A stretch of 64,000 nucleotides of DNA from an uncultured Planctomycetales bacterium. Lineage in GTDB: Bacteria; Omnitrophota; Gorgyraeia; Gygaellales; Profunditerraquicolaceae. Each line of letters opens with the position of its first letter. Position 1 is the stretch's first letter. A model generated the notes under the pieces. The model did not search any database and was not told where the DNA came from. It saw only the letters and a list, made by a program, of their open reading frames with translations. This document shows positions 1 through 64,000 of this stretch, one piece after another. Where the stretch lies: assembly GCA_964603585.1 (NCBI GenBank), contig CAZRVK010000002.1, positions 243,561-307,560 of the forward strand, given 5' to 3'. The position numbers and the translations under genes were made by a program.

Positions 1-888
1 TCTTCCGGCACAGTCACCGGTTCGCGTTCAATTTTTTTCTTTAGTATTGCGATCCTGGTTTCAAAATCCGGAGGCTGTATATCTGTGCTTAACCCCCAGC
101 TGAATCTCGATACCAACCTATCCTGCAGGTTGGAGATTTCACGTGGCGGCCGGTCGGAACAAAGGATAATTTGTTTATGGGCATCATGCAGGGCGTTGAA
201 TGTGTGGAAGAATTCTTCTTGGGTTGATTCTTTGCCGGCAATAAAATGGATATCGTCGATCACTAAAACATCCATGTTCCGGTATCTTTGACGGAATTTG
301 GATGTGGAGTGGTGCTGGATGGCCTCGATTAACTCGGTAGTGAATCTTTCCGAAGGCATATAACAGATTTTGACCGGCTGATTGTGGCTCTTAATCTTAT
401 GGCAGATCGCCTGCATTAAATGGGTTTTCCCTAAACCCGCGGCGCCATAGATAAATAAAGGATTGTATGTTTTAGCCGGCGACTCCGCAACCGCCAGTGA
501 ATACGCATGTGCATGCCGGTTCGATGCACCAACAACAAAGTTTTCAAAAGTATACCGGGGGTTCAGATTAGAGCAAAAATTGGTTTCGGAAGCTGGCCCA
601 GGAAGATGCACGGAGGTATTTTCTATCGAAACGTTCTTATCCTGATCCGCGGACCCCAGGGTTACAATAACCGCCTTTTTAGTTAAATTTCTGACGGTTT
701 CCTGAATAAGCTGTTTATAATGTTTTTCTACCCAGTCTCTGAAGAAAGCATCCGGCGCTTCCACGATCAAGCTGGTTTCATTCTCCAGCGTAGGCTTTAA
801 AGGCAGAATCCAGGTCTCAAAGGGTGTTTTGCCGATATTTTCTTTTATCTGGGCACTGACTTTTTCCCATAAGGTATGTATGTCCACA
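1..888 (-). CDS. dnaA: chromosomal replication initiator DnaA (partial; C-terminus lies beyond window start)
   Basis: Minus-strand translation (absent from ORF track, no stop in window) reads VDIHTLWEKVSAQIKENIGKTPFETWILPL...YNPLFIYGAAGLGKTHLMQAICH...MDVLVIDDIHFIAGKESTQEEFFHTFNAL, matching the DnaA N-terminal domain, Walker A and AAA+ sensor region. Probable GTG start near 888. Confidence 0.85.
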
Positions 889-1310
889 AAATGTCCTTCC
901 CGGAAAGATATCCACAGATTATCTTACCCCGGTATAAAGGTTTTTCAAGTTGATTTTGCCACAAATTCCAGGTCTCGCCAAGACATATCCACAAATTATG
1001 CACATCGGGGATAACTCTGTGGAAACATTATAGCAGGCAATAAATTCCTTGCAAGCAAAAAAGTTAAGCGCCATTAATTATACAAGATTTTTGGTTAGAG
1101 TCAAGGAAAACCAGGGGCGGCTTAATTATTGCTATCGCATTGTCAGCCAGCCAGGACTCTTGAAGGAAAAAGTTAAATTGTTGTATTGACTATATTTAAG
1201 TTTGTGTTATAATTACAACCTATTATACATTAATGTCGCCAGAACTCTTTTTCTCTTCGACAATAGGGGTGTGTTTTTTTGGCGGACAAACAGATCAAGG
1301 AGCTAAAGAA
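889..1310. promoter_or_regulatory. dnaA-rpmH intergenic region with DnaA-box-like 9-mers and AT-rich segment (candidate oriC / dnaA and rpmH promoters)
   Basis: aTATCCACA at 908-916 and 985-993 (8/9 match to TTATCCACA); cTGTGGAAA at about 1017-1025 (reverse-complement box-like). AT-rich 1170-1240 containing TTGACT-16-TATAAT (1176-1203) upstream of rpmH. Confidence 0.5.
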
Positions 1311-1448
1311 ATGAAAAAGCATCTTACGACACCAACCAATATCGCTGGTAAACGCAAGCATGGATTCTTAGTCAAAATGGCCACTAAGGCGGGCCGGGCA
1401 ACTTTATCCCGCCGACGACAAAAGGGCAGAAAAAAACTTTGCGGTTAA
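1311..1448 (+). CDS. rpmH: 50S ribosomal protein L34
   Basis: MKKHLTTPTNIAGKRKHGFLVKMATKAGRATLSRRRQKGRKKL matches L34 consensus (KRTHGFR.RMAT..GR.VL..RR.KGR). AAGGAG RBS precedes the ATG at 1311. Confidence 0.9.
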   Translation: MKKHLTTPTNIAGKRKHGFLVKMATKAGRATLSRRRQKGRKKLCG

Positions 1449-1663
1449 TGTTGAAAAAAGCATCGATAAAGGCCATTTGTTTCTATCGAAAATATATTCG
1501 CCCGGTTATGCCTGATTGCTGCCGGTTTTCGCCCACCTGCTCGGAATACGCCATGGAGGCGCTATCCAGATATGGCTTTTTGAAAGGCTGGGGTAAGGCG
1601 TTGATGCGCCTGCTGAAATGCCATCCTTTTTCAGGCAAATCAGGGTATGATCCGGTGATATAG
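1439..1663 (+). CDS. yidD: membrane protein insertion efficiency factor YidD
   Basis: YRKYIRPVMPDCCRFSPTCSEYAMEALSRYGFLKGWGKALMRLLKCHPFSGKSGYDPV matches YidD/DUF37 signature (CRF.PSCS.Y...R..RC.P....G.DPV). Confidence 0.85.
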   Translation: MRLMLKKASIKAICFYRKYIRPVMPDCCRFSPTCSEYAMEALSRYGFLKGWGKALMRLLKCHPFSGKSGYDPVI

Positions 1664-1703
1664 CTGATAAGTATCTTAAACATCTTAGAACGGAGTAAAA
1701 ATC

Positions 1704-3209
1704 ATGGAAAAACGGTTAATTTTAGCCATAGCATTTTCAATGTTAATTCTGGTTATTTGGTCGGCTATGGTTCCTAAACCGCCAGCACCCACAATCAGTG
1801 TGCCTCAAGAATCCTTGGTAACGCCGAAGCCCGTTTTAGCAGATAGCGAGCTTGCGCCGGAGGAAACATCCCTGCCCACAGTTTCGTATTTGCAGAAGAA
1901 TTTCGAGGTTATTTTTGTCGCACCACGTGCCGCTATAAAAGAAATCATTTTCAAACCATATCTCTCGCATAGGTTTACACTAAAGAACGGCTATGGCTTA
2001 ATAGACAAAAGCCTTGTTTTTACGCCAGAAAATATAACTTCTAAAGGAATTAATTTTGTTTATAAAGATAAAACTAAAGAGATTAAGAAAGAGTTTATTT
2101 TTCATAACTCTAATTATTCCATAGACTTGAACATTTTAATCCGGAACGTATCATCTTCGCCGATAATTATCGACTATCCTTTGATTTTAGGGAGTGTCGA
2201 CTTTAAAAGTGATCCGGTTGAGGCGCGGTTTAAAGACATTGTGGTAGCTTCTGACGGCAAAACATCACGAATAGCTACAAATAAAGACGCCAAATATGTC
2301 CAAACTGAATATGTCGGATTGAGGGATCGATATTTCTGTAATATTGTCCAAACTGACTTAGACAATGCTACAGTAATGATTAGAAAAACAACGGATAAAG
2401 AAGCCGAAGTAATATTAAATATGGATAAAAGCACATTGGACCCCGGAGCAGTTTTACAGCATAAATTTCATATCTATCTGGGGCCACAAGATTTAAAGGT
2501 AATTCGTTCCGCTAATCCCGCCTGGGTGGGGATTATTAATTACGGTTTTTTTGATTTAATTTCCCAAATTCTTTTACAATTATTAGGTTTATTTTATAAT
2601 ATTGTACATAATTGGGGTGTAGCAATTATAATTCTTAGCATCGCTATTTATTTCCTACTCTTTCCATTAAGCCTTAAGCAGATGCGATCTATGAAAGAAA
2701 TGCAAGCTTTACAGCCCCGCATAGAAGCTTTGAAAAAAACCTATAAAGACAATCCGCAGAGAATGCACAAAGAAACACTCGCCCTTTATAAGGAACATAA
2801 AGTAAATCCTTTAGGAGGATGCTTGCCGCTGTTATTGCAAATGCCTGTATTTTTTGCGCTTTATCAAGCCTTGATGCGTTCCGTTGCCCTTAAAGGCGCC
2901 GATTTCCTTTGGATTAAGGATTTATCCGAACCAGATAGATTGATCGTTTTCTCCAAATCACTGCCTCTAATTGGCAATGCTTTTAATATTCTTCCTATAT
3001 TAATGGCCATTATTATGTTTTTACAGCAGAAATTTTCTATGGCTGCTACCAACAGTGAATATGCCGAACAACAAAAGATGATGTTGATTATTATGCCGAT
3101 AATGTTCGGGTTTATCTTTTATCAAATGCCATCAGGATTAGTTTTATATTGGATGGTTAATAGCTTATTGATGGCGATATTCCAAGTGCGAACCAATAAG
3201 GCAAAATGA
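1704..3209 (+). CDS. yidC: membrane protein insertase YidC
   Basis: 501 aa; N-terminal TM, periplasmic domain, then conserved 60 kDa inner-membrane core (PLGGCLPLLLQMPVFFALYQ; LVLYWMVNSLL). Conserved synteny rpmH-yidD-yidC. Confidence 0.9.
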   Translation: MEKRLILAIAFSMLILVIWSAMVPKPPAPTISVPQESLVTPKPVLADSELAPEETSLPTVSYLQKNFEVIFVAPRAAIKEIIFKPYLSHRFTLKNGYGLIDKSLVFTPENITSKGINFVYKDKTKEIKKEFIFHNSNYSIDLNILIRNVSSSPIIIDYPLILGSVDFKSDPVEARFKDIVVASDGKTSRIATNKDAKYVQTEYVGLRDRYFCNIVQTDLDNATVMIRKTTDKEAEVILNMDKSTLDPGAVLQHKFHIYLGPQDLKVIRSANPAWVGIINYGFFDLISQILLQLLGLFYNIVHNWGVAIIILSIAIYFLLFPLSLKQMRSMKEMQALQPRIEALKKTYKDNPQRMHKETLALYKEHKVNPLGGCLPLLLQMPVFFALYQALMRSVALKGADFLWIKDLSEPDRLIVFSKSLPLIGNAFNILPILMAIIMFLQQKFSMAATNSEYAEQQKMMLIIMPIMFGFIFYQMPSGLVLYWMVNSLLMAIFQVRTNKAK

Positions 3210-3388
3210 CAAAAAAAATACGGATCGAGGTCGAAGATAAAACAGTAGAGGCGGCTATTAAAAAAGCCCTCCATGAATTAAAGCTACCCAGAGAAAAGGT
3301 AAAAGTCGAAGTTCTTTCTGAAGAAGAAAAAGGGTTATTTGGAATGGCTGGGGCTAAGCCCGCAAAAATCAGGGTAAGCAGCTTGTAA
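3206..3388 (+). CDS. Jag/KhpB N-terminal domain protein (short; no KH/R3H domains)
   Basis: 60 aa MTKKIRIEVEDKTVEAAIKKALHELKLPREKVKVEVLSEEEKGLFG resembles the Jag_N domain; position after yidC matches conserved yidC-jag synteny. Confidence 0.45.
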   Translation: MTKKIRIEVEDKTVEAAIKKALHELKLPREKVKVEVLSEEEKGLFGMAGAKPAKIRVSSL

Positions 3389-3445
3389 TTCTTTTCTGCG
3401 GCCATTTTATATGGTATCATAGGCTTCAGGGATATAATTATACAA

Positions 3446-3461
3446 TGTTCCACGTGAAACA
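3446..3461. promoter_or_regulatory. parS: parS centromere-like site 1
   Basis: TGTTCCACGTGAAACA, exact match to the canonical Bacillus-type parS 16-mer, upstream of parA. Confidence 0.75.
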
Positions 3462-3484
3462 TGGTGAAAAAACATGACCAGCGA

Positions 3485-3500
3485 TGTTCCACGTGAAACA
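3485..3500. promoter_or_regulatory. parS: parS centromere-like site 2
   Basis: Second exact TGTTCCACGTGAAACA, 39 bp after site 1 and just upstream of the parA start. Confidence 0.75.
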
Positions 3501-3516
3501 TTATGTTAATAAAATA

Positions 3517-4347
3517 ATGGGTAAAACTATCGCAATTTGCAATCAAAAAGGCGGTACCGGTAAAACCACATCCGCAATTAACCTGGCATCGTATTTTGCG
3601 GCGGCAGGTAAAAAGTCTTTGCTAATAGATTTAGATCCCCAAGGGAATGCTACTAGCGGTTCTGGAATTAATAAGCATAATATTAAAAAAAGCACCTACC
3701 ATATACTCTTAGAAGACTTTGACGTTCGAGATACTTTACAACCTACCGATATAAAGGGTTTTTTTGTCTCTCCGGCTAATTTAGATCTCACTGGAGCAGA
3801 AGTAGAGTTAGTTAGTGTCATGGGTAGAGAATACCGATTGAAAAAGGCTTTAGCGAAGATAAAAGAAGAATTCGATTTTATAATAATTGACTCGCCGCCA
3901 TCATTGGGACTTTTAACCGTCAATGCTCTTTGTGCCGCGGATTCAGTGTTAGTCCCGGTTCAATGTGAGTATTATGCATTAGAAGGTGTTACTCAATTGA
4001 TGAATACAGTAAAGCTAATAAGAGATAATCTAAATGCGGGTTTAGAAATAGAAGGCGTATTGTTGACTATGGCCGATTTTCGTACGAATTTAACTAAAGA
4101 AGTTGTCCAAGAAGTAAGTAATTTTTTTAAAGAAAAAGTTTATAAAACTGTTATTCCTCGTAATATACGCCTGACAGAGGCTCCGAGTTATGGTAGGCCG
4201 ATATTGCTATATGATAAAGATTCTATCGGGGCAAAGAAGTATGAAGAATTGGTTGGAGAGATTCTTGGGATTAGTTTGGACATTTCCAGTTTGGACATTT
4301 TATCTAAGAGAAATCAGGAGATAGAACCTGGGTTAGGAGATAAATAA
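3517..4347 (+). CDS. parA: chromosome partitioning ATPase ParA/Soj
   Basis: MGKTIAICNQKGGTGKTT deviant Walker A (KGGxGKT). ORF track start 3484 probably over-extended into parS. Confidence 0.9.
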   Translation: MGKTIAICNQKGGTGKTTSAINLASYFAAAGKKSLLIDLDPQGNATSGSGINKHNIKKSTYHILLEDFDVRDTLQPTDIKGFFVSPANLDLTGAEVELVSVMGREYRLKKALAKIKEEFDFIIIDSPPSLGLLTVNALCAADSVLVPVQCEYYALEGVTQLMNTVKLIRDNLNAGLEIEGVLLTMADFRTNLTKEVVQEVSNFFKEKVYKTVIPRNIRLTEAPSYGRPILLYDKDSIGAKKYEELVGEILGISLDISSLDILSKRNQEIEPGLGDK

Positions 4348-5201
4348 TGGAGAGAAAAGCTTTGGGTAAAGGCATTAATGCTTTGATCCCAGAAAAAGGC
4401 GAAATTGTTGGAGAGAATATAGTGTTTCTCAAGATCAATCAGGTTAAACCAAATCCTTTCCAGCCCAGAGAAGATTTTGATCCACAAGGTTTAGAGGATC
4501 TAACCCAATCTATAAAGGAAAAAGGCGTAATTCAGCCAATATTAGTGCGAAGAAAAGGGGAAGATTATGAATTGATCGCTGGAGAGCGTAGGCTTCGCGC
4601 AGCCACAACCTTAAATATCGAGGAGATCCCGGCTATTGTAAAAAATGTAGAAGACCAAGATTCTCTAGAAATAGCTTTAATTGAGAATATTCAAAGGCAA
4701 GAGCTCAATGCCATTGAAGAAGCACGGGCGTATCAGTATTTGATCGATAAATTTAATTTAACCCAGGATAGAGTAAGCGAGGTATTAGGGAAGTCGCGTT
4801 CTTTGGTAGCAAATACATTGCGTCTGCTTAAACTTCCTCAGGAGATCCAAGATGATGTGCGCAGCGGCAGGATATCCTTTGGCCATGGTCGCGCTTTATT
4901 GGAAGTCGCCGACCCTAATGAGCAGAGAAGATTAGCACATGAAAGTGTGTCTAAAGGATTGTCGGTAAGAGAGTTAGAGAATTTAATCAAAATGCAAAGG
5001 CCAAAGGTCGTGAAGCATAGGGCATCTCAATCATCGGTGGATCCGTATGTTGCTGTTATCGAAGAGGAATTACAGCATATTTTGGCAACCAAGGTGCGTA
5101 TTAGTAAAAATAAAAAGCGGGGGAATATCCAGATCGAATTCTTTTCAAAAGAAGATTTAGAGAGAGTCTTAAATATACTTAGAGGAGGCGCAAAAACATG
5201 A
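4347..5201 (+). CDS. parB: chromosome partitioning protein ParB/Spo0J
   Basis: ParB box GERRLRAA, HTH region, 284 aa; translationally coupled to parA. Confidence 0.9.
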   Translation: MERKALGKGINALIPEKGEIVGENIVFLKINQVKPNPFQPREDFDPQGLEDLTQSIKEKGVIQPILVRRKGEDYELIAGERRLRAATTLNIEEIPAIVKNVEDQDSLEIALIENIQRQELNAIEEARAYQYLIDKFNLTQDRVSEVLGKSRSLVANTLRLLKLPQEIQDDVRSGRISFGHGRALLEVADPNEQRRLAHESVSKGLSVRELENLIKMQRPKVVKHRASQSSVDPYVAVIEEELQHILATKVRISKNKKRGNIQIEFFSKEDLERVLNILRGGAKT

Positions 5202-5701
5202 ACCAGGCAGTGTTGATTTTGATCAAGCCCGATGGATTAAAGAAATCTTTGACCGGCAATATCCTTACCAGGCTTTCGGAAACAAAACTGGAGATAGTAG
5301 CTGCAAGCATGAACCGGGTAAGCAGGGATTTGGCCGTGGAACATTACAAGCACCTTAAAGACAAGCCGTTTTTTGAAGATATTATAAAATATATTCGCGG
5401 AGAATTACACGACCGGCGTAAAGTAATGGCGTTAGTGTATTATGGAGAAGACGCGATTAAAAAGTGCCGAGAGCTTGCCGGAGCGACTAATCCCGAAGAA
5501 GCAGAATCAACAACTATCCGCGGGTCCTACGGCAGGATCACCACCGCAGGGGTTTATGAGAATGTGATCCATGTTTCTTCTGATCCAACAGAGGCGGAGC
5601 GGGAGATAAAATTATGGTTTACTCCCGAGGAGATCATCATTGATTTATATCCGCACAAAGATATCGTGGAAGAGAAAAGGAAAATCAAGGTTTGGGCGTA
5701 G
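5198..5701 (+). CDS. ndk: nucleoside-diphosphate kinase-like protein
   Basis: VLILIKPDG...NVIHVSSD pattern resembles NDK (IKPDG, NxxH.SD), but the sequence is divergent. Confidence 0.65.
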   Translation: MNQAVLILIKPDGLKKSLTGNILTRLSETKLEIVAASMNRVSRDLAVEHYKHLKDKPFFEDIIKYIRGELHDRRKVMALVYYGEDAIKKCRELAGATNPEEAESTTIRGSYGRITTAGVYENVIHVSSDPTEAEREIKLWFTPEEIIIDLYPHKDIVEEKRKIKVWA

Positions 5702-5714
5702 TGAAAGGATTTGT

Positions 5715-6542
5715 ATGATAAAAAGTATGACTGGGTTTGGCGGCAGGCATGAGAAAGATAGCCGTGCCGGCAAGATCAGTGTGGAGTTAAAGAGCACCAA
5801 CCATAAATTCTTAGAAGCGGTTTTACATTTGCCGGATGGATTTTTATCTATAGAGGATAAGATCCGTAAAGAGATCGAAGCGCGGCTGAAGAGAGGCAGG
5901 GTAACCTGCGTGGTGAATATTTCCGCCCCGCAAAAGGAAAATATTTCCATTAATGAATCGGTTTTAAGGAAGTATATTTTTTCTCTGAAGGGGGTGCAAA
6001 AGAAATTCCGTATGGAGAATACGGTTACGCTGGATACCTTGATTCGGCTGCCCGGAGTATTAATCGTTTCCGAGGCCGAGGCGGATAAAGCGGCTGTTTG
6101 GCCGCGGATAAAGAATTTATTGCTGGCGGCGTTAGATGATTTGGTAAAGATGCGGCAGAAAGAAGGCCGGGCGCTTGAAGTAATTTTAAAAAAGCGCGCG
6201 CAGGAGTTGAGTCGAGAGTTAACCGCGCTAAAGGCACGGTTTAAAAAGGTAATGCAGACAAAATCCGCGGAGATTATTTCGGACGAGGAACGAGCAAGCT
6301 TTTTAAAAAACGCCGATATTACAGAAGAGATCGATCGCCTGGAGTATCACATTAAAAATTTGTTGCATAAACTTTCGCAAAAAGCGCCGGTCGGCAAGGA
6401 GCTGGATTTTATTGCCCAGGAGATGCAGCGGGAGGCAAATACTATCGGGGCTAAGTCATGCGATACCCTAATCTCCGCTCGAGGGGTGCAAATGAAAAGC
6501 CATATTGAAAAGATCCGGGAACAGGCGCAGAACATAGAGTAG
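5715..6542 (+). CDS. yicC: YicC-family stress-induced protein
   Basis: N-terminal MIKSMTGFG typical of YicC/YloC family; about 276 aa coiled-coil rich. ORF track start 5640 likely over-extended. Confidence 0.75.
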   Translation: MIKSMTGFGGRHEKDSRAGKISVELKSTNHKFLEAVLHLPDGFLSIEDKIRKEIEARLKRGRVTCVVNISAPQKENISINESVLRKYIFSLKGVQKKFRMENTVTLDTLIRLPGVLIVSEAEADKAAVWPRIKNLLLAALDDLVKMRQKEGRALEVILKKRAQELSRELTALKARFKKVMQTKSAEIISDEERASFLKNADITEEIDRLEYHIKNLLHKLSQKAPVGKELDFIAQEMQREANTIGAKSCDTLISARGVQMKSHIEKIREQAQNIE

Positions 6543-6592
6543 CAGGCAGGCCAGTATTTATCGAGGGATTTTAGTTTAGCCGGGAGCAAAGG

Positions 6593-7246
6593 GTGACAGC
6601 CAAATGCCGAGATGGGAAAAAAGAGGTTTTGCCTGGGAAGATTTTTGTGATTTCCGGGCCTTCAGGGTCAGGAAAGACCACTTTGGTTAAACGCCTCTTA
6701 CGCGATAGATCTTTGCGCAAGATATTGGTGCATTCCATTTCATTGACCACCAGGCATAAAAGGTCGAAGGAGCGGAATAAAAAGGATTATTTTTTTATCA
6801 CCGAAAAACAGTTTAACGAAGAACGAAAAGCAAAAAAAATTCTTGAATGGACCAGGTATTTAGGGTATTATTACGCCACGCCCAAGGATTTTGTTGAGAA
6901 TCAACTAAAATACGGCGGGAATGTAATCCTGTGCCTGGATCTGGCGGGAGCCAGGAAGATAAAAAAGCTGTACCCCAGAAATACCCGGACGATTTTTGTC
7001 GAGCCGCCGTCTATAGATGTTTTGCATAGCCGTATCAGGAATCGTTGCCATAAGACCGCCCATGAAGAGATATCGCAGCGTTTAGGTTTAGCGCAGCAGG
7101 AAATTTCTTCTGCGCGGCAATATGATTATTCTCTAGTTAATCAGGATTTAGACTTAGGGGTGCAGGAACTCAAGCGTATCATCGTTGAAAATATCAAAAA
7201 GGAAGGTAAGCATGGGCTATGTGCCAATCGAAAAATTATTGGATAA
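6593..7246 (+). CDS. gmk: guanylate kinase
   Basis: ISGPSGSGKTTL P-loop and gmk-like body. Conserved yicC-gmk-rpoZ synteny. Confidence 0.85.
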   Translation: MTAKCRDGKKEVLPGKIFVISGPSGSGKTTLVKRLLRDRSLRKILVHSISLTTRHKRSKERNKKDYFFITEKQFNEERKAKKILEWTRYLGYYYATPKDFVENQLKYGGNVILCLDLAGARKIKKLYPRNTRTIFVEPPSIDVLHSRIRNRCHKTAHEEISQRLGLAQQEISSARQYDYSLVNQDLDLGVQELKRIIVENIKKEGKHGLCANRKIIG

Positions 7247-7418
7247 GAGCGGATACTCGGTTTATAAGTTAGTTATTTTGTCGTCTAAAAGGGCCCTGGA
7301 AATTGCCGAAGGCCAGCCTAAAATGGTTAATGTGGATGCATCGATGAAACCCTCAACCATAGCTCTTTATGAGATAGCCGCGGGTTTTGTGACGGCCAAA
7401 AAACTAAAGGCTTCTTAA
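7212..7418 (+). CDS. rpoZ: DNA-directed RNA polymerase subunit omega
   Basis: MGYVPIEKLLDKSGYSVYKLVILSSKRALEIAEG matches RpoZ N-terminus; follows gmk. Confidence 0.8.
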   Translation: MGYVPIEKLLDKSGYSVYKLVILSSKRALEIAEGQPKMVNVDASMKPSTIALYEIAAGFVTAKKLKAS

Positions 7419-7428
7419 AAGAGGATAG

Positions 7429-7968
7429 ATGGCGAAAGAAAAAACGGTTATTTTAGGTTTAACTGCAAGCATTGCGATTTACAAATCCTGCGATATTATC
7501 CGCAAGCTCCGGAAAGAAGGGGTTCAAGTGATCGCGGTTGAAACTGCTTCTGCCGAAGAGTTGATCCGTCCGATAGTTTTTCAGAGCCTTACAGGGAACA
7601 AGGTGTATCGGGGGATGTTCGATTCGCCGGATCCTTGGCAGATAGAGCATATTTCCTTGGCAGAAAAAGCCGATTTGGTTTTAGTGGCTCCGGCGACCGC
7701 TAATATTATCGGCAAAGTCGCTAACGGCATATGCGATGACCTTTTGACTTGCCTTATCAGTGCGACTACTGCGCCGGTTTTGTTTTGTCCGGCAATGAAT
7801 GCGAACATGTATAAAAATAAAATTACGCAGGCGAATATAAGAAAACTCGAAGGGGCAGGGTATAAATTTTGCGCTCCAGTGGAAGGCGCGCTTGTTTGTG
7901 GTAAGCAAGGAATAGGCTGCTTGGCTCCGATAGATGTGATTGTAAAAGAAGTAAAAAAGTATCTATAG
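7429..7968 (+). CDS. coaC: phosphopantothenoylcysteine decarboxylase-type flavoprotein (CoaC domain only)
   Basis: 179 aa flavoprotein fold (ILGLTASIAIYKS...PAMNANMYKN); no CoaB ligase domain follows. Confidence 0.75.
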   Translation: MAKEKTVILGLTASIAIYKSCDIIRKLRKEGVQVIAVETASAEELIRPIVFQSLTGNKVYRGMFDSPDPWQIEHISLAEKADLVLVAPATANIIGKVANGICDDLLTCLISATTAPVLFCPAMNANMYKNKITQANIRKLEGAGYKFCAPVEGALVCGKQGIGCLAPIDVIVKEVKKYL

Positions 7969-7979
7969 CTTATAGGTTT

Positions 7980-8051
7980 GGCGACGTAGCCAAGTGGCAA
8001 GGCAGTTGTCTGCAAAACAACTATACAGCGGTTCGAATCCGCTCGTCGCCT
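7980..8051 (+). tRNA. tRNA-Cys(GCA)
   Basis: Cloverleaf drawn by hand: acceptor GGCGACG/CGTCGCC, 3-bp D stem, anticodon stem GTTGT/ACAAC with loop CTGCAAA, T arm AGCGG-TTCGAAT-CCGCT. Confidence 0.8.
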
Positions 8052-8145
8052 TGAATATTTCACGCGCGATTTTCTGCCGCCTCTCAAATCGCCGGCGGCA
8101 GATTTTAAAATTGCGGTTTCGCCGGAGCAAGATCATTGTGCTCGA

Positions 8146-8228
8146 GGGCAAGTGGTGGAATGGCATACACGAAGGACTTAAAATCCTTTGGCCGTAAGGT
8201 CGTGAGGGTTCAACTCCCTCCTTGCCCA
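8146..8228 (+). tRNA. tRNA-Leu(TAA), class II with long variable arm
   Basis: Acceptor GGGCAAG/CTTGCCC, anticodon stem AAGGA/TCCTT with loop CTTAAAA, long extra arm, T arm GAGGG-TTCAACT-CCCTC; CCA not encoded. Confidence 0.75.
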
Positions 8229-8306
8229 TGAATTGGCTCATGGCTTATAGTAAAGTTTTTACTATGAGCTATGAGCTAAGAACCAAAACTCTATATTTTA
8301 AAGTTT

Positions 8307-8383
8307 GGGCTCATAGCTCAGTTGGTTAGAGCGTTGCGTTGACATCGCAAAGGTCTGAGGTTCAAGTCCTCATGGGCCCACCA
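8307..8383 (+). tRNA. tRNA-Val(GAC)
   Basis: GGGCTCATAGCTCAGTTGGTTAGAGC...TTGCG-TTGACAT-CGCAA...GAGGTTCAAGTCCTCATGGGCCCACCA; CCA encoded. Confidence 0.8.
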
Positions 8384-8405
8384 GAATATATGAAAGGCGT
8401 GCAGT

Positions 8406-9482
8406 ATGGATAAGGTGAACGATTTGGGGCCGTTACAAAAATTAATGGATGATCCGGAGATATCCGAGATCACGGTCAATGGCCCGAAAAAAGTTTTTGC
8501 CGAGAAAAACGGGAAAAAGGAGCTTACAGGCGTTTCTTTTTCCAGTGACGAAGAAATTATGAAAATGGTGGCAAAGATGTATGAGCCGCGCGGTAAAAGG
8601 ATAGATAAGGATGTTGCTTATGCCGATGTCTGCCTTGAAGACGGGACCCGTGTTAATACCATCATCCCCCCTATGTCAAGATTCGGGGTGTCGGTCACTT
8701 TCCGAAAATTCTCTAAGACGATCACGAGCCTGGAAGATCTGGTTAAATTGGGTACGCTTAATGCTAAGGCTGCCGAGTTGTTGATCGCCTGCATTAAAGG
8801 CAAGATAAATATTCTTTTTTCCGGAGGCACCGGTGTAGGTAAAACCACAGCCTTGCAAATGCTCTCTGCTTATTTCGCGCCGAATGAAAGAGTGATTACG
8901 GTAGAGGATGCCGCGGAATTAAAAATGCAACAGGAAAACGTGATATCCCTGGAGACCCGTACGGCTGACCGTGATGGCAAAGGAGGCGTTAGTTTGAGGG
9001 ATCTGATCCGCAACGCCTTGCGTATGGCCCCTGATCGCTTGGTCGTAGGGGAGGTTAGAGGCGCCGAGGCTATTGATATGATTCAGGCCATGGCGACCGG
9101 CCATACCGGGACCATTGGCATTATTCATGGCAATTCTCCCAGAGAGGTTATTTCTCGCCTGGAAACGATGATCCTTATGTCGGGGATAAATCTGCCGCTT
9201 TGGGATGTAAGAAAATTGATCGCTTCCACCATACATTTGATCGTCCATTTGGACCGTATGCAGGATGGTTCTCGCAAAATCACCTATATGACGGAGATTC
9301 GCGGATTGGACCGGGAAGAGATCGCCTTTAATGACCTGTTCCTTTTCCGGCTTGATAAAATCGATGAACAGGGTAAGGTAATCGGCCAGTTGAAACCATC
9401 TATCCGCTACTACCCGCTATTTTTTCATAAGTTACAAAAACAAAACCTTATTTCGGATAAGATCTTTGTGAGTGAGCTATGA
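8406..9482 (+). CDS. cpaF: CpaF/TadA-family secretion ATPase (type II/IV secretion NTPase)
   Basis: Walker A FSGGTGVGKTT plus GSP_E-type core (His box IHGNSP...). Stands alone, with no neighbouring tad/pilus genes. Confidence 0.7.
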   Translation: MDKVNDLGPLQKLMDDPEISEITVNGPKKVFAEKNGKKELTGVSFSSDEEIMKMVAKMYEPRGKRIDKDVAYADVCLEDGTRVNTIIPPMSRFGVSVTFRKFSKTITSLEDLVKLGTLNAKAAELLIACIKGKINILFSGGTGVGKTTALQMLSAYFAPNERVITVEDAAELKMQQENVISLETRTADRDGKGGVSLRDLIRNALRMAPDRLVVGEVRGAEAIDMIQAMATGHTGTIGIIHGNSPREVISRLETMILMSGINLPLWDVRKLIASTIHLIVHLDRMQDGSRKITYMTEIRGLDREEIAFNDLFLFRLDKIDEQGKVIGQLKPSIRYYPLFFHKLQKQNLISDKIFVSEL

Positions 9483-11200
9483 TGGATATGGAAACTTTAA
9501 GGCACTCGTGTTCGCACATCATGGCTAAGGCGGTAAAGGCGCTTTGGCCGGAGGTAAAACTCGGGATCGGTCCTTCTATAGAAGACGGTTTTTATTACGA
9601 TTTTGATAAGAAAGAGCCTTTTACGGATGCGGATCTGGCCAGAATTGAGCAGAAGATGCGCCAGATTATTGACCGCGACGAGATTTTTGTCCGTAAAGAA
9701 TTGAATAAAAAAGAGGCCCTGGCTTTGTTCGACGGCTTAAATGAAACATATAAAATAGATCTCATTAATTCACTGGCAGATGAGACCGTATCTATTTATA
9801 CGACCGGTTCTGATTTTACCGATCTCTGCCGGGGTCCGCATGTAAAATCCACATCCCAGATCAAGGCCTTTAAATTATTATCTGTTGCCGGGGCTTATTG
9901 GCATGGGATCGAAACTAACCCGATGCTGCAGAGGATATACGGAACATGTTTTGATACGCAAAAAGAGCTGGATGAGTATTTAAATAACCTGGAAGAAGCT
10001 AAAAAAAGGGATCATCGTAAATTAGGCCCTCAATTGGGACTTTTTGATATCTATCATGAAGAGGCAGGCGCCGGGCTTGTGTTTTATCAACCCAAGGGGG
10101 CGTTCTTGCGCACCTTGATCGAGGATTACGAAAAGCAAGAGCATCTAAAAAGGGGTTATCAGATAGTAGTCACTCCGCATATTATGCAGGCTGGGCTTTG
10201 GAAGACATCTGGGCATTACGATTATTATCGGGATAATATGTATACCTTGAAGATCGAGGAGAAAGAGTTTGTCTTGAAGCCGATGAATTGCCCGGGGCAT
10301 ATCTTGATCTATAAATCAAAAACCAGGAGCTACAAGGAATTTCCTTTAAGGTTCTTCGAGTTGGGCACGGTTTATCGCCATGAAAAAGCCGGGGTTTTAC
10401 ACGGGCTTTTGCGGGTAAGGGGCTTTACCCAGGATGACGCGCATATCTTTTGTCTTCCGGAACAACTTAAAGACGAGATTAAGGGGGTAATCGATTTTGT
10501 TTTTGATACGATGAAGGTGTTCGGCTTTACTGATGTTGGCATTGAATTAAGTACCCGCCCGGAAAAATATATTGGCTCGGATGATGATTGGCAAAAGGCC
10601 ACTTCAAGCCTGGAGGAAGCCCTTAATGAAAAAGGGCTTACTTATGAAATAAATGCCGGTGACGGCGCCTTTTACGGTCCCAAGATCGATATTAAATTAA
10701 AGGATGCCTTAAAAAGAAAATGGCAGTGCGCTACTATTCAATGCGATTTTGCCCTGCCTAAGCGTTTTAATCTGGAATATGTGGGGCCAGACGGACTTTC
10801 TAAACAGCCGATCATGTTACACCGTGTGATTTTTGGCAGTTTAGAGAGGTTTGTTGGGGCTTTAACCGAACATTATGCCGGGGCATTTCCCTTATGGCTT
10901 TCTCCGGTACAGGTTATGATTGTCCCGGTGAATGCTAATCTGAAAGAGTATGTAGAGTCGTTAAAAAATAAATTAATCGCACGATCTATCCGGACCGCGG
11001 TAGAAGATACGACAGAGACCCTGAATAAGCGTATCCGCCAGGCAGAAGTGGAAAAGACGCCATATATCCTGGTGGTGGGTGACCGTGAGGCCAAACAGAA
11101 TACCTTGTCGGTCAGGAAAAGGGGCAAAGGGGAGACAGGGGTAATTTCGGTCGAGGATTTTATAAAGCAAGTTCGAGAGGAAATAGATAATAAACAGTAA
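9479..11200 (+). CDS. thrS: threonine--tRNA ligase (short form lacking N-terminal TGS domain)
   Basis: 573 aa; class II aaRS motifs, HxxxH editing-domain remnant (RHSCSH), anticodon-binding C-terminus. Confidence 0.85.
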   Translation: MMDMETLRHSCSHIMAKAVKALWPEVKLGIGPSIEDGFYYDFDKKEPFTDADLARIEQKMRQIIDRDEIFVRKELNKKEALALFDGLNETYKIDLINSLADETVSIYTTGSDFTDLCRGPHVKSTSQIKAFKLLSVAGAYWHGIETNPMLQRIYGTCFDTQKELDEYLNNLEEAKKRDHRKLGPQLGLFDIYHEEAGAGLVFYQPKGAFLRTLIEDYEKQEHLKRGYQIVVTPHIMQAGLWKTSGHYDYYRDNMYTLKIEEKEFVLKPMNCPGHILIYKSKTRSYKEFPLRFFELGTVYRHEKAGVLHGLLRVRGFTQDDAHIFCLPEQLKDEIKGVIDFVFDTMKVFGFTDVGIELSTRPEKYIGSDDDWQKATSSLEEALNEKGLTYEINAGDGAFYGPKIDIKLKDALKRKWQCATIQCDFALPKRFNLEYVGPDGLSKQPIMLHRVIFGSLERFVGALTEHYAGAFPLWLSPVQVMIVPVNANLKEYVESLKNKLIARSIRTAVEDTTETLNKRIRQAEVEKTPYILVVGDREAKQNTLSVRKRGKGETGVISVEDFIKQVREEIDNKQ

Positions 11201-11243
11201 TTTTACGCAAAAAAAATGATTATTAATTTAAAAAGAAGAGGAG

Positions 11244-11759
11244 GTGGTTACGATAAACAAATTTATCCGAATTAACGAAAAGATCCGTGTTCCACAAGTA
11301 AGGTTGATCGGCCCTGATGGCAACCAGCTGGGAGTGATGGCGGTTTCCCGTGCGCAGGAACTGGCAATGCAGCACGATTTGGATCTGGTGGAGGTGGCTC
11401 CGACCGCAAACCCTCCGGTGTGCCGTATCATTGATTTCAGCAAGTTTAAATATGACCAGGAAAAAAAAGAACGCGAGGCAAAAAAGCACCAGAAGCTGAC
11501 GCATTTAAAAGAGATTCGCGTCAAGCCCAATATCGACGAGCATGACTATCAAACGAAATTGAAGCAGGTGCTGGCGTTTTTAGAGAAAAAAGATAAAGTA
11601 AAAATCAATCTTTTCTTCCGCGGCAGGCAAATGGAGCATTTGGATCTGGGCAGAAAGATCATTGATAAATTCATTTTAGATACACAAAGTTTTGGGCAGA
11701 TAGAAAAGAATCCCGTATTGGAAGGAAGGGTGATATCTTTAGTGGTCGGCCCGAAATAA
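11244..11759 (+). CDS. infC: translation initiation factor IF-3
   Basis: INEKIRVPQVRLIGPDGNQLGV... IF3 N and C domains; infC-rpmI-rplT operon order; probable non-ATG start. Confidence 0.85.
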   Translation: MVTINKFIRINEKIRVPQVRLIGPDGNQLGVMAVSRAQELAMQHDLDLVEVAPTANPPVCRIIDFSKFKYDQEKKEREAKKHQKLTHLKEIRVKPNIDEHDYQTKLKQVLAFLEKKDKVKINLFFRGRQMEHLDLGRKIIDKFILDTQSFGQIEKNPVLEGRVISLVVGPK

Positions 11760-11781
11760 AACATCCGGTTCAGGAGGAGAA

Positions 11782-11982
11782 ATGCCAAAACTAAAAACTA
11801 AAAAAGGCGTTGCAAAACGATTCAAGATAAGCAAAAAGGGTAAAATAAAATTCCATTCCGGAGGGAAAAGTCATCTTTCGACGAGCAAAAAGACCAAAAA
11901 GAACCGACGTTTAAGGCATTCCGGTATCCTTGGCGGCGCGAAAGAAATAAAATATTTAAAAAGGGTCATGCCTTACGGATAG
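11782..11982 (+). CDS. rpmI: 50S ribosomal protein L35
   Basis: MPKLKTKKGVAKRFKISKKGKIKFHSGGKSHL matches L35. Confidence 0.9.
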   Translation: MPKLKTKKGVAKRFKISKKGKIKFHSGGKSHLSTSKKTKKNRRLRHSGILGGAKEIKYLKRVMPYG

Positions 11983-12010
11983 GATGAAAGAATAACAATA
12001 AGGAGAAGAA

Positions 12011-12361
12011 ATGGCAAAGATTAAACATAGCGTAGCAACGCGCAGACGCAAGAAAAGGGTTTTAAAAAAAGCGAAAGGTTTCTGGGGAGATCGCAGTAAA
12101 CAGTTTCAGCAAGCCAAACGTGCATTGCAGCATGCTGAAGTATACGCCTATCGTGACCGCCGGGTCAAGAAACGCGATTTTCGCGCTCTCTGGATAGTCC
12201 GGATCAACGCTGCATGCCGCCAATTGGATATTACCTATAGCAAGTTCATGAGTGGTTTGAAAAAAGCCAAAGTAGAACTGGACCGAAAGGTATTAGCCGA
12301 TTTGGCAGTGAACAATATAAAGGCATTTGAAAAGTTAGTGGAAATAGCAAAGGGTAAATAG
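12011..12361 (+). CDS. rplT: 50S ribosomal protein L20
   Basis: [26 protein letters not shown]...[21 protein letters not shown] matches L20. Confidence 0.9.
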
Positions 12362-12393
12362 CCCGGATACCTGTAGATATAAAAGGACAATGT

Positions 12394-13044
12394 ATGTATG
12401 TAATAATTGTTGGATGCGGCAGGGTTGGTTCGGAGTTAGCCAAACTTTTATCCAATGAAGGGCATAATGTTGTGGTTGTGGATAAGAACCCGTCTTCTTT
12501 TGACCGATTAAGCGGTTCCTTTAACGGGATCACCTTGGTAGGAAATGGGTTCGGCCTGGAGTTATTAAAACAAGCCGGGATTGAAAAGGCAGATGCCTTT
12601 TGTGCTGTCACAAACGGGGATAATACGAACCTGATAGCCGCGCAGGTAGCAAAAAAGATCTTTAAGGTGCCTAAGGTTTTTGCCAGGGTCTATGACCCAC
12701 AGCGGGCGCATATTTATTCATCCTTGGGCCTGGATATTATAAGCGGTACTATTTTATTTGCGGCAATGCTTAGGGATAAGATCATCGAAAGGCGGTTTTC
12801 AAGTTACCTTATCGAAACCAAGGATCTTGGGGTGATCGAGATCGAAGCCAAAGGCAGCCTTATTGGCAAACAGATACGGCAGATAAATCTTGAGGGCGAG
12901 TTCTTAGTAGTGGCGATAAGGCGGATTGACGGGGTATTTATCCCGGAGCCGCACACGGTCCTTAAGCCCAAGGATGTTTTTATGGGAATATTAAAAGTAG
13001 AGAGTCTGAAGAAAATAAAAGATCGGTTTAGCTTGGAAGAATAA
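12394..13044 (+). CDS. trkA: Trk/Ktr potassium uptake NAD-binding regulatory subunit
   Basis: Rossmann GCGRVGSELAKLL, RCK_N and RCK_C domains. Confidence 0.8.
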   Translation: MYVIIVGCGRVGSELAKLLSNEGHNVVVVDKNPSSFDRLSGSFNGITLVGNGFGLELLKQAGIEKADAFCAVTNGDNTNLIAAQVAKKIFKVPKVFARVYDPQRAHIYSSLGLDIISGTILFAAMLRDKIIERRFSSYLIETKDLGVIEIEAKGSLIGKQIRQINLEGEFLVVAIRRIDGVFIPEPHTVLKPKDVFMGILKVESLKKIKDRFSLEE

Positions 13045-13055
13045 GGGAAGGCATT

Positions 13056-13718
13056 ATGTATGTAGTAATTGTAGGAGCCGGCAAGGTTGGGTATTTTTTG
13101 GCAAAGCGGTTACATGCCAATAAACATACGGTTAGTATAGTCGATAAGGATAAGGCGGTTTGCGAAGATCTTGCAAGGCAACAGGATATTTTGGTTATCC
13201 ACGGAGATGCCTGCGATCCGCATATCCTCGAGGAGGCCGGCCTTGCGCGCGCCGATGTAGTTGCTTCCGTGACCGGGGAAGATGAGGATAATTTAATCAT
13301 TTGTCAACTGGCCAAAGAAAAGTTTAATGTCGGGCGTACGGTGGCCAGGGTCAATAACCCGGACAATGAGCACACATTTTTTGAGCTGGGAATAGATATC
13401 CCGATTGATTCCACCAAAATTATCGCCAAAATCATAGAAGAAGAGGTTTCATTCTCCGATTTTGTTAATTTATTGAGTTTTAAGCGTGGCAAACTTTCTA
13501 TTGTGCGCGTTGACCTGCCAACGGATTCTCCTGTGATCAATAAACAGATCTTAGAGATCCATTTGCCGAAAGATTCGGTGCTGGTTTCCATTGTCAGAGG
13601 GGAAGAGGTGATTGTCCCTAAGGGGGACACCCGGCTTTTGCCCGGGGATGATATTATCGCCTTAACGCTTATTGGCAATGAACCCCAGCTTTTGAATTTA
13701 TTAGTCGGTAAACTATAA
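13056..13718 (+). CDS. trkA: Trk/Ktr potassium uptake NAD-binding regulatory subunit (second paralog)
   Basis: GAGKVGYFLAKRL Rossmann motif, RCK_N and RCK_C domains. Confidence 0.8.
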   Translation: MYVVIVGAGKVGYFLAKRLHANKHTVSIVDKDKAVCEDLARQQDILVIHGDACDPHILEEAGLARADVVASVTGEDEDNLIICQLAKEKFNVGRTVARVNNPDNEHTFFELGIDIPIDSTKIIAKIIEEEVSFSDFVNLLSFKRGKLSIVRVDLPTDSPVINKQILEIHLPKDSVLVSIVRGEEVIVPKGDTRLLPGDDIIALTLIGNEPQLLNLLVGKL

Positions 13719-13817
13719 TAACAAGAAGATGAAAACCAAAGTTTTTCTAAACGCGGTCTTAGGTATTGGCACAGAGATCCTTTATACCGGGCTGGTCATG
13801 CTGGCTGCTTTATTGGT

Positions 13818-15341
13818 TTGTATATTCTTCGACCTAAAATGATATTACGCCCCGTTAAAGAAGATTTTAAGAATATCGGTTATTATCTGGGCAAGATCAT
13901 TATTGGTTTGGGCTTAATGATGTTTCTCCCCGCGGTCGTCGGAGTGATCTTCGGGGAGACAAATCCGGCATTGGATTATCTAATCGGTGCAGAGACTGCG
14001 CTTATTTGCGGTTTGATTTTAATGAGGCTTTGTTATACCGAGCGCGATCTAAGCTGGATGCAGGGGATGATCGTGGTTTCTCTTGCCTGGTTAGGGGCAA
14101 CGTTATTTGGTTCGATCCCTCTTTATTTAAGCGGGCACTGGAATTCGTTTTTAGACGCCTGTTTTGACACGATGTCCGGTTTTACCACTACCGGATTGGC
14201 CTTAGTGCAAAACTTAGACCATATGGCGTATGCTCATAATTTTTGGCGCCACCTGACCATGTTCATTGGCGGCCAAGGTATTGTAATCGTTGCGCTTTCC
14301 TTCTTTGTCAAAGGGGCCAGCGGGGCGTTTAAAATGTATGTTGGCGAGGCGCGTGATGAAAAGATCATGCCCAACGTCATCAGTACCAGCAGGTTCATCT
14401 GGCTGGTCAGTTTCATATATTTGATCCTGGGTACCTTGTCCCTGGCCCTTACCGGCATCTTGAATGGAATGAAGCCGGAGAATGCTTTTTTTCATGGCGC
14501 ATGCATATTCATGACCGCCTTTGATACCGGAGGTTTTGCTCCCCAATCCCAAAGTATCCTGTATTACCACAGCCTGTGGTTTGAGGTCATAACAATTATC
14601 ATTATGTTCCTTGGTGCATTAAATTTTAAATTGCATTACCATCTTTGGATAGGTAAACGTAATGAGATACTTAAGAATATCGAAACCCAGACTTTTTTTA
14701 TCACCATTATGGTGCTTTTTACCATTACCGCTACCGGCTTATCCCAGGTAGGGGCTTATCCTAAAGCGATTATGCTGTTTAGAAAAGGTTTTTTTCAGTT
14801 AGTCTCCGGGCACACCGGGACGGGATTTCAGACGATTTATCCGGATCAATTCGTGGATGATTGGAATGCGCTGGCTTCTTTAGGCGTGATTTGCGCCATG
14901 ACTTTAGGTGGAGCGGTTTGCTCTACGACCGGCGCAATAAAGATGTTACGGATAGGGATTATCTTTAAGGCCATGGTAGAGGATATCAAGAGGATTATCC
15001 TTCCAGAGAACGCGATTATCGTACAGAGATTCCATCATATCAAAGAAATGTTCTTGGAGGATAAACAGGTCCGGTCTGCTTTATTGATCACTATGGCTTA
15101 TTTAATTCTCTATGCCATAGGCGCGGTTGCAGGTATGTTCTTTGGCTATCCTTTTTTAAGCGCTTTATTCGAATCCACCTCTGCTGCGGCCAATGTCGGG
15201 TTATCGTGCGGTCTGACCAGTCCCGAGATGCCGAATACCTTGAAGGTAATCTATATGTTCCAAATGTGGGCCGGCAGGTTAGAGTTTATGTCGGTATTCA
15301 CCTTGTTTGGGTTTTTACTGGCGGTAATGAAAGGAAAGTAA
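13818..15341 (+). CDS. trkH: TrkH/KtrB-family potassium transporter membrane subunit
   Basis: 507 aa polytopic protein with repeated GFxTTG / TGTGF selectivity-filter-like motifs; follows two trkA genes. Confidence 0.8.
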   Translation: MYILRPKMILRPVKEDFKNIGYYLGKIIIGLGLMMFLPAVVGVIFGETNPALDYLIGAETALICGLILMRLCYTERDLSWMQGMIVVSLAWLGATLFGSIPLYLSGHWNSFLDACFDTMSGFTTTGLALVQNLDHMAYAHNFWRHLTMFIGGQGIVIVALSFFVKGASGAFKMYVGEARDEKIMPNVISTSRFIWLVSFIYLILGTLSLALTGILNGMKPENAFFHGACIFMTAFDTGGFAPQSQSILYYHSLWFEVITIIIMFLGALNFKLHYHLWIGKRNEILKNIETQTFFITIMVLFTITATGLSQVGAYPKAIMLFRKGFFQLVSGHTGTGFQTIYPDQFVDDWNALASLGVICAMTLGGAVCSTTGAIKMLRIGIIFKAMVEDIKRIILPENAIIVQRFHHIKEMFLEDKQVRSALLITMAYLILYAIGAVAGMFFGYPFLSALFESTSAAANVGLSCGLTSPEMPNTLKVIYMFQMWAGRLEFMSVFTLFGFLLAVMKGK

Positions 15342-15342
15342 A

Positions 15343-15891
15343 TTGAAATACGATGTTTTTTGCGGCAAGGCCTTAAGCTTTTTTCTCAACCGTTCGTTTC
15401 GATTATCCGTATGCTGTTTTTTGGGGATGTTTATTGTGAGCTCATATGGTTTTGTCCAGGCCACCGATAGCCGCGAGCTTATTGACCATGCGGACCGATA
15501 TGACGGCACAACCCTTAGCTATACAGGAGAAATAGTTGGTGATATAATGAAACGCGGAGAGTTTGCCTGGATTAACGTCAGCGATGGCAAAAACAGTATC
15601 GGCGTTTGGCTTCATCAGGATTTGCTCAAAGGCGTAGTTTATACCGGCAGTTATAAGGTACAAGGAGCGGTAGTCGAGGTGTCTGGGGTTTTTCATCGTG
15701 CCTGCCCGGAACACGGCGGCGATTTGGACCTGCACGCACAGGATTTGCGCATATTGAGTAAAGGGTCGGTTTTACAACGGCCGGTTAATTTAGAAAAAAA
15801 GAAGTTAAGCCTGGGTCTATTAGGAGTGACATGTCTGGTATTACTATTGAATCGTTACAAGAGAGTATCAAAAAAGAATCGGAAGGGATAA
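15343..15891 (+). CDS. hypothetical secreted/membrane-anchored protein (possible OB-fold BOF/YgiW-like)
   Basis: N-terminal hydrophobic signal, central beta-rich segment, C-terminal TM plus basic tail; overlaps pheS start by about 60 nt. Confidence 0.35.
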   Translation: MKYDVFCGKALSFFLNRSFRLSVCCFLGMFIVSSYGFVQATDSRELIDHADRYDGTTLSYTGEIVGDIMKRGEFAWINVSDGKNSIGVWLHQDLLKGVVYTGSYKVQGAVVEVSGVFHRACPEHGGDLDLHAQDLRILSKGSVLQRPVNLEKKKLSLGLLGVTCLVLLLNRYKRVSKKNRKG

Positions 15892-16853
15892 TTTCCGCAC
15901 AGGATTTGGAATCGTTGCGCATTAAATACCTGGGTAGAAAAGGCTTATTGGCAGAATTGATGAGCGTGATCCCTTCTTTGCCCAAAGAAGAACGCGGGGT
16001 TTTTGGACAGAAAGCCAACGCCCTGAAAAATCAGATCCTGCTTATTTTATCGGCGAAAGAAAAGGAAATTAATGCCAAGCCCTGCGGATATTGCGAAAGC
16101 AGTTTTGATATCGGCATGCCCGGGATCGCGCAGGATTATGGCCGCCGGCATCCGATCACCCAGGTAGTCGAAGAAATTTGCCGGATTTTTGTCCGGATGG
16201 GATTTTCCCTGTTAGAGGGGCCGGAGATCGAGACCGAATATAATAATTTCAGCGGTTTGAACATTCCTCTGGACCATCCTTCCCGGGATGCCTTTGATAC
16301 CTTTTATTTGAAGGGCACTCCGCATTTATTACTGCGCAGCCATACATCGCCTATGCAGGTGCGTGCGATGAAAAAATATAAGCCTCCGCTTGCCATCGTC
16401 GTCCCGGGCAGGGTTTACCGGCCGGATGCCACAGATGCATCGCACTTATTCATGTTTCATCAGATCGAAGGGTTTTTGGTGGATGAAGAAGTGAGGTTCT
16501 CTGATTTAAAGGGGATGCTGGAGGTTTTTGCCAAGGAGGTGTTTGGCCCCACGATCAAGATGCGCCTTAGGCCGCATTTTTTCCCTTTTACCGAACCTTC
16601 CGCGGAAGTGGATATTTCATGCGTGATCTGTCAGGGCAAAGGTTGTTCTTCATGCGGGAAAAAAGGTTGGCTGGAGATCTTAGGGGCAGGGATGATTCAC
16701 CCCAATGTTTTTAAAAATGTGGGATATGATCCGTCAAGGGTTTCCGGGTTTGCTTTTGGCATGGGGATCGAACGTATTGCTATGCTCAAATACGGGATTA
16801 AGGATATCCGGATGTTTTGTGAGAATGATCTTAGGTTCTTGAAGCAGTTTTAA
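15831..16853 (+). CDS. pheS: phenylalanine--tRNA ligase alpha subunit
   Basis: N-terminal LRIKYLGRKGLL, class II core motifs (FPFTEPS, GAGMIHPNV, GMGIERIAM). Confidence 0.85.
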   Translation: MSGITIESLQESIKKESEGIISAQDLESLRIKYLGRKGLLAELMSVIPSLPKEERGVFGQKANALKNQILLILSAKEKEINAKPCGYCESSFDIGMPGIAQDYGRRHPITQVVEEICRIFVRMGFSLLEGPEIETEYNNFSGLNIPLDHPSRDAFDTFYLKGTPHLLLRSHTSPMQVRAMKKYKPPLAIVVPGRVYRPDATDASHLFMFHQIEGFLVDEEVRFSDLKGMLEVFAKEVFGPTIKMRLRPHFFPFTEPSAEVDISCVICQGKGCSSCGKKGWLEILGAGMIHPNVFKNVGYDPSRVSGFAFGMGIERIAMLKYGIKDIRMFCENDLRFLKQF

Positions 16854-16884
16854 GATTTTTTCCTATATGAGGAAAATGTAAAAA

Positions 16885-18972
16885 ATGAAATTTACTTATA
16901 ATTGGCTCAAGGATTTTGTAGAAATAAATATTCCTCCCTCTCGATTAGCGGATAAATTGACCATGGCCGGGATCGAGGTCGGCTCGATCCAAGAAAAGGA
17001 GGGGGATTTTGTTTTTGAAATAGAGATCACCTCTAACCGTCCGGACTGGTTGAGCGTGATCGGCATTGCCCGGGAAATCGCTGCACTCACGGGGAATAAA
17101 ATAAAAGTATCCGGGTCACAAAGCCAGAAGATCACAAAGGCTCAAGGGCCGAATGGCCGAATGGCAAAGAGCAACCACCTGTTAGAGATTAAAATAGAGG
17201 ATAAAGAAGATTGCCCTTTATATACCGCTAAGATCATTCGTGATGTAAAAATAGGGCCTTCTCCGGACTGGATGAGAAAAAGGCTGGAATTAGTTGACTG
17301 CCGCAGTATCAATAACGCGGTAGATATCACCAACTATATCCTGTTTACGTATGGTGAACCTTTGCATGCCTTTGATTTGGATAAATTATTTATGTGCCAG
17401 GGGGTTAGAGTTCCGCCGGATCAAGGGCAGATTATCGTCCGAAGAGCCAAGGGCGGAGAGAAAATAGTTACTATTGACGGGCAAGAAAAACAGTTAGACA
17501 AGGACATTTTAGTGATCGCTAATTCCTGCGGGCCGGTCGCGATTGCCGGGGTGATGGGGGGTAAAGACAGTGAAGTTACGGTCAATACAAGAAATATCCT
17601 TTTAGAAGCGGCCATATTCAATCCGGTAGTTATACGTCAGGGAAGGCAAAAATTAGGGATGCAATCGGATGCCTCTTACCGCTTTGAAAGGGGAGTAGAT
17701 ACCGAAACTGTCAGGGTATCATCGTATTTGGCGGCAAATCAGCTCGAAGAATTGGCCGGAGGAAAGATTATTTTATCCAAGGATGCCGGCGGCATAAAAG
17801 CGGGATCCAGGAGTATAAGATTAAATACGGACTCGGCGGCTAAAGTCCTGGGGGTAAATATCCCTTCGGCAAAAATCAGATCCATTTTGCACGGCCTGGG
17901 ATTTAAGGCGGTAAAGAAAGGGAAAACCGGTTTTATGGTTGGCGTGCCGGCTTACCGGCAGGATGTATCCGGTGAGATTGATTTGATCGAGGAGGTAGCC
18001 CGTATCTATGGATATGACCAGGTACCTTCTACTATCCCAGCGGTAAAACCGCAATTGAATATTTCCGGCAATAGCCACAAGATATCACTGATAAAAGATA
18101 TTCTTCTTGGTCTTGGTTTGAATGAAACGATCACTTATACCTTAATCGACCGGGGATCCCTCAAGGATTTTGCATTGTCGTTCCCGTCTCTTATTGAAGT
18201 GCAAAACCCGCAAAGCAAAGAACAGGAGGTTTTAAGGCCGAGTATAATCCCTTCTCTCGCCAGGTGTGTAGCTTTTAACCTTAACCAGAAACAGAATTAT
18301 ATTAATATTTTTGAGGTTGCCAAAATATTCAGAGGAGTTTCCGCTGGTGTTCCTGAAGAAACACTGGTTTTAGGGCTTGCTTTATGCGGAGAGAAAGATA
18401 CGCTTCTGGAAAACGGTTTGGTAAAAGATAAAATGGGCGTTTTGCATGTAAAAGGCATAATAGAAACACTTTTTTTGCGGCTGGGAATTAATGGGTTCTC
18501 CTTCTTGCTGGATAATCCTCAACAGGCAAGGTTGATTTTAGGAGGTGAGGACATGGGGGGTATCCTGAAATTAAATAAGAATATCCTCGCCTCTTTGGAT
18601 ATAAAGAACAAGGATGTAGTGGTAGCGGAGTTTTTCTTGGATAAAATAATACCCAAAATAAACTTAAATAAGAAGTTTATCCCTTTGCCGATTTACCCGG
18701 GAATAGCCAGGGATATTAGTTTGCTGCTTAAGAGCGAAGTTCAAGTGGAGGATGTGTTAAAGATAATCAAAGAAAACGCCGTATCATTATTGCAGCAGGT
18801 AAACGTGGTAGATATTTATAAGGGCAAGCAAATTCCTTCCGGGTTCAAGAATTTGACGGTTTCCTGCCTGTATCGTTCAGACGACCGCACTTTAACTGAA
18901 GAGGAGATAACTCCCGTACACGCCAAGGTCTCGGCTTCATTGGTCGAGAGATTAGGGGCTCAAATCCGGTAA
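16885..18972 (+). CDS. pheT: phenylalanine--tRNA ligase beta subunit (short form, 695 aa)
   Basis: tRNA-binding N-terminus, B3/4 and B5 domains, FDX-ACB C-terminus; follows pheS. Confidence 0.85.
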   Translation: MKFTYNWLKDFVEINIPPSRLADKLTMAGIEVGSIQEKEGDFVFEIEITSNRPDWLSVIGIAREIAALTGNKIKVSGSQSQKITKAQGPNGRMAKSNHLLEIKIEDKEDCPLYTAKIIRDVKIGPSPDWMRKRLELVDCRSINNAVDITNYILFTYGEPLHAFDLDKLFMCQGVRVPPDQGQIIVRRAKGGEKIVTIDGQEKQLDKDILVIANSCGPVAIAGVMGGKDSEVTVNTRNILLEAAIFNPVVIRQGRQKLGMQSDASYRFERGVDTETVRVSSYLAANQLEELAGGKIILSKDAGGIKAGSRSIRLNTDSAAKVLGVNIPSAKIRSILHGLGFKAVKKGKTGFMVGVPAYRQDVSGEIDLIEEVARIYGYDQVPSTIPAVKPQLNISGNSHKISLIKDILLGLGLNETITYTLIDRGSLKDFALSFPSLIEVQNPQSKEQEVLRPSIIPSLARCVAFNLNQKQNYINIFEVAKIFRGVSAGVPEETLVLGLALCGEKDTLLENGLVKDKMGVLHVKGIIETLFLRLGINGFSFLLDNPQQARLILGGEDMGGILKLNKNILASLDIKNKDVVVAEFFLDKIIPKINLNKKFIPLPIYPGIARDISLLLKSEVQVEDVLKIIKENAVSLLQQVNVVDIYKGKQIPSGFKNLTVSCLYRSDDRTLTEEEITPVHAKVSASLVERLGAQIR

Positions 18973-19022
18973 AGTATCTCCGGGTTGGTTGACAACCGTT
19001 TGAGATGTGCTATACTTTTTTA

Positions 19023-19210
19023 GCAAGGAAAAAGCACTTTGTAAAATATTCCCTGCCGTGTTCGTGAGGAGTTTGATGATTGGTGATCCAACACCAATAT
19101 CTTGGAAGCCCGACTTCCTCGGCGCTTCGGCGTCCTGGAGAAGCTTCCACCTGAAACCAAATCGGTTCAGCCAATCATCTCTAACGGCACAGCGCGGGGA
19201 ATTTTTTTTG
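19023..19210 (+). ncRNA. candidate structured small RNA (identity unresolved; 6S-like or other), non-coding
   Basis: Near-consensus promoter TTGACA(18989-18994)-16 nt-TATACT(19011-19016). About 185-nt GC-rich segment with a 5'/3' closing stem (CCCUGCCGUG / ACGGCA..GGGG), nested helix GGAAGC...GGCGC-UUCG-GCGUCC...GCUUCC, hairpins AUUGGUG/CACCAAU and CUGAACC/GGUUCAG, ending in a U8 tract at 19203-19210. The overlapping ORFs in the track have no recognisable domains. Confidence 0.4.
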
Positions 19211-19214
19211 TCCC

Positions 19215-20525
19215 ATGGACCTTTTTAGCGAAAAAAACAATCCCGGTAACAAATCATTTCCGCTTGCGGTGCGGATGCGTCCCGCCACTCTCGATGAGTA
19301 TGTTGGGCAGGAACATATTATCGGCAAAGGCAAACTTCTTCGCCGGGCAATTGATGCCGACCGGGTCAGCTCGCTTATTTTATTTGGTCCTCCGGGAGTA
19401 GGTAAGACCTCTTTGGCGGTTACCATAGCTCAAGTCAGCCAGGCCAATTACGTTTCTATCAATGCCACTACCTCCAACGTAGAAGAGATAAGAAAAGTTA
19501 TTGCCCAGGCAAAACATATTAAATCCTCCGCGAATACTAAAACCATACTTTTTATAGACGAAATCCATCGTTTTAATAAAGCCCAGCAGGATGTGCTCTT
19601 GCCGGATATAGAAGACGGAAACCCTGTTTTGATAGGGGCTACTGTACACAACCCGTATTTTGTCCTGGTATCTCCTTTATTGTCCCGGTCTTTGGTGTGT
19701 GAATTAAAAGCTTTGAAGGAAGAAGAAATACTTATTATCTTGAACAGGGCCTTAAAAGATAAAGATAGGGGTTTAGGCAATCTAAAGATAAAAGCGGATT
19801 ATCAGGCGCTTCTTTTCTTGGCAAAGACCTGTGAAGGAGATGCCCGCAGGGCGCTCAATGCCTTAGAGGTCGGGGTTTTGACTACCCAGGCCCAGGAAAA
19901 CGGGGTAATTAAATTCGATGTTAATGCCGCCGAGGAATCAATCCAGAAGAAGGCCGTGGTGTATGACAGGGATGAAGATGCGCATTATGATACGGCCTCT
20001 GCATTCATCAAGTCTATGCGCGGCTCGGATCCGGATGCTGCGGTATACTGGATGGCCAAGATGCTTTATGCCGGAGAAGATCCCCGTTTTATTGCCCGCA
20101 GGATTTGTATTTTAGCTGCCGAGGATGTAGGTAATGCCGATCCTTTGGCACTCGTTTTGGCTAATGCGGCTTTACAGGTTGCAGAATTTGTGGGGATGCC
20201 GGAAGCGCGCATTCCTTTGGCGCAGGCATGTATTTATGTGGCCTGTGCTCCTAAATCCAATGCGAGTTATCTGGCGATTGACAAGGCTTATGCGGATATT
20301 GAAAATGGCCGGGTCCAGGAAGTGCCGGATCATTTAAAGGATGCCAACTACTCTGGCGCAAAGAAATTAGGCCATGGCGAGGGGTATAAATACGCCCATG
20401 ATTTCCCCGGCCATTATGTAAAACAGAAATATACCCGTAAAGCCGTCCGTTACTATGAGCCTACAGATGTTGGCCATGAAGCAAAGATCAAACAACGATT
20501 AAGCGCCATACGCAAAACCCCCTGA
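19215..20525 (+). CDS. rarA: replication-associated recombination protein A (RarA/MgsA AAA+ ATPase)
   Basis: MRPATLDEYVGQEHIIGKGKLLRRAI...LFGPPGVGKTSLA, MgsA C-terminal domain. Confidence 0.85.
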   Translation: MDLFSEKNNPGNKSFPLAVRMRPATLDEYVGQEHIIGKGKLLRRAIDADRVSSLILFGPPGVGKTSLAVTIAQVSQANYVSINATTSNVEEIRKVIAQAKHIKSSANTKTILFIDEIHRFNKAQQDVLLPDIEDGNPVLIGATVHNPYFVLVSPLLSRSLVCELKALKEEEILIILNRALKDKDRGLGNLKIKADYQALLFLAKTCEGDARRALNALEVGVLTTQAQENGVIKFDVNAAEESIQKKAVVYDRDEDAHYDTASAFIKSMRGSDPDAAVYWMAKMLYAGEDPRFIARRICILAAEDVGNADPLALVLANAALQVAEFVGMPEARIPLAQACIYVACAPKSNASYLAIDKAYADIENGRVQEVPDHLKDANYSGAKKLGHGEGYKYAHDFPGHYVKQKYTRKAVRYYEPTDVGHEAKIKQRLSAIRKTP

Positions 20526-20615
20526 CCCCGCATTTTATATAAATACCTGCTATCCAGGCAATGGCAACATTGATGTTTAGGCGAAGAATTTTTCCCTTGA
20601 GCCCAACATTAAATC

Positions 20616-21290
20616 GTGTTAAAATTTATCATGATTATCACAGAGCAAAAAACCATTGGGGAAATTAAGGATAGCTTAAAAAACTATGCCAAAATATTTT
20701 TGGTGGGTTGCGGAGAATGTTCCACGGTTTGCAAGACCGGAGGCGAACCGGAATTAATTAAAATGCGCCAGGAGTTAGAGTCAGCCGGAAAACAGATTAT
20801 AGGCATATGCATTCCTGGAGCGCCTTGTTTAGCCAGCCAGGCGAAGATGGAATTAGCTAAAAATACCCGGTATTTACGCCAGGCGGAGGCGGTTTTGGTG
20901 TTGGCCTGCGGCTTAGGAGTTCAATCCGTAAAAAACAACAATCGCCTGGACTTGCCGGTCATTCCTGCCTGCAATACCCTTTTTGGCGCGACCATGGATG
21001 CCGAAGGCAATTTTTATGAGAAATGCTCCATGTGTGCGGAGTGTGTTTTGGCTTTAACCGGAGGTGTTTGTCCGGTAACCAGTTGTGCAAAAGGATTGAT
21101 GAATGGGCCTTGCGGGGGGATGAATAAAGGAAAATGCGAAGTGGACAACCAGAAAGATTGTGCCTGGGTTTTGATCTATAAGGAATTAGAGAGGAAAAAT
21201 AATATCGGTGAATTTCGGACAATACACGCGCCCAGGGATTTTAAGAAAAGTTTGAGGCCGCGTAAACTATTAGGAGCAAGCCGTGGGTGA
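20616..21290 (+). CDS. Cys-rich methylene-THF-reductase-associated (MetV-like, MTHFR_C zinc-ribbon) protein
   Basis: 224 aa with many Cys pairs (GCGECSTVC; CSMCAECV; CPVTSC; GPCGGMNKGKCE...C). Pattern resembles the MTHFR C-terminal/MetV family of acetogen-type metF clusters. Confidence 0.45.
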   Translation: MLKFIMIITEQKTIGEIKDSLKNYAKIFLVGCGECSTVCKTGGEPELIKMRQELESAGKQIIGICIPGAPCLASQAKMELAKNTRYLRQAEAVLVLACGLGVQSVKNNNRLDLPVIPACNTLFGATMDAEGNFYEKCSMCAECVLALTGGVCPVTSCAKGLMNGPCGGMNKGKCEVDNQKDCAWVLIYKELERKNNIGEFRTIHAPRDFKKSLRPRKLLGASRG

Positions 21291-21708
21291 TTTGAATTAC
21301 AGCGATAAGGTTATGGATCATTTCTTGCATCCGCGTAATGTCGGGGAAATATCGGATGCCAGCGGAGTAGGTACGGTGGGGAACCCCATTTGTGGCGATG
21401 TGATGAAAATGTACCTGAAAGTAGATAAAGATATTATTATAGACGCGAAGTTTAAAACTTTTGGCTGTGGCGCGGCAATCAGCACAAGTTCCATGGTTAC
21501 TGAAATGGTAAAGGGGAAAACCATTGAGGAAGCTTTGCAGATCACCAATAAAGCTGTGGCGGAAGCCTTAGGTGGTTTGCCGGCAGTCAAGCTGCATTGT
21601 TCTGTTCTGGCAGAGCAGGCATTACGTTCTGCCCTGGCAGATTTCTACAGGAAAACTGGACGTGACCCCAGTTTATTCGAACCCAAAAATGATGTTTGCG
21701 GGCATTAA
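21283..21708 (+). CDS. iscU: IscU/NifU-type Fe-S cluster assembly scaffold
   Basis: YSDKVMDHFLHPRNVGE...GNPICGDVMK...FGCGAAISTSS...LHCSVLA: three conserved Cys of NifU_N; GTG start. Confidence 0.8.
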   Translation: MGDLNYSDKVMDHFLHPRNVGEISDASGVGTVGNPICGDVMKMYLKVDKDIIIDAKFKTFGCGAAISTSSMVTEMVKGKTIEEALQITNKAVAEALGGLPAVKLHCSVLAEQALRSALADFYRKTGRDPSLFEPKNDVCGH

Positions 21709-22274
21709 AACATATGACTCAAGGTGCAGGATTGACAAAAGCCATGATTCGTAGTAAAATTTTGGAAAGGTTAAAATCACATAAGGAGGAAGACCGAAAG
21801 ACCAAAAGTAGAAATATTAAGAACAAGCTTTTCCGGACTTCGATTTTTAAAAAGGCCAAAAGAGTGATGTTTTATATCTCTTTTGGTGGCGAGGTTTATA
21901 CGCAAGAGATGATAAAAGCAGCAAGAAAATTAGGTAAGATTGTGACAGTTCCTGTTTGCCAGCACAATAGAATAATTATTAAACCCTGTATTTTCACCCC
22001 TGAAGGTAAGCTTATGAAAGGGCCTTATGGGGTATGTGAGCCTGCGGTAAAGAAATTTCTGGATCCGCGTGATCTGGATTTAGTGATCGTGCCCGGATTA
22101 GCTTTTGATAAAAAGGGCAACCGTCTTGGCCGAGGCAAGGGTTGTTATGACCGGTTCTTGAAAAATCTTGGCGAAAATGTTCATTCTATTGGGCTGGCTT
22201 ATGGTTTCCAGATCTTACCTTCTCTTCCCGTCACCAAAAACGATATAGGCGTGGATAAATTAATTTACGCTTAA
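21696..22274 (+). CDS. 5-formyltetrahydrofolate cyclo-ligase
   Basis: MTHFS-like: KKGNRLGRGKGCYDRFL, VPGLAFDKKG. Confidence 0.75.
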   Translation: MRALKHMTQGAGLTKAMIRSKILERLKSHKEEDRKTKSRNIKNKLFRTSIFKKAKRVMFYISFGGEVYTQEMIKAARKLGKIVTVPVCQHNRIIIKPCIFTPEGKLMKGPYGVCEPAVKKFLDPRDLDLVIVPGLAFDKKGNRLGRGKGCYDRFLKNLGENVHSIGLAYGFQILPSLPVTKNDIGVDKLIYA

Positions 22275-22390
22275 AAACTCCGCATTATCTTAGGCCCTTT
22301 AGCACTAAAAAATCCGTATTAACACTTTATTGGGATGAATATATTGTTATATTAACATCCCGATAATGTAAAAGGAGGGCTACTAATACC

Positions 22391-23947
22391 ATGTCAAGCT
22401 TAGTGATAATATCCATTGTAGTGGCTGTAATTTCGCTGGTTGCCGGGTATATTTTACGTAAATTCATCGCGGAAAAGAAACTGCAGGACGCGGACACACA
22501 AGCAAAGAATATTCTGGAGCAGGCAAAAAAAGAGGCTCAAGATAAACGCCGAGAGGCAGAATTGGAAGGAAAGGACCTTCTGTATCGTATGCGCCAGGAT
22601 TTTGAACGGCAAACCCAGGAGCGTAGGCAGGAGATTGCCAATTCCGAGAAAAGGTTGACTCAAAAAGAGGAGAATATTGACCGCAGGTTGGATCTTTTGG
22701 AACGCAAAGAGAAGGAAATAGAACAAAGGCAATCGGAGGCCAAAAGGCAGGAGGATGTTTTAAAATCCAAAGATGCCCAGATGAACGCGTTGTTAGCCGA
22801 AGAAAAGGAGAGGCTGCAGAAAATATCGTCTTTATCCGCAGAAGAGGCTAAACAAATCCTCTTGAATCGGTTAAATGAAGAGTTGAGCAACGAGAAGGCC
22901 GTGGTGATCAAGAAGCAGGAAGAGGATTTGCGCCTGACGTCCGAGAAAAAAGCCCGGGAGATCATTAGCCTGGCTATTCAAAGGTGTGCCGCCGATCATT
23001 CGGTGGAAACCACCGTCAGCGTAGTAATGCTGCCGAGTGATGAAATGAAAGGCCGGGTAATCGGCAGAGAAGGCAGGAATATCCGGGCTTTTGAAATGGC
23101 CACGGGGGTAGATGTTATTATTGACGATACCCCGGAGGCGGTTACGCTTTCATGTTTTGATACCGTGCGACGTGAGATCGCCCGCATGGCTTTAGAAAAA
23201 CTCATCTCTGACGGCAGGATCCACCCTGGGCGCATCGAAGAGGTGGTAGAAAAGGCTAAGAAGGAGATGGATGAGAAAATACGGGAAGAAGGTGAACGGG
23301 CGGCATTCGATTCCACAGTGAATGGATTGCACCCGGAGATCATTAAATTGTTAGGACGGCTTAAATATCGTACCAGTTTTGGACAAAATGCCTTACAGCA
23401 TTCAAAGGAAGTATCTTTTCTTATGGGGGTAATGGCTTCCGAGATGGGATTGGATTTTAAGCTTTCTCGGCGTATCGGGCTTTTGCATGACTTGGGCAAG
23501 GCAATCGATCATCAAGTCGAAGGTACCCATGCCAAGATCGGAGCAGAATTAGCGAAGAAATTCAATGAATCCGCTGAAGTGTTGGAGGCGATCGAGGCGC
23601 ATCACGAAGAGATCGAAGCCAAAACCTTTTATTCGGTTCTTACGGTTGCTGCTGACGCCATTAGTGCCGCCAGGCCCGGGGCTAGACGAGAAACACTGGA
23701 AACTTATATTAAAAGGCTGGAAAACCTGGAGTCAATTGCCAATCAGTTCAAAGGCGTAGAGAAAACTTACGCCATTCAGGCTGGCCGTGAGATCCGAGTG
23801 ATTGTCCAGCCAGAAAAGATCTCTGACCCAGACGCCATTAACCTGGCCAGGGATATCCGTAAGAAGATCGAAGAAGGGATGGAGTATCCGGGTCAGATCA
23901 AAGTCACCGTGATCAGGGAAACGCGGGCGATAGAGTACGCCAAATAA
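22391..23947 (+). CDS. rny: ribonuclease Y
   Basis: N-terminal TM, long coiled coil, KH domain (GRVIGREGRNIRAFE), HD domain (LLHDLGKAIDH). Confidence 0.9.
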   Translation: MSSLVIISIVVAVISLVAGYILRKFIAEKKLQDADTQAKNILEQAKKEAQDKRREAELEGKDLLYRMRQDFERQTQERRQEIANSEKRLTQKEENIDRRLDLLERKEKEIEQRQSEAKRQEDVLKSKDAQMNALLAEEKERLQKISSLSAEEAKQILLNRLNEELSNEKAVVIKKQEEDLRLTSEKKAREIISLAIQRCAADHSVETTVSVVMLPSDEMKGRVIGREGRNIRAFEMATGVDVIIDDTPEAVTLSCFDTVRREIARMALEKLISDGRIHPGRIEEVVEKAKKEMDEKIREEGERAAFDSTVNGLHPEIIKLLGRLKYRTSFGQNALQHSKEVSFLMGVMASEMGLDFKLSRRIGLLHDLGKAIDHQVEGTHAKIGAELAKKFNESAEVLEAIEAHHEEIEAKTFYSVLTVAADAISAARPGARRETLETYIKRLENLESIANQFKGVEKTYAIQAGREIRVIVQPEKISDPDAINLARDIRKKIEEGMEYPGQIKVTVIRETRAIEYAK

Positions 23948-24021
23948 ATCGACTATTACATAGTTGATATGTGAAGCCCGGAATATACCTGCACTTTTTT
24001 AGGAATGGGGGTTGTAAATAA

Positions 24022-24807
24022 ATGAAGGTCCTGTTTATTGGCGATATCGTGGGTACTCCCGGCCGCGAGGCGGTAAAGCATCTTGTGCCTCGGTTAAGGC
24101 AGGAGCATCATCTTGATTTTGTAGTCGCCAATGCCGAGAATGCTGCCGGCGGTTCAGGGATTGTCCCCCGCATAGCCGATGAACTTTTTGATTCAGGGGT
24201 GGATGTTTTGACCTCCGGAGACCATATTTGGAAGAAAAAAGATATTTTTGACAGGATCCAGTCAGACAATCGCATCCTCCGTCCGGTTAATTTTCCGCTG
24301 GGCGCACCTGGAAAAGGTTCCGGGGTTTTTAAATCCGATAGCGGCGTTAAAATCGCGGTATTAAACGTTCAGGGCAGGGTTTTTATGGAAGCATTAGAAT
24401 GCCCCTTTTTGTCTGCCCGTAAAGAGATCGAAGGTATCCTTGAAGAAACCAAGGTAGTCATTGTAGATATCCATGCTGAAGCGACCTCGGAAAAAGTAGC
24501 GTTGGGCTGGTATTTAGACGCAAAGGCAAGTGCGATTTTTGGCACGCATACCCATATTCAGACTGCCGATGAAAAGATACTGCCCGGCGGCACCGCATAT
24601 ATTACCGATGTAGGTATGACCGGTCCATACTGTTCAGTAATCGGGCGCAGAGTGGAGGATGTCCTGCAAAGGTTCATTACCGCTGTCCCGGTGCGTTTTG
24701 AAGTGGCATCTGCAGATATACAACTGCATGGCGCAATAGTCGATATAGATGAAGCGACGGGTAAAGCGCGTTCAATTACAAGAATACAAGAAAAATTCAA
24801 TGGATAA
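24022..24807 (+). CDS. ymdB: YmdB-family metallophosphoesterase (TIGR00282)
   Basis: MKVLFIGDIVG..GR...VVANAENAAGG...SGDH; conserved rny-ymdB pairing. Confidence 0.8.
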   Translation: MKVLFIGDIVGTPGREAVKHLVPRLRQEHHLDFVVANAENAAGGSGIVPRIADELFDSGVDVLTSGDHIWKKKDIFDRIQSDNRILRPVNFPLGAPGKGSGVFKSDSGVKIAVLNVQGRVFMEALECPFLSARKEIEGILEETKVVIVDIHAEATSEKVALGWYLDAKASAIFGTHTHIQTADEKILPGGTAYITDVGMTGPYCSVIGRRVEDVLQRFITAVPVRFEVASADIQLHGAIVDIDEATGKARSITRIQEKFNG

Positions 24808-26584
24808 AACCAAGATCCGTAATTTAGTAGTCGCTATTTTCTTCGTTTTCATTGTTTCTCCTGTTTTCGCCCAAGAGGGCGATATTGATTTTACGCTTGA
24901 TGTGAATTCTGCCAAAGTAAACCTGCCGAATATATTCAAGCCCAATATCGATCTTAGCGGCCGGGGATTTAATCCCCAGGCTTCATGGCCTCAATCTTTG
25001 GCCGGAGGCGAAACCATCGATTTTTGGCAAAAAGAGATGGGGTTATCCGGCATATATCGTATACAGTATAATCTTTGGGATATTTACGAGCTGGCGAAAG
25101 ACCCGGAATCCCAGGCGAAGCTACTGGCTAATTATGATGAAGTGATTCGGCGCGTATCTGATGCTGGAGGTACGGTAATTTTGAATTTGTTTGGTACCCC
25201 GGCTGGTTTAGGCAAGGTGCTGGATAAAAAAAGCCCCATGGTAGATGCCCGGGAATTTAAAGAGCTAGTTAAGAGTCATATTCGCAATTTAAGCTGTGAG
25301 AAAAGATATAATATCTGGTATGAGGTTTGGAGCGCTCCGGATTTAGACGACTTTTTCCTGGGGCGTAAACAGGAATACCTTAATCTTTATCGCGCAGTCG
25401 CTACTGCGGTAAAGGAGTTGGAAGCGGAAACCAAGATCCAAATCCCGATAGGAGGGCCGAGCGTCAGCTGGTGGTTTCAAAACCTGGAAGGTAATACAAT
25501 CGTGACACCGGAAAAAAGCCTGATCTATGAATTAATCAAGTTTTGTTATGGATACCGGCTGCCCTTGGATTTTATCAGTTGGCACGCTTATTCTTCGGAT
25601 CCCCGGGCCGAACAGGATACCACCCGTTATCATAAAAGTACAGTGGCGCTAATAAGAGATTGGTTGACCTATTTCCGGTTTGACCGGAATACGCCTTTAA
25701 TTATTGATGAGTGGAACTATGACTCCGGAGCCAATGTTATTCCGGAACGATCAGAAAAAGCTTTTATCGGAGCAAGTTATATCTTAAGCCGGATCAAAAA
25801 GATGTATGATGCCGGGCTTGATTATCAGCTTTATTTTTCAGCGGAGGATTTCTTTAATCAAAAAGATAATGTTGTGCGCAATGTAGGGATTTTTTCTTTT
25901 GATCCGTCATCTGCAAAGAATAAGCCCGCCCCCAAGTCCATATATAATGTCTTTAAAATCATGAGCGCGTTAGGCAAAAAGAAATTTATTAGCCTGAAGA
26001 ATGACGATGAGTTTGTGGGCATGATCGCCACCAAAAGCCAGGATGGTTTTGTCGTTGCCATTTATAATTATATTGATCCTGCGATCGCCGTCAATTATCT
26101 TTCCCGCAATATAGCTGGCCTTAATGAAAAGGAAAGAAGATGGCTGCTGGGCATGGTAAAATCGGACGTGTTGGGTAAGATATTGCGTTATGAAAAAGAA
26201 ATTACCCCTTTGCGTGTTACGCGCCGATTGAAATCTTTGCTAAGAAAGGCGCAGGTTTTGCATGACCGCGCAGAGAAATTCAAAAGTCTGCCGCGGAATA
26301 TCAAATTAAGCCTTAAAGGATTGAAAGGCACGTATGTCTATGAGCGATTTCTTGTCGATGATAGTTGTTTGGCGGAGTGCGGTTTTCTCCCGGTTGAGGT
26401 AAAAGAAATCCCGGCGAATGATATCTTCCAGGAAATATTGAAGGTTAAACCTTATTCGGTACAGATGCTTGTTTTAAAAAGAAAGGCCGATGAGCCAAAG
26501 AGCGCGGAGATCAAAACGATCCCTGTAATTCCGGTAGCGGTTGATGTTAATGATACTGTTCCGGCTCAAGAAAAACCCCAATAG
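24803..26584 (+). CDS. secreted TIM-barrel glycoside-hydrolase-like protein (family unassigned)
   Basis: N-terminal signal peptide (LVVAIFFVFIVSPVFAQ); central region with GH-like features (NEW..., IDEWNYD catalytic-Glu-like motifs); no clear family match by eye. Confidence 0.35.
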   Translation, partial: DKTKIRNLVVAIFFVFIVSPVFAQEGDIDFTLDVNSAKVNLPNIFKPNIDLSGRGFNPQASWPQSLAGGETIDFWQKEMGLSGIYRIQYNLWDIYELAKDPESQAKLLANYDEVIRRVSDAGGTVILNLFGTPAGLGKVLDKKSPMVDAREFKELVKSHIRNLSCEKRYNIWYEVWSAPDLDDFFLGRKQEYLNLYRAVATAVKELEAETKIQIPIGGPSVSWWFQNLEGNTIVTPEKSLIYELIKFCYGYRLPLDFISWHAYSSDPRAEQDTTRYHKSTVALIRDWLTYFRFDRNTPLIIDEWNYDSGANVIPERSEKAFIGASYILSRIKKMYDAGLDYQLYFSAEDFFNQKDNVVRNVGIFSFDPSSAKNKPAPKSIYNVFKIMSALGKKKFISLKNDDEFVGMIATKSQDGFVVAIYNYIDPAIAVNYLSRNIAGLNEKERRWLLGMVKSDVLGKILRYEKEITPLRVTRRLKSLLRKAQVLHDRAEKFKSLPRNIKLSLKGLKGTYVYERFLVDDSCLAECGFLPVEVKEIPANDIFQEILKVKPYSVQMLVLKRKADEPKSAEIKTIPVIPVAVDVNDTVPAQEKPQ

Positions 26585-26587
26585 AGT

Positions 26588-27850
26588 ATGCCTAAAGAAA
26601 CCCCGGATTTATTTGCCATGCTGTCCCCGGAGAATGATCCCCGGCACATTTTTACGGTATCGGAAATTACAGAGGGGATTAAATTGATCCTGGAAGATAA
26701 TTTCGCGCAGGTATGGGTGGAAGGGGAGATCTCCAATTTTAAAGCCGCTACGTCCGGGCATTTTTATTTTTCCCTAAAAGATAAGAATGCCATGCTTGCC
26801 GGGGCGATGTTTGCCCGGGCCAATAAAGAGCTTAAATTTAAACTGGAAGATGGTTTATCGGTCATTTGTTTCGGCAAGATAGATGTTTATGCTCCCCGAG
26901 GCCAGTATCAGTTAATTGTAGAAAAAATCGAACCCAAAGGGATCGGTGCCCAACAACTGGCTTTTGAACAGCTTAAAAATAAATTATTCAAAGAGGGTCT
27001 GTTCGATCCGGCCCATAAACGGCCACTTCCCTTTATGCCGTTTTGTATTGGCCTGGTTACTTCCAGCGCCGGGGCAGCGGTGAGGGATATCTTGCAAATA
27101 TTAAAGAAAGGCGCGCCTTGTATTGATATAGTGATCCGTTCGGTGCGGGTGCAGGGTGAGCAGGCACACGGAGAGATTGCCGCGGCGATCGAAGATTTGA
27201 ATCGATTTAACGGTATAGATTTAATTATTGTCAGCCGGGGAGGAGGAAGTATCGAAGATCTTTGGGCTTTCAATGAAGAGATAGTTGCCCGCGCCGTGTA
27301 TAACTCCCGGATACCAGTTATTTCTGCTGTAGGACACCAGATCAATACTACACTTTCAGATCTGGCAGCGGATGTTTTTGTAGAGACCCCTTCTGCTGCG
27401 GCTAAGATCCTGGTCGATAAGAAGAATGCCTTATTGGCCGAGCTGGATGGGGCAAGACATGAACTGGGATTTTCTATTTCGCAAACACTCGGCCAGTTAA
27501 AACATAATCTGATTGCCCTTAGCCATATGCTTAAGAGCCCCCTGGATCGTCTATTGGAAAAACAGCAGCAATTAGACGAGATACTCGGCAGTTTAAATAA
27601 CAATATTCAGCACGTTTTAAGTATATTGGGCGAAAGAATGTCGTCTTTAACCGAACACCTGGGTGCATTGAATCCGTTATCTGTTCTGGCGAGAGGTTAT
27701 AGTTTAAGCATGCTTATGCCCAAAGATATCTTGGTGCAAGACGCTTCAAAGCTTAAGCCCGGGGATAAAATAAAGACAATATTGGCAAACGGCGCTTTTA
27801 TCAGTCAAGTGCAGGAGGTATTACAAGATGAAGGAAAAGGTATCGTTTGA
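26588..27850 (+). CDS. xseA: exodeoxyribonuclease VII large subunit
   Basis: OB-fold N-terminus (VWVEGEISNFKAATSGHFYFSLKD), catalytic core, coiled-coil C-terminus. Confidence 0.85.
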   Translation: MPKETPDLFAMLSPENDPRHIFTVSEITEGIKLILEDNFAQVWVEGEISNFKAATSGHFYFSLKDKNAMLAGAMFARANKELKFKLEDGLSVICFGKIDVYAPRGQYQLIVEKIEPKGIGAQQLAFEQLKNKLFKEGLFDPAHKRPLPFMPFCIGLVTSSAGAAVRDILQILKKGAPCIDIVIRSVRVQGEQAHGEIAAAIEDLNRFNGIDLIIVSRGGGSIEDLWAFNEEIVARAVYNSRIPVISAVGHQINTTLSDLAADVFVETPSAAAKILVDKKNALLAELDGARHELGFSISQTLGQLKHNLIALSHMLKSPLDRLLEKQQQLDEILGSLNNNIQHVLSILGERMSSLTEHLGALNPLSVLARGYSLSMLMPKDILVQDASKLKPGDKIKTILANGAFISQVQEVLQDEGKGIV

Positions 27851-28070
27851 GGATGATATGAAACGTCTTCAAAAAATCGTTGAAGAATTGTCCAGCGGAA
27901 AGCTTACTTTAGGCGAGTCATTGAAAAAATACGAAGAAGGGGTAAAATTGGCGCAAAGTTGTTCGGCAGTTTTAAATGATTCCCAGCGCAAGGTGGAGTT
28001 GCTGATGAAGAAAGACGGCAAGTTCTCCCTTGAAGATTTTTCCGAAGGGCCAGAGGCGGAAGGCAAATAA
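27828..28070 (+). CDS. xseB: exodeoxyribonuclease VII small subunit
   Basis: FEDDMKRLQKIVEELSSGKLTLGESLKKYEEGVKLAQSC matches XseB. Confidence 0.85.
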   Translation: MKEKVSFEDDMKRLQKIVEELSSGKLTLGESLKKYEEGVKLAQSCSAVLNDSQRKVELLMKKDGKFSLEDFSEGPEAEGK

Positions 28071-29941
28071 TGATCTTAGACCGGATACATTCTCCCGAGG
28101 ATTTAAAAAAACTGACCCTTGAGCAATTAGTGGCATTGTCCGCTGAAGTACGCCAAAGGATCACCGAGGTAGTTTCGGTGACAGGCGGCCACTTGGCGTC
28201 TAGCCTGGGAGCGGTTGAGATAACGATTGCTTTACACTACTGTTTAAACACTCCGCAAGATAAGATTGTCTGGGATGTCGGACATCAGTGTTATACCCAT
28301 AAGATTTTGACCGGCAGAAACAAGGATTTTCCCTCCCTGCGCCAATATGGCGGATTGACAGGGTTTCCCTGTAAGGATGAATCGGTTTATGATATGTTCA
28401 CTACAGGGCATAGTTCAACCGCGGTGTCTTTGGCTTTGGGACTGGTTTGTGCCAGAGATTTATCTGTAGAAAAGAAATTCAAAGTTGCGGCAGTGATCGG
28501 AGATGGTTCCTTGAGCGGCGGGTTATGTTTTGAAGGATTGAATAACGCGGGGCATTTAAAAAAGGACCTTTTGGTGATCTTAAACACCAATGAGCTTAGT
28601 ATTGCCCCGAATGTCGGGGCGATCAGTACATATTTGAACAAGATCATCTCACTGCCGGTGTATAACCGGTTTCGCAGCTCCCTGGAGAGTTTTGTCAAGT
28701 CGCGTATGCCTAAAGGCAGCCATATTATTAAACTGGCTAATAAGTTCGAAGAGGGGCTCAAAGGCCTTTTTGTCCCGGGGATGTTATTTGAAGAGATGGG
28801 GTTCCGTTATTTTGGCCCATTTAATGGGCATGATTTAGGCCTTTTGATCCGGACATTAAAGAATATCCAAAGCTTTAAAGGCCCGATATTAATGCATGTG
28901 GTTACTAAAAAAGGAAAAGGTTATGCGCCGGCAGAAAATGATCCGGTAAGGTTCCACGGCACAGGGGCTTTTGATATCTCAACCGGCGGGATTGTATCTA
29001 AAAACAGTGATTCCACAGCTACTTATACAGAAGTTTTTGGCGAGAAACTGGTGGCATTGTCTCGAGAAGATGAGAAAATCGTCGCGATTACCGCAGCTAT
29101 GCCGGAAGGAACCGGTGTTGATAAATTCAGGGATGTCTTTAGAGACAGGTTCTTTGATGTAGGTATCGCTGAAGAACATGCGGTATGTTTTGCCGCCGGT
29201 TTGGCCCGAGAAGGGTTAAAGCCGGTTGTTGCGGTGTATTCTACTTTTGTTCAGCGTTCTTATGATCAGATCATGGAAACAGTGGCTTTACAGCATTTGC
29301 CGGTAATATTTGCTCTTGACCGTGCAGGTATTGTCGGGGAAGATGGAGCGACCCACCAGGGTATTTTTGATCTGGCTTTTTTAAGGAGTATCCCGGGGTT
29401 GGTGATGATGGCGCCAAAAGACGGCTGGGAATTGGAGGCAATGCTTGATTTTGCGGTTAATTTGCATCAGCCGGTGGTGATCCGTTATCCTCGCAGCAAA
29501 GTCCCGGTTCATGAGCGGCAAAGGTCTTTTTACGATATTAGTTTAGGAAAAGCCGAGGTGTTAAAAGGGACCAAGGGTAGCCGGGTGTTGATTATTGCCT
29601 TGGGTAGCATGGTCATTCCGTCTATTCAAGCGGCGGATATTCTGGAAAAAGAAGGCATTTCTGTCTGTCTGATAAACAGCCGTTTCTTAAAACCCTTGGA
29701 TACAGAATTATTTAAGCGTTTAAGCAGAGAATCGGAATTTATTTTTACTGTAGAAGAAGGTATCATAAGCGGAGGATTTGGCAGTGCGGTAATGGAAGTT
29801 TTGGGTGGGGATATTGAAGTGATCGGCTTACCGGATGAATTCATCCCATGCGGCAGGAGGGATTTTCTGTTAGAAAAGTATGGTCTCAATGCCCAGGGTA
29901 TTGCCATGCAGGTCAAGCAAAAAATCTCCAGGGTTAAATAA
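28070..29941 (+). CDS. dxs: 1-deoxy-D-xylulose-5-phosphate synthase
   Basis: 623 aa; GGHLASSLG, GDGSLSGG TPP motif, transketolase-like domains. Confidence 0.9.
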   Translation: MILDRIHSPEDLKKLTLEQLVALSAEVRQRITEVVSVTGGHLASSLGAVEITIALHYCLNTPQDKIVWDVGHQCYTHKILTGRNKDFPSLRQYGGLTGFPCKDESVYDMFTTGHSSTAVSLALGLVCARDLSVEKKFKVAAVIGDGSLSGGLCFEGLNNAGHLKKDLLVILNTNELSIAPNVGAISTYLNKIISLPVYNRFRSSLESFVKSRMPKGSHIIKLANKFEEGLKGLFVPGMLFEEMGFRYFGPFNGHDLGLLIRTLKNIQSFKGPILMHVVTKKGKGYAPAENDPVRFHGTGAFDISTGGIVSKNSDSTATYTEVFGEKLVALSREDEKIVAITAAMPEGTGVDKFRDVFRDRFFDVGIAEEHAVCFAAGLAREGLKPVVAVYSTFVQRSYDQIMETVALQHLPVIFALDRAGIVGEDGATHQGIFDLAFLRSIPGLVMMAPKDGWELEAMLDFAVNLHQPVVIRYPRSKVPVHERQRSFYDISLGKAEVLKGTKGSRVLIIALGSMVIPSIQAADILEKEGISVCLINSRFLKPLDTELFKRLSRESEFIFTVEEGIISGGFGSAVMEVLGGDIEVIGLPDEFIPCGRRDFLLEKYGLNAQGIAMQVKQKISRVK

Positions 29942-29943
29942 AG

Positions 29944-30147
29944 ATGGCAAAAATAACTATTTCTCGGCAAAGGTGTAAAGGGTGTCTTTTATGCATCAGT
30001 GTTTGCCCGAAAAAACTGATCGGTTTAGAGATGAAATTAAACCGATACGGAGTTAAGCCGGCAGTTTTTACAGATAATGCGGAATGCCTGGGGTGCAAGA
30101 TGTGTGCGTTGGTCTGTCCGGATTGTTGTATCGAGGTTTATAAATAA
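29944..30147 (+). CDS. korD: 2-oxoacid:ferredoxin oxidoreductase delta subunit (2x[4Fe-4S] ferredoxin)
   Basis: CKGCLLCISVCP and CLGCKMCALVCP. Confidence 0.8.
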   Translation: MAKITISRQRCKGCLLCISVCPKKLIGLEMKLNRYGVKPAVFTDNAECLGCKMCALVCPDCCIEVYK

Positions 30148-30148
30148 T

Positions 30149-31207
30149 ATGGCCGTTAAAAAGGTATTAATGAGCGGGAACGAGGCAATTGCCGAAGGCG
30201 CGATCCGCGCCGGGTGCAGTTTTTATGCCGGATATCCGATTACTCCGCAAAATGAACTTACCGCATATATGTCGGTGCATCTGCCGCTGGCACACGGTGT
30301 TTTTATACAGGCCGAGTCGGAGATCGCCGCGATAAATATGGTTTACGGTGCATCTGCCGCCGGAGTGCGGGCATTGACTTCATCTTCTAGCCCCGGGATC
30401 AGCCTTAAGCAAGAAGGGATTTCTTATCTTGCCGGAGCGGAATTGCCGGCAGTGATAGTTAATATGATGCGCGGCGGTCCGGGTTTAGGAAACATTGCTC
30501 CTGCCCAGTCGGATTATTTTCAAGCTACCCGAGGTGGAGGGCATGGAGATTATCATTCTGTCGTTTTAGCTCCGGCGTCCGTACAGGAGGCGTTTGATTT
30601 GATGCCGTTAGCTTTTGATTTAGCCGATGATTACCGAAACCCGGTCATGATCTTGGGCGATGGGATGCTTGGCCAAATGATGGAGCCAATAAAGGTCACA
30701 AAGTCACAAGTCCACAAGGCCAGAGGTAAAAAGCCGTGGGCGCTCACCGGTTGCAAAGGCAGGGCGCCGAATGTAGTGAAATCTTTTTATCTCCATGAAG
30801 GGGAGCTTGAAATTGCCAATTTAGCTTTACAGAAGAAATATCAGATTATTCAACGCAATGAACAGCGCTGGGAGAGCTTATTTTTAGATGGCGCAGAAGT
30901 TGTTATTGTTGCGTATGGCGCAATGGCAAGGATTGCCCGAGGGGTAGTAAAGGCAATGCGCGAAACAGGGGAGAATATCGGACTTATCAGGCCGGTAACC
31001 CTTTGGCCTTTTCCGAAAAAATGTTTTCAGCGTTTGGCTAAAGCCAGTCCCCGGGCCAAGATCCTGGTTCTGGAGATGTCTTATGGCCAGATGATCGAGG
31101 ATGTAAAATTGGCTTTGGAATGCAAGCTGGAGATTGAATTCCTGGGCCGTTCCGGTGGAGGGATTTTAAGCCAAGAAGAGATCATACATAAACTGCATAA
31201 ACTATAA
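30149..31207 (+). CDS. korA: 2-oxoacid:ferredoxin oxidoreductase alpha subunit
   Basis: MAVKKVLMSGNEAIAEGAIRAGCSFYAGYPITPQNE typical KorA/PorA N-terminus. Confidence 0.85.
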   Translation: MAVKKVLMSGNEAIAEGAIRAGCSFYAGYPITPQNELTAYMSVHLPLAHGVFIQAESEIAAINMVYGASAAGVRALTSSSSPGISLKQEGISYLAGAELPAVIVNMMRGGPGLGNIAPAQSDYFQATRGGGHGDYHSVVLAPASVQEAFDLMPLAFDLADDYRNPVMILGDGMLGQMMEPIKVTKSQVHKARGKKPWALTGCKGRAPNVVKSFYLHEGELEIANLALQKKYQIIQRNEQRWESLFLDGAEVVIVAYGAMARIARGVVKAMRETGENIGLIRPVTLWPFPKKCFQRLAKASPRAKILVLEMSYGQMIEDVKLALECKLEIEFLGRSGGGILSQEEIIHKLHKL

Positions 31208-31936
31208 ATGAAGAAAATATATAAACACCCGGATTCACTAAGGCAGGTCTCGACTCACTATTGCCCAGGCTGTGGGCATGGTATTGCGCATCGGATAGTC
31301 GCGGAGGTGGTCGATGAATTAAAGATTCGCCAGGAGGTTATCGCCGTTGCTCCGGTTGGTTGTGCTGTTGTAGCCTACGACTATTGGGATTTTGATTGTT
31401 CTGAAGCGGCGCATGGCCGGGCTTTGGCTGTGGCAACCGCAATAAAACGTGTGCGGCCAGACAAGGTCGTATTTACTTATCAGGGGGATGGAGATTTGGC
31501 GGCGATAGGCGGCAATGAAACTATCCATGCCGCTAACCGGGGAGAGAACCTGACCGTGATTTTTATCAATAACGCCATTTATGGTATGACCGGAGGCCAG
31601 TTAGCACCGACTACCTTGATAGGACAAAAGACCGCGACAACCCCTCTTGGCCGGCAGGCAAAGCTGCAAGGGTATCCTTTGAAAATATCGGAAATGCTGG
31701 CGATTTTGCCCGCGGTCAAATATATCGAAAGAGTTTCTTTGCATTCTCCGCAGGAGATCATAAAAACAAAACAGGCAATCCGGCAGGCTTTTCAAAATCA
31801 GATTGACCATATTGGGTTTTCTTTGGTAGAGGTTTTGTCGTCTTGTCCTACTTACTGGGGGCTATCTCCGCAAAAGTCCTTGGAATGGATAAAAGAAGTT
31901 CTTTCCAGGGAATTCCCATTAGGGAGAATTAAATAA
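31208..31936 (+). CDS. korB: 2-oxoacid:ferredoxin oxidoreductase beta subunit (TPP-binding)
   Basis: CPGCGHG, GDGD..AIGGNE TPP motif. Confidence 0.85.
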   Translation: MKKIYKHPDSLRQVSTHYCPGCGHGIAHRIVAEVVDELKIRQEVIAVAPVGCAVVAYDYWDFDCSEAAHGRALAVATAIKRVRPDKVVFTYQGDGDLAAIGGNETIHAANRGENLTVIFINNAIYGMTGGQLAPTTLIGQKTATTPLGRQAKLQGYPLKISEMLAILPAVKYIERVSLHSPQEIIKTKQAIRQAFQNQIDHIGFSLVEVLSSCPTYWGLSPQKSLEWIKEVLSREFPLGRIK

Positions 31937-32472
31937 TGGTCGAAAAAATTATTATTGCCGGGGCTGGGGGGCAGGGGATCATGCTTTTAGGCAAGATCCT
32001 TTCGGCGGCGGCGATGGAAGAAGGCAAATATGTGACCTGGTTGCCGGCTTATGGGGCAGAGGTGCGCGGAGGCGCGGCTTATTGTATGGTGGTAGTTTCG
32101 GATGAAGAGGTCGGTTCCCCGTATATCGATAAAGCCGATACTTTGATAATTATGAATGCCCCGTCTTTTGTCAAGTTCAAGAACAGGATAAAACATAACG
32201 GCCTTTTACTTTTAAATAGCTCATTAATAGATATACAAAACAAAAAAAATGTTTTAGAATATCCGTTTACCGACATTGCCGAAAGCCTGGGTAATGGCAA
32301 GATCGCCAATATGATAGCCTTGGGCTGTTATTTATCCGGGCGCGGAACGGTCAAAGTCAAAAGTGCGCTTGCAGCAATCAAAGAAAACGCCCCTGCCGAT
32401 AAAAAAGGTTTGGTAGGTATTAATCAGCAGGCGCTTATGAGAGGAGTGGGTTTAACGAATGGTAAGAGTTAG
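31936..32472 (+). CDS. korC: 2-oxoacid:ferredoxin oxidoreductase gamma subunit
   Basis: IIAGAGGQGIMLLGKIL POR_gamma motif. Confidence 0.8.
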   Translation: MVEKIIIAGAGGQGIMLLGKILSAAAMEEGKYVTWLPAYGAEVRGGAAYCMVVVSDEEVGSPYIDKADTLIIMNAPSFVKFKNRIKHNGLLLLNSSLIDIQNKKNVLEYPFTDIAESLGNGKIANMIALGCYLSGRGTVKVKSALAAIKENAPADKKGLVGINQQALMRGVGLTNGKS

Positions 32473-33754
32473 ATTTGCCCCCAGCCCTACGGGGTATTTG
32501 CATATCGGGGGCGGCCGTACCGCGCTTTTTAATTGGCTGTATGCCCAATCCAAGCAGGGGAAAATGATCCTAAGGATCGAGGATACGGATCAGCAGCGTT
32601 CCAGGCAGGAATATGTCGACGAAATTTTGTATAGTTTAAAATGGCTGGGGTTTAATTGGGACGAGATCTATTATCAAAGCCAGCGTTTTAAGATTTACCG
32701 GGAATACGCGGATAAGCTGCTTAAAGAAGGCAAGGCCTATATTGAAAAATCACCCGAAGGCAAAGAGGCGGTGATCTTTAAGGTTACGCCGCAGAAGATT
32801 TTAGTTCAAGATCTGATCCGCGGGGAGATCGCGTTTGACTCTTCGGTGATCAAAGACCAGGTTTTGATTAAATCCGACGGCACCGCAACTTACAATTTTG
32901 CCTGTGTCGTAGATGATGCGACCATGGATATTACGCATATTATCCGCGGGGATGACCATATTTCCAATACTCCAAAACAAGTGCTTTTATATGAGGCGAT
33001 GGGTTTTAAGCTTCCGGAGTTTGCTCACCTGCCGCTTATTATGGGGGTTGACGGAGGGCGCCTTTCCAAGAGGACAGGGGCTACGGCGATATCCGATTAC
33101 CGAAAGATGGGTTTTCTTGCAGAGGCATTAGTGAACTATTTATTGCTTTTAAGCTGGGCCCCGGGTGGCAACCGGGAGGTAATTGATATCCAGGAGGCAA
33201 TCAAGATCTTCGATATTAAGAATATCAATAAAACCTCCGCGGCATTTGATCTGAAGAAATTAGAATGGATGAATAACCAGTATTTAAAGAAAACCGATGC
33301 GGAAAAATTACTCGAAGAAGTTATCCCTTTGTTAGAGGCGAAGCAATATATCGCGCGGGATAATTTTGATAGAGATTATTTAATTTCTCTGGTAAAATTA
33401 TTCCAAGGCAGGCTGACGACCATAAACGATTTCCCGGATTGGGCAGATTTCTTTTTCTTAAAGGATATTTCCATAGACCCGGCGGCTGCGCAGAAACATT
33501 TAAGCGGAGATCTCTCTAAAGAATTCGGACTTTTTATTCAAAGGCTGGAGCAATTGGAAAAATTCGATATTGTAACTATTGAAGAAGCCTTTAGGGAAAT
33601 GGTAAAACAGCTGAATTTAGAAGCCAAGGTCTTGATCCATCCTATCCGTGTGGCTTTAACCGGTAAAACCATTGGCCCGGGCCTGTTTGAGGTGATATAC
33701 TATTTAGGAAAAGAACGCACCATTGAGAGGTTAAGGAAGGTCATTAAAAACTAA
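32459..33754 (+). CDS. gltX: glutamate--tRNA ligase (short form, 431 aa)
   Basis: RFAPSPTGYLHIGGGRTALFNW HIGH region, LSKR (KMSKS-like) motif. Confidence 0.85.
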   Translation: MVRVRFAPSPTGYLHIGGGRTALFNWLYAQSKQGKMILRIEDTDQQRSRQEYVDEILYSLKWLGFNWDEIYYQSQRFKIYREYADKLLKEGKAYIEKSPEGKEAVIFKVTPQKILVQDLIRGEIAFDSSVIKDQVLIKSDGTATYNFACVVDDATMDITHIIRGDDHISNTPKQVLLYEAMGFKLPEFAHLPLIMGVDGGRLSKRTGATAISDYRKMGFLAEALVNYLLLLSWAPGGNREVIDIQEAIKIFDIKNINKTSAAFDLKKLEWMNNQYLKKTDAEKLLEEVIPLLEAKQYIARDNFDRDYLISLVKLFQGRLTTINDFPDWADFFFLKDISIDPAAAQKHLSGDLSKEFGLFIQRLEQLEKFDIVTIEEAFREMVKQLNLEAKVLIHPIRVALTGKTIGPGLFEVIYYLGKERTIERLRKVIKN

Positions 33755-33763
33755 GGAGCAGAC

Positions 33764-33946
33764 ATGGTAAAAACAGTTGTGTTATGCGTTATGCTGGGTT
33801 TTTTAGTCTGTTTATCCGGTTGTGAAACTACAGCTGGCGCCGCCTCCGGCCTGGCCTATACAATTGAAGGCGCAGGGAAAGACACAGTCAACATTTTCGG
33901 GGCTCTCTCTGGGATAGATAGCTGGATGCGCAAGAACCTCTGGTAA
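33764..33946 (+). CDS. small lipoprotein (entericidin-like?)
   Basis: 60 aa; signal plus lipobox LSGC, Gly/Ala-rich mature part. Confidence 0.5.
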   Translation: MVKTVVLCVMLGFLVCLSGCETTAGAASGLAYTIEGAGKDTVNIFGALSGIDSWMRKNLW

Positions 33947-33960
33947 ATCAATTACTTTAT

Positions 33961-34363
33961 TGCCCTGTCGTCTAATCGGTAGGACTTCAGATTCTGCCGT
34001 GAACCAAACAAACCACTTCGTTGTTGGTTCACGGCAGCCATGAACCGAACGAGCAGGCGAAAAAGGCAAAGCGAGTTCTGGTTCATGGCTGGACTACCAA
34101 GCAAGATGTATTTCACATACATTTTATGGAGTAAGCAGAGTAAGAAGTTTTATATTGGATTTACAGCGGACCTGATAAGAAGAGTTGATGAACATAAGAG
34201 AGGATGTGTATATTCTACTCAACGGGTGATTAATCCGGAACTTGTTTTTTACGAAGCGTTTCTTTCGGAAAGCGATGCGAGAAGGCGCGAAGGATATTTT
34301 AAGACAAGCAAGGGAAAGAAGGCGTTGAGAATAATGTTACGGGATACCCTATTTGAATAATTT
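33961..34363 (+). repeat. tandem repeat unit 1: tRNA-Gln 5' half (nt 1-36) + two hairpins + GIY-YIG gene
   Basis: 403-bp unit identical to 34364-34766 by eye, ORFs identical per track. First 36 nt equal positions 1-36 of the downstream intact tRNA-Gln and diverge exactly after anticodon CTG. Confidence 0.85.
34106..34360 (+). CDS. GIY-YIG nuclease-family protein (YhbQ/UPF0213-like), copy 1
   Basis: MYFTYILWSKQSKKFYIGFTADLIRRVDEHKRG...ELVFYEAF...RRREGYFKTSKGKKALRIML: GIY..YIG, Arg and Glu motif order. Start ambiguous; ORF track start is 34040. Confidence 0.7.
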   Translation: MYFTYILWSKQSKKFYIGFTADLIRRVDEHKRGCVYSTQRVINPELVFYEAFLSESDARRREGYFKTSKGKKALRIMLRDTLFE

Positions 34364-34766
34364 TGCCCTGTCGTCTAATCGGTAGGACTTCAGATTCTGC
34401 CGTGAACCAAACAAACCACTTCGTTGTTGGTTCACGGCAGCCATGAACCGAACGAGCAGGCGAAAAAGGCAAAGCGAGTTCTGGTTCATGGCTGGACTAC
34501 CAAGCAAGATGTATTTCACATACATTTTATGGAGTAAGCAGAGTAAGAAGTTTTATATTGGATTTACAGCGGACCTGATAAGAAGAGTTGATGAACATAA
34601 GAGAGGATGTGTATATTCTACTCAACGGGTGATTAATCCGGAACTTGTTTTTTACGAAGCGTTTCTTTCGGAAAGCGATGCGAGAAGGCGCGAAGGATAT
34701 TTTAAGACAAGCAAGGGAAAGAAGGCGTTGAGAATAATGTTACGGGATACCCTATTTGAATAATTT
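34364..34766 (+). repeat. tandem repeat unit 2 (identical copy)
   Basis: Same as unit 1; directly abuts position 1 of the intact tRNA-Gln. Confidence 0.85.
34509..34763 (+). CDS. GIY-YIG nuclease-family protein, copy 2 (identical)
   Basis: Identical protein to copy 1. Confidence 0.7.
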   Translation: MYFTYILWSKQSKKFYIGFTADLIRRVDEHKRGCVYSTQRVINPELVFYEAFLSESDARRREGYFKTSKGKKALRIMLRDTLFE

Positions 34767-36497
34767 TGCCCTGTCGTCTAATCGGTAGGACTTCAGATTC
34801 TGGATCTGACTATCATGGTTCGAGTCCATGCGGGGCAGCCATTGTTGACAACTATCCGAAACTCCGGATAGTGATGCAGTGGGAACAAGCGCCTTACAGT
34901 CTTCTGTAGGGCGCTTTTCCTTTGTAGAGGCTATTTCGCTAGGGAGGATGCCTTCAAGCGGCTCTTCGATATACATATTGATTACCAGCCTGTCGCTATA
35001 GACGTAAATGTCCTTGATCAGGGCATGTATAAGGCTTTTCTGGGCTTCCGGAGGGGCGTCTTCAAGGTGCTGTATGGCAAAGTTCATGCTGCGGTATACG
35101 AGCTCGCCGGAACAGGCGTTTATGCTGGCAACTCTCTTTTGCGCCTGCAGCTTGTCTATTTCGTCTTCCAGTTTTGCAATCTCCATTTCCAACTCATTCA
35201 TTTTGTCTTTATAAGTGGAGCCTTTGGTGACTGTGTTGCCCATGGCTAATTCCAGCAGTTTATTGGCTTGGAAGCGGAAGCCGTTTAGCTTTGTCTCTCT
35301 TTCTTTTAAGTCGGTCTCTATCTTTTCAAGCTTTGCCTGCGACTCAAGCATGGCGTCTCCCAGGGCCTTTATGATAATGCCCTTGTCCTCAGATGCCCGC
35401 CTAAAATAGTCGATTATAGCTTTGTCAAAAGTAGTTGCGGAGATGCGTGTTGCTTTGCATCCCAGAGCCTGCTTGGAGCGGCTGCACTCATAATAAAAAA
35501 ACTTTCTTCTGTCTCTACCGCCTGAAAAATTGCAGACCATATGGCTTCCGCAGTCGCCGCATCGGAGAATACCGGCGAGGAGGTATTCATAGAATCTTTC
35601 TTTCTGCACAAAGTTGTGGCCGGGAAGCTTGGCGCTCAATATTTTGTTGGCCCGCTCCCAGAGCTTCTCATCGACAATCGCCGGGTGATTGCCTTTGTGG
35701 TATTCTCCGCTGTATTGAATATAGCCTTTGTAAAAAGGATTTTTTAATATCCTTGAAATAACCTGCCTGCGCCATTCCTTGCCGTTTAGAGTTTTTAGCC
35801 CGCGCCTGTGAAGCTCAAGGCCTACCTGCGTAAGCGACCGGTTATCCGCGGCCATCTCCCAGATGATTTTAAGATGCGTAGTTATTTTTTCATCAGGAAC
35901 AATTTTATGCGGCTGGCGGCCGTTAGGAAGCGGCTCTCCGTCTGGTATAAGCTTATATCCATAAGGCAGCATCCCGCCGACCCATTTGCCCTGGCGCACT
36001 CTGGCAATAGCGGATGCTTTCACGCGCTCGCCGGTGAGCTCCCGCTCAAAGGCTGACAAAATCCCAAGTATGCCAATTACTACTCTACCTATGGCGGTTG
36101 AGCTGTCCAAGTTTTCTCTTACCGAGACGAAATCGATTTCCTTTTCTCTGAATAGATCAATAAGCCAGTAGAGGTCCCGGGTATTGCGGGTCAAGCGGTC
36201 AAGGCGGAAGAAGATTATTCCGTCAAATGGGGCGGTTTCTCTACGCACGCGGTCGATAATCATCTGGATGCCGGGCCGGTTGAGATCCTTGCCGGAATAT
36301 CCGTCATCGTCTATTCGGCCTTTTTTGCCTATCTTGGCAAGGTCATATCCAAAAGCGTCCAGCAGATTCTTGCAGTGATAGGCCTGGGAATCCAGGGTGG
36401 TAAAATCTCCCTGGGCCTGGTCATCAGTAGAGCAGCGGGTATAGATTACATAGCGTTTTTTGTTATTTGCATTATTTGTTTTGGCATTCATAATCAT
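34752..36497 (-). CDS. large serine recombinase (phage integrase)
   Basis: N-terminal resolvase catalytic domain (YVIYTRCSTDDQ), recombinase domain, zinc ribbon (CGDCGSHMVC...YYECSRS), coiled coil. Likely start MIMNAK at 36497; the track ORF extends to 36620. C-terminal codons overlap tRNA-Gln antisense. Confidence 0.8.
   Translation of the reverse strand: MIMNAKTNNANNKKRYVIYTRCSTDDQAQGDFTTLDSQAYHCKNLLDAFGYDLAKIGKKGRIDDDGYSGKDLNRPGIQMIIDRVRRETAPFDGIIFFRLDRLTRNTRDLYWLIDLFREKEIDFVSVRENLDSSTAIGRVVIGILGILSAFERELTGERVKASAIARVRQGKWVGGMLPYGYKLIPDGEPLPNGRQPHKIVPDEKITTHLKIIWEMAADNRSLTQVGLELHRRGLKTLNGKEWRRQVISRILKNPFYKGYIQYSGEYHKGNHPAIVDEKLWERANKILSAKLPGHNFVQKERFYEYLLAGILRCGDCGSHMVCNFSGGRDRRKFFYYECSRSKQALGCKATRISATTFDKAIIDYFRRASEDKGIIIKALGDAMLESQAKLEKIETDLKERETKLNGFRFQANKLLELAMGNTVTKGSTYKDKMNELEMEIAKLEDEIDKLQAQKRVASINACSGELVYRSMNFAIQHLEDAPPEAQKSLIHALIKDIYVYSDRLVINMYIEEPLEGILPSEIASTKEKRPTEDCKALVPTASLSGVSDSCQQWLPRMDSNHDSQIQNLKSYRLDDRAKLFK
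34767..34841 (+). tRNA. tRNA-Gln(CTG)
   Basis: U1-A72 acceptor TGCCCTG/CGGGGCA, D arm GTCT-AATCGGTAG-GGAC, anticodon stem TCAGA/TCTGA with loop TTCTGGA, T arm CATGG-TTCGAGT-CCATG, then GCCA. Confidence 0.8.
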
Positions 36498-36571
36498 AGA
36501 ATTCCTACCACATTTTAATGCAGGCATACGCCAGGCAGAAGATCTCCTTCTGCCTGGCGGCGCTAAAACAG

Positions 36572-36915
36572 TTATGCCTGGGCCTTCTGCTTTTTGCCTT
36601 TTCCCCAGCCAGCCTTCCATCTGGCCACTGCCCCGGAGACGATCTCGTTGATGCGCTCCTGGGTTGTGCCTTCCTTGAGGATCTCAACAAGCTCTTCTTT
36701 GTTGATTACCCGGAAGTTTTTGATGCCGCGCTCTTTGGCTTTAAGCATCAGCTCATGGCGCGACGACTCTTTGGCGGCTGATTTGCCGGCTTCAGGCTCT
36801 TTTGTAGCTTCTACCGGCGCGCTGGCTTTTTGAGTTTTTGATTTTTTCTTGCCGTAATGCTTGGCGTGGAGCTTGCTCAAAAACTCTCTGTCTTTCTTTT
36901 TCTGCTCAGCAGTCA
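36572..36915 (-). CDS. hypothetical phage protein with Rho_N/SAP-like motif
   Basis: Basic Lys-rich protein; LKAKERGIKNFRVINKEELVEIL resembles Rho N-terminal/SAP motif. AAGGAGG RBS supports a start at 36915. Confidence 0.4.
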
Positions 36916-37034
36916 TGTGGTAGTCACCCCCTTTCAGTTTTTTGGACACCCCAACCCTATAACAAAACCCCTACAAGTCAAGAGGAATCGACGATAAGAA
37001 CTCCTATATGTGTATATCGGATTTTCTCGTCTTT

Positions 37035-37079
37035 TGTCGCATCGCTCTGCGACATTTTGCAGAAAAAACCGATATACAT
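37035..37079 (+). promoter_or_regulatory. phage promoter/operator element copy 1
   Basis: Inverted repeat TGTCGCA-N6-TGCGACA, followed by a conserved 31-mer GCGACATTTTGCAGAAAAAACCGATATACAT (-10-like TATACA), 15 nt upstream of the RBS and ATG at 37095. Confidence 0.5.
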
Positions 37080-37094
37080 CTGTAGGGAGCAGAT

Positions 37095-37310
37095 ATGGCA
37101 CGCGGGATAAAAGGAGATTTTAATAAACGATTTGGAGACCGGATTCAGGTGGTTTATGCGCAGAAGCTTTCGCCCTCAGAAAGAGAGCTGCGCAATAAAA
37201 GACTCTGCGAGGCAGTGATAAAAGTCTTAACCGGCATCCTGGGCAGGGAGCCTACGCAAAGGGAATTGTTCGGCATCGACGAGCTTGTAAAGCCAAAAAG
37301 ACATAAATAG
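37095..37310 (+). CDS. hypothetical phage protein (71 aa)
   Basis: ORF with GGGAG RBS; no recognisable domain. Confidence 0.4.
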   Translation: MARGIKGDFNKRFGDRIQVVYAQKLSPSERELRNKRLCEAVIKVLTGILGREPTQRELFGIDELVKPKRHK

Positions 37311-37424
37311 CGATATCTCCATAAATATTTATGAGCCCTCCGTGATTTACTTCATATTTTTAAAGGCATATCGTTAGTTGGGACGCATTTGAGACACCTC
37401 AAGAAATAAAAAAGGAGGTGTCTC

Positions 37425-37997
37425 ATGAGTTCCAATTACGGAGGCTTATTTGAGAGCTGGGAGATCGCAGTTGCCAAGAAGATTGTCAGTGATTACCGAA
37501 AAGAGCACGCATACCTGGCGCGGGAGGGATTAGATGATTTATTGCAGGAATGTCTCATACGCTGGCTTGAGGTCCGCGACCGCTATGATCCTGCACGCGG
37601 CGCTTCAGAAAAGACCTATATGGCAAAGGTTATCGCAAGCGTGCTTCGCAAGCTTATTGAGAAAGCAAATACTGATAAGCGCAAGGCGATTTATGAAAGC
37701 TCGTCTTTGGAAGAACCGCTTAATGATGATGAAGATGAGCTTACCCTAAAAGGCAAGCTCGCAAAAGACGAAGATATTCCTCCGCAAACTAAGGCAGAAT
37801 TAAAAATAGATATTTCCCGGGTATTGCAAAAACTTACGCCGGAAGAGCAAAAGCTGTGCAAGCTTTTAGGCGAAGAGGGATTAAGCATAAATGAGGCCTG
37901 CAAATATTTCAATAAGCATAGAAGCGTTGTGTATCGGGATGTGCTTCGCATCAGGAAGCTTTTTGAGGAAGAGGGGCTCAAAGATTATTTGAAATGA
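37425..37997 (+). CDS. sigma-70 family (ECF-like) RNA polymerase sigma factor, phage-encoded
   Basis: Region-2-like DLLQECLIRWLEVRDRYDP and region-4 HTH LTPEEQKLCKLLGEEGLSINEACKYFNKHRSVVYRDVLRIRKL. Confidence 0.55.
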   Translation: MSSNYGGLFESWEIAVAKKIVSDYRKEHAYLAREGLDDLLQECLIRWLEVRDRYDPARGASEKTYMAKVIASVLRKLIEKANTDKRKAIYESSSLEEPLNDDEDELTLKGKLAKDEDIPPQTKAELKIDISRVLQKLTPEEQKLCKLLGEEGLSINEACKYFNKHRSVVYRDVLRIRKLFEEEGLKDYLK

Positions 37998-38010
37998 TTT
38001 TTTAAGGGAT

Positions 38011-38041
38011 GCGACATTTTGCATAAAAAACTGATATACAT
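38011..38041 (+). promoter_or_regulatory. phage promoter/operator element copy 2
   Basis: GCGACATTTTGCATAAAAAACTGATATACAT, 28/31 identical to copy 1, upstream of the ATG at 38060. Confidence 0.5.
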
Positions 38042-38059
38042 ACAGTGGAGGCAGGAAAG

Positions 38060-38335
38060 ATGACTGACGTATGCAAGTTTAAATTTCGCGAAAAAGTAGG
38101 CAAGAAAATCATTGAGAAAGAGATTGCCCGCGCTATTGAGACTGCTGAATACGCCTTTGGCCAGGCCAAGGTAAGACTTCATGCAGCATATCTGGCTACC
38201 CACGACAAAGTGGTCATTGATGCCTCGAGCGAAGTCGGCGAATATATCGCCCAGATATTTATTGGGATAATGACCCGCAAGCTCGGCGAGGATAAATTCA
38301 CTGTGGAAAGGATAAAAAGGAGCGAAGAGCTATGA
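38060..38335 (+). CDS. hypothetical phage protein
   Basis: GGAGGCAGGAAAG RBS then ATG; no recognised domain. Confidence 0.4.
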   Translation: MTDVCKFKFREKVGKKIIEKEIARAIETAEYAFGQAKVRLHAAYLATHDKVVIDASSEVGEYIAQIFIGIMTRKLGEDKFTVERIKRSEEL

Positions 38336-38448
38336 AAGTTACAAAAGGCTTAAAGAAAGTTTACAAAGGGCTTAGCTGGTATAACCGGCAGAAGCTTATT
38401 GAAGCAAACCGTCCTTGCGGGAAAAAGAAAAGAAAGCCCAAAAAGTAA
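38332..38448 (+). CDS. small basic hypothetical protein (38 aa)
   Basis: MKVTKGLKKVYKGLSWYNRQKLIEANRPCGKKKRKPKK; ATG overlaps upstream stop (ATGA coupling); below ORF-track size cutoff. Confidence 0.25.
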   Translation: MKVTKGLKKVYKGLSWYNRQKLIEANRPCGKKKRKPKK

Positions 38449-38463
38449 TAAGCAGGTTTTTCC

Positions 38464-38907
38464 ATGGGCAATGAAAAGATTGATATCAGGGATCTGCGTG
38501 ATGGCAAATTCCTTTGGATAGATAAGGCAGCATTAAGGCTTATCAGCGAAAGCGCTGGTACGATGGGTGTCGCTGTTTATTCCTGGCTTTGTTATTACGC
38601 TAATTTTAAGGCACAGGACTGCTTTCCGTCTATTACTACACTTGCGTATCATTGCGGAGTATCCCGACGCACAATTATGCGCGCTATTAAACAGCTTGAG
38701 CAGTTGAGATCTATTTCTATTGAAAGAAAGAAGGGCAAGCCGAATATTTATAAGCTGCTTAACATGCCCGGGCCGAGAAGTTATCCACAGCCAAGTAGTG
38801 ACACTGATGTCACCGGTGACAGGGCTGTCACTGGAGTGGTGACACCTGTGTCACTAGAAGTAGTGACGCCCTTGTCACCCGAACAAGAGATATTAAACAA
38901 GAGATAA
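38464..38907 (+). CDS. HTH_36-type replication-initiator-like protein
   Basis: Winged HTH (SITTLAYHCGVSRRTIMRAIKQLEQL) resembling DnaD/phage replisome-organiser N-termini; 3' end encodes the VTGDRAVTGVVTPVSLEVVTP iteron array. Confidence 0.5.
   Translation: MGNEKIDIRDLRDGKFLWIDKAALRLISESAGTMGVAVYSWLCYYANFKAQDCFPSITTLAYHCGVSRRTIMRAIKQLEQLRSISIERKKGKPNIYKLLNMPGPRSYPQPSSDTDVTGDRAVTGVVTPVSLEVVTPLSPEQEILNKR
38798..38878. repeat. iteron array: four 16-bp palindromes GTGACA-N4-TGTCAC (candidate phage replication origin)
   Basis: gtgacaCTGAtgtcac (38798-38813), gtgacaGGGCtgtcac (38816-38831), gtgacaCCTGtgtcac (38839-38854), gtgacgCCCTtgtcac (38863-38878). Followed by a GC-rich block (about 38985-39030) and an AT-rich block (about 39060-39165). 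Confidence 0.6.
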
Positions 38908-39171
38908 CTAACAAAAGATAGTAGTAAAGGCTGTGAATTTTGTGAATAACTGTGATTAGTTCTTAAAAGAAAGTCATGGGTCCTTCCATGGGCGGTTTGG
39001 GCGCGGGTCGGGCGAGGCGCGGGGAGGGAGTGATACAAATTTGAAAAAGGGATGTCGTGGTCATTTTAGGGTATTTTTGGGGAGTTTTGGCAGAGGAAGT
39101 TTAGCAAACGATAAGTAATTTAACTTATTACAGATTATTAAGTTATAACAAAAAACGAAAGGAGTTTTTGC

Positions 39172-40512
39172 ATGCCGAAGATTAACGTAAAACCGGACAT
39201 CCGCGACATCGCCATGTCCGAGATAAAGCCTGCGCCTTATAACCCAAGAGAGATTTCTGAGCAGGCGCTGATGGGCCTAAGGCACTCTCTGGAAAAGTTC
39301 GGGCTGGTGGATTTATTAGTGGTCAATAAGCGCACGATGCATATCATTTCAGGACATCAGCGCTATAAGGTCCTGCAGGCTGACGGCGCAAAGACTGTAA
39401 CTGCGATTATGGTTGACTTAGATGAGGCTTCGGAAATGGCCATGAATGTGACTCTAAACTCCCAGCAGATAGTAGGAGCCTGGACAGCTGCCCTAATTCC
39501 TATTTTAGAAAAGCTGCGCAAGGATATGCCGGAGGATTATTTGTCTTTAAGGCTTAAGGAGCTGCGGGAAGAGGTTTCTAAACTTGAGATGGAAAGCTTA
39601 GGAGCTGGCAAAACCCTGCCGGATGATCTGCCTGAACCGCCTCCTGAAACAATTACTAAAAAAGGCGACCTTTGGATCTTGGGCGAGCATAGGCTTTTGT
39701 GCGGAGATTCAACCAAGGAAGAGGATGTTTCAAGATTAATGGACGGTAAAACTGCCAAGCTCTTTGCGACTGATCCGCCGTATCTAGTGGACTACACCGG
39801 AACCGGCAGGCCGAAAGGCGACCACGGCCAAGGAGGCAAAGACTGGTCCGGGGTTTATCATGAGATTGACATTGAGGATGCAGAAAGCTTTTTAAGGGAT
39901 TTCCTAACCCGCGGCTTAAAGGTCATTGAAGCCAACACGCCGATTTATCTTTGGCACGCTTCAGCACGTATAGTTCTAATCAGAAAAATCTGCGACGAAT
40001 TAAATATCCTGGTGCATCAGCAGGTGATCTGGGTCAAGCCCTGCGCAGTCCTATCTTTTGCCTATTATCCCTGGAGGCATGAGCCGTGTTTACTATGCTG
40101 GCAGAAAGGCCATAAGCCGAATTACCGGCCTCTTGATAAGGCAATAGGCACGGTCTGGACAATAGATTTCCTAAGAACAGGAGATCCTTCAAATCCCGAA
40201 TACCACTCGGATGTCTGGGAGCTGGACTGGGAAGGCAAAAAAAGAAACACCGGGCTTTATCATCCCACAGTCAAGCCTACTGAAGTTTTTGCTATCCCAA
40301 TGCGCGTGCATACTTCAGTGGGTGATATTTGCTTTGAGCCATTTTCAGGATCAGGTTCTCAAATTATCGCAGCTGAACGCTTAAACCGTAGGTGCTTTGC
40401 TATGGAGATTGAGCCGGTGTTTGTTGACGTAGCCATACAAAGATGGACAGATTTTAGCGGCAAGGAAGCGGTCCGGGAAAGCGACGGTAAAACTTGGAGC
40501 GAACTTAAATGA
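39172..40512 (+). CDS. ParB-like nuclease domain / DNA methyltransferase fusion (beta-class N6A/N4C MTase)
   Basis: N-terminal ParBc motif (IISGHQRYKV); MTase motif IV DPPY (KLFATDPPYLVDY) precedes motif I (CFEPFSGSGSQ). Confidence 0.75.
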   Translation: MPKINVKPDIRDIAMSEIKPAPYNPREISEQALMGLRHSLEKFGLVDLLVVNKRTMHIISGHQRYKVLQADGAKTVTAIMVDLDEASEMAMNVTLNSQQIVGAWTAALIPILEKLRKDMPEDYLSLRLKELREEVSKLEMESLGAGKTLPDDLPEPPPETITKKGDLWILGEHRLLCGDSTKEEDVSRLMDGKTAKLFATDPPYLVDYTGTGRPKGDHGQGGKDWSGVYHEIDIEDAESFLRDFLTRGLKVIEANTPIYLWHASARIVLIRKICDELNILVHQQVIWVKPCAVLSFAYYPWRHEPCLLCWQKGHKPNYRPLDKAIGTVWTIDFLRTGDPSNPEYHSDVWELDWEGKKRNTGLYHPTVKPTEVFAIPMRVHTSVGDICFEPFSGSGSQIIAAERLNRRCFAMEIEPVFVDVAIQRWTDFSGKEAVRESDGKTWSELK

Positions 40513-41123
40513 CCGAACAAAGCCAGAACTTAGCCGAGCTTGCCCGCAAGAAACGCCACCTGCATTTGATTGAGAAGATTCAGGCAGGCAAGGCCTTAAC
40601 CAAGCAGGAGATTAGCGAGCTTGAGCAGTTTGAGGCAGAGCCTCTTCCGGCTACCATTGTTAAAACAATTGAAGAGGTAGCTAAGGTTATGGGCGTTACC
40701 TACCGAACTGTGCAGCGCTGGAAATTAGACGGCATGCCATCAACCAAGGAAGGTTTTTATGATCTTGAAGAAGTTAAAAGCTGGCATGTGCAAAAAAGCC
40801 AGCGTTTTAAGGAGCAGGACGGCCGGGCCTACTGGGATGAGAAGATCAGCCAGTATAAGGCAGAGCTTTTAAGGCTGGAAGTTAAAAAGGCAACCAGCGA
40901 AGTCATTCCTTACCGCGAGCATGTGGAAGTCGTGAGAGAGCAGGTAAGAGGAATTAAGATGGGTTTTTTAAGGCTTCCGCGCTACATCGCGCCAAAGTTA
41001 TACCAGCAGGAGCCCAAGGTTATCTGCGAAATCTTAGACAATGAAATCAGGTCTATCATTAATCAATTTGCCGGAGCTTACAATGCCGATAAGATTGACA
41101 AAGGAAAATCTAAAGACCATTAA
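40509..41123 (+). CDS. putative terminase small subunit (HTH)
   Basis: HTH (VAKVMGVTYRTVQRWKLDGMP); immediately upstream of and overlapping the terminase large subunit. Confidence 0.5.
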   Translation: MTEQSQNLAELARKKRHLHLIEKIQAGKALTKQEISELEQFEAEPLPATIVKTIEEVAKVMGVTYRTVQRWKLDGMPSTKEGFYDLEEVKSWHVQKSQRFKEQDGRAYWDEKISQYKAELLRLEVKKATSEVIPYREHVEVVREQVRGIKMGFLRLPRYIAPKLYQQEPKVICEILDNEIRSIINQFAGAYNADKIDKGKSKDH

Positions 41124-42936
41124 GCCCTACGCAGCTACAGAGTGGGCTTTGCCGGATAAGATAACTGTGAGCACCTGGGCAGACAGGTTCAGGCGCCTGG
41201 ATCCCAAGACTTCAGCTGAACCCGGGCAGTGGTCAACAAACAGAACGCCGTATCTAAAGGGGATTATGGATGCCTTTACGGATCCGCTGGTGGATGAAAT
41301 AACGGTCATGTCTGCTTCACAAGTGGGCAAAACCGAGGCAATTCTTAATATGCTGGGTTATATCATTGACCAGGACCCGGGGCCGACACTGATGGTCCTG
41401 CCAAGGGCAGATGATGCCAAGAGTGTATCCTCAAACCGCATAAAACCTATGATTGAAGCTTCTCCTGCGCTTTCCAGATATATCCCGCAAAATGCGGATG
41501 AGATTACCAAGCTTGAATACCACTTTGACCGGATGATTCTTTATTTTGCCGGATCCAACTCGCCGGCTGATTTAGCATCACGGCCTATCCGGTATTTATT
41601 CATGGATGAGGTGGATAAATATCCTAAGTTTTCAGGCAGGGAAGCAGATCCGATAAAGCTTGCTTCCGAGCGCCAAAAGACCTTCTGGAATAAAAAGACA
41701 GTCAAGGTCTCAACACCGACAACCCGCGAAGGTTATATTTCCCGCGAATACGAGAAATCAGACCAAAGGAGATTTTTTGTGCCCTGCCCGCACTGCGGAA
41801 AAATGCAGATTTTAGTCTTCGGCCAGATCCGCTGGCCCGCAGGAGAATCATCTCCTGAAAAAATCAAGAATGACCGGCTTGCCTGGTATGAATGCCTGCA
41901 TTGCAAGCAGCACATTGAAGATTCCCAGAAGCCTAAGATGATGCTGGGAGGGGAGTGGGTGCCTGACAGGAAAGAGCCGAATAAGAACCGAGGTTTTTGC
42001 ATCAGTTCTCTATACTCGCCTTGGCTTACCTGGAGCGATATCGCTTCAGAGTTCTTAAAGTCAAAGGATTACATTGAGCTTTTGATGAACTTTGTTAATT
42101 CCTGGCTGGCGCAGGTCTGGGAGGAAAAAATTGAGGAAACCACAGTTGATAAGGTGAGGAATCTTGCCCGGGATTATGACGAAGGGTTTGTGCCGGATGA
42201 GGTTTTGGTTTTAACTGCCGGAGTGGATGTGCAAAAGGATCACTTCAATTTTGTTATCCGCGGCTGGGGTTATTACGAAGAGTCCTGGCTTATCCGCGCA
42301 GCAGAAGTTGAATATTGGGAAGATATAATTGATGTCCTCTTCAAAACCGAATATAAACGCTTAACCTCGGCAGAAACCCTTCCGGTTTATATGTCCTGCA
42401 TAGACTCAGGATTTAAGACTGATGAAGTGTACCGCTTTTGCCGGCAGTGGCAGGATAAAACAAAGGCAATCAAAGGTGTTGAGGAGATAACCGGAGGCAG
42501 GTTTTACCGGGCAAATAAAATTGACATTAATTCCCGCACAGGCGCGGTTATCCCGCAAGGCTTAGTCCTTTGGCATTTAAATGTTTCGCAGTATAAAGAC
42601 AAAATCAACCGGTTGATTCATTCCAAGGATCCGGTCAAATGGCATATCTTTAAGAACCCAAGCGATGACTACCTGAATCAATTTGCCTCAGAGCATAAAG
42701 TCCTGCACAGAAACCGCACCACAGGAAAAGCAAAAGAAGTCTGGGAGAAGAAAAAAGAAGCAGCAGCGAATCATTTCCTGGATGCGGAGGTTTATGCCCT
42801 GGCAGCAGCGGATATCATCCGCGCCTTAAATATGCGCAAAGACGAAACAGCTGCGAAAGTTTATCAGCCTAAGGCCGAACCTTTTCTGCATTCAAGAGCG
42901 GGCTGGCTGCGGAAAAGGGAAAGGTCCTGGCTGTAA
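41084..42936 (+). CDS. terminase large subunit, lambda gpA family
   Basis: VMSASQVGKTE Walker A, RYLFMDEVDKYP Walker B, CPHCG...CLHCKQH zinc motif. Confidence 0.85.
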
Positions 42937-43184
42937 TGGGAAGATGGCTGGAGAGAAGACCAAATTGGCTGAACAATGAATACAATTCAGAAAACATTAC
43001 GCTTAACAAAAAAGGAGCAGGCCGGCCCGAGAACACGGGAAGCGACTATGCGGTTAAGTTTATTCCGCTTCGCTGCCCCAGGTGCGGGTCAAAGAAAATC
43101 CGCTGGTATGTGAGCAATCCGCCGGTGCGCTACCACCGCTGCAAAATGTGCGGGCATAATTTTAAGTCTATTGAAGAGGAATGA
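42936..43184 (+). CDS. zinc-ribbon hypothetical protein
   Basis: CPRCGSKK...CKMCGHNF four-Cys ribbon. Confidence 0.4.
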   Translation: MGRWLERRPNWLNNEYNSENITLNKKGAGRPENTGSDYAVKFIPLRCPRCGSKKIRWYVSNPPVRYHRCKMCGHNFKSIEEE

Positions 43185-43223
43185 GTGAAAAATAATTATT
43201 ACTATAACAGCATAACGACCCTA

Positions 43224-43252
43224 TTGCCAAAAATCTAATTCTTTTATAGTAT
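43224..43252 (+). promoter_or_regulatory. promoter-like element TTGCCA-N15/17-TATAGT
   Basis: Hexamers at 43224-43229 and 43245-43250. Confidence 0.3.
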
Positions 43253-43316
43253 TGGGTTAGAAAATAACAGCGGGAGCAGCTGATCACTGTTTTCTCGCGC
43301 CCAATAGCAGCAAAAA

Positions 43317-43352
43317 CCCGATTCCGATGCATCGGTTGGAATCGGGTTTTTT
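43317..43352 (+). terminator. rho-independent terminator-like hairpin
   Basis: CCCGATTCC-GATGCATCGGTT-GGAATCGGG (9-bp stem, with an inner palindrome CCGATGCATCGG also pairing) followed by TTTTTT. Confidence 0.6.
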
Positions 43353-43377
43353 ATTGGGATAGCCGAAAGGGGATTTT

Positions 43378-43587
43378 ATGAGCGCGCCTACAAAACAGGA
43401 GATGCTTGATACTATCGAGACTGCTATCAACGGATTATCTTCAGGCGTGAAGTCATACACCATAGGCGCCAGGACTGTGACATACCGCGATATCGCAGAG
43501 CTCAGGCAAATGCGCGAGCAGCTTAAAAAAGAATTGTCGCCGCATACTGACAGAACGACATTTGCTAAATTCGGGAATCCGTTATGA
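43378..43587 (+). CDS. head-tail joining protein, gpW-like
   Basis: 69 aa at the lambda W position between terminase and portal. Confidence 0.5.
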   Translation: MSAPTKQEMLDTIETAINGLSSGVKSYTIGARTVTYRDIAELRQMREQLKKELSPHTDRTTFAKFGNPL

Positions 43588-45191
43588 AGAATAATTTAGC
43601 GGAAAAAATAGCCGATGGTTTAGACGGCATTATTTCGTTCTTTTCTCCTAGACGAGGCTTTAGGCGCAGGATCTACCGCCAGGCGATAAAGATTTCGCAG
43701 AGCTTTACTGCGTATAAGGGCGCATCGCGCGATAGATTACGCTCATCCTGGCTGCCGGGAGGCGGTTCTGCTGATGAAAACATCCTGCCGGAGTTAAAGG
43801 ACATCCGCGAGCGCAGCCGGGATTTAAACCGCAACGACGCGCATGCCTCAGGCATTACCGGTACCATGACCTGCAATGTGGTTGGCTCAGGTATCCGTCC
43901 GCAGTCCAGGATTGACCGGGATGTCCTGGGTATCACCGAAGAACAGGCAAATACTTTTCAAAAAGACGCAGAGCGGGCATGGAAACAGTGGCTGCCTTCT
44001 GCAGATATAGGCAACCGCATGGACTTTTATGAGATCCAGCAGCTCATTGACCGCCAGATCTTAGAAAACGGCGAAGCAATCATCATTCCGAGAATGATTA
44101 AAGAAAGGCTGCCTTACGGACTCTGTCTGCAAGTAGTTGAGTCTGACCGTTTGGATACGCCGTCGGACAAGCGCGGGGATAAATCAATAAGGTCAGGCGT
44201 AAGAATAGGAGAAAACGGCGAGCCGGTTTCCTACTTTATTCAAAAGACGCATCCAGGAGATATTCGCTATGCTGAAAACAAAGAAAAGAAATTTATTGAA
44301 ATACCGGCAGTTAACGATTACGGCCGGCCGGGCATATTCCATCTCTATTTTGTGCAGCGCTCAGGCCAGACAAGGGGAGTGCCGTTTTTTGCTCCGGTTT
44401 TAAATTACTTTAAGGACCTTTCCGAATACGCAGAAGCAGAGCTGGTGGCAGCGCGTATTGCTGCCTGTTTTGCGCTCTTTATAACTAGCGAGGCCTCAAT
44501 GGATGTTTCAGCAAACGGAGGATATGAACGCAATCCTGCAGGGCAGCTGATTGAGAGCTTAGAGCCGGGAATGATTAAGCATCTTCTGCCCGGGGAAGAT
44601 ATCACTACCTTTAATCCGCAAAGGCCGGGAGCAACCTTTGAGCCGTTTGTGGAGAGGATCTTAAAGGCAATATCCGCGGCATTAGGCCTGCCGTATGAGC
44701 TGGTGGCCAAGGATTTTTCAAAGACGAATTATTCCAGCGCCCGGGCAGCGCTTTTAGAGGCACGGCGGTATTTTAAGATGCGCCAGGAGTGGCTTTCAAA
44801 TAAACTCTGCCAGCCGGTCTGGGAGATGCTTTTAGAAGAGGCTTATTTAAAGCGGGAGCTGAAGGCAGAAACATTCTTAGAGGCCAAGCGCTACTGGACA
44901 ACTGCTTCCTGGCTTGCTCCCGGCTGGGAGTGGGTGGATCCGCTGAAAGAGGCTCAAGCAGTTGAAATAGGCTTACGAACTGGCACTTTAACTTATGCGG
45001 ACATCTTCGCAGACAAGGGCAAAGACTGGGAAGAGGAATTTGAGCAGGCCAAGCGCGAGAAAACAAAACTAAAAGAACTAGGGCTTGAGGTGAGCTATGG
45101 AGCAGGCGCAAAACCAGGGCAGGAACCAGCCGGAGAAGAAACGCCGCAGGATCAGGCTGCAGGTAAAACAGCAGATGTCAATGCCGGTTGA
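43584..45191 (+). CDS. portal protein, lambda gpB family
   Basis: 535 aa at the gpB position and size, downstream of gpA-like terminase. Confidence 0.75.
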   Translation: MKNNLAEKIADGLDGIISFFSPRRGFRRRIYRQAIKISQSFTAYKGASRDRLRSSWLPGGGSADENILPELKDIRERSRDLNRNDAHASGITGTMTCNVVGSGIRPQSRIDRDVLGITEEQANTFQKDAERAWKQWLPSADIGNRMDFYEIQQLIDRQILENGEAIIIPRMIKERLPYGLCLQVVESDRLDTPSDKRGDKSIRSGVRIGENGEPVSYFIQKTHPGDIRYAENKEKKFIEIPAVNDYGRPGIFHLYFVQRSGQTRGVPFFAPVLNYFKDLSEYAEAELVAARIAACFALFITSEASMDVSANGGYERNPAGQLIESLEPGMIKHLLPGEDITTFNPQRPGATFEPFVERILKAISAALGLPYELVAKDFSKTNYSSARAALLEARRYFKMRQEWLSNKLCQPVWEMLLEEAYLKRELKAETFLEAKRYWTTASWLAPGWEWVDPLKEAQAVEIGLRTGTLTYADIFADKGKDWEEEFEQAKREKTKLKELGLEVSYGAGAKPGQEPAGEETPQDQAAGKTADVNAG

Positions 45192-45220
45192 GGCAGATAT
45201 TGCTGTAGAAAAGGTGAAAG

Positions 45221-46312
45221 ATGGCAAATAAGGACATTCTTTTTCGCACGGATGTAGTGAGGGCCGGGGGTGTGCGGGTAAGCCGGGCTAACGAAGTTAT
45301 CGAAGGTTTTGCAGTGGTCACCAAAGGTGTCACGCATGACGAAAGGGGGGAATTCGATGATCAGGCATTAGACAAAATCGTTGAATTGGGCAGAAAGGCG
45401 AAACTTGGGATTAAGTCAAGGTTCGGGCATCCGAATATGTCAAATACTGCTCTCGGCACATTTTTAGGGAGGGTTAAGAATTTTAGGCGGGAGGCAGATA
45501 TAGTGCGGGCGGATCTGCACATTGACCCTACTGCGCACCAGACGCCTGACGGCGATTTAGCCAGTTATGTTATGGATCTTGCGCAAAGCGACCCGGCGGC
45601 ATTCGGCTCATCTATGGTTATTCATTGGGATGAGGAGTACCGGCAGGAAAAAGACGGCTCATTAACCAAAGATGAAAAAGGCAATGTCTTACCGCCTCTT
45701 ATCCGGGTGAAGAAGCTGCAGTCAGTGGATATTGTTGATGACCCTGCAGCAAACAACGGGCTTTTCGGAGAAACGTTCTTTTCGGAAAGCGTTAAGCCGT
45801 CTGCTGAGATGACGGCTTTTTTGGATAGATTCTTGAATCAGCCGGAAGCTGTTGAGAAGGTGATCGCCTTTTTGGAGCGATACAGCTTTAACAAAAAAAC
45901 AGAAAGGGAGGATAGAACAATGTTTGAAGATCTGACATTGGAGAAACTAAAAGCAGAAAGAAGCGACCTTTACAACTCTGTTCACGCGCTCGGGGTTGAA
46001 GAGGGAACGAAGAAGGAGCGCGAGAGGGCAGTATTGATCCTGAAAAAATCCAAAGCCTTCAAGGATATGGCGGATCTGGCAGTTGAATCAATAGAGACCG
46101 GCGCATCTTTTGATCAGGCAGTGATTAAGTTTCAGGACAAGCAGCTGGAGGGACTGCAGAAAGCTTCAGCTCCAGGAGTCGGGCCGGATAAGGATGAGGA
46201 TCCGGCAAAGAAACAAAAGACGCACTTAGAGCGCGCCAGGGCTTATAAGCAGGAGCACAACTGCTCTATGACCGAGGCACTAAGAGCAACAGCAGAAAAA
46301 AAGCAGCAATAA
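45221..46312 (+). CDS. head maturation protease/scaffold protein (gpC/Nu3-like)
   Basis: Position between portal and decoration/capsid genes; coiled-coil acidic C-terminus. Confidence 0.45.
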   Translation: MANKDILFRTDVVRAGGVRVSRANEVIEGFAVVTKGVTHDERGEFDDQALDKIVELGRKAKLGIKSRFGHPNMSNTALGTFLGRVKNFRREADIVRADLHIDPTAHQTPDGDLASYVMDLAQSDPAAFGSSMVIHWDEEYRQEKDGSLTKDEKGNVLPPLIRVKKLQSVDIVDDPAANNGLFGETFFSESVKPSAEMTAFLDRFLNQPEAVEKVIAFLERYSFNKKTEREDRTMFEDLTLEKLKAERSDLYNSVHALGVEEGTKKERERAVLILKKSKAFKDMADLAVESIETGASFDQAVIKFQDKQLEGLQKASAPGVGPDKDEDPAKKQKTHLERARAYKQEHNCSMTEALRATAEKKQQ

Positions 46313-46333
46313 ACTTACGAGAGGAGGACGAAA

Positions 46334-46687
46334 ATGTCACAGTTTAATATCGGCTCAAAGGCATTTACCGCAGGAGAGGATTTAGAGGCTTACCGCAGGG
46401 TAAAGCTTGCAGCAGGAAGCGGAACGCAGGTCGTTTACGCGGATGCAGGCGAGGCCTTTATCGGCTTTACCGCTGCCAAGGCAGTTGCAGGCGAGATGGT
46501 CAGCGTAGATTTAAAGTTTACCGGCAGGACCTTTAAGGTTACAGCAGCCGGCGCAATCGCTGTAGGCGGGAGTTTCTACGGCGCAGCTGACGGAAAAGTT
46601 TCAGCCACAGTCAGCGGCTCGATTCAGGGAACGGTCCTTGAGCAGGCAGCTTCAGACGGGGAAATCATCGAAGGGTTGTTAGTGTAA
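46334..46687 (+). CDS. head decoration protein (gpD-like / DUF2190-like)
   Basis: 117 aa Gly/Ala-rich beta protein immediately upstream of the major capsid gene. Confidence 0.5.
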   Translation: MSQFNIGSKAFTAGEDLEAYRRVKLAAGSGTQVVYADAGEAFIGFTAAKAVAGEMVSVDLKFTGRTFKVTAAGAIAVGGSFYGAADGKVSATVSGSIQGTVLEQAASDGEIIEGLLV

Positions 46688-46717
46688 TTAACTTTTTCTA
46701 AAAGAGGAGGAAATCAA

Positions 46718-47677
46718 ATGGGAGTTGATTATCAGGGTTCACGAGCAGTGCCAAGGATGGAGTTAGGCGAGGCTGCCCTGGAATTTATCCAGCAGCAGAA
46801 CGAATTTATCGGCACGCAGGTTCTGCCGATATTCTCCACCAAGAAGAAGGCAAGTATCTTTCCGGCCATCACCCGGGAAAGCATTACCAGAGAAGCGGAC
46901 ACAAAGCGCGCGCCAAGAGGCAACTACAACCGGGACGGCTTCTCTGCCAAGGACAGGCAGTATAACTGCGAGGAGTTCGGTTTGGAAGGGCCTTTAGATG
47001 ACGGAGAGAGGGCTCTTTACGCTTCAGACTTCGACGCTGAGCTGACCACAGTTCAGATCGTCACCCGCAGAGTCCTGCAGGCGCAGGAAAGGCGCGTCGC
47101 CGGTATTGCGTTCAACACAACGACCTTTTCCGGAGCAGCGCTTTTTACCGATTATTCAGCTGCGCCCTGGGACAACGCCTCAACTGATGTTGTGGCGCAG
47201 GTTCGGGCAGCCAGGGAAAAGGTGCGCCAGAACAGCGGACTTGAGCCGAACACCCTGGTTATCAGCAAGGCCAACATTGACCGGCTGCTGATGAATACCG
47301 GGATAAAGGACGCGATTAAATATGTGGCGCGTCTTACCGAGGCAGAGATTTTAAACGCCTTGGCAGATATCCTGGGCATCCGCAGGATTATCGTCGGCAG
47401 GGGCATTTACAATTCCGCCAAAGAGGGAAAGCCGTTTGTCTCAGCGGACATCTGGAGCGATGATTTTGCGCTTGTGGCGGTAATCGACGCCTCAGAAAGG
47501 CTCTCTATTCCCAGCGTGGGCAGGACTTTCTTGTGGACTGCGGACAGTCCTGAGAATGCTACGGTTGAACAGTACCGCGATGACGCTGCAAGAAGCGACA
47601 TCTTCCGGGTCAGGCAGCATGTGGATGAGATGATTATTGACCCGTATTTTGCGCATCTATTGAAGGTCGACGCTTAA
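46718..47677 (+). CDS. major capsid protein, lambda gpE family
   Basis: 319 aa at the gpE position; strong AGGAGG RBS. Confidence 0.7.
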   Translation: MGVDYQGSRAVPRMELGEAALEFIQQQNEFIGTQVLPIFSTKKKASIFPAITRESITREADTKRAPRGNYNRDGFSAKDRQYNCEEFGLEGPLDDGERALYASDFDAELTTVQIVTRRVLQAQERRVAGIAFNTTTFSGAALFTDYSAAPWDNASTDVVAQVRAAREKVRQNSGLEPNTLVISKANIDRLLMNTGIKDAIKYVARLTEAEILNALADILGIRRIIVGRGIYNSAKEGKPFVSADIWSDDFALVAVIDASERLSIPSVGRTFLWTADSPENATVEQYRDDAARSDIFRVRQHVDEMIIDPYFAHLLKVDA

Positions 47678-47752
47678 GGTTTAGAACTTTAAGCAAAGCA
47701 AATAATCCGGGAGGCCTTTTTGGGCCTCCCGGAAACAAAAAAAGGAATGACT

Positions 47753-48097
47753 ATGACCTTCAAGAGCCGAATAAAAGAAGATGCCCTTAACTGTTTATTA
47801 AACACAGATGAATTCGCCGAAGAAATAACCTACACTCCCGCAGGAGGCCAAAGCCGGATTATCAAAGCCCTTGTCGACAGGGACCGGAAAACTCCTGACA
47901 GGCAGGACGATTCCCGCACCCTCCAAAATCAGGCAGAGATTTTTGTCTTAAACGACGAGACTCTGGGTATCTCCCAAATCAACGAAATAGACGACAGGAT
48001 TATTTTATCTGACTCTGGAGGTAGCTCTAAAGTTTGCCGTATTGTCGAGGTCTTAGCCAAAGACGACGCTTTATGGCATTTGTTAGCACAGTGGTAA
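47753..48097 (+). CDS. hypothetical head-tail connector protein
   Basis: Position after capsid gene. Confidence 0.35.
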   Translation: MTFKSRIKEDALNCLLNTDEFAEEITYTPAGGQSRIIKALVDRDRKTPDRQDDSRTLQNQAEIFVLNDETLGISQINEIDDRIILSDSGGSSKVCRIVEVLAKDDALWHLLAQW

Positions 48098-48109
48098 AAA
48101 TGAGCGATT

Positions 48110-48708
48110 TTATTGACGTAAAAATTGACAAGGAAAAATTAGACCGGGCAATCAGGATTATCCCGCAGGCCTTAAAGTTTGAATTAGGGGATGCCTTTGA
48201 CCATATCGGCAGGAGTTTCTTAGGCACATTTAGAAAGGAACGCCTGCAGGGTCCGCCTGGAGTTTACGGCGACGGTAGATATGGGCTTTATGGAACATTC
48301 AGAAGGGCAAGCCTTGTGTCAAAGACGATTGAAGGCATGGGATTGGAGATCTTCTCGGAGTCAAAGGTTTCTAAAAGGCATGAGTTCGGGGAAAGGGTTC
48401 TGCCTGCGGAAAATGCCCTGGCAGTGCCGATTAAGTCATTAAGCGGGGATGTGATGTATACCGCAGGCCACCGCTTAAAAAAGCAGTATAAATATCCGGC
48501 ACAGCTGAAGAAAACTTTTGTGATTACCTCGCGCGGAAAGTCTTTTTTAGCCAAATGGATGGCAGACAGGTTAAGGTTCTTGTATGTGTTTAAACCTTTT
48601 GTGGATATCCGAGAGCGTCTGGAATTTTATCACACTTGGGATGCGATGCAGGGAAAGATTTTTACATACATTAATCAGGGAGTGGATAAGGCCTTGGCCA
48701 AGGTTTAA
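48110..48708 (+). CDS. hypothetical virion protein
   Basis: ORF in head-tail joining region. Confidence 0.35.
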
Positions 48709-48710
48709 AG

Positions 48711-49178
48711 ATGGAAACAGTCAGAGAAAGAATTTTAGCCGATATTAAAACTACTCTTGAAGGCATTACCCAGGCCAACGGATACAACTTTGATTTTACG
48801 CCCCAAACCGTGCAGCGCTGGTCAATGCACGGCAATACACCCGTTGACATTCCGATGATTATTATTACTCCCGGCGATGAAACAGAAGAGTCGTCTGTGC
48901 ATCCGTTTACCGAATGTTCTTTAAGCGTTTTCTTAAGCGTCTTTTATATCAATGACAAAAATGACACCACGCCGACGGATATCTACTTAAACCGCCTGCA
49001 GGCAGATATCAAAAAGGCAGTGCTTTTGGATCACACAAGAGGAGGCGAGGCAGTTGATACTGAGATTGTTTCTACCAGTCCTTTTGTCACAACCGAAGGA
49101 CAGCACTATGCAGGCTTAGTTATAGAATTGAAAATTAAATACCGGCATTTAAGGAATGATCCTACAAGGAGGTCATAA
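48711..49178 (+). CDS. putative tail terminator / head-tail adaptor
   Basis: 155 aa; position before major tail gene. Confidence 0.4.
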   Translation: METVRERILADIKTTLEGITQANGYNFDFTPQTVQRWSMHGNTPVDIPMIIITPGDETEESSVHPFTECSLSVFLSVFYINDKNDTTPTDIYLNRLQADIKKAVLLDHTRGGEAVDTEIVSTSPFVTTEGQHYAGLVIELKIKYRHLRNDPTRRS

Positions 49179-49180
49179 AG

Positions 49181-50329
49181 ATGAGCAAGCTATCGAGGAT
49201 TAGGCAGTTAGTAGCCAGGCCTGAGGCGCAGGAAGGCGTGGCGGAAAATTTAGCGTCTAGCGATGCAGGGTTTTTGGTGGATTATGTCCCCAAGGTCAGT
49301 TTTGAGCCGGAGATGTACCAGCGGGATCCGGTGCGGGAAAGCTTAACCAAGCTGGGCAAAATAACCGGCAAGCGTCCGGCAGGTTTTGATTTCAGCATCA
49401 AGTTAAGAGGCTGGGGAATAGGTTTTATGCCCCGGGAAACTCCTCTGCTTCTTGCCTGCGGCCATCAAGTCAATACTTTAAAGAAAATCTCAATCGGCGC
49501 AGTTACAGCAGGGCCTTTTAAGCACGGCGAAACAATCACCGGTGCAACATCCAGCGCGCAAGGCAGGGTGGTAATTGATACCCCCAACGGCATAACTACG
49601 CTTTATTACGTTGCCATAAGCGGAGTGTTTCAAAGCGGAGAGGATATTGACGGCCAGACTTCAGACGCAAGCGCTCAAGCTTCTTCCGCGCCTGTAAACG
49701 CAGGATATGAAATCAAGCCCTTGAGCAGAAACGCGCCGTCCTTAACCATGGCCTCTTATGAAGACGGAGTGCGCAAACTCTTACGAGGCTGCCGGGGTTC
49801 GGTAAAGTTCAATATGAAGCTGGGTCAGCCTCTTAGCATGGACTTTAAGTTCATGGGGGTTGAGGCAGGGGTAATTGACGCGGCTGTGTTAACCGGCATT
49901 GATTACGGCACTACGGTTGAGCCGGTTATACTCGGGGCAGGCTTTTCTGTTGCCGGAGTTTCGCTGAATGTCGGCTCAATTGATATCGATCTTGCCAATA
50001 AGCTTTCGCCCAGGGACAAGATTGACGACCCCAGCGGCATTCTTTCTTACATGATCACCGACCGCCAGCCCGCAGGGAATATGGATCCTGAAATGCTTTC
50101 AGTTGCCGAGCATGATTTCCACGGCAATTGGCTGAATAACGCAAAGCTGCCTCTAGATTTTTCCTACGGCACAGCCGAGGGCAACAAGTTCCGCTTCTAC
50201 TGCCCGGCAATCCAATACACAAAGGTTGAGGACACGGACAAAGAAGGCATCCAGATTGCCCAGGTTGCTTTTGATTTAACCGGATCGTTCAGTCCGGGTG
50301 ATGATGAGTATTGTATTTTGTGTCTTTAA
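49181..50329 (+). CDS. putative major tail protein (gpV-like)
   Basis: 382 aa immediately upstream of the G/T chaperone pair. Confidence 0.45.
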   Translation: MSKLSRIRQLVARPEAQEGVAENLASSDAGFLVDYVPKVSFEPEMYQRDPVRESLTKLGKITGKRPAGFDFSIKLRGWGIGFMPRETPLLLACGHQVNTLKKISIGAVTAGPFKHGETITGATSSAQGRVVIDTPNGITTLYYVAISGVFQSGEDIDGQTSDASAQASSAPVNAGYEIKPLSRNAPSLTMASYEDGVRKLLRGCRGSVKFNMKLGQPLSMDFKFMGVEAGVIDAAVLTGIDYGTTVEPVILGAGFSVAGVSLNVGSIDIDLANKLSPRDKIDDPSGILSYMITDRQPAGNMDPEMLSVAEHDFHGNWLNNAKLPLDFSYGTAEGNKFRFYCPAIQYTKVEDTDKEGIQIAQVAFDLTGSFSPGDDEYCILCL

Positions 50330-50350
50330 CCTTTATCCAGGAGGAGGACT

Positions 50351-50776
50351 ATGTTTACCGGAATTGATATTAACGCAACGCGAAAATTTATCTCAAAGCT
50401 TGACCCAGATCCGAATAATCCCACGGTATTTCATATTGGAGTATTGGATCCGGTACTGCGCGCCGAGGTCGATGATGAAAGCTCGACTTTTAAAGTAAGC
50501 TCTCCACGGCCGAATGACAAAGGAGACATCCAGTTTAAATGGAGCAGACGCCAGCTGGCTGCTATAAAGTTCGGACTGAAAGGTCTTGAGAACTTCCTTG
50601 ATCCGCAGACAAATAAGCCGGTGGAGTTAGCATTTGACACCATTCAATATGCCGGGAAAATGCGCCAGGCTGTGCCTGACAGAATTATTGCTATGCTGCC
50701 GAGCGAGCTGCGTCAGGAGCTGGCTGAGGCGATTCTAAATGAGTCAAAGCTGTCCGAGGAAGAAGCAAAAAACTGA
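50351..50776 (+). CDS. tail assembly chaperone, gpG-like
   Basis: 141 aa ORF ending at the A_AAA_AAC slippery heptamer, followed by a -1 frame ORF. Confidence 0.65.
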   Translation: MFTGIDINATRKFISKLDPDPNNPTVFHIGVLDPVLRAEVDDESSTFKVSSPRPNDKGDIQFKWSRRQLAAIKFGLKGLENFLDPQTNKPVELAFDTIQYAGKMRQAVPDRIIAMLPSELRQELAEAILNESKLSEEEAKN

Positions 50777-51102
50777 TCCTGGCGGTCCGCATACTTGAGT
50801 TAACGGCGGGCTGCCACGGCTGTTTGGCAGGCAGGAAGACGTCTTGTGAGTTTGAGGTTATAGGGCAGGAGTTTTGGAAGTTTGAAGGAAAGCAGTACCA
50901 GGGCTGCCCCTTTAAGCAGATAACGGAGTTATCCGCCAATTTTATAAGGGCCTACAATTTCTATAAGAGCGGATTCCTGCCGAATCAGGGCAGCTGGCTG
51001 GAACAGCCGGCAAAGTTTATTGAGGCAGTTGAGGTAATAGAAAATGAGCTTGCGCAGATGCGCCAGGAACAGATGAGGAAATACAGGAATGCCTACAAAT
51101 AG
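50767..51102 (+). CDS. tail assembly chaperone gpT-like segment, expressed as G-T fusion by programmed -1 frameshift
   Basis: Slippery A AAA AAC at 50767-50773 is 1 nt before the gpG stop. The -1 frame is open from 50773 into the ORF 50824..51102. Confidence 0.55.
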   Translation, partial: KKLILAVRILELTAGCHGCLAGRKTSCEFEVIGQEFWKFEGKQYQGCPFKQITELSANFIRAYNFYKSGFLPNQGSWLEQPAKFIEAVEVIENELAQMRQEQMRKYRNAYK

Positions 51103-52633
51103 GGAACTCTCCATAATCATGCGCCTCAAGGATGAGGTGACAAAAAAGCTTCAGGGTGTTGAAGCCGGCATCCAGAAATTCGCCAACTCAACGCATAAGC
51201 TGGGCATGAATATGCGCCAGGTCGGAAGAGAGATTACGCAGGTAGGATCAACCTTGACCTTTATGGGCGCTGCCTTAACCGGTCCTTTGGCTTTGGCCTT
51301 TAAATCTTCGGAGAAATATTCTCAATCCGTATCAAACGAGCTCAAACGTCTGGACAATGCTTTTATTGCTTTGCGCGTGAGCATTGCCGAGGCCTTGGTT
51401 CCTGTAGTGCATAAGCTGGCCAATGTCTTTGGAAATCTTCTTGCCCTCTGGAACAGCATCCCGCCGGCAACCCAGCAGATGATTATTCAGGGTATTGCTA
51501 TAACCGGAATATTTCTAACCTTAAGCGGAGTGGTAGTTAATCTCGGAGGCAGGCTAATTAGATTAGGCGGGATAATCCTGGATTTAGTGAGCAAGTTTGC
51601 CTTATTTGCCCTGGCCAACCCCTGGCTGGTAGGCATAGCTGCGGTTGTGACAGGACTGATTATTGTTTTTCTTAAATTCCGGGATGTGGCTGTGCCGGTT
51701 TTAAACGCAATTGAGATCGCTGCGCAAATGGTCTATATCGGCTTTGTCAAGCTTATCAAGTATCTCTTAGTTGGCTTTGACCAGCTGAGCTTAGGCCTGC
51801 AGAAGTTCTACGAGCTTTTAGGCAAGATCCCGGGCAAATTAGGCGAGCCTTACAGAGAAGCATCAGAGCATATCAAAAAATTCAGGGAGAATTTAGACGG
51901 ATTAATCAAAGCCTCAGATATGGAGATGGACCGTGTCGGCAGTAAGATTTCAAATATTCTGGTAACCGGCGAGGGCAGCTTAGTCAAAGGTTATGACAAA
52001 GCCAGAGCTGCAATAGAAAATTTTATCAACTCGCTTAAGAATTTAGGCAAGGATATAAAAATTGACGAGGTGGCGCAGAAGTTTGACGCCATAAAGTCAA
52101 TAGGCGAAGGAACGGCCAAGTCCTTGGGCAGCGTGTTTAAACATTTCTTTACTGATTTATTCAAAGGCCAGATTGATGATGTCAGGGATTATTTTGCGGA
52201 ATTCGGCAATATGATGCTGGAGGTCTTAGCCGAGGTCCTGGCTAAGATGATCCTGGTTAAGACCATAGGCGCAGTATTTCCCGGGATGATTCCGTTCTTT
52301 CATAGAGGAGGCATGGTTTATCACGCAGGAGGGCCGGTTCATGCAGTATACGCGCATGCAGGCCTTGAGCCCGATGAGGTGCCGATTATTGCGCAGAGCG
52401 GAGAAGGGGTTTTATCCAGGCGGGGAATACGGGCTTTAGGCGGAGCAGCCAGCCTGCGCAGGCTGAATGAAGGAGAATCCTTAAAGCCCGGCATCACCAT
52501 AAATGTAAACCAGGTAATCCAGGCCTGGGACGCGCAGGATGTCTGGCGTAACCGCAAGATGTTATCTAATGCCATTGCCGATGACATTTATAACAACGGC
52601 AAGATCCGTTCGGTAATCAGGAGCTATACATGA
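51089..52633 (+). CDS. tail tape measure protein
   Basis: 514 aa, coiled-coil N-terminus, central hydrophobic segments (QMIIQGIAITGIFLTLSGVVVNLGG). Confidence 0.7.
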   Translation: MPTNRELSIIMRLKDEVTKKLQGVEAGIQKFANSTHKLGMNMRQVGREITQVGSTLTFMGAALTGPLALAFKSSEKYSQSVSNELKRLDNAFIALRVSIAEALVPVVHKLANVFGNLLALWNSIPPATQQMIIQGIAITGIFLTLSGVVVNLGGRLIRLGGIILDLVSKFALFALANPWLVGIAAVVTGLIIVFLKFRDVAVPVLNAIEIAAQMVYIGFVKLIKYLLVGFDQLSLGLQKFYELLGKIPGKLGEPYREASEHIKKFRENLDGLIKASDMEMDRVGSKISNILVTGEGSLVKGYDKARAAIENFINSLKNLGKDIKIDEVAQKFDAIKSIGEGTAKSLGSVFKHFFTDLFKGQIDDVRDYFAEFGNMMLEVLAEVLAKMILVKTIGAVFPGMIPFFHRGGMVYHAGGPVHAVYAHAGLEPDEVPIIAQSGEGVLSRRGIRALGGAASLRRLNEGESLKPGITINVNQVIQAWDAQDVWRNRKMLSNAIADDIYNNGKIRSVIRSYT

Positions 52634-52968
52634 GCGACTTTACTTATCTGCCGGATTTTTTAATTGATGAGACAGTGGAATATAAGACGCTTGTATCCGA
52701 GTTTGAAAACGGCGCAGAGCAGAGACGGCGCAAGTGGCAGAATCCTTTAAGTAAATGGACGCTCAGGTTTAATAACCGCGCGCTTGCAGAAATGGAAGCG
52801 GTGCGGGATTTCTTTAAGAATAAGTTCGGCGCCTTTATGAGCTTTACTTGGACAAACCCGAATGATTCAGTGGAATACCCTGTTAGGTTTGTCGAGGACA
52901 GTTTTCAATTCAGCCGTAAGGCATACGGAGTGTATGACTTTGAGTTTGAATTTATCGAGGTGAAGTAA
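52630..52968 (+). CDS. minor tail protein, gpM-like
   Basis: 112 aa, position and size after tape measure. Confidence 0.6.
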   Translation: MSDFTYLPDFLIDETVEYKTLVSEFENGAEQRRRKWQNPLSKWTLRFNNRALAEMEAVRDFFKNKFGAFMSFTWTNPNDSVEYPVRFVEDSFQFSRKAYGVYDFEFEFIEVK

Positions 52969-53579
52969 TGCCGCGCGAAACAGACAGCACATTTAAGCAG
53001 GAGAAGGCAAGGCGCGAAAATGCGCCTATATTTTTATATACCCTTGAGAAATACGACGGCATTAATGATCTTCGCTTAGCGGGTTTTGACGAAGATATCG
53101 TATACAATGGCGTTACTTATTCGCGCTTTCCTATAACTCATGAGTTTGTCGGCGAGAATAACCAAGGTCAGATTGACCAGGTCAAAATTAGGCTGAGTAA
53201 TGTCTCAAGGCTGATTCAGCTTTATTTAGAGCAGTTTGATTTTAGGGGCAAAAAGGTCACGATACGCATGGTCTGGCTGGATCAGCTGTCTGATCCGGAT
53301 GCCTTTATGGATGACATTTTCTATATTGATAACTACAGCGCAGACCAGAACAATGTGGAGTTTACTCTGACAGGCAAGTTTGATGTCTTGGGAGTGGATC
53401 TTCCGGCAAGGAGATATTCCCGGAATTACTGCAGCTGGAAATTTAAGTCTCTTGAGTGCGGGTATGCAGGGGTTGAGACAACGTGCAATAAGACAAAACA
53501 AAGATGCAAACAATTGAACAATTATCAGAGGTTCGGGGCTTTCCCTTCGGTGCCGACACGGCGCATCTACGTGATGTAG
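52968..53579 (+). CDS. minor tail protein, gpL-like
   Basis: 203 aa with C-terminal Cys cluster (CSWKFKSLECGYAGVETTCNKTKQRCKQL), as in gpL Fe-S-binding proteins. Confidence 0.6.
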   Translation: MPRETDSTFKQEKARRENAPIFLYTLEKYDGINDLRLAGFDEDIVYNGVTYSRFPITHEFVGENNQGQIDQVKIRLSNVSRLIQLYLEQFDFRGKKVTIRMVWLDQLSDPDAFMDDIFYIDNYSADQNNVEFTLTGKFDVLGVDLPARRYSRNYCSWKFKSLECGYAGVETTCNKTKQRCKQLNNYQRFGAFPSVPTRRIYVM

Positions 53580-53980
53580 AAAGACGCATTATCGGGAAAT
53601 ATCTCGGCATCCCTTATCAGCACAGGGCCCGGTCCTTAGCAGGTCTTGACTGCTGGGGATTTTTAAAGTTTGTCTATGCTGATCTAGGCGTACGGCTGTT
53701 TGATATTGAGGACTTAGAATACTCAAAGGTCTGGGGCATGGAAGGCAGAGATTATTTTAAGGAACATTACTTTCATGACTGGTTTCAGGTTAAAGAGCCG
53801 CAAGTTTTAGATGGGATATTGTTTGTGAATTCGAGAAGAATCGCCAATCACGCAGGCATTGTTTTAAGCAACAAAAGATTTATTCACTGCTGCAGGCAGG
53901 GAGTGATTATTTCTAGGATAAACGATCCTTCCTGGCTGCCAAGGATAGAGGGTTTTTACCGGCTAAAGGCGAAAGTATGA
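53504..53980 (+). CDS. tail assembly protein gpK-like (NlpC/P60-type)
   Basis: LDCWGFLKFVYADLGVRL with downstream His: NlpC/P60 Cys-His pattern. Confidence 0.55.
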   Translation: MQTIEQLSEVRGFPFGADTAHLRDVERRIIGKYLGIPYQHRARSLAGLDCWGFLKFVYADLGVRLFDIEDLEYSKVWGMEGRDYFKEHYFHDWFQVKEPQVLDGILFVNSRRIANHAGIVLSNKRFIHCCRQGVIISRINDPSWLPRIEGFYRLKAKV

Positions 53981-56900
53981 TTATCATACGCAATATAACC
54001 AATCCTTTTAAACCAGAAGACGCAGAGCTTAAAAGGATAGATTATTCCCGGCATAAGACTCTGCAGGAAGTTTTAATTGAATCCGGATTTGATTACCAAG
54101 ATAAGCGCGTTATTGTCAGCGGCAAGCGTATTGAGAACCTGTCTGCTTATCTTGATAACGAAGATGAGATTACCATTATCCCTGAAGTCAAAGCGCCGGT
54201 AGTGGCAATTATCTCTGCCATAGTGTCAGCAGTCTGGGCTGTGGCCGTAGCGCATCCGTTCTTATTTGCCTTCTTTGTGCTCTCCATGGGCTATGCCATT
54301 TACCAGAATATGAACCAGCCTAAGATGCCGGATTTTAACCTCGGAGGCGCAGCCGGACTTGATGAGGGCTCGCCTACCTACGGCTGGGACGGTGTGCAAA
54401 CTATCCAGGAAGTAGGAGTGCCGGTAGCAATTGTTTACGGCGAGCATAGAATCGGCGGCAATATTATTAATCAATTCCTTTGGGAAGACGGAGATAACCA
54501 TTATTTAAATGTCCTGCTTGCGCTTTGCGAAGGAGAGATTGAGTCAATAGAAGCAATAGAGATTAACAATAACCCCATTGATAACTTCGGCGGAGTGACG
54601 GTTTCAAAGCGCTTTGGCACAAACTATCAGAACCTTATCAGCAATTTTGAGGATCTGCATAATCTTTATCCGGTTAACGCCAATCTGGTTAAAAATAATC
54701 CTTATGTCTACACCACAGTGGATTCGGATGTGGAAGGCTTTGAGATCCACTTAAGGCTGAATAACGGCCTTTACCAGCAAAGCTCTGGCTCAGGTGATAT
54801 CCAGAGCTGGAGTGTGACTTATAAGGTTGAATACAAACTGCATTCAGAAGGTGCCTATATTGATTTAGGCGAAACTACCATTTCGGAAAAATCCCGCTCA
54901 ACCGTGCGCCGGGTGTTTCGCAAAGCTGGGTTAACTCCTGGACAATACGATATCAGGATCACCCGCACCTCAGATGACAGTTCGCTTTCGCCTTTAAAGC
55001 AGGGCGATTTAACCTTATTTCAGATAGATGAGCTGAAGACTGACGACTTAAGTTATCCAAATACTGCGCTTTTGGGCCTGCAGCTTTTAGCCACAGACCA
55101 GCTTAACGGCGGAACGCCGAATATTACCGCGGTTGTAAAGGGCAAAAAAGTGTTAGTCCCGGATATCCGTAACAGCGGAGTGCCGGTTAACTGGGAAAAC
55201 TACTACTGGGACGGCAGTAATTATCGGCTCTTATCTGATGATACCTTACTTGAATGGGACGGCTCAACTTATGTTGAGGCATACTCGGCTAATCCGGTTT
55301 GGTGCCTAAGGGACTTTATTGTTAATCACCGTTACGGGCTGGGTGAGTTTATTTTAACGCAGCATCTGGACAACGCCTCACTCTTGGAGATGTCGCAGTA
55401 TTGCGAGGAAAAGGTTGCCGACGGAAAAGGCGGTTTTGAGAAACGCTTTAGATTAGATGTAGTTATCGACTCCAATCATAAGGCCCTGGATATCCTCATT
55501 CAGTTAAGCGCTGTATTTAATGCTATGCCTGTATACAGCGCAGGAGGGATTACCTTTAAGATAGACAAACAGACTTTGCCTACTCAGCTTTTCGGCATGG
55601 GTAATATCATCAAGGACAGTTTTGTGCAAAGCTGGAAGACGATTAAGGAAGTGCCGAATGTGATTGAGGTGCAGTTTACAGATAAAGAGAAAAACTACCG
55701 CCAGGAGACCATTGCTTATATTGATGAGCAAGCCTTAGCTAACGGCGAGCCGATGCGCAAAAGCCAGGTGCGTCTATTTACTACCGGCGCAAGTTATGCA
55801 ATACGGGCAGCGCGCTATGCCTTAAAAGTAGCAAAGTATATCAACCGTTCAATTGTTTTTAAGGCAGGCATTGACGCGGTTGCCTGCCAGGCAGGAGATA
55901 TTATTTCTCTTTCGCATGATGTGCCGCAGTGGGGTTTCTCAGGCAGGGTAAAAGCAGGTTCTACTGCGACCTTAGTTAAGCTGGATCGTGCAATGACCAT
56001 TGAGGACGGTAAGTCCTACAAGATACAAATCAGATTTTCCGACGACTCCATTGAGGAAAGCACGATTACCTCGCCAGCCGGAACCTATACCGAGCTTGAA
56101 TGTTTGGCATTTAGTAAAGCACCGCAGGATTTTGATGTTTATGCCATAGGCGAGACAAATAAAGTCAAAAAGGATTTTCGGGTGGTAGCCATTCAACGAG
56201 AAGGCAAGAACGAGGTGCAGATTCAGGCTCTGGAGTATAACGAGGCAGCTTACGATGATTCTGATATTATCCTGCCTCAGAATAATTATTCGGCGCTTTC
56301 CGGCGAGATTCCGCTGGTGACAAATCTTACCTTAACCGAATCCCTGGTGAAGAAAACCGACGGCACCATTGAGAATGCCATTGATGTCTGGTTTGACCGG
56401 CCGGTATTTGTTGATCACTATGTCAAATCATTTGCCAAGGCAAAGATCTATTTGAGCGATGATAACGGTTTAAGCTGGGGAGCCAGGGGTGAAACTGCCG
56501 GCTCTTATTTTAGAATTATCGGCGATATCGTAGACAGACACACCTATAAGGTCAAGGTTACATCATTGACCGATATGGATGAGGAAAGCTCTTTAGCTGC
56601 AGCGCCCGAAGCCTCAATCACAGTCGTGGGCAAGTCTGCGCCTCCAAGCGATGTCTCGACCTTCCTGGTTAACCAGAACAGGGATCAGCTTTATTTCGGC
56701 TGGAGCGAGATTCCGGATGTGGATGTCTGGGGATATGAAATCAGACGCGGGGTAGACTGGGAAAGCGGGGAGGTAATAACATTCCAGCAGGGGACGCATT
56801 ACCTGGCCACCGGCCTTAAAAAAGGCATTGACCAGAAGTTCTGGATTAAGGCCATTGATACCTCAGGCAACTATTCTGCAAACCCCATAGAGTCGGTCCT

Positions 56901-57597
56901 TACTGTAGGGGAAATCCCCTTTAGGAATGTTATCGCCGAGTTTCAGGAGCACCCCTTATGGCAGGGTATAAAGACGAATCTTGAAATCAGTGTTGAAACA
57001 TTGATAATTTCCGACGGGTTTTTATCCGGCGAATACGAAATGCTGGTGCGGGACTTAGGCTATGTGGCAGCAGCTTTCATTGAGATAGAGGCAATTGTTT
57101 CCTTGTCAACCGGCAGAAGATTTGACAGCGATCCCAATGCCAGGTTTAACGACAGTTTGTCTTACCGCTTTACCGGCCAGGAAACCCAGCGTCAGGCAAG
57201 TTTTAAGATTCGCCTCTCAGAAGACAATATCAACTGGTCAGAGTGGCTGGATTATCAGCCCGGAGATTATTACTGCAGATACTTCCAACTAAAGATGATC
57301 TTAGCCAGAGAAAACTTAGGCGATTATGTGACCTGCTCAACCCTGCAGTACCTGGCTGACCTTCCGGACGTGGATGACTTCGGCAGGGATGAAGTCACAG
57401 ATGCAAACGAGGGCAAAGAGGTATTTTTTACCAAGACGTTTCATGAGGAGCCGAATGTGCATATTGAGATAACTTCCGGAGCAGGCGTTTATATACAGTT
57501 TGTGCATAAGACCACAACCAGCTTTAAGGCCAAATTATTTAATGCTCAAGGCGCTGCGCAGACCGGCCATTTTGACTGGCACGGCCATGGAGTATAG
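53977..57597 (+). CDS. host specificity protein gpJ-like with N-terminal gpI-like domain (I-J fusion)
   Basis: 1206 aa; N-terminal ubiquitin-like/TM segment resembles gpI; GEHRIGGNIINQF...LALCEGEIESI resembles the phage-tail_3 domain of J proteins. Confidence 0.7.
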   Translation: MIIIRNITNPFKPEDAELKRIDYSRHKTLQEVLIESGFDYQDKRVIVSGKRIENLSAYLDNEDEITIIPEVKAPVVAIISAIVSAVWAVAVAHPFLFAFFVLSMGYAIYQNMNQPKMPDFNLGGAAGLDEGSPTYGWDGVQTIQEVGVPVAIVYGEHRIGGNIINQFLWEDGDNHYLNVLLALCEGEIESIEAIEINNNPIDNFGGVTVSKRFGTNYQNLISNFEDLHNLYPVNANLVKNNPYVYTTVDSDVEGFEIHLRLNNGLYQQSSGSGDIQSWSVTYKVEYKLHSEGAYIDLGETTISEKSRSTVRRVFRKAGLTPGQYDIRITRTSDDSSLSPLKQGDLTLFQIDELKTDDLSYPNTALLGLQLLATDQLNGGTPNITAVVKGKKVLVPDIRNSGVPVNWENYYWDGSNYRLLSDDTLLEWDGSTYVEAYSANPVWCLRDFIVNHRYGLGEFILTQHLDNASLLEMSQYCEEKVADGKGGFEKRFRLDVVIDSNHKALDILIQLSAVFNAMPVYSAGGITFKIDKQTLPTQLFGMGNIIKDSFVQSWKTIKEVPNVIEVQFTDKEKNYRQETIAYIDEQALANGEPMRKSQVRLFTTGASYAIRAARYALKVAKYINRSIVFKAGIDAVACQAGDIISLSHDVPQWGFSGRVKAGSTATLVKLDRAMTIEDGKSYKIQIRFSDDSIEESTITSPAGTYTELECLAFSKAPQDFDVYAIGETNKVKKDFRVVAIQREGKNEVQIQALEYNEAAYDDSDIILPQNNYSALSGEIPLVTNLTLTESLVKKTDGTIENAIDVWFDRPVFVDHYVKSFAKAKIYLSDDNGLSWGARGETAGSYFRIIGDIVDRHTYKVKVTSLTDMDEESSLAAAPEASITVVGKSAPPSDVSTFLVNQNRDQLYFGWSEIPDVDVWGYEIRRGVDWESGEVITFQQGTHYLATGLKKGIDQKFWIKAIDTSGNYSANPIESVLTVGEIPFRNVIAEFQEHPLWQGIKTNLEISVETLIISDGFLSGEYEMLVRDLGYVAAAFIEIEAIVSLSTGRRFDSDPNARFNDSLSYRFTGQETQRQASFKIRLSEDNINWSEWLDYQPGDYYCRYFQLKMILARENLGDYVTCSTLQYLADLPDVDDFGRDEVTDANEGKEVFFTKTFHEEPNVHIEITSGAGVYIQFVHKTTTSFKAKLFNAQGAAQTGHFDWHGHGV

Positions 57598-57600
57598 CAA

Positions 57601-57816
57601 ATGGGAAAGAATCTTATACCGGCAAAGGTAATTATTGAATTCGATAACGGCGCTTTTTCAAGCGGCGTTATTATTTATAAAGTCAATGACAACGGCGCCA
57701 TAAGCCGGGTTAAAACTATTGGCATAAAGAATGCTGATTTCAGCAGACCGATGCTGAACGGCCTGCTGCAGAAATTTATTCAGCATGCGCAAAGCGCAGA
57801 AGGAATTCAAGAATGA
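57601..57816 (+). CDS. hypothetical protein (71 aa)
   Basis: ORF only. Confidence 0.3.
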   Translation: MGKNLIPAKVIIEFDNGAFSSGVIIYKVNDNGAISRVKTIGIKNADFSRPMLNGLLQKFIQHAQSAEGIQE

Positions 57817-58091
57817 TCTGCTCAAGATGCAAGCAGGAGATTCCTAAAGACATGGCTTATGTGTTGATAAAGGGAAACATTATTCTGCGCGCTCCTAAAA
57901 AGCGGCCTTTGGTGTTTACCTGTATTGAGCAGGCATTTAATTACGCGCAGGCTCTTTTTATGCACGATGTCTGCTGGATTGAAACCTTAAGAGAGCACGG
58001 CGTTGAGCTTTACGATATGAATAAGGTAGCAGAGCAATACAAGAACAAGGAGGTTTCCGATGGCTTGGGACAAGACAAAGCCGGAAAATGA
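57813..58091 (+). CDS. hypothetical protein (92 aa, CxxC N-terminus)
   Basis: ORF only; MICSRCKQEI. Confidence 0.3.
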   Translation: MICSRCKQEIPKDMAYVLIKGNIILRAPKKRPLVFTCIEQAFNYAQALFMHDVCWIETLREHGVELYDMNKVAEQYKNKEVSDGLGQDKAGK

Positions 58092-58560
58092 CATGCTTTT
58101 GATTAACTTCCCGGCTGCCTGCAGGGCAAACTGGGAAGCCTTGGAGCTAGGCACAGATCCGAATCTTTTAATAACGAATGCTAAAGTAGCGCCCGGTGCC
58201 GGCATAGAAGACACTAAACTTGCGCAGATAGTTACGCCGAATAAGGTAAGCGGCGCAGCTTTAACCGGCCTGGCAAATATTCCTTCTGCAGCAGGGGTCC
58301 TGCCGGAGGTAAACTCGCCGAATAAACTCAAGGCTGATGTCAGCGATACAACCCCGGAGTATTTAGAATCTCTTGTTGATGCAGGGGTATTTCAAATATC
58401 AGCCGGCGACCAGCTGCAGTTAAAAGACGGCGGCGTTCAGACCCAGAAATTAGAAGGCGGAGCTGCTTCGCCCGGCAATAAAAAATACTACGGCACAAAC
58501 GCTTCCGGCACAAAAGGTTTTTTTGATATCGGAGGAGGCACAGCAGTTTACGCGCCTTAA
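58060..58560 (+). CDS. hypothetical tail-fibre-region protein (166 aa)
   Basis: Gly/Ala-rich; position distal to J. Confidence 0.35.
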   Translation: MAWDKTKPENDMLLINFPAACRANWEALELGTDPNLLITNAKVAPGAGIEDTKLAQIVTPNKVSGAALTGLANIPSAAGVLPEVNSPNKLKADVSDTTPEYLESLVDAGVFQISAGDQLQLKDGGVQTQKLEGGAASPGNKKYYGTNASGTKGFFDIGGGTAVYAP

Positions 58561-58563
58561 ATT

Positions 58564-59301
58564 ATGGCACATTTATTACCGCCAAAACAATGCTCGTCAA
58601 ATTTACCCAGTTGGACTGATCCTACGCTTACGGACTTGACCACTGAGATCCGTAAAGTCCACATGGATGAGCTGCGCTCATTTTTAAATAATGAATTTAC
58701 GCGCAGAGGCAAATCTCAGGGCAGTTACACAGACCCTGCGATTACCGCCCTGGTCACTGAAATCCGTAAAGTCCACATGGATGAGCTAAGGTCGGAATTG
58801 TCAGCCTGTAAATCCGGCAGGGGCGAGTCAGGCTACTGCCCGCAGGATAATTCCGGCTGCATGGATTTTACAGACCCGGTAATTACTGCTCTCGTAACAG
58901 AAATTAGAGGAGTGCATTTCCGCCAGGCAAGAAGCAAGGTTGAGGTTTTAATGACCAGCTGCATCTGCGAGACCGAACAGTGCCAGTACTGCGCAGACTG
59001 CGGCTATTACTACCAGACCTGCTCGCATGCAGGCGTAGCCTGCGATAACCATAAATACAACGAATGCATGCATTCTATAAATAATTATTGGATCTGCGCC
59101 AGTATCAATCTGCCCTCGGGGGCAGCGCATCCTTACAAGGCAGCTTCAGGGGATCCGCTTTCAACAACGCCCTGGGACGGCTACGTGCCCTGGGATTGGT
59201 GCGTATATGCTCCGCCCGGGTCTAACTGGGGATCCTGCGAATATCAGGGCGGGCATGACCATACTGCCTGGAACTGCAAATGCAACCCATACACATGGTA
59301 A
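58564..59301 (+). CDS. Cys-rich protein with three tandem about 22-aa repeats (candidate radical-SAM substrate)
   Basis: Repeats TDPTLTDLTTEIRKVHMDELRS / TDPAITALVTEIRKVHMDELRS / TDPVITALVTEIRGVHFRQARS; 17 Cys, 13 of them in the C-terminal about 120 aa, with many Trp/Tyr. Confidence 0.6.
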   Translation: MAHLLPPKQCSSNLPSWTDPTLTDLTTEIRKVHMDELRSFLNNEFTRRGKSQGSYTDPAITALVTEIRKVHMDELRSELSACKSGRGESGYCPQDNSGCMDFTDPVITALVTEIRGVHFRQARSKVEVLMTSCICETEQCQYCADCGYYYQTCSHAGVACDNHKYNECMHSINNYWICASINLPSGAAHPYKAASGDPLSTTPWDGYVPWDWCVYAPPGSNWGSCEYQGGHDHTAWNCKCNPYTW

Positions 59302-59663
59302 ACGACAAATTTTTAACGAAGAAGATTTCAGAACAGGAAAAAGAAAGCAGCGTCAGCGAGCTGCTCCACTGGGTTAAAGACAATCTTAAAGATGAAGATG
59401 CAGCTGAGTTTACCCGGAATAAGTTTAGTACTCTCAGAGCGTTTACAGCAGCGGTGCAGGAAACCTATCAGGCATTAGGGGTAAGGGGAGAAAAAGGCCT
59501 TGAGTCTGATTTTATGCTCGTTATTGCCGGAGGCCGTAAAGCTAAGATTTACGTTTCCTGCTGCATTCCGCTTACCCGGGCGCACAAAGATATATTCCTG
59601 CAGAAGCTGGGCGCCGAGCTGGAAGAGATAGACCAGAATTTAAGCAAATTGACTTGGAGGTAA
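59280..59663 (+). CDS. hypothetical protein (127 aa) between Cys-rich protein and rSAM genes
   Basis: ORF only; overlaps upstream stop. Confidence 0.35.
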   Translation: MQPIHMVNDKFLTKKISEQEKESSVSELLHWVKDNLKDEDAAEFTRNKFSTLRAFTAAVQETYQALGVRGEKGLESDFMLVIAGGRKAKIYVSCCIPLTRAHKDIFLQKLGAELEEIDQNLSKLTWR

Positions 59664-59664
59664 G

Positions 59665-60879
59665 ATGGCGGTATTTGAATTGGCCAGGACAAATATAACA
59701 GGCAGTCTTCCGGAGCAGTGCCGGGATGTAATTAAGAAATACAAATCAGACGGCATGTTTGATATCTGCTCGATTACCAGCGGCAGGCAGGACTATACCA
59801 CAGTCTATTTTTTGATGACCCAGGACTGCAATTTAAACTGCGCATACTGCTATCAGCCGAAGGAATTCCGCAGCAAAGAAGCAGTGATTACTAAACAAAT
59901 TATTGACGATACCATGACTTGGGCTCTAAAGACATTTGATGAGGCTAAGATTAAATTCAGTATCTTTGGCGGCGAGCCGTTTCTAAATACCACGATGATT
60001 AAATATCTCTGTGGTACTTACTGCATGTACCGCTATGTGGTTACTACTAACGGCCTTGTGCTGCTAAAGGACGCTGCCTTGCGCGAATGGGTCTTAAAAC
60101 ATAAATATCATCTGAATTTAAGCGTGAGCATTACCGCGCTTCGCCAGGTCCTTGGCCAAAGATATTTAGATGAGGCAGGGCCGGTGCTGGATCTGATAAA
60201 AGCTAACGGCGGAGATGCGCATTATGTGATTGACGATCCTGACCGCCCGGGCATTTATGAAGAGATTGTCCGACTCTATGAATACGGCATTCCTGTGGTA
60301 AGGGTTTCCTCAGCCAGGCATTGGGATCTGATCAAAGAGAAGAATGAGGCATACAAGTCATTATTCAAAAGAATAGCAGACTACATTTATTTTACCGGAG
60401 AGCCTAAGTTTGGAAGGAGCCAGTGGGATATTGCCTTAAAGAATAACCTTTATAGAAAACTCAAAGGCGTGCCTTTAAAGCAGGTACCGCCCACGTTCTG
60501 CGGTTGCGGTTATTTGTATCTGGCGGTTAATCATAAAGGCGAGATTTATCCCTGCGACTTCTTTGCCAATTTCCCGGAGTTTAAGATCGGCGATATCTAC
60601 TCAGGATTTAACGAGACAGCTTATTTCTTCAAGAAGATGGGCGACTGGATAGATGAGCTTTATGAGGACTGCCGGAACTGCACGGTATGCGAAGGCTGCG
60701 ATATCCGGCTCTGCCCGCGGGCAATGTGCCTGGCAGAAAATTATATCGTAAACGGCAGCCCTTTAAAGCCGGCAGCAAACCACTGCTGGGCGAATAAGGC
60801 TGAGTACGCCAACTTTGAATACATTGCTAAGAAGGCAATTGCTCTGGGCATCGATGAGCTTTATTACAGGGGAAAATGA
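59665..60879 (+). CDS. radical SAM / SPASM-domain protein 1
   Basis: CNLNCAYC (CX3CX2C) at about 59827; C-terminal CGCGYLYLAVNHKGEIYPCD and CRNCTVCEGCDIRLCPRAMC auxiliary-cluster motifs. Confidence 0.75.
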   Translation: MAVFELARTNITGSLPEQCRDVIKKYKSDGMFDICSITSGRQDYTTVYFLMTQDCNLNCAYCYQPKEFRSKEAVITKQIIDDTMTWALKTFDEAKIKFSIFGGEPFLNTTMIKYLCGTYCMYRYVVTTNGLVLLKDAALREWVLKHKYHLNLSVSITALRQVLGQRYLDEAGPVLDLIKANGGDAHYVIDDPDRPGIYEEIVRLYEYGIPVVRVSSARHWDLIKEKNEAYKSLFKRIADYIYFTGEPKFGRSQWDIALKNNLYRKLKGVPLKQVPPTFCGCGYLYLAVNHKGEIYPCDFFANFPEFKIGDIYSGFNETAYFFKKMGDWIDELYEDCRNCTVCEGCDIRLCPRAMCLAENYIVNGSPLKPAANHCWANKAEYANFEYIAKKAIALGIDELYYRGK

Positions 60880-61955
60880 AGATACCGTTTTATAAAACAG
60901 TTTACCTTTATCTTACACATGCCTGCAATTCAGGGTGCAGCTTCTGCTACCGCCGGGGATTATTTACCCGAAACAAACCCGAAAGCCTTGGCCCCCGGTT
61001 TATGAGCGAGGAGACAGCTTTCAGGATCCTGGAGTTTGTATTCTCAGAGCTTAAGCTGGATCCTAAATTTGCCGTCTACTTCTGGGGAGGGGAGCCGTTA
61101 TTAAACTTTACGGTGATAAAAGCTGTGGTTGAAAAACTTCCGCAGTTTTTATACCACACCAACACTAACGGCGCGCCCATAAATCAGGGTATGTATGACT
61201 GGCTGAGCAGGCACAAGAATTTAAGCTTTACCTGGTCCCTGGGCAATGCCTATGAAAAATACGGAAGCTTAAAAGCAAAAGTTTATGCAGAGCCCTGGGG
61301 CTTAAAGCTGGTAAAAGAAAACCCGCAGCATAATGTCAACTTCATGGTCACGCAGTACGGCAGGCTGGCTGAGGATTTTGATTTTTTAATTAATAACGTG
61401 ACCCGCAATGTCACCATAGACCTGGCTACAAGGTTTGAGCATAAAGAGGAGGATCTGGAAGAGTTTGCTGAGCAGTATCTTAAGCTGCTTTTGAAATACA
61501 GAGATGATAAAGAGCTGTATCGGGAAATTAATCCGGCAATACACTCCAACCTTTATTTTAAGGAGTTCGGGTTTAAGGCGCAGGTAGAGGATTTTCATTA
61601 CTGCCGGTCTGGCTTAGAAAGGATTTTTATTGATACCCAGGGCGGTATCTGGCAGTGCGACAACATGTATATCTGCCAGCATAATAAATTAGGGGATATC
61701 GAGAAAGGCATTGATTATTCAAAGCTTGACCTTGCCTGGGAGATCGACGCCAACAGGGAAAAGTATCTTGGGCAGTACTGCCGGGATTGCGAGCTTTACC
61801 GCTTGTGCCCGCGTAATAAATGCTTAGGTCTAAACCTGGAATGGATGGGGGATATGTTTAAGCCGGAGCCGTCATTCTGTAAGATGTGCAAAGTCTTATT
61901 CAAAATAACCAAACGCTACATTGAGCTTGAAAAGGAGGCGAGATTATGCAGCTGA
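60876..61955 (+). CDS. radical SAM / SPASM-domain protein 2
   Basis: CNSGCSFC at about 60924; C-terminal CRDCELYRLCPRNKC and FCKMC. Confidence 0.75.
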   Translation: MKIPFYKTVYLYLTHACNSGCSFCYRRGLFTRNKPESLGPRFMSEETAFRILEFVFSELKLDPKFAVYFWGGEPLLNFTVIKAVVEKLPQFLYHTNTNGAPINQGMYDWLSRHKNLSFTWSLGNAYEKYGSLKAKVYAEPWGLKLVKENPQHNVNFMVTQYGRLAEDFDFLINNVTRNVTIDLATRFEHKEEDLEEFAEQYLKLLLKYRDDKELYREINPAIHSNLYFKEFGFKAQVEDFHYCRSGLERIFIDTQGGIWQCDNMYICQHNKLGDIEKGIDYSKLDLAWEIDANREKYLGQYCRDCELYRLCPRNKCLGLNLEWMGDMFKPEPSFCKMCKVLFKITKRYIELEKEARLCS

Positions 61956-63097
61956 AGGAAAACGAAATCAAAAGCATCGATTTATTCATTACCGAGCAGT
62001 GCAACATGAAATGTGACTACTGCTTTCATAATCAAACTGATGCGGTGTTGTCAGTTGAGCAGGGCAGGAAGATCCTGGAGCGAATGAAGGCATTAAGCCC
62101 GGGTAATCTGCAGATTACCTTTTTTGGCGGCGAGCCACTGTTGTATCCGCAGACCGTATTGCAGCTGGCTGAATACGCCAGAACGCTTTGGCAGCCCGAC
62201 AAAGAAGGAAGGCATACATCGACATTTTCTATTTCAACGAACGGCATGTTCTTTGATGAGGACGTCTTTAAGAAATTTGCCGAGCTTGGCATGGCCATTC
62301 AGGTCAGCTGCGACGGAGATAAAATTACCCAGGAAGAATACCGGCACGGAGACCACGCGCTTATCATTGAAAATATGAAGAAGATTTTAAAGCTAAAGCC
62401 GGATATGAGCGTGCGCATGACTTTCACACCTAAGACAGTAGGCAGGCTGGCTATTAATATCCAGTATCTTCATGAGCTTGGCGTTGCCAAGATTACACAC
62501 CATGCGGTGATGGAAGAGGACTGGACAGAAGAAGCAGTCCAGCAGTACCAGTATCAATTAGCTCAGGTTTATCATTACCGCAGGTACTGCAAAAGGCAGG
62601 ATATCCCTCTTGAGATCGCTTTCATTGATAAGCCCCTCAAAGTCCTTAACGATGAAATCCCTGCAGAGAAGGAATACTGCCAGGCAGGCAAAAGCTACAT
62701 TGCCGTATTAGACAACGGAGATGTTTACCCCTGCCACCGTGCAGCAAGCGCCAGGCTCTTTAAGCTGGGAAGTATCTTTGACGAGATTCCTTTTATCAGG
62801 GGAATCTTTTTAAATATAGACAAGGAATACACCGGCTGCTGGAAAAACTGCAGGCACTCCAGAACCTGCCACAGCTGCATTATTACGCACTTTAAGGTCA
62901 ACCAGGAATTAAACGCGCCTTTAGCAAAATACTGCAAGCTCTGCGCTGTGGAAAACAATCAGGCATTAGGATATCTGCCGGTTGAGTTAGCTGACCGCAG
63001 GGAGCGGATGCTTTATAAAATAGGCAATGTCCTGGTGGATGTTGCCAGGCAGAATGAGGAAATCTTAAGACTGCTCAAGATAAAAGGAGGGGTTTAA
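61946..63097 (+). CDS. radical SAM / SPASM-domain protein 3
   Basis: CNMKCDYC at about 62000; C-terminal CQAGKSYIAVLDNGDVYPCH and CWKNCRHSRTCHSC. Confidence 0.75.
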   Translation: MQLKENEIKSIDLFITEQCNMKCDYCFHNQTDAVLSVEQGRKILERMKALSPGNLQITFFGGEPLLYPQTVLQLAEYARTLWQPDKEGRHTSTFSISTNGMFFDEDVFKKFAELGMAIQVSCDGDKITQEEYRHGDHALIIENMKKILKLKPDMSVRMTFTPKTVGRLAINIQYLHELGVAKITHHAVMEEDWTEEAVQQYQYQLAQVYHYRRYCKRQDIPLEIAFIDKPLKVLNDEIPAEKEYCQAGKSYIAVLDNGDVYPCHRAASARLFKLGSIFDEIPFIRGIFLNIDKEYTGCWKNCRHSRTCHSCIITHFKVNQELNAPLAKYCKLCAVENNQALGYLPVELADRRERMLYKIGNVLVDVARQNEEILRLLKIKGGV

Positions 63098-63099
63098 CC

Positions 63100-63390
63100 A
63101 TGGGCAAAGTTATAAATCACGAGGAGATAACGGTTGAGGATATAGTAAAGAGCTTAAATCCGGCAGTATACAATCCGGGCAGCGGCGAGTCAGCTTCTTT
63201 TGCGCTTATCCATGCCGAAGGCGGGCCGATGAGATATTTTGTCAACGGCCAAAACCCTACGCCGTCATCCGGAGCGCTTTTAGAAGATGGAGACATTGTG
63301 GAGCTGCCGTCAATTTATCATATTAAGGATTTTAGGGTGGTTAAGTCAGGAGACGACCCGGGCAAACTCACCGTAACTTACGAGGCTTGA
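63100..63390 (+). CDS. hypothetical protein (96 aa)
   Basis: ORF with GGAGG RBS. Confidence 0.35.
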   Translation: MGKVINHEEITVEDIVKSLNPAVYNPGSGESASFALIHAEGGPMRYFVNGQNPTPSSGALLEDGDIVELPSIYHIKDFRVVKSGDDPGKLTVTYEA

Positions 63391-63405
63391 AAGGAGGCGT
63401 TAAAT

Positions 63406-63960
63406 ATGCAGCTGCATCTTAAACACAGAAAGGCAAGCAGAATACTTAAAAGGGTCTATGAGATAAATTCCGACGGAGGCCTTCCTAAGACCGGCCAGAG
63501 CATGATTTATCAGCCCGGAGACGACGGCTCATACCAGATGGGCTATCCTCTCGGCGGAGAAGCAAGGTTTATTGACAACGCAGATGGTACGGTAGTCGAT
63601 TTGGCCACGGGTCTTATGTGGATAAAAAATCCGCAGGAGGCAGGATTAGGTTCTCCTATGTACTGGTATGACGCAATCAATGCCTGCGAGAATCTTGACT
63701 TTGCCGGACACAACGACTGGAGGCTTCCGAATATAAACGAGCTGATGTCTATTGTGGATCACTCCAGATATGACCCGGCATTTGACCCGCTCTTTTTTAC
63801 GCCGTTTTCGGATACCTGGACTCCTTGCTGGTCCTCAACTTCAAGCGCGTCTTGGATAGACGGCGCGTGGGCAATGTATCCCTATGACGGCTATAAGACT
63901 ACCTGGGGAAAACCCTGGGATATGTGTTATGTCAGACCTGTAAGAGGCGGGCAGGCTTAA
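63406..63960 (+). CDS. DUF1566 (Lcl C-terminal-like) domain protein
   Basis: GLMWIKNP...NDWRLPNINELMSIVD matches the DUF1566 signature. Confidence 0.6.
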   Translation: MQLHLKHRKASRILKRVYEINSDGGLPKTGQSMIYQPGDDGSYQMGYPLGGEARFIDNADGTVVDLATGLMWIKNPQEAGLGSPMYWYDAINACENLDFAGHNDWRLPNINELMSIVDHSRYDPAFDPLFFTPFSDTWTPCWSSTSSASWIDGAWAMYPYDGYKTTWGKPWDMCYVRPVRGGQA

Positions 63961-64000
63961 GAAACGGAGGATATAAAAATGGCAGGCGAAAAAATTACTG

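Follow-up and report, generated by a model that had tools for sequence, protein, structure and literature searches.

Evidence for a compact 6S (SsrS) RNA gene between pheT and rarA in an uncultured bacterium

6S (SsrS) RNA mimics the open promoter and thereby holds back the housekeeping RNA polymerase. A hallmark of the family is the presence of two conserved G-C pairs which close the central bubble on each side (PMC4064990). In E. coli 6S RNA the start of the product RNA (pRNA) has been established experimentally at U44 (PMC9670815), and for RNAs of this type release through a hairpin on the 3' side of the bubble has been described (PMC8876501, PMC9670815). In Bacillus subtilis 6S-1 the pRNA starts with GTP (PMC3753640) and the primary transcript, pre-6S-1, carries an 11-nt leader (PMC10578484), and GG at pRNA positions 4 and 5 has been noted as conserved beyond the lactic acid bacteria (LAB; PMC8414754). 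The gene is linked to rarA in the lactic acid bacteria and B. subtilis (PMC8414754) and to ygfA in the Proteobacteria and some Firmicutes (PMC9130861). Among the papers listed by a broad literature query on 6S RNA in the Omnitrophota, Verrucomicrobia or Planctomycetes none mentions 6S RNA, which is weak evidence of absence.

The segment described here lies on the plus strand of a 64-kb stretch of DNA (the window) between pheT and rarA, a location given in the original prediction and confirmed by the Pfam domains of both proteins. That prediction was of a structured small RNA, with 6S RNA as the first-named guess and a novel RNA among the alternatives; the guess is borne out by a match to RF00013 above the gathering score and by compensatory changes, and a novel RNA is superfluous given that match. 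We consider it highly probable (about 0.93) that positions 19047-19204 of the plus strand are the ssrS gene for 6S RNA, and the segment is a further member of a well-known and widespread small-RNA family.

The RNA shares with its E. coli and gamma-proteobacterial counterparts a rod composed of a closing stem, downstream helix, central bubble and apical arm, the conserved UGAnCC, CCACCU and GGUUCA motifs, and a 3'-bubble hairpin to which the downstream helix contributes its 3' strand (PMC8876501, PMC9670815). As with E. coli ssrS, only a few nucleotides separate the RNA gene from the protein gene behind it, which has the same orientation, and a 5-formyl-THF cyclo-ligase gene lies downstream; however, the latter is adjacent in E. 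coli, whereas in the window rarA and the genes for a DUF5981 and a NifU protein intervene. The window RNA is also shorter (158 nt against 184 nt) with an apical arm reduced by about 24 nt, its predicted release hairpin has 7 bp where that of E. coli has 9 bp, and its predicted start base is C (a GTP start), unlike the U44 of E. coli (an ATP start).

Other features are those of B. subtilis 6S-1 (bsrA) and the LAB 6S RNAs, namely the linkage to rarA (PMC8414754) and a GTP-initiated pRNA with GG at positions 4 and 5 (predicted here), and in the case of 6S-1 a leader on the primary transcript (predicted here at about 24 nt, against 11 nt; PMC10578484) and small bubble hairpins already formed in the free RNA (PMC8876501). 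The order differs, as the window 6S gene abuts rarA from upstream on the same strand, whereas rarA is upstream of 6S in LAB and on the opposite strand from it in B. subtilis (PMC8414754), and the predicted rearrangement is nearer to the E. coli-type 3' hairpin than to the 'central bubble collapse helix'. A 6S-like rod is likewise found in Ms1, a structured RNA that binds RNA polymerase (PMC9130861), but the target of Ms1 is the polymerase core, not the holoenzyme, and Ms1 occurs in the Actinobacteria only.

The elements of the locus are as follows, with nucleotide (nt) numbers counted from the first 6S-homologous base:

18989-19016, plus strand: sigma-70-type promoter (11/12 consensus matches and an extended -10 TG)
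19023-19046, plus strand: predicted 5' leader of about 24 nt, from the start site to the first 6S-homologous base
19047-19204, plus strand: 6S/SsrS RNA, the RF00013-homologous part, 158 nt (Rfam match; clade model)
19048-19065, plus strand: closing stem, 5' strand (nt 2-15 and 17-19; Rfam alignment, RNAalifold, pair counts)
19075-19089, plus strand: downstream (P2-like) helix, 5' strand GAUGAUUGG-UGAUCC (nt 29-43), pairing with 19164-19179
19080-19097, plus strand: 5'-bubble hairpin UUGGUG/CACCAA, 6 bp, an alternative conformation (minimum-energy fold)
19090-19103, plus strand: central bubble, 5' side AACACCAAUAUCUU (nt 44-57; Rfam alignment)
19104-19148, plus strand: apical (upstream) arm (nt 58-102; Rfam alignment, pair counts)
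19149-19163, plus strand: central bubble, 3' side, with a conserved CCACCUG motif (nt 103-117; Rfam alignment, conservation)
19151-19170, plus strand: 3'-bubble hairpin CUGAA.CC/GGUUCAG, 7 bp, an alternative conformation (minimum-energy fold)
19164-19179, plus strand: downstream helix, 3' strand GGUUCA-G-CCAAUCAUC (nt 118-133; Rfam alignment, pair counts)
19184-19202, plus strand: closing stem, 3' strand ACGGCAC-ag-CGCGGGGAAU (nt 138-156; Rfam alignment, RNAalifold, pair counts)
19202-19209, plus strand: U8 tract directly 3' of the closing stem (sequence; conserved in relatives)

Family match, relatives and conserved structure

The whole window was scanned against Rfam 15 at gathering thresholds, which gave five matches: four tRNAs and RF00013 (6S/SsrS). 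An Rfam scan had been proposed as the check on the segment, and it proved positive for 6S at 19047-19204 on the plus strand: the match scores 56.7 bits (E 1.3e-8; gathering score 46.4) and spans the full model, positions 1-187. This score exceeds the threshold by only about 10 bits; for comparison E. coli ssrS, the sequence of which was confirmed as the annotated gene in 5426/5426 genomes and aligned to RF00013, scores 139.8 bits. A covariance model built for the clade gives 140.2 bits at the same place, its sole match in the 64 kb, and found no second 6S copy in the window or in any relative locus. A permissive Rfam scan of both strands of 18900-19350 (E up to 10) returned no 6S match on the minus strand and no other family below E = 1, the next-best families standing at E 1.4 and 2.3, far below their own gathering scores; riboswitches were rejected on this basis. 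SRP RNA, for which no motifs could be recognised originally, has no match in the window at the gathering score or in 18900-19350 up to E 10, and the same permissive scan gave no match to Ms1 RNA, the host lineage being Omnitrophota and not actinobacterial.

For comparison 80 rarA loci were retrieved from species-representative genomes with the RarA protein of the window. Nearly all of its closest relatives (59-79% identity) are labelled Candidatus Omnitrophota, with MAGs labelled Verrucomicrobiota and Planctomycetota further down the match list; judged by this protein, the host lineage of the window is Candidatus Omnitrophota. An RF00013 match above threshold stands just upstream of rarA and on its strand in 59/80 loci, and the clade model, built from 33 Omnitrophota sequences, finds 6S in 69 of the 80, with plus-strand scores far above those of the minus strand (138.5 against 40.1 bits in locus L007). 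In two loci (L001 1339-1472 and L038 1351-1484) the 6S RNA is only 134 nt long, a full-model match above the gathering score with an apical arm even shorter than that of the 158-nt window form.

Two descriptive points of the original prediction hold in part. A length of about 185 nt is correct as the distance from promoter to U-tract, but the 6S-homologous part is the 158 nt given above; and the description as a GC-rich segment in an AT-rich genome is weak, as the segment has 52.5% G+C and the window 45.6%, and the beginning of the neighbouring rarA gene matches the segment in G+C content.

The RNA folds well. The 173 nt of 19040-19212 reach -64.1 kcal/mol (z = -4.1), a value matched by 0/200 dinucleotide shuffles, and contain the long closing stem of 5' and 3' ends that had been described. 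However, the minus strand also folds well (z = -3.4), and folding energy by itself is therefore no proof of strand or of function and was rejected as a strand test. The plus strand is set instead by the covariance models, by conserved G-U pairs and by the orientation of the promoter and U-tract. The pair U8-G150 of the closing stem is U-G in 32/33 sequences and two other positions alternate between G-C and G-U, a pattern incompatible with the opposite strand.

In the Rfam-type structure the rod of 158 nt consists of the closing stem, the 5' strand of which pairs with 19184-19190 and 19193-19202, a downstream helix with 14/15 standard pairs, a bubble with both of its strands unpaired (14 nt and 15 nt), and the apical stem. 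The apical arm is formed by the helices GGAAGC/GCUUCC, UUCC/GGAG and GGCGC-UUCG-GCGUC, the last being the nested helix capped by a UUCG tetraloop (19126-19129) that had been noticed at the outset, and it has 25 nt where the Rfam consensus has 49; the apical part which mimics the -35 element in E. coli may thus be reduced here.

Comparative covariation had also been proposed as a check, and on an alignment not fitted to the structure the 6S fold shows compensatory changes. The 33 sequences were aligned with MAFFT without use of structure and the Rfam-type structure was written out from the window sequence; the alignment fitted with the clade model, which contains minus-strand matches, was excluded from the pair counts. 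RNAalifold recovered the closing stem and the base of the apical stem from the MAFFT alignment and left the centre open. Standard pairs occupy 77.8% of the cells, a share that falls to 40-50% once the 3' partners are displaced by 1-3 columns, and 32/47 pairs have changes on both sides. None of 500 shuffles reached any of five pairing measures, a statistic inflated by phylogenetic signal, as the sequences of the alignment and the clade model are related, and likewise by the derivation of the structure from the window sequence.

Helices 1 and 2, which make up the closing stem, are paired in 84% and 96% of cells, and helices 4 and 5 of the apical arm in 83% and 71%, with changes on both sides in all nine pairs of helix 5. 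In the downstream helix (helix 3) both partners vary in 11/15 pairs. Its six inner pairs are well preserved, the commonest pair being present in 22-33 of the 33 sequences and in 31 and 33 for the two next to the bubble; the outer pairs of this helix are undercounted, because they and the 3'-bubble hairpin are poorly aligned by MAFFT, with several relatives out of register. The family hallmark is present as C42-G119 and C43-G118 on one side of the bubble and G58-C102 and G59-C101 on the other, with counts of 31-33/33. C42, C43, G59, C101 and G118 are invariant and G58, C102 and G119 at least 90% conserved, as are A103, C104 and T106 beside C102, and CCAA at nt 42-45 and the GGUUC of the 3' strand are invariant or nearly so.

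Predicted template and release hairpin

Two further hairpins had been described in addition to the nested helix. Both are present in the minimum-energy fold, but they are alternative conformations and not extra domains, since they compete with the canonical helix beside the bubble. In the isolated RNA both are preferred to the canonical downstream helix, whose 3' strand is taken up by the 3'-bubble hairpin. Equivalents of the 3'-bubble hairpin with other sequences (GUGAAC/GUUCAC, GGUGAA/UUCACC, UAGGACC/GGUUCUA, ACCUG/CAGGU) occur in most of the 33 relatives, and the 5'-bubble hairpin recurs with compensatory changes in about half of them, for example as UUUAUAGAG/CUCUAUAAA in L027 and GUAAA/UUUAC in L026; this comparison, made by folding local segments of each sequence, is qualitative. 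By analogy with E. coli, the 3'-bubble hairpin is predicted to be a release hairpin formed after pRNA synthesis.

The start of the pRNA can be predicted in the same way. E. coli U44 and C46 of the window RNA (coordinate 19092) both align to position 45 of the RF00013 model, and C46 is thus the predicted template base for the first nucleotide. If the RNA behaves as its relatives do, the rod with its open bubble would mimic an open promoter and occupy the active-site cleft of the sigma-70/sigma-A holoenzyme, and transcription would be damped by 6S when nutrients are scarce. On the return of NTPs the polymerase would use 6S as a template, starting at C46, with the 5' strand of the downstream helix as the template region and 5'-GUUGGAUCACCAAUC as the predicted product. 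The pRNA would begin 5'-GUUGGAUCA..., opposite C19092 and complementary to 19078-19092, with GTP as its first nucleotide and GG at positions 4 and 5. Copying of 19075-19089 would free the GGUUCAG strand, which would then close the CUGAA.CC/GGUUCAG hairpin on the 3' side of the bubble, so that the 6S:pRNA complex is released.

It could be argued that the molecule is a diverged 6S-like RNA and not a canonical one, either a poor pRNA template in the manner of B. subtilis 6S-2 or a weak binder of the polymerase. The short apical arm, shortened still further in the two 134-nt forms, the modest Rfam score and the stable bubble hairpins of the free RNA would be in keeping with this, and truncated variants of B. 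subtilis 6S-1 bind about 10-fold more weakly (PMC8876501). However, truncated 6S-1 RNAs complete the whole 6S cycle in vitro (PMC8876501), and the most conserved parts of the RNA in this clade are the G-C pairs flanking the bubble, the CCAAC template and the GGUUCA strand. Furthermore, the predicted start base C implies a GTP start, the efficient case in B. subtilis (PMC3753640), and the clade model finds no second 6S copy in the window or in any locus. We therefore regard divergence of this kind as very unlikely.

Transcription of the RNA and its relation to rarA

The near-consensus sigma-70 promoter of the original prediction stands up well to inspection. TTGACA (18989-18994) and TATACT (19011-19016) are separated by a 16-nt spacer which holds the extended -10 TG at 19008-19009 (TG-c-TATACT), and the start predicted from these elements, near 19022-19024 (A19022/G19023), agrees with the 19023 given there. 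An extended -10 element (TGnTAnnnT) occurs within 80 nt upstream of 6S in 46/54 Omnitrophota-type loci, compared with 6.6% of random 80-nt windows, and most of these sites have TTGAy at -35 spacing. The distance from the -10 element to the 5' end of 6S is at most 8 nt in 16 loci, 9-19 nt in 11, 20-35 nt in 18 and more than 35 nt in one. The -10 box of the window ends 30 nt ahead of the Rfam 5' end and falls in the 20-35 nt class, from which we infer a probable 5' end of the primary transcript near 19023, with the first 24 nt or so forming a leader that is later trimmed. The AAAA at 19043-19046 is able to pair with the U-tract.

At the 3' end the predicted U8 tail was found at 19202-19209. At least five T in the eight positions right behind the closing stem are present in 65/70 6S loci, with a longest run of six or more in 39, and because the tract is so widely kept the closing stem, acting as a hairpin, and the U-tract most likely form an intrinsic terminator at which the transcript probably ends for the most part. 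A terminator scan flagged no 3' end at 6S; its rule requires a loop of 3-8 nt, and the scan missed the site because the 'loop' in this case is the whole RNA.

The Verrucomicrobiota loci are organised differently in some respects. These loci (L054, L056-L058, L060-L065 and L076) are without a TTGACA/TATAAT-type promoter upstream of 6S, and carry instead, 15-25 nt ahead of its 5' end, a conserved gTTCTTTGgAAa motif, which may be a lineage-specific promoter motif. In several of them there is an extra GC-rich hairpin and T-run terminator behind 6S.

In the window the rarA ATG lies at 19215, only 5 nt past the U-tract, and this start is secure since the MDLF N-terminus of RarA is conserved in relatives. 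Between the 6S promoter region and the ATG no promoter-like site was found, the only plus-strand sites being at 18989 and 19020, and rarA is therefore probably transcribed by read-through from 6S in this genome. There is also no run resembling a Shine-Dalgarno sequence 5-10 nt from the ATG (19196-19217). Going upstream, the first purine run stands at 15 nt from the ATG: GGGGAA, which is the 3' strand of the closing stem of 6S. In L002 (1490-1503) and L044 (near 1493-1503) GGGGA stands 8 nt from the ATG, a distance that would suit a Shine-Dalgarno site of rarA, whereas the 15 nt of the window would not. On this arrangement the closing stem might occlude the ribosome-binding site of rarA.

Among the relatives 6S and rarA lie 4-376 nt apart (median 66), and 1238 nt apart in one case. 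The gap is 15 nt or less in 9/69 loci, among them L010 and L044 (both near 1493-1503), which have no U-tract at all. A palindromic insert of about 60 nt, ttattgaggccacaacttacgga...cgacgtaagttgt.tggccgaaattaatcc, is present in this gap in several Omnitrophota MAGs (L005 at about 1281-1400, L011 at about 1382-1450, L012 at about 1362-1430, L016 at about 1368-1440, L026 at about 1385-1450, L029 at about 1354-1420 and L052 at about 1369-1440) and absent from the window; it looks like a REP- or MITE-like repeat common to several genomes.

The proximity of the two genes raises the question of whether the element acts in cis as a leader or attenuator of rarA, its stem and U8 tuning read-through, and is not a free trans-acting RNA. 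The 5-nt distance to the ATG with no promoter-like site in between, the nine short gaps, the two loci without a U-tract and the order 6S-rarA kept in 69/80 loci would all accord with such a role. Against this, the family match is to a full-length 6S RNA, the gaps extend to several hundred nucleotides, some with inserted repeats, and in Verrucomicrobiota loci an independent GC-hairpin terminator stands behind 6S, so that the element is conserved independently of its distance to rarA. Moreover, it is usual for a 6S RNA to share its transcript with the gene behind it: E. coli fau starts 20 nt after ssrS, and in Coxiella ssrS sits within the ygfA 5' UTR (PMC4064990). The possibility that the region is merely a structured 5' UTR of rarA, which had been named as the case that would undo the original prediction, is contradicted by the full-length match and the variable gap, and we consider an exclusively leader-like function highly unlikely. 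A leader role and the role as 6S RNA are not mutually exclusive.

A chance structure or a small protein can be dismissed, for the two overlapping ORFs (19007..19228 and 19102..19401) do exist as described and both strands outdo shuffled sequences in folding, but neither ORF has a Pfam match or is conserved in relatives, stops interrupt all three plus-strand frames in 25/33 relatives with lengths in all three classes modulo 3, and the helices carry compensatory substitutions in addition to the Rfam match.

Gene neighbourhood and meaning of the cluster

The protein and tRNA genes of the window referred to here are:

7980-8051, 8146-8228 and 8307-8380, plus strand: cluster of three tRNAs (Rfam scan)
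16885-18972, plus strand: pheT (B3_4, B5, tRNA_synthFbeta and FDX-ACB domains)
19215-20525, plus strand: rarA/mgsA, AAA+ ATPase (MgsA_C 2.3e-69, AAA_assoc_2, AAA)
21696-22274, plus strand: 5-formyl-THF cyclo-ligase, PF01812 (2.5e-42), of the same family as E. coli fau/ygfA
22391-23947, plus strand: RNase Y (RNase_Y_N, KH and HD domain matches)
34767-34838, plus strand: single tRNA (Rfam scan)

The run of same-strand genes around 6S begins at pheS and is closed by RNase Y, and behind rarA the plus-strand order is a DUF5981 gene, a NifU_N gene, the 5-formyl-THF cyclo-ligase gene and RNase Y. Upstream, pheT precedes 6S in 42/69 loci. RNase Y has been discussed as a possible contributor to the decay of B. 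subtilis 6S-2 (PMC10578484), and its proximity to 6S in the window is probably coincidental.

The cyclo-ligase gene lies about 2.5 kb downstream of 6S in the window. A homologue is present downstream of rarA in at least 34/80 loci, and directly after it in the Verrucomicrobiota, the count being a lower bound as the locus flanks extend for only 1.5 kb (L006, L011, L013, L014, L018, L020, L023, L027, L030, L035-L037, L039, L040, L044, L047, L051, L053, L054, L056-L064, L069, L072, L073, L076, L078 and L080). From gene order in these loci, 6S-rarA-(x)-cyclo-ligase is a conserved same-strand cluster of the Omnitrophota and Verrucomicrobiota, and one which joins both of the known synteny partners of 6S.

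It is tempting to take this further and to suppose that the Omnitrophota/PVC-type 6S RNA is the first element of a 6S-rarA-(x)-cyclo-ligase unit, in which the supply of RarA, and perhaps of the folate enzyme, would need read-through and 6S processing, and that the rarA linkage of the Firmicutes and the ygfA linkage of the Proteobacteria would be remnants of one ancient operon. We offer this as a speculative proposal that is rather unlikely to hold in full. If it were true, an ancient operon would tie a polymerase-sequestering RNA to replication-fork rescue and folate recycling.

Standard Rfam annotation would find the same housekeeping RNA, and the results point only slightly past such routine annotation, in the conserved order of 6S, rarA and cyclo-ligase and in the compact apical arm. 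For the family, they document 6S RNA in the Omnitrophota, an uncultured phylum of ultra-small bacteria, and a compact 6S of about 134-163 nt in which the apical arm is short. The partners reported separately for the Firmicutes (rarA) and the Proteobacteria (5-formyl-THF cyclo-ligase) are here clustered with 6S, and this joint cluster bears on the old question of why 6S RNA is linked to rarA and cyclo-ligase genes.

Follow-up and report, generated by a model that had tools for sequence, protein, structure and literature searches.

Organization of the tRNA-Gln locus

The window, by which the whole analysed stretch of 64,000 nucleotides is meant, carries at 33960-34802 a tandem repeat with a period of 403 bp, present in 2.1 copies with 100% matches and no indels (Tandem Repeats Finder). 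Each 403-bp unit contains two hairpins and one open reading frame (ORF) with a GIY-YIG domain. A 37-nt block, composed of a T and nt 1-36 of tRNA-Gln with the anticodon CTG as its last three letters, occurs three times, at 33960, 34363, and 34766, and the third copy continues into the complete tRNA-Gln(CTG) gene at 34767-34841, recognized by both ARAGORN and Rfam. The perfect tandem duplication abutting an intact tRNA gene, and the units that begin with its first 36 nt and end in a third copy running on into the full tRNA, were recovered here as the preliminary description had them. The features of the locus, with the strand in brackets, are the following:

33960..33996 (+), displaced tRNA-Gln 5' fragment, copy 1: T at position -1 and nt 1-36 with the CTG end, one of three identical 37-nt copies, same as nt 1-36 of the intact tRNA
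33997..34088 (+), module M, copy 1: hp1 CCGTGAACC..GGTTCACGG (33997-34034), middle CAG (34035-34037), hp2 CCATGAACC..GGTTCATGG (34038-34088); inverted repeats
34089..34108 (+), stretch from the repeated CTG to the ATG: doubtful tRNA-like stub and leader, read from the sequence
34109..34360 (+), GIY-YIG ORF, copy 1, stop codon included: 84 aa, MYFTYILWSK...; Pfam PF01541, E 8.8e-12
34363..34399 (+), tRNA-Gln 5' fragment, copy 2: 37-nt repeat
34400..34491 (+), module M, copy 2: inverted repeats, from the table of modules
34512..34763 (+), GIY-YIG ORF, copy 2: identical to copy 1
34767..34841 (+), intact tRNA-Gln(CTG): first 36 nt are the third repeat copy; ARAGORN, Rfam RF00005 at 57 bits
34887..34916 (+), terminator-like hairpin 3' of the tRNA: likely end of the tRNA/element transcript
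34752..36620 (-), large serine recombinase (prophage integrase), context outside the element: Pfam Resolvase, Recombinase, and Zn_ribbon_recom; PHROG integrase, E 1e-107

The upstream tRNA piece of each unit had been called a tRNA 5' half; nt 1-36 are indeed present, but the half is not a clean one, the CTG being repeated past the hairpins and followed by a weak tRNA-like stub. In the window only GA after the second CTG equals nt 37-38 of the tRNA, which is a weak match, in the 96%-identical strain L083 the second CTG is followed by GAT, and in most relatives 3-5 nt of the tRNA are retained at this place. Since the CTG is repeated and a few tRNA-like bases follow the hairpins, the piece can be regarded as a tRNA that the hairpin module interrupts and that is truncated thereafter. 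The ORF and the tRNA probably share transcription from the original tRNA promoter; a sigma-70 promoter scan upstream of the first tRNA fragment gave nothing useful. The large serine integrase and phage structural genes begin directly past tRNA-Gln, and the open frame of the recombinase crosses the tRNA gene on the opposite strand. It is plausible that this tRNA is, as proposed earlier, the attachment point of the prophage and a candidate att site.

The GIY-YIG protein

The match to PF01541 reaches 45.6 bits against a cut-off of 22.6. The true length of the ORF product is most likely 84 aa, this start having been chosen because in an alignment to 36 homologues these begin at the equivalent MY(Y/F) position; gene callers lengthen such ORFs into hairpin and tRNA sequence, and an exact look-up of the annotated 91-aa product returned no record. 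A single domain occupies residues 1-71 of the 84-aa protein (23-93 of the 106-aa ORF), which lacks a DNA-binding domain. Residues Y16, G18, R26, H30, E50, and E62 are invariant, and Y5 nearly so, among 37 homologues, and their catalytic roles may be assumed by analogy. The ORF is under purifying selection, as pN/pS lies between 0.08 and 0.21 across nine close pairs.

The best matches among solved structures are two UPF0213 proteins, 1ZG2 (E 1.7e-12) and 1YWL (E 1.8e-11), followed by SLX1 (E 1.6e-4 to 4e-3), and by these matches the protein is a putative nuclease of the UPF0213/Slx1-like GIY-YIG branch. It differs from other UPF0213/SLX1 proteins by a KTSKGK-type C-terminal motif and by its tRNA/hairpin context. 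The earlier assignment as a YhbQ-like GIY-YIG protein is thereby upheld by both the Pfam domain and the nearest structures, whereas the link drawn to homing endonucleases is not: the protein lies outside the classical homing branch, lacks a DNA-binding domain, and meets the group I intron endonuclease model only at E 0.001 (19 bits versus a cut-off of 56). To our knowledge, no mobile-element role has been assigned to UPF0213 proteins and no tRNA linkage described for them, and nothing on the function of YhbQ/UPF0213 was found in the full-text literature searched, the scope of which leaves out most subscription journals.

The double-hairpin module

Module M of the window folds with z-scores of -5.8 as RNA and -6.6/-6.7 as DNA of either strand. 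A CTG stands at either flank, and the CAG in the middle is the reverse complement of these flanks. More generally, the modules can be written as X-hp1-rc(X)-hp2-X, where X is a duplicated sequence of 0-3 nt and rc(X) its reverse complement; among the 38 modules with a non-empty middle this rule is true on both sides in 26. Double-hairpin modules were found 59 times, compared with 0-1 in shuffled sequence. The second hairpin is the mirror image of the first, the ends of M are inverted repeats, and M as a whole has dyad symmetry, with the result that the same structures form from either DNA strand. The inner arm bases vary from one element to another, and also between the two hairpins of a single element, each arm pairing with its own partner, although this variation alone is not proof of covariation because the hairpin finder required complementarity. 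Mismatches in the stems comprise 17 C:A and 13 T:G, showing no G.U bias, and this balance speaks weakly against selection on the hairpins as RNA only.

The position of M among relatives is either one of the cloverleaf loops, namely the D, anticodon, or T loop, or the 3' end of the tRNA. Its spacing to the ATG is tight, 15-35 nt, and the ORF is strictly co-oriented with the tRNA. Copies of M devoid of an ORF, which bear on a comparison of M alone with MITE-like or foldback elements, occur at three loci (L052, L058, and L064), always within tRNA remnants beside an element; at the same loci "graveyards" of stub-M-tRNA 3' halves lie downstream of intact tRNAs.

Related elements in other genomes

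The family comprises 6,017 representatives at E<=1e-10, and 549 relatives were confirmed in species-representative genomes. The hosts are mainly Omnitrophota, Patescibacteria, and Planctomycetota, other phyla being present too, with the reservation that for some metagenome-assembled genomes the taxonomic label may not be reliable. Viral contigs yielded no relatives, and hence no candidate for a transfer vehicle. A same-strand tRNA directly adjoins 65 of the 80 best relatives among the 549, and most of the others have tRNA remnants or masked tRNAs. At about 30 loci a tRNA 5' copy, the double hairpin, the ORF, and the intact tRNA follow one another in this order, and this layout recurs at the genes of tRNA-Gln, tRNA-Leu, tRNA-Glu, and further tRNAs, the ORF clades tracking the tRNA isotype. 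Elements lie less than 450 nt from contig ends at 11 loci, versus 4.2 expected.

Targeting of the anticodon, suggested by the window, does not extend to the family: the upstream tRNA copy ends at nt 12, 21, 31, 35-37, or approximately 55-57 in the ~30 loci, some relatives are situated at the tRNA 3' end and have no tRNA duplicate at all, and one insertion (L054) is found outside tRNA genes, at the stop codon of a protein gene, with the X rule kept.

The element was initially thought to consist of the hairpins, the GIY-YIG gene, and tRNA nt 1-36. The hairpins and the ORF are conserved, but at some loci at least the tRNA part has the appearance of duplicated target sequence, since the repeat reaches into the host-specific flank upstream of tRNA nt 1, by 20 nt in L089, by 11 nt in L008, and by 3-7 nt in about nine others. 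There are also loci at which the upstream fragment and the intact tRNA are not the same (28/36 identical positions in L055, 31/55 in L015, and 50/55 in L016), and the stub in L055 goes with the upstream fragment, not with the intact tRNA. The conserved unit is made up of the double hairpin, a short stub, and the ORF, the tRNA 5' part being not clearly cargo.

Presence and copy number at tRNA-Gln

An identical tRNA-Gln 58-mer is found in ten metagenome contigs, which include no orthologous empty site of the window's species: six are without the element, two carry one unit, and one carries a variant at the 3' end. A related integrase beside the same tRNA, with no element, is present at two loci (L086 and L092). 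An orthologous empty site in the window's species, sought via the neighbouring lipoprotein and gltX products, was not found; the search yielded two identical Logan contigs and L083, the only 96%-identical strain found, which carries the element too. A second perfect tandem pair, likewise at tRNA-Gln(CTG), is present in L061, where the left unit differs at its upstream end, and several 50%-identity representatives have two matched GIY-YIG stretches. The same architecture at many tRNAs and genomes, and the identical tRNA-Gln both with and without the element, support the core idea of a small mobile GIY-YIG element in a tRNA gene that is kept intact.

The two-copy state of the window comes from one assembly. 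The two independent Logan assemblies, of SRR15237810 and SRR15237811, are 100% identical to the window and end at 33986 and 33989; as both stop inside the first repeat copy, these breaks are compatible with a real repeat but give no copy count.

Origin of the tandem units

We consider it probable that the locus holds two tandem identical selfish mini-elements of ~367 bp, each composed of M, a stub with leader, and the gene for an 84-aa UPF0213/Slx1-like GIY-YIG protein, at position 36/37 of tRNA-Gln(CTG). Each unit has tRNA nt 1-36 as direct repeats at its flanks, so that the tRNA gene remains complete at the downstream end. In the proposed course of events a structure-specific nuclease would break tRNA-gene DNA at an exposed loop with a stagger of 0-3 nt, corresponding to X, and the M-ORF unit would be copied or joined in, the tRNA sequence serving as homology or becoming the duplicated segment. 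The product would be the tRNA 5' part, X, M, X, the stub, the ORF, and the intact tRNA. The second copy could have arisen later by unequal recombination between the 37-bp repeats, or when the regenerated target was recut and repaired out of register, as in the amplification caused by phage SegB. Unequal or break-induced recombination between the 37-bp repeats is its most likely source; unequal crossover, named early as an alternative, stays fully viable and has a second tandem case in L061.

Against this scheme, the intact tRNA regenerated beside the ORF would remain a target, while the upstream tRNA copy is disrupted by M; insertion of a classical homing endonuclease gene abolishes the site of the enzyme. 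Simple double-strand-break repair does not account for the stubs of 3-5 nt, the internal rc(X), or the graveyards of L052, L064, and L058. Paper models that can be drawn for the internal rc(X) include exchange of sticky ends with a dumbbell, ends capped by hairpins, and one copying turn on a small circular template, none of which is claimed here.

A further-reaching reading is put forward tentatively, as possible but somewhat doubtful. The locus may represent a previously unrecognised class of bacterial transposable elements, autonomous at ~0.37 kb, in which the sole protein, a minimal, structure-specific GIY-YIG nuclease of Slx1-like type, would recognise the dyad-symmetric double hairpin (cruciform or dumbbell) at the element end and insert it into single-stranded loops exposed by tRNA genes when their DNA folds like tRNA. 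A microhomology of 0-3 nt, X, would be copied into the module centre, and a long variable target duplication would keep the tRNA alive, by a chemistry unlike homing, DDE or HUH transposition, or site-specific recombination.

That a circular or linear 403-bp element with its own tRNA nt 1-36 as attachment site or homology integrated twice, displacing the earlier 5' half each time, is unlikely. Such double integration agrees with the A-B-A-B-A structure of the locus, with the upstream fragments unlike the intact tRNA in L055, L015, and L016, and with the L055 stub that matches the upstream fragment, as expected of imported foreign tRNA sequence (compare the fungal mitochondrial ORFs, PMC3630166). 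However, the unit is without a recombinase, the host flank within the repeat at L089, L008, and about nine further loci points to in situ duplication of resident DNA, a tRNA duplicate is missing altogether in the relatives at the tRNA 3' end, and two 100% identical insertions would be indistinguishable from one followed by unequal crossover. There is also only a small chance that assembly created the second copy, one unit or some other number being present in the genome and the repeat loop having been walked twice. A perfect 403-bp repeat exceeds short-read length, the two Logan assemblies break within its first copy, and only one assembly has two copies; yet any real 37-nt repeat would break the Logan assemblies likewise, the several representatives with two GIY-YIG stretches and the independent L061 pair speak against it, the differing left unit of the latter being incompatible with a simple loop artefact, and the element and its family would stand even with one copy.

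A non-mobile host cassette would explain the hairpins as signals for RNA processing or stability, the GIY-YIG protein as a tRNA-linked RNA or DNA maintenance factor co-transcribed with tRNAs, and the partial tRNAs as by-products of local recombination. The strict tRNA co-orientation and tight M-ATG spacing, the purifying selection on the ORF, and a recorded fusion between an Slx1-like GIY-YIG domain and a TrmH tRNA methyltransferase (PMC1564403) would all fit, but we hold this explanation to be very improbable: identical tRNA genes are occupied patchily, many tRNA isotypes and positions are involved, the L054 insertion obeys the same X rule outside a tRNA, and there are arrays of dead copies and an enrichment at contig ends. 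Moreover, the stem mismatches lack G.U bias, and a dyad symmetry that gives the same structures on both DNA strands is unnecessary for a role in RNA only.

Several other candidates were set aside. A tRNA intron was rejected, as Rfam gives only tRNA and no intron family, and in silico removal of M+X from the 59 modules gave no credible full tRNA, only two poor chimeras. No PADLOC family of defence systems was matched. A phage-borne homing endonuclease gene is not supported, there being no viral-contig relatives and only weak, N-terminal PHROG matches, and a free-standing homing endonuclease with a DNA-binding domain (I-TevI or Seg type) disagrees with the 84-aa single domain and with the score on the group I intron model. 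The 403-bp unit encodes the GIY-YIG ORF only, the neighbouring serine integrase belonging to the prophage, which disposes of a recombinase-driven integrative element; for an IS200/IS605 or REP/RAYT element the unit lacks a HUH (Y1) transposase ORF, GIY-YIG being its sole Pfam domain.

Comparison with known systems

SegB, a GIY-YIG homing endonuclease of the tRNA clusters of T4/T6 phages, cleaves tRNA genes and, by way of recombination, causes the segB-tRNA segment to be amplified in tandem (PMC2330249; PMC13096335); truncation of its C-terminal region abolishes its toxicity (PMC13096335). The likeness lies in a GIY-YIG gene placed among tRNA genes and in an amplification that resembles the tandem pairs of the window and L061. 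In contrast to SegB, which is phage-borne, has a C-terminal region, and is of the I-TevI-like branch, the 84-aa protein of the window has no such region, has no relatives in viral contigs, and belongs by its matches to UPF0213/SLX1; neither a double-hairpin module nor a partial tRNA copy is described for SegB.

In fungal mitochondria, endonuclease ORFs of the LAGLIDADG or GIY-YIG type were inserted together with a duplicated part of a gene into atp6 of Allomyces and atp6, atp9, cox2, and nad3 of Glomus, the working gene being kept and the displaced native piece left behind (PMC3630166). They share with the window element an endonuclease ORF accompanied by a duplicate of part of the target gene and a displaced fragment that remains. 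They differ in being organellar, in having no hairpin module, and in duplicating the 3' end of protein-coding targets, whereas the bacterial element of the window duplicates the 5' end of a tRNA; furthermore, in its family the duplicated part is sometimes clearly host-derived.

UPF0213 and SLX1 give the best structure matches, and the window protein has the size of a single GIY-YIG domain. SLX1 cuts branched DNA, which would suit a hairpin or cruciform module as the substrate; SLX1 itself requires SLX4 and has a zinc-finger domain. Phages and integrative elements at tRNA genes, which are kilobases long and use tyrosine or serine recombinases, duplicate a segment of the tRNA, usually its 3' part, so that the tRNA stays functional. 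The tRNA target, the duplicated segment flanking the insert, and the functional tRNA are common to them and the window unit, which differs in its lack of a recombinase, its duplicated 5' part, and its size of ~0.4 kb. Paired short palindromic modules are characteristic of REP/BIME sequences with RAYT, of IS200/IS605, and of mitochondrial double-hairpin elements; their enzymes are HUH (Y1) transposases, where any enzyme is known. IS608 identifies its target or cleavage site through base pairs formed with sequence of the element, and the internal rc(X) of M is reminiscent of this. None of these elements is, as far as we know, bound to tRNA loops while regenerating the tRNA, and none is known to encode a GIY-YIG protein.

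Significance of the element

This type of element is apparently undescribed so far; the full-text literature searched, which covers only a minor part of the subscription journals, gave no account of a double-hairpin/GIY-YIG element linked to tRNA in bacteria. If the proposed reading is true, these would be among the smallest autonomous selfish elements known, overlooked in thousands of genomes, of which those of Patescibacteria and Omnitrophota are particularly rich in them. They would account for the genes annotated as "GIY-YIG nuclease family protein" beside tRNAs, for the truncated tRNA fragments that pile up there, and for the assembly breaks at such places. DNA in hairpin or cruciform form at tRNA genes would become a substrate that can be tested for the UPF0213 family, and the SegB-driven amplification of tRNA segments in phage would have a counterpart in bacterial chromosomes. 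The arrangement X-hairpin-rc(X)-hairpin-X is a precise signature that any insertion chemistry must reproduce. In practical terms, tRNA finders may report the fragments at such loci, and gene callers overextend the ORFs.

The tRNA-Gln locus and its tandem units

The stretch 33960-34802 repeats with a period of 403 bp (2.1 copies, 100% identity, zero indels; Tandem Repeats Finder), and a 37-nt block, consisting of a T followed by nt 1-36 of tRNA-Gln, occurs in it three times. The tandem duplication abutting an intact tRNA-Gln, put forward in the preliminary description, is confirmed by the repeat finder, ARAGORN, Rfam and the domain match. The features of the locus are:

32459-33754, gltX, upstream of the element
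33764-33946, small lipoprotein gene, upstream of the element
33960, 34363 and 34766, the three copies of the 37-nt block
hairpin 1 of each unit, CTGCCGTGAACCA...TGGTTCACGGCAG
hairpin 2 of each unit, CAGCCATGAACC...GGTTCATGGCTG
34767-34841, complete tRNA-Gln(CTG) extending the third copy (ARAGORN; Rfam 57 bits)
34887-34916, terminator-like hairpin, downstream of the element
39172-40512, ParB-methyltransferase fusion of the prophage
41041-42936, terminase of the prophage

The ORF of each unit encodes a GIY-YIG domain (PF01541, E 8.8e-12). Alignment with homologues places its true start at the ATG at 34109, giving a product of 84 aa; the annotated product is of 91 aa and starts within hairpin 2. 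The hairpin region folds far more stably than shuffled sequence (z -5.8 as RNA, -6.6 and -6.7 as DNA of either strand). Downstream, in the region 34752-64000, lies a prophage that starts directly past tRNA-Gln. Its integrase, of the large serine type, is on the minus strand, with an open frame crossing tRNA-Gln; other genes encode terminase, portal, the major head protein, the tape measure and tail proteins, one of them of 1206 aa. The Cys, Leu-TAA and Val tRNA cluster of the window (7980-8383) has neither a hairpin module nor a GIY-YIG gene.

The nuclease family and its linkage to tRNA genes

Among solved structures the nearest are BH0048 (1ZG2) and EF2693 (1YWL), both UPF0213 proteins, with SLX1 next. 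The group I intron endonuclease model scored far below its cut-off, PHROG matches were weak and confined to the N-terminal motif, and PADLOC gave no match. The protein is a bare catalytic domain, so that the target would have to be chosen through DNA structure, oligomerisation on the symmetric hairpin module, or homology.

The element is a family trait rather than a one-off. There are 36 homologues with 41-71% identity in a 90%-clustered collection, 549 confirmed relatives in species-representative genomes, and 6,017 representatives at E<=1e-10 in a profile search. The recorded hosts, some of whose bin labels may be wrong, include Omnitrophota, many Patescibacteria, Planctomycetota (one complete chromosome), Nitrospirota, Verrucomicrobiota and Gammaproteobacteria bins. 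A same-strand tRNA is directly adjacent in 65 of the 80 best loci, either starting 0-30 nt past the ORF stop or overlapping it, or ending 50-350 nt before the ORF start; most of the other 15 hold tRNA remnants or N-masked tRNAs at equivalent places. Where the tRNA is upstream, the hairpin module starts at its 3' end, the first CC(A) of the module overlapping the CCA or the discriminator. Where it is downstream, its 5' part is found a second time, 70-125 nt before the ORF. Unit length in these loci is 330-420 bp.

End of the upstream copy of the tRNA 5' part, tRNA isotype and loci (L numbers denote other loci or contigs with relatives of the nuclease or of tRNA-Gln)
nt 12; mostly Glu; L019, L020, L022, L038, L041, L067, L068
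nt 21; Leu; L023, L045, L073
nt 31-33; Gln, Glu; L004, L006
nt 35-37 (through the anticodon); Gln, Leu; L001, L002, L003, L005, L031, L039, L052, L059, L076 and others
about nt 55-57 (T loop); Gln, Glu; L015, L016, L042

In L018 (1740-2345, Omnitrophota) gltX is upstream as in the window, and the GIY-YIG ORF directly precedes tRNA-Gln with no hairpin module or tRNA fragment, an arrangement either stripped-down or ancestral. Gene callers push the ORFs of three proteins (P0001, P0016, P0021) into a neighbouring hairpin or tRNA: P0021 has a translated T arm (..RGFESY..) at its N-terminus, and P0016 a translated D arm at its C-terminus.

The double-hairpin module

A simple finder detected 59 double-hairpin modules in 81 loci, compared with 0-1 in each of 20 shuffles. 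The arms follow the pattern CCnnnnACC / GGTnnnnGG, with loops of 4-50 nt. The four inner arm bases vary from element to element and also between hairpins 1 and 2 of a single element, each pairing with its own partner. It is the pairing that is conserved, with no fixed sequence, a descriptive statement and not a formal covariation test, since the finder demanded complementarity.

The spacers obey the rule X-hp1-rc(X)-hp2-X, where X is a duplicated sequence of 0-3 nt; both sides are satisfied in 26 of the 38 modules with a non-empty middle. In the anticodon loop the combinations are CTG/CAG/CTG (window), TTG/CAA/TTG, CAG/CTG/CAG, CA/TG/CA, TAA/TTA/TAA and TA/TA/TA, and T-loop modules have CG/CG/CG; modules in the D arm, in the D loop or at the tRNA 3' end lack X, one hairpin directly following the other. 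Informative exceptions include one module of L061 (CTG/CAG/TTG) and L010 (CTG/CAA/CTG), whose middle CAA keeps the trace of a TTG host. After the second X most relatives hold 3-5 nt of tRNA, then a 15-35-nt leader, then ATG; in the window GA alone precedes the divergence, and in the 96%-identical strain (L083) GAT.

When the ends of the window's module are joined, they read GGTTCATGG-CTG-CCGTGAACC, which matches the reverse complement of its middle, GGTTCACGG-CAG-CCATGAACC, exactly. Across the modules, hairpin 2 is the mirror image of hairpin 1. The module is therefore dyad-symmetric and presents the same pair of structures on both DNA strands. Loop 2 is similar to loop 1 read as its reverse complement (mean z 2.2); A is the first base of loop 1 in 36/37 modules, and T the last base of loop 2 in 34/37. 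Stem mismatches are balanced (17 C:A versus 13 T:G). The symmetry and this balance speak more for a role at the DNA level, where a symmetric enzyme would recognise a cruciform or hairpins, than for one confined to RNA. The module was also considered as an intron and rejected: Rfam gave no intron family, and in-silico excision of the module with X never left a credible complete tRNA. At two places in L050 (1646-1870 and 2249-2480) a tRNA-Met gene precedes a GC-rich insert of ~110-125 nt and a repeat of tRNA nt 58-76, with no ORF; this looks like another type of T-loop insertion, duplicating the tRNA 3' end.

Origin of the tRNA 5' part and of the tandem pairs

The upstream tRNA fragment could be cargo of the element or a duplication of its target. 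The repeat that it shares with the intact tRNA usually reaches past the first tRNA nucleotide into flanking DNA specific to the host. The overshoot is 20 nt in L089, 11 nt in L008 and 3-7 nt in some nine others, which points to in-place duplication of resident DNA; the 1-nt extension in the window is uninformative on this point. In L055, L015 and L016 the fragment and the intact tRNA differ, and the stub following the module in L055 pairs with the fragment, not with the intact gene. This would be expected if foreign tRNA sequence had entered, by analogy with fungal mitochondrial endonuclease ORFs (PMC3630166). Both routes, target duplication and import, may occur.

The two-unit count in the window comes from one assembly. 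The repeat itself is real in other read sets, since two Logan assemblies, independent of each other and matching the window at 100% identity, stop inside the first repeat copy (33986 and 33989), and the 96%-identical strain (ENA contig) likewise has the lipoprotein gene, 5' fragment, hairpins and ORF. The element of that strain diverges from that of the window by ~2%, much like the flanks, so the insertion is older than the strain split; the window duplication, its copies being 100% identical, is younger. An independent Omnitrophota genome (L061) carries a pair at tRNA-Gln(CTG), 100% identical over 359 bp with a 398-bp unit; because the left unit is cut short on its upstream side, this is not a simple assembly loop. 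Two diverged ORFs share one locus in L019, L026, L037, L060 and L074. Three profile-search representatives of 157-214 aa (P0038, P0039, P0044) have two matched GIY-YIG stretches each, possibly read-through over tandem units in other genomes, and in L013 (1722-1995) the hairpin-bearing spacer between tRNA-Glu and the ORF is tandemly duplicated (unit ~128 nt). Unequal recombination between the 37-bp repeats and re-cutting of the regenerated tRNA with out-of-register repair lead to the same product. The latter route has experimental precedent in phage T6, where tandem amplification of the segB-tRNA segment needs both SegB nuclease activity and recombination functions (PMC13096335).

Signs of mobility and a proposed mechanism

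An identical 58-nt tRNA-Gln stretch is present in ten metagenome contigs: six lack the element, L089 (406-bp unit) and L093 each carry one unit at 36/37, and L091 has a 3'-end variant. In L086 and L092 the integrase side downstream is 90-93% identical to the window, the element is absent and the upstream flanks are unrelated. One genome has elements at two tRNAs, Glu (L042) and Leu (L055), and in L054 the element lies at the TAA stop codon of a protein gene, where the X rule is also obeyed. Purifying selection acts on the ORFs (pN/pS 0.08-0.21), and their clusters track tRNA isotype, with the insertion position varying inside clades. Elements lie <450 nt from contig ends in 11/80 loci versus 4.2 expected. 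Arrays of dead pieces, each a stub, a module and a tRNA 3' half, occur downstream of the intact tRNA in L064 (2340-2700), L052 (2362-2510) and L058 (2334-2600), with stubs of 6-8 nt and some second modules in the T loop; in L052 a displaced 3' half is from a tRNA-Leu other than the intact gene.

We propose that the nuclease would make a structure-specific cut, staggered by 0-3 nt, in the DNA of a tRNA gene where a loop position is exposed; the module and ORF would be inserted or copied there, and the stretch between the cut and a point just upstream of the tRNA would be duplicated. Expression would be driven by the tRNA promoter, spread among genomes would proceed via tRNA homology, and amplification via unequal or break-induced recombination. 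These steps do not explain rc(X) at the module centre, the constant short stubs or the arrays of dead pieces. Full-text literature searching found no description of such an element. There is a real possibility, though less likely than not, that its chemistry represents a new class. The closest known systems are the free-standing SegB-type GIY-YIG genes within the tRNA clusters of phages and those endonuclease ORFs of mitochondria that bring a gene segment with them; the element differs from both in its nuclease branch, minimal size, symmetric double hairpin with the X rule, bacterial chromosomal habitat and 5'-side duplication.

Follow-up and report, generated by a model that had tools for sequence, protein, structure and literature searches.

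Results

Layout of the tRNA-Gln locus

Within the 64-kb window, i.e., the whole stretch of DNA that was analysed, Tandem Repeats Finder and a repeat-family search delineated an array of 2.1 copies of a 403-bp unit that are 100% identical. Each unit comprises, in this order, bases 1-36 of a tRNA-Gln(CTG), hairpin 1 (hp1), hairpin 2 (hp2) and a gene for a stand-alone GIY-YIG protein of 84 amino acids that is the sole open reading frame of the unit, and an intact tRNA-Gln follows the array. The two hairpins together are termed double hairpin (DH).

33960..34802, + strand: tandem array, 403-bp x 2.1, the final 0.1 unit being the 5' part of the intact tRNA
33961..33996, + strand: displaced tRNA-Gln(CTG) 5' fragment, copy 1; tRNA positions 1-36, the last three being the anticodon CTG
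33994..34037, unstranded: hairpin 1, copy 1; CTG + CCGTGAACC-A-AACAA, loop, TTGTT-GGTTCACGG + CAG; folds, with the same type at the homologous position elsewhere
34035..34091, unstranded: hairpin 2, copy 1; CAG + CCATGAACC-GAAC ... GTTC-T-GGTTCATGG + CTG
34106..34360, + strand: GIY-YIG nuclease gene, copy 1; 84 aa, begins MYFTYILW; PF01541
34364..34399, + strand: tRNA-Gln 5' fragment, copy 2 (repeat search)
34397..34440, unstranded: hairpin 1, copy 2
34438..34494, unstranded: hairpin 2, copy 2
34509..34763, + strand: GIY-YIG nuclease gene, copy 2 (repeat search, ORF list)
34767..34841, + strand: intact tRNA-Gln(CTG), CCA encoded (ARAGORN; Rfam RF00005, 57 bits)

Copy 1 of the tRNA fragment is identical to 34767-34802 of the intact tRNA, the identity beginning 1 nt before +1. 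The GIY-YIG start codon lies 14 nt past hairpin 2, and the intact tRNA-Gln, the only tRNA gene that ARAGORN detected at the locus, starts 3 nt past the stop codon of gene copy 2. No hairpin of the DH family other than the two array copies was found within the 64-kb window, and a second, downstream DH, present in about one third of related loci, is absent from it.

Structure of the double hairpin

The paired hairpins had been noticed in a preliminary description of the locus; they are real, have the sequence described and fold far beyond shuffled sequences, both as RNA (151 nt, 33960-34110: -62.3 kcal/mol, z = -5.4, 0/200 shuffles as good) and as DNA (97 nt, 33994-34090: -30 kcal/mol, z = -7.4, 0/200 shuffles as good). 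The 17-bp stem attributed to hairpin 1 stands, divided by a bulged A into 12 and 5 bp and closed by a 9-nt loop (arms CTGCCGTGAACC-A-AACAA / TTGTT-GGTTCACGGCAG), and hairpin 2, for which a 9-bp stem had been given, has 12 bp, a bulged T on the 3' arm and another 4 bp (arms CAGCCATGAACC-GAAC ... GTTC-T-GGTTCATGGCTG). As the central CAG is common to both stems, 12 bp are possible for each. As a loop motif, the contrast between CTTCG (hairpin 1) and CGAAG (hairpin 2) proved too weak for use.

The structure indeed starts at the anticodon CTG, but not at a point of clean divergence from the tRNA as had been proposed: tRNA homology restarts past hairpin 2 (CTG-GA), and tRNA-derived sequence stops 2-5 nt further. 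The junction thus reads CTG, hp1, CAG, hp2, CTG-GA, the last CTG of hairpin 2 duplicating the anticodon, so that the hairpin pair is an insertion with the anticodon directly repeated, as 3 nt, on either side. A tRNA intron (group I or bulge-helix-bulge) was considered and rejected, since no tRNA 3' half is found past the hairpins in the window units; an Rfam search of the window locus returned no intron family at E <= 1.

Strong, GC-rich stems just past a tRNA fragment might be intrinsic terminators or insulators against read-through from the truncated tRNA, as had been suggested initially, and in loci where the GIY-YIG gene follows a tRNA the hairpins likewise stand directly past the tRNA 3' end, many DHs starting at the tRNA CCA. 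However, neither hairpin is followed by a T-run, the sequences past them being CAGCCATG and CTGGACTACC, and a terminator scan makes no call. A terminator would moreover deprive the GIY-YIG gene of its promoter and would account neither for DH insertions inside tRNA bodies nor for the spacer-flank rule described below, and we consider this function very improbable.

Integrase arm sites had been put forward as well. More generally, the hairpins could be att-type sites of a site-specific recombinase, i.e., of the adjacent large serine integrase or of an integron-like integrase for which the GIY-YIG ORFs would be cassettes. A 622-aa serine recombinase is indeed encoded immediately 3' of the tRNA, and tandem small ORFs, each with an imperfect bulged palindrome, superficially resemble integron cassettes with attC. 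Yet the unit contains no integrase, and the recombinase belongs to a separate island that starts past the tRNA CCA, recurs independently in loci L009 and L015 and is absent from most homologous loci, which have no recombinase nearby. In addition, the neighbouring enzyme is a serine recombinase and not IntI, and the arms CCNTGAACC / GGTTCANGG, compared by eye, deviate from the attC R''/R' consensus RYYYAAC / GTTRRRY. We consider this explanation very improbable.

The GIY-YIG protein

The start of the GIY-YIG gene was set by homologue alignment; the deposited protein has 91 aa, and the residue numbers of the alignment (R33, for example) refer to this longer form. The 84-aa protein is a member of the GIY-YIG nuclease superfamily: it matches Pfam PF01541 (E = 8.8e-12), residues Y12, Y23, G25, R33, H37 and E57 are invariant in 22 homologues, and an AlphaFold2 model (pLDDT 88.5) exhibits the expected beta-beta-alpha-beta-alpha fold. 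Sequence matches in the PDB are 1ywl and 1zg2, and Foldseek ranks 1zg2 first, followed by the Slx1 entries 7cq3, 4xlg and 6seh, with UvrC and I-TevI behind. Judged by its sequence matches and modelled fold, the protein is part of the Slx1 / UPF0213 (YhbQ-like) branch of the superfamily. It consists of the catalytic domain alone, with no obvious DNA-binding module, and lacks the C-terminal sequence-specific DNA-binding domain of free-standing GIY-YIG homing endonucleases of the SegB / I-TevI type. NCBIfam gave only a sub-threshold match (TIGR01453, 19.5 bits vs. a 56-bit cut-off), PADLOC and PHROGs had no match for the nuclease, and no relatives of the protein were found in viral contigs. Slx1 is a nuclease of branched DNA. 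GIY-YIG enzymes in general hydrolyse DNA, so that any rejoining would be left to host repair.

Recurrence of the arrangement

DHs occur beside homologous GIY-YIG genes in Omnitrophota, Patescibacteria (CPR) and Planctomycetota, and relatives of the protein number at least 584 among species-representative genomes. With kinship among the loci ignored, an adjacent same-strand tRNA is present in 63 of 82 loci, a CC..GG hairpin lies within 200 nt upstream of the GIY-YIG gene in 69 of 80 (vs. 32 of 531 control windows, 6%), and a strict DH in 32 of 80 (vs. 0 of 531). The hairpins are conserved in homologous loci and tied to the GIY-YIG gene, in support of this part of the preliminary description. 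The full layout of the window (tRNA 1 to about 36, hp1, anticodon complement, hp2, anticodon, GIY-YIG gene, whole tRNA) recurs in L001, L002, L007-L009, L019, L028, L031, L040 and L066, the GIY-YIG proteins of same-layout loci being only 51-66% identical to that of the window. The cassette is found at a syntenic tRNA-Gln locus in divergent Omnitrophota, a position that fits long vertical persistence as well as mobility.

On the other hand, DH doublets of the same arm family were detected in metagenome contigs without a GIY-YIG gene or a tRNA within kilobases, which demonstrates that the hairpins can occur without a nearby nuclease gene. Locus L101 holds two such clusters, 8.8 kb apart, and in L015, L036 and L079, hp1 and hp2 each stand alone, at different positions of the tRNA. 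These observations speak for the DH as an independent palindromic repeat of the REP/REPIN or MITE type that prefers tRNA-like DNA and is moved by another enzyme or by replication slippage, with the GIY-YIG gene as a mere neighbour that codes either for a free-standing homing nuclease directed at the tRNA gene itself or for a tRNA-related enzyme of the host. The former role would be in line with SegB, a GIY-YIG enzyme that recognizes tRNA genes without hairpins (PMC2330249), and the latter with the prokaryotic occurrence of an Slx1-like domain fused to a TrmH-like tRNA methyltransferase (PMC1564403). A mere neighbour would nevertheless not be expected to have a hairpin directly upstream at a near-fixed distance as often as the above counts indicate, nor should variants of the arms track GIY-YIG clades. 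Furthermore, the 403-bp unit encodes nothing else, and no HUH or DDE transposase adjoins the DH-GIY loci. Taken together, we regard an independent repeat as unlikely.

Arm variation, spacer rule and strand asymmetry

At arm position 3, each of the four Watson-Crick pairs is found, along with other compensatory changes, the loops vary in length from 4 to 54 nt, and the arm variants GAACC, GCACC and GAAGT follow GIY-YIG clades. To judge from this pattern of covariation, loop range and clade-specific variants, the hairpin structure is under selection.

The short spacer between the hairpins is related to the sequences that flank them. Kinship again ignored, spacers of 3 nt are complementary to both flanks in 15 of 23 DHs and those of 2 nt in 8 of 12. 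The rule extends across seven flank/spacer pairs (CTG/CAG, TTG/CAA, CAG/CTG, TAA/TTA, CA/TG, TG/CA, and palindromic CG and TA), and in L043 and L058, where one genome holds two cassettes, the spacers differ and each matches its own flanks. A spacer is absent in 10 of 52 DHs, including those at tRNA 3' ends. Such a junction rule is as expected of a recombination or nuclease recognition structure, and to this extent it supports the corresponding part of the preliminary description. Two other origins of the junction were considered and rejected. The 3' arm of hairpin 1 (GGTTCACGGCAG-CCA) is not a decayed tRNA 3' end, because the triplet after hp1 follows the flank complement (CAA, TG, CG, TTA) and not a discriminator/acceptor end. 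Microhomology-primed copying on the spacer would invert the loops with each copy, whereas loop orientation is kept by related DHs at different sites (L064, L011, L022).

The two hairpins differ in the mismatches they tolerate. On the sense strand, hp1 exhibits 17 A.C vs. 5 G.T and hp2 15 G.T vs. 5 A.C mismatches (Fisher p = 0.0016, kinship ignored), which suggests folding of the bottom strand for hp1 and of the top strand for hp2. The bulges of the two hairpins, A in hp1 and T in hp2, mirror each other and point to an inverted orientation.

The asymmetry also bears on a possible function of the DH in RNA. Transcribed from the tRNA promoter, it would form a structured leader at the 5' end of the GIY-YIG mRNA and serve as a processing site (e.g., for RNase III), shield this end of the mRNA or limit the translation of a toxic nuclease. 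The DH is always located on the sense side of the gene, its end a median of 19 nt ahead of the ATG, and this fixed short distance fits a role as 5'-UTR equally well. The strong RNA fold, the tolerance of hp2 for G.U-type mismatches on the sense strand and the lack of a separate sigma-70-type promoter-like site between tRNA fragment and gene agree with an RNA leader, too. In contrast, the sense-strand mismatches of hp1 are mainly A.C, which would be unpaired in the sense RNA, and a leader function leaves unexplained the duplicated target triplet, the DHs in dead tRNA remnants downstream of the live tRNA and the doublets far from any GIY-YIG gene. Comparison with Rfam yielded no family match for the DH but only noise (mir-4451, 20.8 bits). 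We consider the leader, with any of the roles named for it, unlikely.

Interrupted tRNAs and signs of recombination

The architecture recurs with tRNAs of many identities. DHs interrupt tRNA copies in the D arm, the anticodon stem, the anticodon loop, the T stem-loop and at the 3' CCA, and some reside within the dead remnants downstream of the live tRNA. In every locus the dead 5' fragment equals the live tRNA over 33-42 nt from position +1. In-silico deletion of one hairpin plus a 4-nt repeat in L079 led to a detectable tRNA-Gln. Removal of DHs from downstream pseudo-tRNAs did not restore full tRNAs, as these copies are also truncated. Tandem units like those of the window are present in L002 and L066. 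In L023 and L079, the disrupted and intact tRNA copies represent different alleles, and L023, L024 and L079 contain mosaic alleles suggestive of recombination within the tRNA. For the window organism, neither an empty site (the upstream flank joined to an uninterrupted tRNA-Gln) nor a polymorphic allele was found in metagenome contigs.

Discussion

Based on these observations, we think it somewhat more probable than its negation that the DH serves, as a cis-acting DNA structure, a small selfish cassette with an Slx1/UPF0213-type nuclease that invades tRNA genes and restores them. The cassette consists of the DH, a leader (14-30 nt between DH and gene) and the GIY-YIG gene, and is set between tRNA-derived segments: upstream a dead tRNA piece ending at the DH, downstream a complete tRNA, by which the host retains a working gene. 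We infer that the GIY-YIG protein binds or cuts the DH hairpins. It may be a structure-specific nuclease that detects the bulged hairpins in their folded DNA form, with hp1 formed by the bottom strand and hp2 by the top strand, and that nicks at the hairpin feet, where the spacer would pair with the flanking triplet and act like a guide or overlap sequence. If the breaks are then mended by homologous recombination, with the tRNA-derived segments as partners, copies of the cassette would enter tRNA genes, fragment and live gene would stay identical, and tandem arrays such as that of the window would arise.

A literature search found no description of such an arrangement of DH, GIY-YIG gene and tRNA, and the cassette has apparently not been described before. 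Several known systems share features with it. SegB is an enzyme of about 220 aa with a DNA-binding domain, whereas the window protein is a bare catalytic domain of 84 aa from the Slx1/UPF0213 branch. In fungal mitochondria, small mobile double-hairpin elements co-occur with GIY-YIG ORFs, and insertions of endonuclease ORFs bring along a substitute for the part of the target gene that they displace; these elements are organellar, unrelated in sequence to the cassette and inserted in protein-coding targets, and we know of neither a demonstrated link between double hairpin and nuclease nor a spacer-flank rule there. In common with the cassette, the SegB gene of T-even phages lies among or beside tRNA genes. 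SegB of phage T4 cuts tRNA genes at GGTTCRANTCC...CCAR, leaving 2-nt 3' overhangs (PMC2330249), and causes tRNA segments to be amplified in tandem (PMC13096335), an outcome that can be compared with the repeated units of the window. Its motif is that of the T-loop, with the cut after CCAR, and DH arms carry GGTTCA while many DHs begin at CCA. The parts of the two SegB papers that were consulted contain no account of a double hairpin, a spacer rule or a displaced tRNA fragment (PMC2330249; PMC13096335), and SegB is phage-borne, unlike the cassette, which is chromosomal in the three phyla named above.

The preliminary description had further compared the hairpins with the subterminal hairpins of IS200/IS605 elements. 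The resemblance holds for a guide combined with a hairpin but not for family membership. In both cases, imperfect hairpins with an extrahelical base stand at the element boundary. In IS608, the foot of a hairpin bears a short stretch complementary to the cleavage or target bases that flank it, resulting in a guide-like recognition to which the DH spacer, complementing its flanks from a hairpin foot, corresponds. Members of IS200/IS605 have hairpins at both ends and on the same strand and do not duplicate their target. The cassette differs from them in that it has no HUH (Y1) transposase (TnpA), its hairpins abut, are both placed 5' of the gene and appear to fold on opposite strands, a target duplication of 2-3 nt is present, and the guide is a plain Watson-Crick complement of 2-3 nt. 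With REP/REPIN-RAYT systems, the DH has in common imperfect palindromes paired as an inverted doublet, a nuclease gene in single copy with palindromes at its flanks, some dispersed gene-less copies and long persistence in lineages. It is not a member of this group, as its enzyme is of the GIY-YIG and not the Y1 HUH type, a RAYT is lacking and neither a GTAG nor a CGTC tag is present; in addition, DH elements interrupt tRNA genes, and the copies in the window are confined to the tRNA locus instead of being dispersed. Genomic islands in tRNA genes are likewise flanked by a partial tRNA duplication and regenerate a functional tRNA. They carry a tyrosine or serine integrase, which the 403-bp unit does not, and usually duplicate the 3' part of the tRNA, in contrast to the 5' part from +1 in the cassette, the junction of which is a double hairpin.

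Going beyond the cassette as such, we tentatively raise the possibility, in which we place considerably less confidence, that DH and bare Slx1-like nuclease form a mobile element of a new, structure-guided class, which would correspond among GIY-YIG systems to REPIN-RAYT and IS200/IS605, and that base-pairing of the spacer specifies the entry site in the tRNA gene. Each hairpin would then be recognized as a folded single strand, one on either strand of the DNA, and by breaking the resident tRNA gene while supplying a replacement copy, the cassette would become hard to lose. If this structure-guided reading is true, it would provide a first function for the widespread bacterial UPF0213/YhbQ-like proteins.

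Should our proposals be correct, the cassette would be a selfish element of very small size that is widespread in phyla whose genomes are tiny, and would illustrate how an element may enter an essential tRNA gene while the gene itself survives. It would also account for the assembly breaks that recur at tRNA loci in these metagenome-assembled genomes and for the pseudo-tRNA debris there. The two bulged hairpins with their target-complementary spacer would offer a concrete candidate substrate for stand-alone Slx1-like GIY-YIG nucleases, and tool developers would be interested in a nuclease that takes its site from an inter-hairpin spacer of 2-3 nt.

A Double Hairpin and a GIY-YIG Gene at tRNA-Gln

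With regard to the hairpins at tRNA-Gln, these form a double hairpin (DH; hairpin 1, a spacer and hairpin 2) that is repeated together with a stand-alone GIY-YIG nuclease gene.

Features of the 403-bp unit
33960-34802: tandem array, 2.1 copies of a 403-bp unit, 100% identity
Opening each unit: 5′ piece of tRNA-Gln(CTG), the first 36 nt of the tRNA with the anticodon last
Each unit, after the tRNA piece: hairpin 1, CTG-CCGTGAACC-A-AACAA / TTGTT-GGTTCACGG-CAG
Each unit, after hairpin 1: hairpin 2, CAG-CCATGAACC-GAAC ... GTTC-T-GGTTCATGG-CTG
Each unit, between hairpin 2 and the ORF: leader, 14 nt
ATG at 34106, in copy 2 at 34509: GIY-YIG ORF, 84 codons
34767-34841: intact tRNA-Gln, beginning 3 nt past the stop codon of ORF copy 2

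The preliminary description placed the start of the hairpins at the anticodon, which is correct, and regarded this as a clean point of divergence from the tRNA, which it is not: tRNA sequence resumes 3′ of hairpin 2 (CTG-GA), the tRNA-derived part stopping a few bases further on. This makes the hairpin pair an insertion 3′ of the anticodon with a 3-nt direct repeat on either side; the central CAG is able to lengthen the stem of either hairpin. Folding bore out the proposed structures when the pair was compared with shuffled sequence (z = -5.4 for RNA, z = -7.4 for DNA), while a function as terminator, also considered earlier, is not supported, as no T-run follows either hairpin and a terminator scan calls neither. 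The 64-kb window contains neither additional hairpins of the DH family beyond those of the array nor a downstream DH. Each GIY-YIG ORF harbors sigma-70-like hexamers (TTGATG, 18 nt, TATATT; 34185-34214 and 34588-34617), a consensus match only, that could act as promoter for the following unit or for the tRNA downstream.

Occurrence in Homologous Loci

Screening a single genome from each species yielded at least 584 relatives. The 80 loci examined came from Omnitrophota, Patescibacteria, Planctomycetota and other groups, counts referring to non-redundant loci (individual contigs and loci with a GIY-YIG homologue or a DH carry labels beginning with L).

Features of loci encoding GIY-YIG homologues
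Same-strand adjacent tRNA: 63/82 loci
GIY-YIG gene followed by tRNA within 120 nt: 37 of these 63 loci
tRNA followed by GIY-YIG gene within 450 nt: 29 of these 63 loci
CC..GG hairpin with 9-bp arm, at most 200 nt upstream of the GIY-YIG gene: 69/80 loci, 32/531 control windows
Strict DH: 32/80 loci, 0/531 control windows

The hairpins are conserved in homologous loci. Both tRNA arrangements occur at once in three loci. The order tRNA-Gln 5′ fragment, hairpin 1, anticodon complement, hairpin 2, anticodon, GIY-YIG gene and full tRNA-Gln recurs on other contigs encoding homologues, e.g., L001 (66% protein identity) and L002, an Omnitrophica genome syntenic with respect to gltX. Adjoining tRNAs include those for Gln (CTG or TTG), Asn, Glu, Met, Leu and Ser, among others, and tRNA identity and arrangement are constant within GIY-YIG clades.

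Conservation of Hairpin Pairing

The hairpin structure is under selection. The arm consensus is CCNTGAACC / GGTTCANGG, with all four Watson-Crick pairs at the N position and compensatory changes elsewhere. Since loop length varies from 4 to 54 nt across DHs, it is pairing that is conserved and not spacing in duplex DNA. A bulged A is usual on the 5′ side of hairpin 1, after the 9-bp arm, and a bulged T on the 3′ side of hairpin 2, identifying the two as inverted copies of one hairpin type. Arm variants track protein clades, GAAGT/ACTTC arms being found in the clade of L079, L048, L039, L076, L072 and L074.

The median distance from the end of the DH to the GIY-YIG start codon is 19 nt, and this short, constant distance also fits a leader RNA of the gene. 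The mismatches on the sense strand, mainly A.C in hairpin 1 (17 vs. 5 G.T) and G.T in hairpin 2 (15 vs. 5 A.C; Fisher p = 0.0016, ignoring shared ancestry), argue against a purely sense-RNA role. Because A.C on one strand equals G.T on the other, this bias suggests use of hairpin 1 on the bottom and of hairpin 2 on the top strand, which argues for a role at the DNA level.

Short-loop DH doublets belonging to this arm family (CCATGAACCACGTAGGGTTCATGG-CAG-CCCTGAACC...) are also present in metagenome contigs L087, L088, L092, L093, L096, L100, L101 (two clusters, 8.8 kb apart) and L102, in none of which a GIY-YIG gene or tRNA was found within several kb. Hairpins can therefore exist without a nuclease gene nearby, and these doublets look like dispersed REP-like copies.

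Insertion Sites and Junctions

The spacer is the reverse complement of the DH flanks on both sides in 15 of 23 distinct DHs with 3-nt and 8 of 12 with 2-nt spacers (flank/spacer CTG/CAG, TTG/CAA, CAG/CTG, TAA/TTA, CA/TG, TG/CA, palindromic CG and TA); 10 of 52 distinct DHs, among them DHs directly at the tRNA CCA end, are spacerless. The triplet 3′ of hairpin 1 is CAA instead of CAG in tRNA-Gln(TTG) loci, and a single genome with cassettes at tRNA-Glu and tRNA-Leu (L043 and L058) has different spacers, each fitting its own site. tRNA copies are split in the D arm, anticodon stem, anticodon loop, T stem and loop and at the 3′ CCA; in several cases the two flanks join without a gap in tRNA coordinates, and deletion in silico of a single hairpin and one copy of a 4-nt repeat in L079 led to detection of a tRNA-Gln by ARAGORN. 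In L015 (1870-1990) and L036 (1890-1995), one tRNA fragment carries hairpin 1 in its D arm (following tRNA position 12) and hairpin 2 at its anticodon; being separable, each hairpin may insert independently.

The GIY-YIG Protein

The 84-codon ORF consists of the GIY-YIG domain alone (PF01541). The deposited 91-residue protein starts at an ATG within the hairpin 2 stem (34085); alignment of 22 homologues gives MYFTYILW as start and favors ATG 34106, 14 nt past the DH. This alignment shows no variation at the Tyr, Tyr-x-Gly, Arg, His and Glu positions, which in the GIY-YIG superfamily marks an active enzyme, and the protein is therefore predicted to be active. The solved folds closest to a confident AlphaFold2 model (pLDDT 88.5) are those of UPF0213 proteins and of the Slx1 nuclease domain (Slx1 cuts branched DNA); UvrC and I-TevI rank lower. 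Libraries of defense systems, phage families and curated NCBI families returned no match.

Signs of Recombination

The dead 5′ fragment and the live tRNA are identical over 33-42 nt in 14 of 14 comparisons. Identity upstream extends over only 0-7 nt in the 11 with native flank before the fragment, such that the shared segment starts at about tRNA position +1; in the other three, another cassette unit precedes it. As tRNA sequences differ among genomes, fragment identity reflects recurrent recombination or re-insertion and not recent common descent alone. Divergent Omnitrophota have the cassette at the syntenic tRNA-Gln locus, where it may be an old, vertically inherited resident. No empty site (upstream flank plus uninterrupted tRNA-Gln) was found in the metagenome contigs scanned.

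Disrupted and intact tRNA-Gln are different alleles in L023 (1870-2340; 83% identical) and L079 (1716-2290; 76%), and in L024 (1872-2339) they are identical to position 42 and divergent beyond. Such mosaics fit exchange within the tRNA sequence, with the cassette moving in company of tRNA-derived arms and, in some cases, a complete tRNA. It seems that the cassette either carries its own tRNA sequence along or recombines within the tRNA. The live tRNA is followed by a CC..GG hairpin in 17 and a tRNA 3′ remnant in 9 of 36 loci, about a dozen being true second DHs by sequence inspection.

L002 (assembly gap) and L066 likewise carry tandem units. Contigs end at the cassette in many loci (L005, L007, L010, L011, L029, L060, L078 and others) and N runs coincide with it in L002, L056 and L064, a pattern to be expected where tandem units disrupt assembly from short reads; the organism studied here may therefore have more than two copies.

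A Neighboring Serine-Recombinase Island

34752-36620, minus strand: large serine recombinase, 622 aa, with Resolvase, Recombinase and Zn-ribbon domains; phrog_95 integrase

This gene lies directly 3′ of tRNA-Gln, its ORF reading across the entire tRNA as well as a terminator-like hairpin (34887-34916), and the island begins right past the tRNA CCA (junction 34842). L015 and L009 have a near-identical sequence at the post-tRNA junction, so this tRNA-Gln is also in use by a second, independent island. At 38826-38920 and 58608-58787 lie short palindromic repeats in tandem (periods 24 and 14; early region of the island) and a direct repeat of 66 nt (82% identical, copies 114 nt apart).

Relation to Known Systems and Proposed Mechanism

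T4 SegB is described as a GIY-YIG enzyme that cuts tRNA genes, recognizes the T-loop motif GGTTCRANTCC and cuts preferentially after CCAR, leaving 2-nt 3′ overhangs (PMC2330249); it is reported to drive tandem amplification of tRNA segments (PMC13096335). In comparison, GGTTCA lies within the DH arms here and many DHs start at the tRNA CCA. The guide-like spacer recalls the IS200/IS605 elements proposed earlier, and the inverted palindrome doublet recalls REPINs, but enzyme class and layout differ from both, which excludes membership. Full-text literature searches turned up no account of bacterial tRNA genes that contain a small GIY-YIG gene together with a double hairpin; in a 2006 superfamily survey the only mention is a prokaryotic Slx1-like domain fused to a TrmH-like tRNA methyltransferase (PMC1564403). 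Among known kinds, the cassette comes closest to nuclease cassettes that stand free at tRNA genes and to mini-elements bounded by hairpins.

The DH, the bare GIY-YIG gene and the tRNA-derived segments form one recurrent unit that splits tRNA genes and spares one intact copy. We propose that the nuclease would recognize the folded hairpins and nick at the foot of each, where spacer and flank are paired, and that the tRNA-derived segments would then recombine via host homologous recombination, by which the unit may be copied, homogenized and amplified. This account is weakened by the failure to find an empty site in the contigs scanned, by the syntenic position in divergent Omnitrophota, by DH doublets far from any GIY-YIG gene, by the constant short spacing to the ATG and by the missing downstream DH in the window. 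There is a real chance that this mechanism is new.
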